Shown: piece by piece, positions 1-5,410 of the stretch
Layout: each line of letters opens with the position of its first letter
How positions within the stretch are numbered: position 1 is the stretch's first letter
Virus record (IMG/VR): IMGVR_UViG_3300029535_000079
Span: 1 to 5,410 of that record
Length of the DNA: 5,410 nucleotides
Direction: 5' to 3' (one strand)
Source: a virus
Translations under genes and position numbers: made by a program
The notes under the pieces: model-generated
Databases searched by the model: none
What the model was told of the DNA's origin: nothing
What the model saw: only the letters and a program-made list of their open reading frames with translations

Positions 1-79
1 CCTGTTTATTCTGCTTCTGCCTTTGATACTACCGCTTCTTTCGCTTTTTCTCTCCTTGTTCCTGCTTCTCTTTTGCCTG
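1..79. repeat. Terminal direct repeat, identical to 5332..5410. Interpreted as a circular-assembly overlap, giving a genome unit of 5331 nt.
   Basis: Base-by-base comparison shows 1..79 equals 5332..5410 (cctgtttattctgcttctgcc...cttttgcctg). One open reading frame runs through the junction without a stop. Confidence 0.9.
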
Positions 80-357
80 ACGTTAAGCTTGGTGCCTGGC
101 TTTCCGACTCCCCTGAGGATTTGCAGAAAGTTATTACTGATGAATTTGACATAGATTCTGATACCCTGAAAGAGTCTAAGGATATGTTGAATTCGTTGAA
201 TAATTCTTCTTCCGTCGATTCTTCTATTGCTGCGGGCGCTTCTGCTCTTCTTCGCGGTCTTTTTCAGAATTTAGGCACGTTTCTTTTTTCTGTTTCTCTT
301 CTTTGCTTCGGTGCTGTTTTTCTCCGAATTCTCATTAGAAAGGCGGTAGACGGATGA
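1..357 (+). CDS. pIII-like protein, C-terminal part (continuation of 4513..5410; bases 1..79 duplicate 5332..5410).
   Basis: It is in frame with 4513..5410 across the junction and ends at TGA 355..357. The C-terminus LFQNLGTFLFSVSLLCFGAVFLRILIRKAVDG is a hydrophobic anchor followed by basic residues. This is the same layout as the Ff pIII C-terminal anchor. The TTG start at 73 in the ORF track is an artefact of the window edge. Confidence 0.7.
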   Translation, partial: PVYSASAFDTTASFAFSLLVPASLLPDVKLGAWLSDSPEDLQKVITDEFDIDSDTLKESKDMLNSLNNSSSVDSSIAAGASALLRGLFQNLGTFLFSVSLLCFGAVFLRILIRKAVDG

Positions 358-485
358 GCTTTATTGACTTTTTTAAGTCCGTTTTTGGGCTTTTTGGTTC
401 CGGTGGCAAACTCGTTATCACTGTTGTCGTTTTGTTTGTAACTCTCGGTATATACAAATTTGTAAAGGATTTGTTGCCATGGTAG
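354..485 (+). CDS. Small hydrophobic protein, 43 aa (MSFIDFFKSVFGLFGSGGKLVITVVVLFVTLGIYKFVKDLLPW). Candidate virion or assembly membrane protein.
   Basis: The ATG overlaps the pIII-like stop (ATGA at 354..357). AAAGG at 339..343 lies 10 nt upstream. It has a single predicted TM segment with Lys residues after it. It is too short to appear in the ORF track. Confidence 0.55.
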   Translation: MSFIDFFKSVFGLFGSGGKLVITVVVLFVTLGIYKFVKDLLPW

Positions 486-643
486 ACTTTGTTGCAACTC
501 TCGGTGTAGTTACTTCGTTTATCTATAAAGTTCTTAATATGCCGTTTTTTCACTTGGGTACTTATGGCGGCTTAGTCCTTATGCTCTTTTTGCTTACTCT
601 TGTTGGTTTCGTTCTCCGTAGTCTTTGGAATGGGGGTGAATAA
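479..643 (+). CDS. Small hydrophobic protein, 54 aa (MVDFVATLGVVTSFIYKVLNMPFFHLGTYGGLVLMLFLLTLVGFVLRSLWNGGE).
   Basis: The ATG at 479 overlaps the end of the preceding ORF by 7 nt. AAAGG at 464..468 lies 10 nt upstream. There are two hydrophobic segments. The stop TAA 641..643 overlaps the next ATG (TAATG). Confidence 0.55.
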   Translation: MVDFVATLGVVTSFIYKVLNMPFFHLGTYGGLVLMLFLLTLVGFVLRSLWNGGE

Positions 644-1257
644 TGATGGAAGTCCCTGCTATTATTAAAACTTGGGTTGATTCTGACGGCGTTACCGTCT
701 ACACAGTGCAGTATAAAGACGGTACTACTTGTGATATGACCGTCCAGCAGTATGACTATCTCAAGGCATCTGCGCATGCTGTCGCTGATATGGACGCTAA
801 AGCCGCTGCTGATTCTTTCTCGGAAGCATCTTCTGCTCCTGAGGACCCTGCGCAGAATATTACTGTATCTCCTGATCTCCGCGACGGTTATGTGCCGGAG
901 GAAGTTGAATTGCCTTTTGAGGGGAGTTTGACCGCTTATGATGACCGCGCAGCAGATTCTCCAGCTTTGTATGCTAATCTCCCTAACGTCTCTAATAGTT
1001 TCACTGCTATTATGGATTGGTTTGGAGATACGTTTTTTATCGAACGTACTGAGACGGTGCACAAGTCCGGTTATACGTCTGAAAGGTACTCCTATAATAG
1101 CTCGACTCAACTTATTCAGCTTCCTTATGAGGAAGATTCCACAACTACGTCTCAAGTTCTCAACCCGCAAGCTTGTGTTTCTGCTTTGCTTGTTGTCCTT
1201 GTTTTCGTCACTACTGTTACATGGATTAAAAACGCGATTTGGGGGCGTATGAGCTAA
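643..1257 (+). CDS. Acidic 204-aa protein with a single C-terminal TM anchor. Function unknown.
   Basis: ORF from the track. The TAATG start overlap is preceded by GGGGGTG. There is no N-terminal signal peptide. The body is rich in Asp/Glu and Ser/Thr. The C-terminus ACVSALLVVLVFVTTVTWIKNAIWGRMS is hydrophobic. The stop overlaps the next ATG (TAATG at 1255..1259). Confidence 0.65.
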   Translation: MMEVPAIIKTWVDSDGVTVYTVQYKDGTTCDMTVQQYDYLKASAHAVADMDAKAAADSFSEASSAPEDPAQNITVSPDLRDGYVPEEVELPFEGSLTAYDDRAADSPALYANLPNVSNSFTAIMDWFGDTFFIERTETVHKSGYTSERYSYNSSTQLIQLPYEEDSTTTSQVLNPQACVSALLVVLVFVTTVTWIKNAIWGRMS

Positions 1258-1370
1258 TGGAAATTTTACCTTTGCAGTATTGTTTCGGCATCTTTTCTGT
1301 CCCCGAAATTGGCTATTTCATTGTCTTCGCTGCTGTTTTCTCTATGTTGGTTCTCCTGCTCCGTCCGTGA
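1257..1370 (+). CDS. Small hydrophobic protein, 37 aa (MEILPLQYCFGIFSVPEIGYFIVFAAVFSMLVLLLRP), similar in size to pVII/pIX.
   Basis: It is coupled to the upstream ORF by a TAATG overlap and has one TM-length hydrophobic core. Size and position suggest a minor coat protein of a filamentous phage, but there is no sequence-level identification. Confidence 0.5.
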   Translation: MEILPLQYCFGIFSVPEIGYFIVFAAVFSMLVLLLRP

Positions 1371-1408
1371 CAGGTGCCATAAATATTTTTATGAAAGGAT
1401 GATGACTT

Positions 1409-1600
1409 CAGGGCGCTACTACTTCTATTCTCGCTACGCTGCTTTCCTTGGTCGGTGAGTTCTTCACGTCGATGATTACTTGGATGGGTCAGCTCATTGA
1501 TTTCTATGAGTCCCAGCCCATTCTCCTCGTTTTTGTGATTCTCACTATCGCGGGCATCGTTCTCCGTATTCTTCGCCGCTGGATTCCCGGTCGTAGTTAA
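1409..1600 (+). CDS. Coat-like protein. Proposed 63-aa product initiating at CAG 1409. The conservative alternatives are TTG 1448 (50 aa) or ATG 1472 (42 aa), all with the same stop.
   Basis: The frame is open from 1406 to TAA 1598..1600 and closed upstream by TGA TGA (1400..1405). The C-terminal part MITWMGQLIDFYESQPILLVFVILTIAGIVLRILRRWIPGRS has an acidic N-side, a TM core and an Arg-rich tail, like a major coat protein. A strong terminator follows. GAAAGGA at 1393..1399 places the expected start 10 nt after AAAGG, which is CAG 1409. ATG 1472 has no comparable SD. Confidence 0.55.
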   Translation, partial: QGATTSILATLLSLVGEFFTSMITWMGQLIDFYESQPILLVFVILTIAGIVLRILRRWIPGRS

Positions 1601-1610
1601 ACGCTGAGAG

Positions 1611-1656
1611 AAAACGCCGCCGACCATTTTTAATGGTCGGCGACGTTTTCTTGTTT
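1611..1656 (+). terminator. Rho-independent terminator or attenuator hairpin between the coat-like gene and the ATPase gene.
   Basis: AAAACGCCGCCGACCATT (1611..1628) pairs with AATGGTCGGCGACGTTTT (1632..1649). There is one C-A mismatch (1617/1643) and a TTT loop, followed by TTTTCTTGTTT. The flanking A and T tracts allow function in both orientations. Confidence 0.75.
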
Positions 1657-1673
1657 GAAAGGATTTATATGTT

Positions 1674-2288
1674 ATGTTTTATGGTATTCTTATCTTTTGT
1701 GTGTGCTTCCTTTTTGTTTATATTGACAACTATTGCAAAAACCCCTACAGATTGGAAGCAGTTGTCGGCTCTAAAGGTTCTGGAAAATCTCTGTATATGT
1801 CTCGTGTTGCTGATAAGTGGCTTCGTAATAATAAGGGTCTTATCTACTCTAATATGGGTATCGGTTATGAATTAGATGCTGAATATTGGAAACAGTCCTT
1901 TGTTCCTGATTCCCTCATTCTCATTGATGAAATTGGTGTGCTGCACTCTAACCGTGATTTTAAGACTATGCCCCGTGAAGCAGTTGAGTTTTTCAAAATG
2001 CAGCGCAAATATCATTTGACGATTATTGTATCGTCTCAGACCATGGACTTTGATAAAAAGATACGTGACCTTTGCGACCGCATTTACCTTTGCAACCGCA
2101 TTGGCTGGTTCTGCCGCCTTACTCCCTATCGCTCTTGTATCGCTATGGAACATCGCCCCGAGGGAGGGCAAGAATTGGTCAACACGGTGCGCAAGGCAGG
2201 GCGGGCAAGGTGGTATACCATCCCCAAGGCCGTGAAGCAGGTGAGTGCTTTAGAATACGATACAGAGCAGATTATTAGTAAGCGATAA
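1674..2288 (+). CDS. Zot / pI-like P-loop morphogenesis ATPase, minimal 204-aa form with an N-terminal hydrophobic segment.
   Basis: Walker A is GSKGSGKS (1767..1790). Walker B is LILIDE. The context (VVGSKGSGKSLY...LILIDEIG...TIIVSSQ) is typical of the Zot/pI family. AAAGG at 1658..1662 lies 11 nt before ATG 1674. An in-frame stop at 1656 excludes any longer N-terminus. Confidence 0.85.
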   Translation: MFYGILIFCVCFLFVYIDNYCKNPYRLEAVVGSKGSGKSLYMSRVADKWLRNNKGLIYSNMGIGYELDAEYWKQSFVPDSLILIDEIGVLHSNRDFKTMPREAVEFFKMQRKYHLTIIVSSQTMDFDKKIRDLCDRIYLCNRIGWFCRLTPYRSCIAMEHRPEGGQELVNTVRKAGRARWYTIPKAVKQVSALEYDTEQIISKR

Positions 2289-2320
2289 TCCTATCCGTTT
2301 TGTTGCGGCGATAGCCGCCG

Positions 2321-2371
2321 AAAAAAAAATCCTCCCCGTGCCTGTTATGGTCGGGGAGGTGTTTTTATTTT
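2321..2371. terminator. Bidirectional rho-independent terminator shared by the convergent genes 1674..2288 (+) and 2370..2606 (-).
   Basis: An A9 tract (2321..2329) precedes the stem CCTCCCCG (2331..2338) / CGGGGAGG (2352..2359), which is followed by TGTTTTTATTTT (2360..2371). A smaller hairpin GCGGC-GATA-GCCGC lies at 2305..2318. Confidence 0.8.
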
Positions 2372-2606
2372 AGAATCTTGTGAATGTTTCTCCATCTGTT
2401 GTTTGCGCGATGTTCTCCCAGAAGATTTTATCCAGATATCTTGTTGTATCAACGTAGTTAATGTCAATACGCTTGATGATATTGAATTCGTAAAACTCTT
2501 CTTTTTCGTTAATTGCTGTGTACGTGAATGCTTTGTATTGATAGTTTTTCGTGTAGACGACTCTTTCCTTGATGACCTTTTTGAGGAATTTTTTTTTGAC
2601 TTTCAT
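2370..2606 (-). CDS. Small basic 78-aa protein, divergent from rep. Candidate regulator or immunity factor, family not recognised.
   Basis: Strong SD AAGGAG (complement of 2615..2620) lies 8 nt before the ATG (complement of 2604..2606). It has its own near-consensus promoter and a terminator. No helix-turn-helix motif is obvious by eye. Confidence 0.7.
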   Translation of the reverse strand: MKVKKKFLKKVIKERVVYTKNYQYKAFTYTAINEKEEFYEFNIIKRIDINYVDTTRYLDKIFWENIAQTTDGETFTRF

Positions 2607-2635
2607 TGTTTTATCTCCTTTCTTTTTATGCTTCT

Positions 2636-2664
2636 ATTGTAGCATAGAAATTTCTATTTGTCAA
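2636..2664 (-). promoter_or_regulatory. Sigma70-type promoter for the 78-aa gene.
   Basis: Read on the - strand, the sequence is TTGACA (2659..2664), a 17-nt spacer, then TACAAT (2636..2641). The spacer contains the perfect palindrome ATAGAAATTTCTAT. Confidence 0.75.
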
Positions 2665-2677
2665 TAGGAAATTCTAT
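2644..2677. promoter_or_regulatory. Two operator-like sites: the perfect 14-bp palindrome ATAGAAATTTCTAT (2644..2657) and its imperfect copy ATAGGAAATTCTAT (2664..2677).
   Basis: Both are seen directly in the sequence. Site 1 sits in the spacer of the - strand promoter. Site 2 abuts its -35 element. The core GAAATTTC recurs at 2861..2868 next to the rep -35. Confidence 0.6.
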
Positions 2678-2738
2678 TTTCTTTTAAAAAAAACGCAGGC
2701 AGTTGCCACGTTTAGTCACGCGTTAGCGTCTCCACCGC

Positions 2739-2854
2739 GTCCCCCGTCCCCGCAAGGGCAAAGCCCTTGCCCTTCCAAAACAGGCTGGTAGGGGCTTCCG
2801 ATACGTAGAGACTGCCGTGACGGCAGGAACGTGGGTGTTCTGTAATACACCCAC
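2739..2854. other. GC-rich structured intergenic region. Candidate replication origin and/or packaging signal.
   Basis: There is a tandem GTCCCC(C) repeat at 2739..2751. Three perfect hairpins follow: GCAAGGGC-AAA-GCCCTTGC (2752..2770), CTGCCG-TGA-CGGCAG (2812..2826) and GTGGGTGT-TCTGTAAT-ACACCCAC (2831..2854). The region is non-coding, sits immediately upstream of rep, and is far more GC-rich than the rest of the genome. Confidence 0.5.
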
Positions 2855-2900
2855 GAAATTGAAATTTCCTCTTGACATTTCATTCATTCTATGGTAACAT
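2855..2900 (+). promoter_or_regulatory. Sigma70-type promoter for rep and the + strand operon, with an adjacent operator-like GAAATTGAAATTTC.
   Basis: TTGACA (2872..2877), a 17-nt spacer, then TAACAT (2895..2900). GAAATTTC at 2861..2868 matches the core of the palindromes at 2644..2677. Confidence 0.65.
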
Positions 2901-2932
2901 TTAGCCATGGAAATGAAAGGTGGTTTTTTTAC

Positions 2933-4069
2933 ATGAAAACGGTTGTTAAACTTGACTATGCTACATTTGCTTTTGAACAGGGTTCAATTTCTATTCCTGA
3001 AATTGAAGGTGCGCTTGCCCAGTGCGACTTGCATTTTGTGCAGGGTTCCAGCACAAGTGAGAATTCCCCTTACAATTCCCCTGCGGGACTTTTCTATAAG
3101 CCTAACAACGGCGCGAAACAGTGTCCGCACTCCTTGCAAGTGTCTGGTCATGGTTGTGAGCTTTTCCGTCCCACCTTGCCGCGACTCGCGGCACTTATGC
3201 AGGATGAACACGAATTCGGTCACTTTTCCCGTCTTGATTTTTGCTTTGATGTTGTTATGACGAAGCAACGGTGGCGCGAGTTCTATTTTGGTGTCATCTC
3301 TGCTTCTGTCGATGAGATGAATAATCCAGAAAAGGCTCGTAAGGTTCGCAAGTTTATGTATCAGGGCTACGGCGATTCTACTACCATTTATATTGGTCGT
3401 AGAAGTTCTTCTGCGGTCTTCTGCCGTATTTATAATAAGTCCTTGCAAGACCCTGAAAAAAAGCTCTGTGTGTCTTCTGGTGTGTTTCTGGATTGTCCCG
3501 ATGATTCCTATATCATTCGCTATGAGCTTGAGCTTAAATATACTTCTCGTGTTAATTCTTCCGGTCGTACTGTTTATGACCCTTCTCCCCTTTTTTGGTT
3601 TTATTACGAAGACCCAGACAAGCTTTATTCCTATCTTCGTAAAGTTTGGAATCGCTACGGGAACGATTTTCTTCTGCCCGATGGTTGGGAAGATATGGAA
3701 TTTTTGACTGATATTGAAGCTTGTAATATTCAGTTCGTTAAGGACTTATTGCATCCCATTAGTAATGATCTTGCTCAAAAGTTTTCCGTTTCTATTCATA
3801 CTGAGGAACAAAAATTGTCTTATGTCGCCAATACCTTTGGTCATCGTATTATTGATATTCTTCTTTATCGTCCTGATCTTGTTTTTTCCGTTTGTTGTAA
3901 GTGGGAGCGTTTTTACAATGAGAGTCTACCGTTTTCTCCCCTGGCATTTTCACTTGAAGTTTCACAATTCGCTGAGTCTTCGCGAATTGCCGCTGATGAA
4001 TTCCGTGAAGTTGCTGATTTCCCCTCTTCCTTTAGTGAAGATGGGTTTGAAGATATAACTTTATTCTGA
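2933..4069 (+). CDS. Rolling-circle replication initiator, Rep_trans-like (the family of RstA and pT181 RepC), 378 aa.
   Basis: Motifs recognised by eye are N-terminal VKLDYATFAF, then FSRLDFCFDV, CRIYNKS and IIRYELELKY. These fit the pattern of the replication initiation factor family (Pfam Rep_trans) as I recall it. I place the start at ATG 2933 because GAAAGGTGG (2915..2923) lies upstream. The track start at 2891 lies inside the promoter spacer. The gene ends in tandem stops TGA TGA (4067..4072). Confidence 0.75.
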   Translation: MKTVVKLDYATFAFEQGSISIPEIEGALAQCDLHFVQGSSTSENSPYNSPAGLFYKPNNGAKQCPHSLQVSGHGCELFRPTLPRLAALMQDEHEFGHFSRLDFCFDVVMTKQRWREFYFGVISASVDEMNNPEKARKVRKFMYQGYGDSTTIYIGRRSSSAVFCRIYNKSLQDPEKKLCVSSGVFLDCPDDSYIIRYELELKYTSRVNSSGRTVYDPSPLFWFYYEDPDKLYSYLRKVWNRYGNDFLLPDGWEDMEFLTDIEACNIQFVKDLLHPISNDLAQKFSVSIHTEEQKLSYVANTFGHRIIDILLYRPDLVFSVCCKWERFYNESLPFSPLAFSLEVSQFAESSRIAADEFREVADFPSSFSEDGFEDITLF

Positions 4070-4087
4070 TGAAAGGATGGTCGCTTT

Positions 4088-4330
4088 ATGAAGGTTACTG
4101 TAGTTGGTAAGTCCCGCCGCGCTGGTACATCAAAGCAGGGTAAAGACTATGATTTTACTACTCTCATGGCCGAATATTCGATGCGTTCAAACGATGACAA
4201 TGACGGCGTGCAGGTTGATAGAATCAATGTTGATTCTCGCATGATGCCCTATGCGCTCATTGTCGTTGGCGCTATGTATGACCTCGACTTTGACCGCAAC
4301 GGATATCTCCTTGGAATTGAGGAAGTCTAA
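4088..4330 (+). CDS. ssDNA-binding protein, gene V protein (g5p)-like, 80 aa.
   Basis: Size and position directly after rep fit g5p. The N-terminal MKVTVVGKSRRAGTSKQGKDYDF resembles Ff g5p IKVEIKPSQAQFTTRSGVSRQGKPYSL (shared S-[KR]-Q-G-K-x-Y), recalled from memory. AAAGG at 4072..4076 lies 11 nt before the ATG. Confidence 0.65.
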   Translation: MKVTVVGKSRRAGTSKQGKDYDFTTLMAEYSMRSNDDNDGVQVDRINVDSRMMPYALIVVGAMYDLDFDRNGYLLGIEEV

Positions 4331-4366
4331 CTTCCTTTGTTCAAACCCAAATTTCATTTCCTATGG

Positions 4367-4386
4367 GAGAGCGGTTTGCCGCTCTC
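4367..4386 (+). other. Perfect 8-bp hairpin GAGAGCGG-TTTG-CCGCTCTC, 4 nt upstream of the tRNA 5' end.
   Basis: The inverted repeat is seen directly. There is no trailing T-run, so it is not a classical terminator. It may be a processing or structural element. Confidence 0.5.
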
Positions 4387-4390
4387 ACAT

Positions 4391-4464
4391 GGCGGGGTGG
4401 TGCAACGGTAGCACGTCGCGCTCTGAACGCGAAACTGTAGGTTCAAATCCTAACCCCGCAACCA
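4391..4464 (+). tRNA. tRNA with anticodon CUG (Gln by anticodon) on an initiator tRNA-fMet-like body, with CCA encoded.
   Basis: Manual cloverleaf follows. Acceptor GGCGGGG (4391..4397) pairs with CCCCGCA (4454..4460), with a G1-A72 mismatch. T8 is present. D arm is GTGC-AACGGTA-GCAC. Anticodon arm is TCGCG-CTCTGAA-CGCGA, with anticodon CTG at 4423..4425. Variable region is AACT. T arm is GTAGG-TTCAAAT-CCTAA, with a G49-A65 mismatch. Discriminator is A73, followed by CCA at 4462..4464. The conserved U8, A14, G18G19, U33, GTTC and A58 are all present. Confidence 0.9.
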
Positions 4465-4465
4465 A

Positions 4466-4484
4466 AACGGACTTGACCTCCGTT
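4466..4484 (+). other. Small hairpin AACGGA-CTTGACC-TCCGTT directly after the tRNA CCA end.
   Basis: The 6-bp inverted repeat is seen directly and is followed by ATT. It may be a weak terminator or a 3' processing structure. Confidence 0.35.
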
Positions 4485-4512
4485 ATTCGATGTCGCGAAA
4501 GGTGGTGGCGAA

Positions 4513-5410
4513 GTGAAAAAAAAGCAGCGGTGCTTGTTTAAGCGCTTCGCCGCCCTTCTCGCGTCTCTGATGGTCTCTCTTTCTTTGTGTACTCCTTGTT
4601 TTGCAGCTGACACGGAAATGGTTATGCCGTCTTTAGATGACTTTTATAGTCATCATGGGTCTTGGTTTGTTTGGCGTAAGCTTATTTATAGCGGCATAGA
4701 TTGTTTTGAGCTTCTTTGCTCTCCTATTGCTGTTTCTGGTTCTTCTTATACATTGCCGTATTCTATTTCTTATTCTTCAGATGCGTTTGATGTTTCTTAT
4801 TTAGCTAACGACTCTGGCTTAGCTTATGATTATGCTTGCGCTTTTCCTTATCCTCTTCGTGGTGCTTCTGGTCTTTGGTCTGAACTTCCCTCTTTCCCTG
4901 TTGGTTTTGGCTTTTCCCCTCAAACTTCTGTTGTTCGCGTTTATTCTACTTCTGCTCAACCTTCTGGGACTTATGGCTTTTTAACTTCTTCTTTTAGCCG
5001 TTCAGACCGTAGTCTTTCTTTCGGTAATACTGCCGGTTCTTCTTCTGGCTCTTCTACTGATACTTTAGATTCTTTCACTTTTTCTTCCCCCTTTTATTCA
5101 TATCCTTTTGCTATTCGTGAATCTTCTTCTTCTTCTGCAAGCGGCTATGTTTTACAGGGTGGTGACTCTTCGTTTATTGTTCCTCCTAATGCTTATTCTA
5201 ACTTGAGTAATATAAATCTCAATTCTAATCGTTATCTTTTGGGGACTCATTCTTTTGTCCCTTATCCATCCGGATATACTATTCCTTCTTCTGATATCGG
5301 CTTTGTTTTTGTGCAAAAGCCTTCTTCCTCTCCTGTTTATTCTGCTTCTGCCTTTGATACTACCGCTTCTTTCGCTTTTTCTCTCCTTGTTCCTGCTTCT
5401 CTTTTGCCTG
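4513..5410 (+). CDS. pIII-like minor coat / adsorption protein, N-terminal part. It runs off the window end and continues at 80..357 after circularisation, about 391 aa in total.
   Basis: GTG start at 4513 lies 10 nt after AAAGG of GAAAGGTGG (4497..4505). The frame is open from 4513 to 5410 by my codon-by-codon read, with an upstream in-frame stop at 4474. The N-terminus VKKKQRCLFKRFAALLASLMVSLSLCTPCFAAD looks like a signal peptide. Ser-rich linker-like runs follow (SSSGSS, ESSSSSASG). The ORF track omits it because it is open-ended. Confidence 0.7.
   Translation, partial: MKKKQRCLFKRFAALLASLMVSLSLCTPCFAADTEMVMPSLDDFYSHHGSWFVWRKLIYSGIDCFELLCSPIAVSGSSYTLPYSISYSSDAFDVSYLANDSGLAYDYACAFPYPLRGASGLWSELPSFPVGFGFSPQTSVVRVYSTSAQPSGTYGFLTSSFSRSDRSLSFGNTAGSSSGSSTDTLDSFTFSSPFYSYPFAIRESSSSSASGYVLQGGDSSFIVPPNAYSNLSNINLNSNRYLLGTHSFVPYPSGYTIPSSDIGFVFVQKPSSSPVYSASAFDTTASFAFSLLVPASLLP
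5332..5410. repeat. Second copy of the terminal direct repeat (same sequence as 1..79).
   Basis: Identical 79-mer at both window ends. It lies inside coding sequence, so it is redundancy of a circular molecule and not an LTR or ITR. Confidence 0.9.

Follow-up and report, generated by a model that had tools for sequence, protein, structure and literature searches.

We report that a lineage of small filamentous phages infecting Clostridia of the gut (Oscillibacter and its relatives) probably carries a natural orthogonal initiation system, in which an initiator-type tRNA with a drifted anticodon would be paired with a matched, co-evolving non-AUG start codon of a coat-like gene (CAG with CUG, CAA with UUG, ACG with CGU). 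The coat protein would then begin with Gln, Glu or Thr and not with fMet, and it would be made only with the phage tRNA. For the phage analysed here, the sequence comparisons make it likely that a Shine-Dalgarno (SD) element directs initiation to the CAG at position 1409 and that an initiator-like tRNA(CUG) which the phage itself encodes reads this codon. The same start and the same tRNA had been suggested in an initial annotation of this DNA, and the suggestion is supported by the coding signature of the CAG frame, by the features of the tRNA and by the covariation of codon and anticodon.

The window, i.e. the whole stretch of 5,410 nt that was analysed, contains the entire genome, a circle of 5331 nt whose ends overlap by 79 nt in the record, a correction to the initial annotation. 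It belongs to a filamentous phage (~5.3 kb) of gut Oscillibacter, a clostridial genus whose genetic code is standard. The genome has the organisation of an inovirus: it is small and circular, nearly all genes lie on one strand, and small membrane proteins are encoded. We found a Zot/pI-like ATPase (match to Zot, PF05707), a rolling-circle Rep (match to Rep_trans, PF02486) and an SSB-like gene, with PHROG matches as well, and the nearest GenBank records are labelled 'Inovirus sp.'. A promoter-like site heads the + strand operon (Rep, SSB-like, tRNA, g3-like ... coat), and the coat-like gene directly precedes a strong terminator and the Zot-like gene:

2872..2900, + strand: promoter-like site TTGACA-17-TAACAT, from a consensus scan only (10/12 matches, with TG)
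1618..1650, + strand: intrinsic terminator 3' of the coat-like gene, an 11-bp stem and then a T-run, kept in relatives

The start region and the coat-like gene itself comprise the following elements:

1393..1399, + strand: SD element GAAAGGA, the 5' part of an extended SD, (A)GAAAGGAGGTG; invariant in 89 unique relatives
1399..1404, + strand: out-of-frame ATG ATG, 0 and 3 nt after AAAGG
1400..1405, + strand: two tandem TGA codons, in frame, that close the coat frame on its 5' side; the first TGA is kept in nearly all relatives
1409..1411, + strand: CAG, at which the coat-like gene is proposed to start; AAAGG ends 10 nt before it, and the anticodon of the phage tRNA is its complement
1409..1600, + strand: coat-like gene, 63 codons and TAA, QGATTSILATLLSLVGEFFTSMITWMGQLIDFYESQPILLVFVILTIAGIVLRILRRWIPGRS; variation periodic by three from 1412

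We verified every position that the initial annotation had given for the SD, the spacer, CAG, TGA TGA, the out-of-frame ATGs and the tRNA. AAAGG occupies 1394-1398 and is followed by a spacer of 10 nt (1399-1408) and then by CAG. The same motif lies 10-12 nt before six canonical + strand starts and one - strand start, all seven distances having been given correctly. The + strand contains ten copies of AAAGG, and 7/10 of them sit 10-12 nt before a gene start, CAG 1409 included. CAG 1409 therefore has a 16S-complementary sequence at a working distance, as expected of an SD-led start, and the codon itself is CAG in place of AUG, GUG or UUG. Mean entropy over positions 1393-1411 was 0.08 among the 89 unique relatives. 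CAG 1409 never varied in >120 independently assembled related contigs, and the arrangement GAAAGG(A/G)TGATG..(C/T)(T/A)T-CAG recurred throughout these >120 relatives. The arrangement of positions 1393-1411 is thus not due to chance. One sub-clade has the perfect SD form, GAAAGGAGGA, at an unchanged distance from CAG, and in the relatives L042-L046 CAG lies 7 nt 3' of a perfect GGAGG. Taken alone, the invariance of CAG is weak evidence because every Gln codon of the coat gene is CAG: its two other Gln codons are likewise CAG-only, and elsewhere in the genome conserved Gln columns were polymorphic in 12/16.

The second TGA is TGT, TGC or TAA in some relatives, and both TGAs are absent from L042-L046, in which CAG is unchanged. 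The two out-of-frame ATGs are probably too close to the SD for use. Their frame runs for 19 codons to a stop at 1456-1458 (for 5 codons in L042-L046), and the peptide it encodes is not conserved among relatives. ATG 1402 is changed to ATA in one relative (L098), ATG 1399 is GTG in several, and the CAA clade has no ATG at either place. Every member of the CAG clade nevertheless has ATG or GTG at 1399 or 1402, a conservation for which a start at CAG does not account. A further point against our proposal is that other possible start codons occur close by in some clades: an in-frame GTG inside the SD or 1 nt after it (L143, L166, L161 and L162), an ATG 5-6 codons downstream (L049 and L136) and an ATT directly before ACG (L164).

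An alignment of relatives over 1409..1471, which the initial annotation had named as a check, bore the proposal out: the coding signature extends up to CAG, and some clades have ATG at the equivalent site. The coat frame is open from 1406 to TAA 1598-1600, with 63 codons counted from CAG, and the codons directly 3' of CAG evolve as coding sequence in the CAG frame. Entropy summed by codon position over 1424-1471 was 3.8, 2.3 and 12.0. Substitutions in this frame were synonymous, serine switched between TCC and AGT, and indels came only in multiples of three, including directly after CAG. Gene callers start the gene at TTG 1448, at ATG 1472 or, where one occurs, at an I-to-M variant (P0001-P0008). 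Of these, TTG 1448 is not conserved, being CAG in many relatives, and ATG 1472 has 21 codons before it that already evolve as protein.

Small inoviruses have a family of proteins of 54-71 aa, and the coat-like protein is one of its members. In the CAG frame its predicted N-terminus is residue 1 followed by GATTSILATLLSLVGEFFTSMITWMGQLIDFYESQPILLVFVILTIAGIVLR, and the whole protein of 63 aa is predicted as one long helix (helices 2-35 and 37-58, pLDDT 90.6), with Asp and Glu in the N-terminal half and four Arg at the C-terminus. This is the layout of an inovirus major coat protein (~40-90 aa in one long helix that is acidic towards the N-terminus, hydrophobic in its core and basic at the C-terminus), and the protein looks like a major structural protein, which would be needed in bulk. 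No significant match was obtained in Pfam, PHROGs or a PDB sequence search, nor with Foldseek against the PDB, and the coat proteins of L049 and P0009 gave no match in single-protein scans of IMG/VR. The initial annotation had read the first residues as a signal-like segment of a coat precursor. This reading did not hold, as homologues with a normal start begin at the same alignment position (MEGGATTT.. vs QGATT..) and the predicted helix takes in the whole protein; no cleaved leader was seen in the homologue N-termini or in the predicted structure. Pf3-type inovirus major coat proteins also have no signal peptide. Like them, the coat-like protein is short and has a single (predicted) helix, acidic towards the N-terminus, hydrophobic in the middle and basic at the C-terminus, with no apparent cleavable leader, and its gene is followed by a strong terminator. 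It differs in that no sequence or Pfam relationship to them was detected, and it is a putative virion protein.

What kind of tRNA does the phage encode? Its gene and the element directly before it are:

4367..4386, + strand: hairpin GAGAGCGG-TTTG-CCGCTCTC, directly 5' of the tRNA, read from the sequence; possibly a processing or attenuation element
4391..4464, + strand: initiator-like tRNA with anticodon CUG (4423-4425), a G1·A72 mismatch, A73 and an encoded CCA (ARAGORN; Rfam, 53 bits)

The term initiator-like, used in the initial annotation, is justified by the acceptor stem, the unpaired 1:72 and A73; the molecule falls short of a complete canonical initiator, as its anticodon stem is not GGG:CCC and A11:U24 is missing. 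Among 76 unique tRNAs of the family, 1:72 was unpaired in all 76 (G·A in 62 and C·A in 14), which is a feature of initiators (PMC5389676). Position 2:71 was G:C in 76/76, 3:70 was C:G in 73 and U:G in 3, and the discriminator was A73 in 75/76 (U in the CGU tRNA). The family thus has the formylase determinant (2:71 and 3:70 with 1:72) together with A73, as in bacterial initiator tRNA. It does not have three consecutive G:C pairs at 29:41, 30:40 and 31:39: 29:41 was A:U in 65/76 and 30:40 was C:G in 48/76. The anticodon stem is GC/CG/GC in the tRNA of this phage and AU/CG/GC in most of class A, while the class B, L049 and L161 tRNAs have AU/GC/GC, a variant that occurs in some natural initiators (PMC5389676). 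In the D stem, U11:A24 was found in 76/76 in place of A11:U24; a tRNA of the large phage L159, with a CAU anticodon and GGG:CCC, likewise has U11:A24. The anticodons of the family are CUG, UUG or CGU and not the CAU of the bacterial initiator, and two of the tRNAs (L136 and L162) have a pyrimidine at position 37.

In 5426/5426 E. coli genomes the best match of the phage tRNA was a tRNA-Met (median of 4 places per genome, including a tandem next to mltA), namely the initiator tRNA-Met genes (metZWV/metY-type) and not tRNA-Gln. Identity was 77% to the E. coli initiator vs 55% to verified E. coli tRNAGln(CUG). In its 5' half, the phage tRNA matches CAU tRNAs with GGG:CCC stems in large gut phages; in an IMG/VR pattern scan with this half, the matches listed were CAG-clade inoviruses and, from larger phages that are not related to them, five tRNA genes (four tRNA-Met(CAU) and one tRNA-Trp). 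Of the features of an elongator tRNA-Gln, the YUG anticodon is present (CUG here and UUG in the CAA clades), and the weak but paired 1:72 (U1:A72 or G1·U72), G73 and the tRNA-Gln body are not; for comparison, the tRNA-Gln of one large gut phage has G1·U72 and G73. Pairs 2:71 to 6:67 were 100% paired in the 76 unique sequences, and the remaining stems were held by compensatory changes. The tRNAs with Gln-type and Thr-type anticodons have one acceptor stem and D arm in common, and therefore they are not copies of host elongator tRNAs. The compensatory stem changes and this single scaffold also ruled out that the tRNA is merely an att site; the prophage direct repeat lies outside the tRNA.

The covariation of codon and anticodon across clades is what we regard, on comparison of the sequences, as the decisive evidence for a tRNA-matched start. 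CAG occurs with tRNA(CUG) in the clade of this phage and in the distant L161, L162 and L163, CAA with tRNA(UUG) in L049, L130-132, L143, L144 and L166, and ACG with tRNA(CGU) in L136 and L164. In the complete or near-complete genomes L134, L135, L140, L141, L142, L165 and L167, the gene has ATG or GTG and there is no tRNA; the ATG homologues keep the same SD geometry (GAAAGGAGGTGTTTTC-ATG). The tRNA is present in every complete relative with CAG, CAA or ACG, three atypical contigs aside, in which CAG is found without an intact tRNA: L113 (2x coverage, damaged tRNA), L050 (partial/chimeric) and L076 (truncated prophage). A scan of GTDB genomes matched one contig, the first CAA/UUG case. As the anticodon and the start-site codon change together, the comparison points to a natural private start-codon system.

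From the observed geometry of the start region, the coding signature, the tRNA features and the covariation, we infer that initiation actually takes place at CAG; the amino acid carried, its formylation and the biological benefit are likewise predictions. In the mechanism that we propose, 30S subunits would be positioned by the extended SD GAAAGGA(GG) on a coat-like gene without an AUG, GUG or UUG start. CAG 1409 would be set in the P site and would pair there with the CUG anticodon of the tRNA (4391-4464), whose gene lies in the same + strand operon. The hallmarks of the acceptor end (unpaired 1:72, G2:C71, C3:G70 and A73) would direct formylation and use in the P site and would disfavour elongation. 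Because of its CUG anticodon, the tRNA would be charged by the host's pathway for glutamine and not by MetRS, so that the 63-residue protein would begin with (formyl-)Gln, or with Glu if not amidated; Gln is probably the initiating amino acid. The coat-like protein would be made only in the presence of the phage tRNA. A timing or dosage gate and a pyroglutamate N-terminus, both suggested in the initial annotation, would be speculative additions to this mechanism.

Could the gene be started in a more ordinary way? The host initiator might act further downstream, at ATT 1427, TTG 1448 or ATG 1472, with the phage tRNA serving as an auxiliary elongator tRNA-Gln. The gene callers choose such starts, ATG/GTG is conserved at 1472, ATT is usual near 1427, and CAG is the commoner Gln codon of the genome (27 vs 15 CAA). 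However, codons 1412-1471 carry a clear coding signature in the CAG frame, with the in-frame indels directly after CAG, the change of TTG 1448 to CAG removes one of these starts in many relatives, 1427, 1448 and 1472 all lack an SD at a workable distance, and the canonical homologues begin at the CAG position. An elongator role would also leave unexplained why the tRNA has an unpaired 1:72, A73 and an initiator-type acceptor stem and why its anticodon tracks a single codon at an SD-defined site, and we consider this explanation unlikely. A start at ATG 1399/1402 followed by a programmed +1 frameshift into the coat frame within the first three codons seems still less probable to us. Such a shift would make use of the ATG or GTG that is always found at 1399 or 1402 in the CAG clade, the sequence ATG TTT T in L001 is slippery, and in prfB a close upstream SD stimulates +1 shifting. 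But the ATGs follow AAAGG at only 0 and 3 nt and in L042 come immediately next to GGAGG, the slippery site is not conserved (the codon after ATG is ACT, TTT, CTT or ACA), in the CAA clade (L049) and the ACG clades the stretch from the SD to the codon contains no out-of-frame ATG, and the tRNA and the covariation would be left unexplained.

An explanation about as improbable as the frameshift is that the host initiator starts poorly, by mispairing, at CAG or at the neighbouring CTT, and that the phage tRNA is unrelated to it, being a structural element of the ssDNA or a decoy against a tRNA-targeting defence. Low-level initiation occurs at many codons in E. coli, and the phage tRNA is without the three G:C pairs that favour P-site selection. 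Against this, the product resembles a major structural protein needed in bulk, anticodon and codon change together in at least two directions (UUG/CAA and CGU/ACG), and the tRNA is missing exactly where the gene has ATG. We rejected, as very improbable, a start of the gene at ATG 1391 (MKG-x-x-LQ...), for which TGA would have to be read as sense in the host (code 4 or 25) or be passed by readthrough. This ATG is in frame with the coat gene, and L042-L046 have GGA for TGA, the gene caller giving MKGGCLQ... there; however, there was no in-frame TGA in 1532 codons vs 22 TGG, three genes end in TGA, the host uses the standard code, and ATG 1391 has no SD, overlaps the SD itself and is not conserved (many relatives have AAG, TTG, TAG, ACG or TCG). 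The initial annotation had listed an assembly indel as an outcome that would overturn its proposal; that such an error, in assembly or sequencing, broke a normal ATG-initiated frame has next to no probability. GGG 1411-1413 is a short homopolymer next to ATG ATG, but the same arrangement is replicated in the >120 independent assemblies, which come from many studies, assemblers and hosts (pig and human), and in an integrated prophage, and this explanation was therefore rejected.

A full-text literature search found no prior description of a natural tRNA-matched non-AUG start system, only engineered analogues. In three reports (10.1101/524249; 10.1101/2021.05.25.445580; 10.64898/2026.04.16.719103), engineered initiator tRNAs with mutated anticodons initiate at the complementary codon, and a CUA mutant is charged mainly with Gln. 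As presented there, the tRNAfMet(CUA) 'amber initiator' and i-tRNA(AAC) are like the phage system in combining an initiator-type body and a non-CAU anticodon with a complementary non-AUG codon at the right SD distance. They are laboratory constructs, whereas the phage pair is natural, is found in a 5.3-kb phage, concerns one structural gene and has diversified (CAG, CAA, ACG); moreover, the phage tRNAs have not kept GGG:CCC. Bacterial initiator tRNAfMet itself shares with the phage tRNAs the unpaired 1:72, G2:C71, C3:G70, G4:C69, A73, U8 and a similar T arm. It differs from them in its anticodon (CAU, compared to CUG, UUG or CGU), in its GGG:CCC anticodon stem and at 11:24 (U:A in the phage tRNAs), and in the phage tRNAs G1·A72 is commoner than C1·A72.

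Among gut phages, large dsDNA phages encode suppressor tRNAs that recode the stop codons UAG/UGA in elongation. There, too, a phage tRNA alters codon reading in late or structural genes, whose expression depends on it, whereas the tRNA described here would act at initiation and on a sense codon, and its phage is tiny and has ssDNA. In eukaryotes, initiation at CUG with Leu-tRNA, like other non-AUG initiation, demonstrates that a non-Met residue can start a protein; eukaryotic CUG initiation uses an ordinary elongator tRNA and special factors, in contrast to a dedicated initiator-like tRNA with a co-evolving codon-anticodon pair.

In textbook bacterial initiation, one initiator tRNA (CAU) serves AUG, GUG or UUG. 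Changing the start codon through the anticodon of the initiator has so far been a laboratory trick, and a natural version of it, if true, would mean that the identity of the start codon is not fixed in nature. It would also offer synthetic biology ready-made, naturally optimised orthogonal pairs of initiator and start codon without the three G:C pairs. For the gut inoviruses themselves, such a system would explain why gene finders miss or truncate the coat-like gene in hundreds of genomes, and it would be a rare case of a 5-kb phage that carries a tRNA for a specific regulatory or chemical purpose.

The 5410 bases form a complete circular genome (5331 nt plus a 79-nt terminal overlap, window 1–79 and 5332–5410) of a small inovirus. 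Among GenBank records, the closest are 'Inovirus sp.' genomes from pigs (~83% nucleotide identity).

Features of the genome (coordinates, strand, description).
2933–4069, +, Rep_trans replication protein
4088–4330, +, SSB-like gene
4391–4464, +, tRNA
GTG 4513 across the circle junction to TGA 355–357, +, long, Ser-rich g3-like gene, 392 codons
354–485, 479–643, 643–1257 and 1257–1370, +, small membrane proteins
1409–1600, +, coat-like frame
1618–1642, +, strong terminator after the coat-like frame
1674–2288, +, Zot/pI-like ATPase
2370–2606, −, one small gene

The tRNA lies upstream of the coat-like gene in the same + strand transcription unit. PHROG families matched every gene near-perfectly except the coat-like gene, which is therefore unannotated in the deposited relatives. 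The GC-rich intergenic region 2690–2870, between divergent promoter-like sites, contains several hairpins (e.g. 2691–2713, and CCCGCAAGGGCAAAGCCCTTGCCC at ~2745–2775) and may serve as a replication origin or packaging signal; a 73-nt piece (2708–2780) is 98.6% identical in the related contig L113, which is otherwise diverged from the window.

The initial annotation had noted, at 1391–1600, an SD and a tandem TGA TGA followed by CAG in place of a start codon, and this was confirmed when we rechecked the coordinates. AAAGG (1394–1398) is followed by a 10-nt spacer and CAG 1409–1411, TGA TGA (1400–1405) shares the frame of CAG 1409, and ATG 1399 and ATG 1402 lie in a different frame that is closed after 19 codons. 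The seven SD-to-start distances quoted there (10–12 nt) were all correct; on the + strand, 7 of 10 AAAGG motifs stand 10–12 nt before a gene start, CAG 1409 included. AAAGG is the 5' part of an extended SD, GAAAGGAGGTG, the full form of which precedes ATG-initiated homologues, and in the sub-clade L042–L046 the site reads GAAAGGAGGATGCCTT-CAG, with CAG 7 nt past a perfect GGAGG. The 19 bases 1393–1411 are almost invariant (mean entropy 0.08). TGA TGA also occurs at the end of the Rep gene (window 4064–4090) within TGATGAAAGGATGG, a string identical to that at the coat start, where it is in frame with the next gene (SSB-like, ATG 4088); this repeat is probably a shared SD context, not readthrough.

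We gathered relatives from 4 GenBank records, 37 IMG/VR contigs and 85 ENA, Logan and JGI contigs. CAG was unchanged in all contigs containing the site, and variation started immediately 3' of it. The next 3–5 codons (1412–1423 in the window), most of them NCN codons, varied among Gly, Ala, Thr, Ser and Pro, always small residues; the N-terminal tip looks like a flexible, fast-evolving segment, as expected of a surface-exposed coat protein end. Length changed by whole codons only (proteins of 61, 62 or 63 aa), and the five base differences between MT135305 and MT135293 are all synonymous in the CAG frame, a TCC/AGT serine switch among them. Over 1424–1471, the column entropies summed for the three codon positions were 3.8, 2.3 and 12.0, a profile shaped like that of the gene's undisputed part (9.2, 2.2 and 32.4). 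Thus the alignment of homologous coat genes, which the initial annotation had proposed, revealed a CAG-frame coding signature upstream of ATG 1472, the first in-frame ATG, and by this signature the region is translated in that frame. A wider protein search identified a small-inovirus protein family (54–71 aa) whose members mostly have an ordinary M where the Q of the window aligns (e.g. MEGGATTTISTILTAIGTFFTS versus QGATTSILATLLSLVGEFFTS), so that relatives with a normal start at the equivalent position, which the initial annotation had proposed to look for, do exist. Together, the coding signature after CAG and the family alignment argue that the protein really starts at 1409 or within one or two codons of it, where the only codons available in the window are CTT and CAG. 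A signal peptide or precursor, which had also been suggested, was not supported.

We then asked what the tRNA resembles. Rfam aligned 4391–4461 as a tRNA (53 bits) with a non-standard 1:72. Among 76 unique family members, 1:72 was G·A in 62, C·A in 14 and paired in none; 2:71 to 6:67 were paired in 100%, and numerous compensatory changes maintain the remaining stems. Every tRNA with a Gln-type anticodon has A as its discriminator, and CCA is encoded in the tRNA genes. BLAST against 5426 complete E. coli genomes matched tRNA-Met in every genome, at a median of four places, including a tandem of three adjoining mltA, which we take to be the initiator genes metZWV. The tRNA shares 77% identity with the E. 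coli initiator, 70% with an initiator of a clostridial host, located beside a prophage remnant, and 55% with the verified E. coli tRNAGln(CUG). As the unbiased E. coli search and the identity comparison both point to an initiator, we consider the tRNA initiator-like in its sequence. The acceptor-end hallmark of bacterial initiators, a 1:72 mismatch with 2:71 and 3:70 pairs that constitutes the formylase determinant (PMC5389676), is present. The second hallmark, a run of three G:C pairs, is absent in its canonical form: the anticodon-stem pairs are GC/CG/GC in the window, AU/CG/GC in most relatives and AU/GC/GC, a natural variant among initiators (PMC5389676), in some classes. In addition, U11:A24 stands in place of A11:U24.

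A comparison of L007, L008, L012, L023, L024, L038 and L145 with the other CAG-clade loci shows two clearly distinct tRNA(CUG) sequences, class A (GGCGGGGUGGUGCAA..) and class B (GGCGGGUUGGUGUAAUGGUAACAC.., anticodon loop UUCUGAG). Both lie within otherwise near-identical structural modules, which suggests that the tRNA cassette has been exchanged by recombination. Two tRNAs are aberrant: one has an additional anticodon-loop base (CTACTGAA; L035 1578–1646) and the other, in an assembly at 2x coverage, a rearranged 5' half (L113 1560–1680). CAG is kept in both, and the anomalies may reflect either errors in sequencing or decay of the tRNA. A pattern from the tRNA 5' half also matched tRNA-Met(CAU) genes of large gut phages (L150 2800–2873, L157 13712–13785, L158 658–728 and L159 12767–12838), one of them matching the class B tRNA over the first 25 bases. 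G1·A72 is found in L150, L157 and L159, and a GGG:CCC anticodon stem in L158 and L159 but not in L150 or L157. Phages that infect gut Firmicutes may thus commonly carry initiator-type tRNAs with G1·A72.

Next, we compared start codons and anticodons across clades.

Start site of the coat-like gene and accompanying tRNA in related contigs (lower case, upstream leader containing the SD).
Window clade, >120 contigs: gaaaggatgatgactt-CAG; tRNA CUG
L161 (MT135288): aaaaggggtgtttttt-CAG; tRNA CUG, body divergent, C1·A72
L162/L163 (MT135307/9): gaaaggggtgttctcg-CAG; tRNA CUG, body divergent, C1·A72
L049, L130–132: gaaaggggctgatcttt-CAA; tRNA UUG
L133, partial contig: agaaaggatgatgcttt-CAA; tRNA region outside contig
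L143/L144: ggaagggagtgtgacgctt-CAA; tRNA UUG
L166: gagaggagtgtgattact-CAA; tRNA UUG
L136: aagggaggtgctgcTGA-ACG-ACG; tRNA CGU, G1·A72, U73
L164 (MT135304): gtaaagggggttataatt-ACG; tRNA CGU, C1·A72, U73
L134/135: ttgaaaggaggtgttttc-ATG; no tRNA
L140/141: ttgaaaggaggtgttatt-ATG; no tRNA
L142, L165, L167/168, L047: canonical start; no tRNA

The codon–anticodon match holds in every clade, across at least two anticodon switches; the chance that one in-frame codon in a two- or three-codon SD window matches a given anticodon is ~3 in 64. In L136, ACG directly follows an in-frame TGA. The L134/135 and L140/141 genomes are complete or near-complete (~5.4 kb), and their gap between the SSB-like and g3-like genes, the tRNA site in other clades, is only ~15 nt. 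In L161–L163, the first of two tandem coat-like paralogues is CAG-initiated and the second has a normal ATG (L161 3775–4130 and L162 4323–4675, CAG at the SD-defined start versus an ordinary SD-ATG), which is a natural internal control. Gln-type and Thr-type tRNAs share one scaffold (GCGGGGUGGUGYA ... CCCCGCA), so neither type is a copied host elongator tRNA. The CGU tRNAs (L136 1651–1724, L164 1557–1632) carry U73 whereas all Gln-anticodon tRNAs carry A73, which may be a sign that the acceptor end has been adapted to another synthetase; position 37 is, unusually, a pyrimidine in the L136 and L162 tRNAs. We regard the covariation of codon and anticodon as the decisive comparative evidence for the central interpretation of the initial annotation, a CAG start that would be read by the phage tRNA, which thereby gains strong support.

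Other explanations fit these data less well. Initiation at this site by the host initiator on a near-cognate codon leaves the covariation unexplained, and likewise the lack of a tRNA wherever the coat-like gene starts with ATG. Translation starting downstream of CAG 1409 is at odds with both the coding signature and the family alignment, and the TTG at 1448 is CAG in many relatives. A +1 frameshift from ATG 1402 into the coat frame fits poorly as well: a conserved slippery site is absent, and the CAA and ACG clades have no equivalent ATG. As for the ATG 1399/1402 frame itself, its peptide is not conserved and stops after five codons in L042–L046. Reading of TGA as a sense codon was excluded (0 in-frame TGA in 1532 codons versus 22 TGG; TGA terminates three genes; relatives do not conserve ATG 1391), as was an assembly error, including the indel considered in the initial annotation, the same arrangement being replicated across independent assemblies.

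The structural module (tRNA, g3-like, coat-like, Zot) is joined to varied replication modules (Rep_trans PF02486, Rep_OBD PF01719 and REP_ORF2-G2P; compare L042–L046, L134 and L143 with the window), and some relatives contain an integrase and an HTH repressor. In the 35-kb contig L145 the phage is present as a prophage (6907 and 12539) bounded by a 16-nt direct repeat, TATTGCATCCCCTTAG, with flanking proteins identical to those of Oscillibacter sp. ER4, Oscillibacter sp. and Oscillospiraceae. As this copy has no integrase gene, integration may occur via host recombinases. A truncated prophage in L076 keeps the CAG coat gene and lacks the SSB–tRNA–g3 region; a host initiator tRNA of canonical type (8854–8926; C1·A72, GGG:CCC, A11:U24) and a tRNA-Leu are located ~4.6 kb away.

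From the observed geometry, coding frame, tRNA features and covariation, we infer that the SD would place CAG in the P site, where the phage tRNA would pair with it. The unpaired 1:72 end would favour formylation and P-site use over EF-Tu, and the CUG anticodon would move charging from MetRS to the glutamine pathway. In clostridia this pathway may consist of GlnRS or of a non-discriminating GluRS acting together with GatCAB. Because of the latter, Glu is also a possible charged residue, and it is the residue found here in many ATG homologues. There is an engineered precedent for an initiator tRNA with a changed anticodon: the amber initiator begins translation at UAG and carries mainly Gln (10.1101/524249). 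Our literature search, which covered part of the journals, found engineered systems only and no natural case. What the phage gains is a matter of speculation: the need for its own tRNA could gate the expression of a membrane-active protein, or the benefit could lie in a non-fMet N-terminus on a protein without a cleaved leader.

Follow-up and report, generated by a model that had tools for sequence, protein, structure and literature searches.

What use could a very small phage genome have for a tRNA whose acceptor end resembles that of a bacterial initiator and whose anticodon, CUG, reads CAG? We addressed this question in a stretch of 5,410 nucleotides from an IMG/VR virus record (IMGVR_UViG_3300029535_000079, positions 1 to 5,410), hereafter called the window. 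Bases 1-79 recur at 5332-5410, and this 79-nt terminal redundancy indicates a circular genome of about 5331 nt. It has the features of an inovirus (Tubulavirales), namely a small circle, a Zot-like ATPase, a rolling-circle Rep and a small hydrophobic coat-like protein (Table 1), and it is 81-84% identical to four GenBank genomes named 'Inovirus sp.' from pig faeces. Judged by this gene content and identity, the window phage is a small gut inovirus. The best promoter-like site in the window could drive rep, the rstB-like gene, the tRNA and the structural genes as one transcript.

Table 1. Positions of the features discussed in the text; numbering is that of the window.
Feature	Position	Strand	Basis or remark
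Shine-Dalgarno sequence GAAAGGA of the coat-like gene	1393..1399	+	Motif also found before the genes starting at 1674 and 4088
Two in-frame stops, TGA TGA, directly upstream in the coat frame	1400..1405	+	
Proposed start codon CAG, complement of the tRNA anticodon	1409..1411	+	9 nt after the Shine-Dalgarno sequence
Coat-like gene, 63 codons plus stop, QGATTSILATLLSLVGEFFTSMITWMGQLIDFYESQPILLVFVILTIAGIVLRILRRWIPGRS	1409..1600	+	Homology to relatives' coats
Strong terminator-like hairpin, 11-bp stem, T-rich tail	1618..1652	+	Directly 3' of the coat-like gene; hairpin at 1618-1642
Zot-like morphogenesis ATPase	1674-2288		PF05707, phrog_197
Best promoter-like site, TTGACA-17-TAACAT with TG	2872..2900	+	Sequence scan
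Rep_trans rolling-circle initiator (rep)	2933-4069		Rep_trans, phrog_27843
RstB-like protein	4088-4330		phrog_929
tRNA gene with encoded CCA	4391..4464	+	Rfam RF00005, ARAGORN, covariation
Anticodon CTG (CUG), loop CTCTGAA	4423..4425	+	Rfam and ARAGORN

The host of the window phage is probably a gut member of the Clostridia, a placement that comes from relatives: the window's own clade was absent among the matches in the genome collection, and the relatives matched there lay in assemblies of Oscillospiraceae, Oscillibacter, Acutalibacter and Lachnospiraceae, among them the cultured strain Oscillibacter sp. MSJ-31, whose element on NZ_JAHLPT010000037.1 is L283. One relative with the anticodon CUC and a GAG start (L290) sits in a bin labelled Flexilinea sp. 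(Chloroflexota), and another (L279) in an unclassified bin. CRISPR spacers of Firmicutes target gut inoviruses (PMC8530359).

The tRNA gene itself was readily confirmed. The Rfam model RF00005 matched positions 4391-4461 over its full length with 53.1 bits (gathering score 29, E 1e-9), and CCA is encoded at 4462-4464, directly after the match; gene, anticodon and register are those that an earlier note had read from the letters alone. ARAGORN found a single tRNA in the window and called it Gln(ctg), placing it at 4392-4460 in an odd 69-nt register with a fully paired acceptor, a 1-nt spacer and a 4-bp T stem; Rfam and covariation favour the canonical register over this one. The 69-nt register is also the MFE fold of the single sequence. 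In the Rfam register two pairs are non-standard, 1:72 (G.A) and 49:65 (G.A), the D loop has 7 nt and the variable loop 4 nt.

Homologous tRNAs were present in the four pig inoviruses, in bajarodino virus 50, in some forty same-clade contigs from IMG/VR and in many further metagenome and genome contigs. Most of the distant members were found with patterns fixing CCCGCAACCA (one scan also GCGGG), so that pairs 2:71 to 6:67 are invariant partly by construction. A pattern built on the D arm alone was too general for IMG/VR, the matches listed being mostly tRNA-Trp of large phages, and two further pattern matches (L165 and L242) were discarded as both look partial, ARAGORN finding no tRNA in L165. 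When cloverleaf pairs were counted in 45 distinct homologous tRNAs, all 74 nt long, 92.2% of the pairing cells were paired as against 35-50% for slid partners, compensatory changes on both sides were seen at 12 of the 21 stem pairs, and none of 500 shuffles reached the observed values. The phage tRNA is a maintained gene with a fold kept by compensatory changes, and the earlier note was right to argue against a decaying pseudogene.

These counts also bear on the possibility that the tRNA-like sequence is an attP integration site or a host tRNA copy in decay. Such an origin would fit the fact that tRNA genes are frequent integration sites of inoviruses (PMC8530359), and among the matches of our metagenome scan were 3' halves of tRNA-fMet beside unrelated sequence (L168, L171, L182, L184, L204). 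In two loci, L223 and L269, a second tRNA-like sequence abuts the phage tRNA. However, the phage tRNA is full length in circular genomes, its cloverleaf has been kept with compensation at more than half of its stem pairs, its anticodon loop is conserved, Pfam and PHROG searches revealed no integrase family in the window, and an integration site would leave the match to a start codon, described below, unexplained. We therefore regard this origin as extremely improbable.

To which class of tRNA, then, does the molecule belong? The E. coli tRNA-fMet sequence from which the earlier note had worked proved letter-perfect against the metZWV locus, and the loop that it gave for E. coli tRNA-Gln(CUG), TTCTGAT, was also correct. 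With tRNA-fMet the window tRNA shares the 3' strand, discriminator and CCA (CCCCGCA-A-CCA), and its 5' strand differs at nt 1 alone; accordingly, the G1.A72 mismatch is followed by G2:C71, C3:G70 and G4:C69, with A73 retained, and the anticodon loop is CTCTGAA against CTCATAA. All these comparisons had been made in the earlier note and stood. A 1:72 mismatch, the same three pairs, A73 and the encoded CCA are common to the phage tRNAs and tRNA-fMet; 1:72 was non-standard in 45 of the 45 distinct tRNAs, A72 being faced by G, C or A, and the broken 1:72 pair is thus a feature of the family.

The likeness to tRNA-fMet does not extend to the whole molecule. The anticodon stem of the window tRNA (TCGCG/CGCGA, with G:C, C:G and G:C at 29:41, 30:40 and 31:39) does contain the three G:C pairs to which the note had drawn attention, and pair 11:24 is indeed U:A, but neither point can be carried over to the family as the note had read it. 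In the 45 tRNAs, 29:41 was A:U in 40 and 31:39 was variable, and 11:24 was U:A, the elongator type, in all; three G:C pairs and A11:U24 are therefore not family features. The change at 11:24 is not the neutral exchange for which it had been taken, since A11:U24 is itself a hallmark of initiator tRNAs. Only two phage tRNAs, those of L176 and L278, carry A11:U24, and these also share the GGG/CCC anticodon stem with tRNA-fMet. The family thus lacks two E. coli initiator hallmarks, which counts against reading it as an initiator; in E. coli, initiator function is abolished when the three G:C pairs are lost (PMC6393288). The phage tRNAs further differ from tRNA-fMet in the sizes of the D and variable loops and in the anticodon: the window tRNA has CTG in place of CAU, and with it the MetRS identity is lost. 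Hence the note's view that the rest of the molecule is initiator-like holds for the acceptor end and the 1:72 mismatch, whereas the D- and variable-loop sizes are of the tRNA-Gln type.

Indeed, ordinary bacterial tRNA-Gln with the acceptor UGCGGGA/UCCCGCA-A-CCA has the same G10, 7-nt D loop and 4-nt variable loop (no nt 47), and the anticodon of the window tRNA is that of a tRNA-Gln (CUG/UUG, with U35 and G36). Like those of tRNA-Gln and tRNA-Glu, the phage anticodons are NUG or NUC, always with U35. Members with CUC, UUC or UUG anticodons (L176, L278, L190, L177) have Glu-like D arms, with U13.G22 in L176 and in L190, whose D arm is GUCU/GGAC and whose variable loop has 4 nt. Global identity was indecisive about ancestry: among E. 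coli tRNAs, tRNA-fMet gave 78% with the window tRNA and tRNA-Gln 60%, but the best environmental tRNA-Gln reaches 79%, about the same as tRNA-fMet. The best E. coli blastn matches were genes annotated as tRNA-Met (79-80% identity), at a median of four places per genome, and the one that we inspected lies within the metZWV initiator cluster.

What sets the phage tRNAs apart from the ordinary tRNA-Gln class is the broken 1:72 pair. E. coli tRNA-Gln has the discriminator G73 where the phage tRNAs have A73, and phage position 1 is never U opposite A72, the window tRNA having G1.A72 where tRNA-Gln has U1:A72. The U1:A72 pair is an identity element for GlnRS, GluRS2 and GatCAB, and GatCAB normally requires it (PMC9976931); the phage tRNAs thus lack this pair of the GatCAB and GluRS2 sets. 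Among the tRNAs retrieved with the same pattern, those with U1:A72 were all on contigs without Zot, and those with a mismatched 1:72 all adjoined Zot where the contig was long enough. A 1:72 mismatch is not exclusive to these phages, which counts against the initiator reading: a planctomycete chromosomal tRNA-Gln(CUG) within a tRNA cluster has C1.A72 (L285). The phage tRNAs also differ from tRNA-Gln and tRNA-Glu in that they adjoin, and match, a start codon.

In the window, this codon is the proposed start of the coat-like gene. The coat frame at 1400-1417 reads TGA TGA CTT CAG GGC GCT and offers no ATG, GTG or TTG start; the first in-frame TTG (1448) lacks a Shine-Dalgarno sequence and is missing from many clade members. 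The same Shine-Dalgarno motif stands 9-11 nt before ATG or GTG in the window's other genes, and the combination of a Shine-Dalgarno sequence with CAG opens an ORF without an upstream canonical start at only one place in the window, 1409-1411. The size of the product, its hydrophobic core, its basic C-terminus and its homology to relatives' coats point to a coat protein. It had no match in Pfam and PHROG; the sole match among the coat proteins was that of L006 to phrog_2186, a virion structural protein, so that for the window protein 'coat' is a putative label.

The 52 same-clade loci comprise 42 distinct start regions, and CAG was invariant in all of them. The codon before it varied (CTT, TTT, CAT), and the codons after it varied in sequence and in number. 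Between CAG and the first canonical codon the changes were mostly synonymous at third positions (TCT/TCC, ATT/ATC, GCA/GCT/GCC, ACN), and a serine switch from TCC to AGT was also seen. This mostly synonymous variation indicates that the stretch downstream of CAG is coding and translated. Re-initiation after the mini-ORF ATG AAA GGA TGA (1391-1402) was considered and rejected: AAG replaces ATG in the same-clade L001, and other lineages have no mini-ORF.

Next, the distribution of the tRNA was compared with that of the CAG start. tRNA(CUG) was present on every clade contig that spans the coat start and the tRNA region, and the four clade contigs without it are linear fragments that end before the tRNA region. 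In three relatives without the tRNA (bajarodino viruses 79 and 60 and Dulem virus 75), in which Zot is 57-59% identical and the coat is homologous, the coat begins with ATG or GTG behind a Shine-Dalgarno sequence. The coat N-termini of the tRNA-less relatives (MEGASTT..., METTTS...) begin M-E-G/T, from which Met is not removable; a private start would give the same protein minus Met. In an independent sample of 46 new loci, retrieved through Zot alone and with no tRNA pattern, 44 loci had no tRNA, and 53 of 60 coat-like ORFs had a canonical start with a Shine-Dalgarno sequence. The two tRNA-bearing loci of this sample were L322 and L332. The L322 tRNA has the anticodon CUG and C1.A72 and is followed by GGAGG, 7 nt and a CAG that opens a signal-peptide protein; the coat of L322 likewise starts with CAG. 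Three contigs without terminal repeats (L291-L293) have a CAG coat start behind a Shine-Dalgarno sequence, and the tRNA is absent from the contig. Thus, the covariation between the tRNA and a CAG coat start that the earlier note had proposed to look for was borne out, with ATG or GTG in the tRNA-less relatives.

If the tRNA serves the start codon, the two should change together. One metagenome and one genome scan were made for tRNAs with a CCCGCAACCA 3' end and an anticodon middle base other than A, and 24 representative lineages with a 1:72 mismatch were tabulated, the window and L001 included. In 24 of 24, the codon at 7 to 10 nt after the Shine-Dalgarno sequence in the coat frame was the complement of the anticodon: CUG/CAG in the window, L001, L006, L279, L180, L216, L283, L191, L253, L267, L243, L214 and L282; AUG/CAU in L219; UUG/CAA in L177, L225 and L281; CUC/GAG in L176, L190, L280, L277 and L290; and UUC/GAA in L278 and L201. 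L332, from the Zot-only sample and beyond these 24 lineages, added CUA/UAG and brought the anticodon/start-codon pairs in inoviruses to six. The circular genome of L332 is complete, with a terminal repeat of 76 nt, and its tRNA (51.5 bits with Rfam) has the mismatch U1.C72. It encodes two tandem coat paralogues; the first starts with ATG, and the second opens directly after AGGAGG and 8 nt with TAG ACT ACT GTC, which is homologous to CAG GAA ACT ACT GTT of L214.

Two natural swaps were found among these lineages. L243 and L219 have the upstream sequence TGA AAG GTG GAA TGT CTT in common, followed by CAG in the one and CAT in the other, and the tRNAs of L176 and L278 differ at C34/U34 alone, with coat starts GAG and GAA. 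In L177 and L225, CAA also starts a second gene, whose product has a signal peptide and is at least 300 aa long. In 10 of the 24 lineages, the interval from the in-frame stop upstream to the matched codon contains no ATG, GTG or TTG, and in L282 the only such codons upstream of the matched one are at least 26 codons away. In L191, L214, L243, L219, L277, L290 and L201 an in-frame GTG or ATG lies inside or beside the Shine-Dalgarno sequence, and its spacing of 0-3 nt is all that excludes a canonical start at this place. The base 5' of the start codon was U in 23 of the 24 lineages, facing A37, and in L332 it was G, facing C37; pairing of nt 37 with this base would make a four-base start signal.

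These data allowed us to weigh two ways in which the coat could be made without a special initiator. The tRNA might be an ordinary elongator tRNA-Gln that aids decoding of CAG, the coat starting at TTG 1448, at a GTG inside the Shine-Dalgarno sequence or further downstream. Such a role agrees with the ARAGORN call, with the loop sizes of, and the 79% identity to, the ordinary tRNA-Gln class, with 25 CAG against 11 CAA internal codons in the window phage, and with the cellular tRNA-Gln that has C1.A72. An elongator, though, would leave unexplained why the codon at the start position tracks six anticodons and why the tRNA-less relatives use ATG or GTG, and it gives no account of the absence of U1 from the phage copies, even though U1 restores the pair. 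TTG 1448 has the defects noted above, and the stretch upstream of it shows coding substitutions. Elongators with the anticodons AUG or CUA would, moreover, misread His codons or suppress stops. The L219 tRNA, with its AUG anticodon, has A73, and tRNA-His identity requires C73; in elongation it would decode His codons wrongly. Taken together, we consider a purely elongator role very unlikely, although with 25 internal CAG codons in the phage the tRNA may serve in elongation besides initiation.

Alternatively, the phage tRNA might be irrelevant to the coat, which would be made either by weak initiation of the host tRNA-fMet at CAG or from out-of-frame ATG(s) at 1399/1402 followed by a +1 shift at ACT-T-CAG. 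The window, L243, L219, L267, L281, L180, L279, L283 and L006 do have an ATG or TTG 10 nt before the private codon, and most E. coli codons initiate at a low level (bioRxiv 10.1101/063800). Yet the upstream NTG is merely 0-3 nt from the Shine-Dalgarno sequence, it is missing in L282, and in L176 and L278 the sole nearby NTG is a TTG that overlaps positions -2..0 in another frame; the slip site (ACT T, TTT T, CAT C) is neither shifty nor conserved. At codons not near-cognate to AUG the normal initiator works at 0.01-1% of its level at AUG (bioRxiv 10.1101/063800), which is implausible for a major virion protein. Above all, the joint change of anticodon and start codon would have to be a coincidence that recurred at least five times, and we give very little credence to either variant.

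The co-occurrence of CAG and the tRNA, the ATG or GTG starts of tRNA-less relatives and the six covarying pairs all argue for a reprogrammed initiator. We conclude, with a probability of about 0.85 and on comparative sequence grounds, that the phage tRNA is a dedicated initiator tRNA that starts the coat at the complementary CAG codon. Initiation at CAG, with the coat gene as the probable target, was the central proposal of the earlier note, and the joint change of anticodon and start codon supports it. By extension, inoviruses of gut Clostridia probably possess a natural family of orthogonal initiator tRNAs, with CAG, CAA, CAU, GAG, GAA and UAG as private starts for the coat and for other virion or secreted proteins.

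How might such a dedicated initiator work? The tRNA would be transcribed within a long plus-strand operon and excised by host tRNA-processing enzymes. In many lineages it lies 26-56 nt upstream of the coat start, and there the tRNA and the coat mRNA presumably come from one transcript. The charging enzyme may be a host GlnRS or a non-discriminating GluRS, which would recognise U35 and G36, and the amino acid on the phage tRNA could be Gln or Glu. In the inovirus anticodons position 35 is always U and position 36 is G, C or A. The retention of U35 throughout suggests that host Glx enzymes charge these tRNAs and that the proteins start with Gln or Glu rather than Met. Anticodon U35 belongs to the identity sets of GlnRS and GluRS (PMC9976931), and E. 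coli tRNA-fMet with U35A36 (CUA) accepts Gln and starts translation at the codon that its anticodon complements (PMC2268962).

If the rules of E. coli apply, the unpaired 1:72 together with G2:C71, C3:G70 and A73 would keep the tRNA off EF-Tu, and the same acceptor elements would make it a candidate substrate of the host formyltransferase. In E. coli, the acceptor-end elements are said, in work of Lee et al. from 1991 and Guillon et al. from 1992, to direct formylation and to disfavour EF-Tu. The elements used by the formyltransferase include the 1-72 mismatch and R11:Y24 (PMC9976931). The tRNA would then bind the ribosomal P site at the CAG that stands 9 nt past the coat Shine-Dalgarno sequence, and the most abundant virion protein would begin with a residue other than Met, at a codon usable only in phage-infected cells.

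Such a system would have practical as well as conceptual consequences. In the GenBank annotation of the four porcine relatives and of bajarodino virus 50, the coat CDS and the tRNA are both missing; coat genes of this kind escape gene callers. Were the reading correct, the phage would control its most abundant protein by a switch of its own, and the family would offer synthetic biology natural, ready-made orthogonal pairs of initiator and start codon, like those built in the laboratory. Oscillibacter sp. MSJ-31, as a cultured host candidate, makes the reading testable. To our knowledge, tRNA-fMet(CAU) initiates all bacterial translation, at AUG or at codons near-cognate to it, and in the literature we found no description of an inovirus tRNA acting at initiation or of natural initiator tRNAs with a non-CAU anticodon. 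A virus-encoded natural initiator for unrelated codons, with a first residue other than Met, would be a new variation of the genetic code and the first case of a virus naturally enlarging the set of start codons.

The nearest precedents were built in the laboratory. Anticodon mutants of E. coli tRNA-fMet, such as the amber initiator CUA (Schulman and Pelka 1985; Varshney and RajBhandary 1990/1992, as cited in PMC2268962), have the same initiator acceptor end and a non-CAU anticodon with U35, and they initiate at the complementary non-AUG codon, as we propose for the phage tRNAs. In both, charging by a Glx enzyme and not by MetRS is expected, and L332, with its CUA anticodon and UAG start, appears to be a natural counterpart of the amber initiator. 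Phages have also been engineered to depend on anticodon-mutant initiator tRNAs (bioRxiv 10.1101/2024.07.29.605542). Unlike these constructs, the phage system is natural, virus-encoded and predicted from sequence, and it comprises at least six anticodon/start-codon pairs; most of its members do not have the body of tRNA-fMet, with its A11:U24 and three G:C pairs, and have a D loop of 7 nt and a variable loop of 4 nt. Other phage tRNAs, such as codon-usage helpers, variants that escape anticodon nucleases and suppressors of recoded phages, are likewise virus tRNAs that alter the decoding of messages. Those, however, act in elongation or at stop codons and belong to large dsDNA phages, whereas the tRNA described here is carried by a 5.3-kb phage of the ssDNA type and apparently acts at initiation.

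The base immediately before the private start codon, the proposed non-AUG start complementary to the anticodon of the phage-borne tRNA, may itself take part in recognition. In the window, nt 1408, base −1 of the CAG that opens the coat-like gene, is complementary to tRNA position 37, and among the 24 representative lineages compared base −1 is a U facing A37 in 23, the exception being L201, which has a C. In L332, a complete circular inovirus genome, a G at 4206 precedes the private start and faces C37. Complementarity of base −1 to tRNA nucleotide 37 hints at a four-base start signal. The spacer in the window coat start region, TGATGACTT, is conserved at 95% or more within the clade of close relatives, exceeding the conservation of the downstream coding sequence. 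An out-of-frame ATG ATG abutting the SD of the window opens a 19-codon ORF (1399-1458) that overlaps the coat start.

As read from the sequences, use of the private start codon extends beyond the coat gene. In L177 (from 2514) and L225 (from 3811), the gene directly after the tRNA starts at CAA and encodes a signal-peptide protein 300 aa or more in length, and L322 carries a CAG-start signal-peptide protein in the same position. In many lineages the coat gene occurs as a tandem pair of paralogues, of which one uses the private start and the other ATG. The private-start copy precedes its ATG-start partner in L191, L206, L214, L219, L243 and L253 and follows it in L332; the private-start copy bears a Thr-rich N-terminal extension of 5-7 residues.

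Some CAG-start coats were found with no detected tRNA or with an aberrant one. Three contigs lacking terminal repeats (L291, L292 and L293) have coat starts with SD and CAG, and neither ARAGORN nor Rfam detected a tRNA in them; either these contigs are incomplete or they represent genuine exceptions. The tRNA of L155 (IMGVR_UViG_2974633544_000001), a clade member, has a shortened D loop, a mismatched 7:66 pair and an 8-nt anticodon loop, CTACTGAA, reflecting either decay or sequence error, yet its coat still starts with CAG.

Unusual tRNAs also occurred elsewhere. On chromosomes or large contigs, a full tRNA-fMet-type body with C1·A72 is combined with an anticodon that differs from CAU by a single base, at position 35, in Bartonella choladocola (L284, CGU), L209 (CGU), an alphaproteobacterium MAG (L287, CCU) and a Noviherbaspirillum MAG (L289, CUU). 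A planctomycete chromosomal tRNA-Gln(CUG) with a C1·A72 mismatch (L285, 2363-2436) lies within a six-tRNA cluster. Initiator-type tRNA 3′ halves fused to unrelated sequence (L168, L171, L182, L184, L204/L245 and L203) are probably att-site duplications left by integrated elements.

Hairpins flank the window tRNA (table below), and in other lineages a G/C hairpin and T run immediately follow the CCA (e.g. AAGGGGCCTTTCCCCTTTTT in L180).

Coordinates of features in the window and in L214
Feature	Position (strand)	Description
Hairpin 5′ of tRNA	4367-4386	8-bp stem, UUUG loop; ends 4 nt before tRNA 5′ end
Hairpin 3′ of tRNA	4467-4483	5-bp stem; begins 3 nt past CCA
Palindrome	2634-2667	between divergent promoter-like sites
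Promoter-like sites	2636-2664 (−), 2872-2900 (+)	divergent, around palindrome
G+C-rich stretch	2700-2830	perfect hairpin (ccccgcaagggcaaagcccttgc...); intergenic, before rep
L214 tandem coat paralogues	3984-4181, 4191-4364	

For the G+C-rich hairpin stretch, the candidate roles are origin, packaging signal and recombination site. A 78-aa ORF at 2370-2606 (−) gave no family match. Together with the divergent promoter-like sites and the palindrome, this ORF possibly forms a repressor/operator switch, like that annotated in the bajarodino and Dulem relatives.
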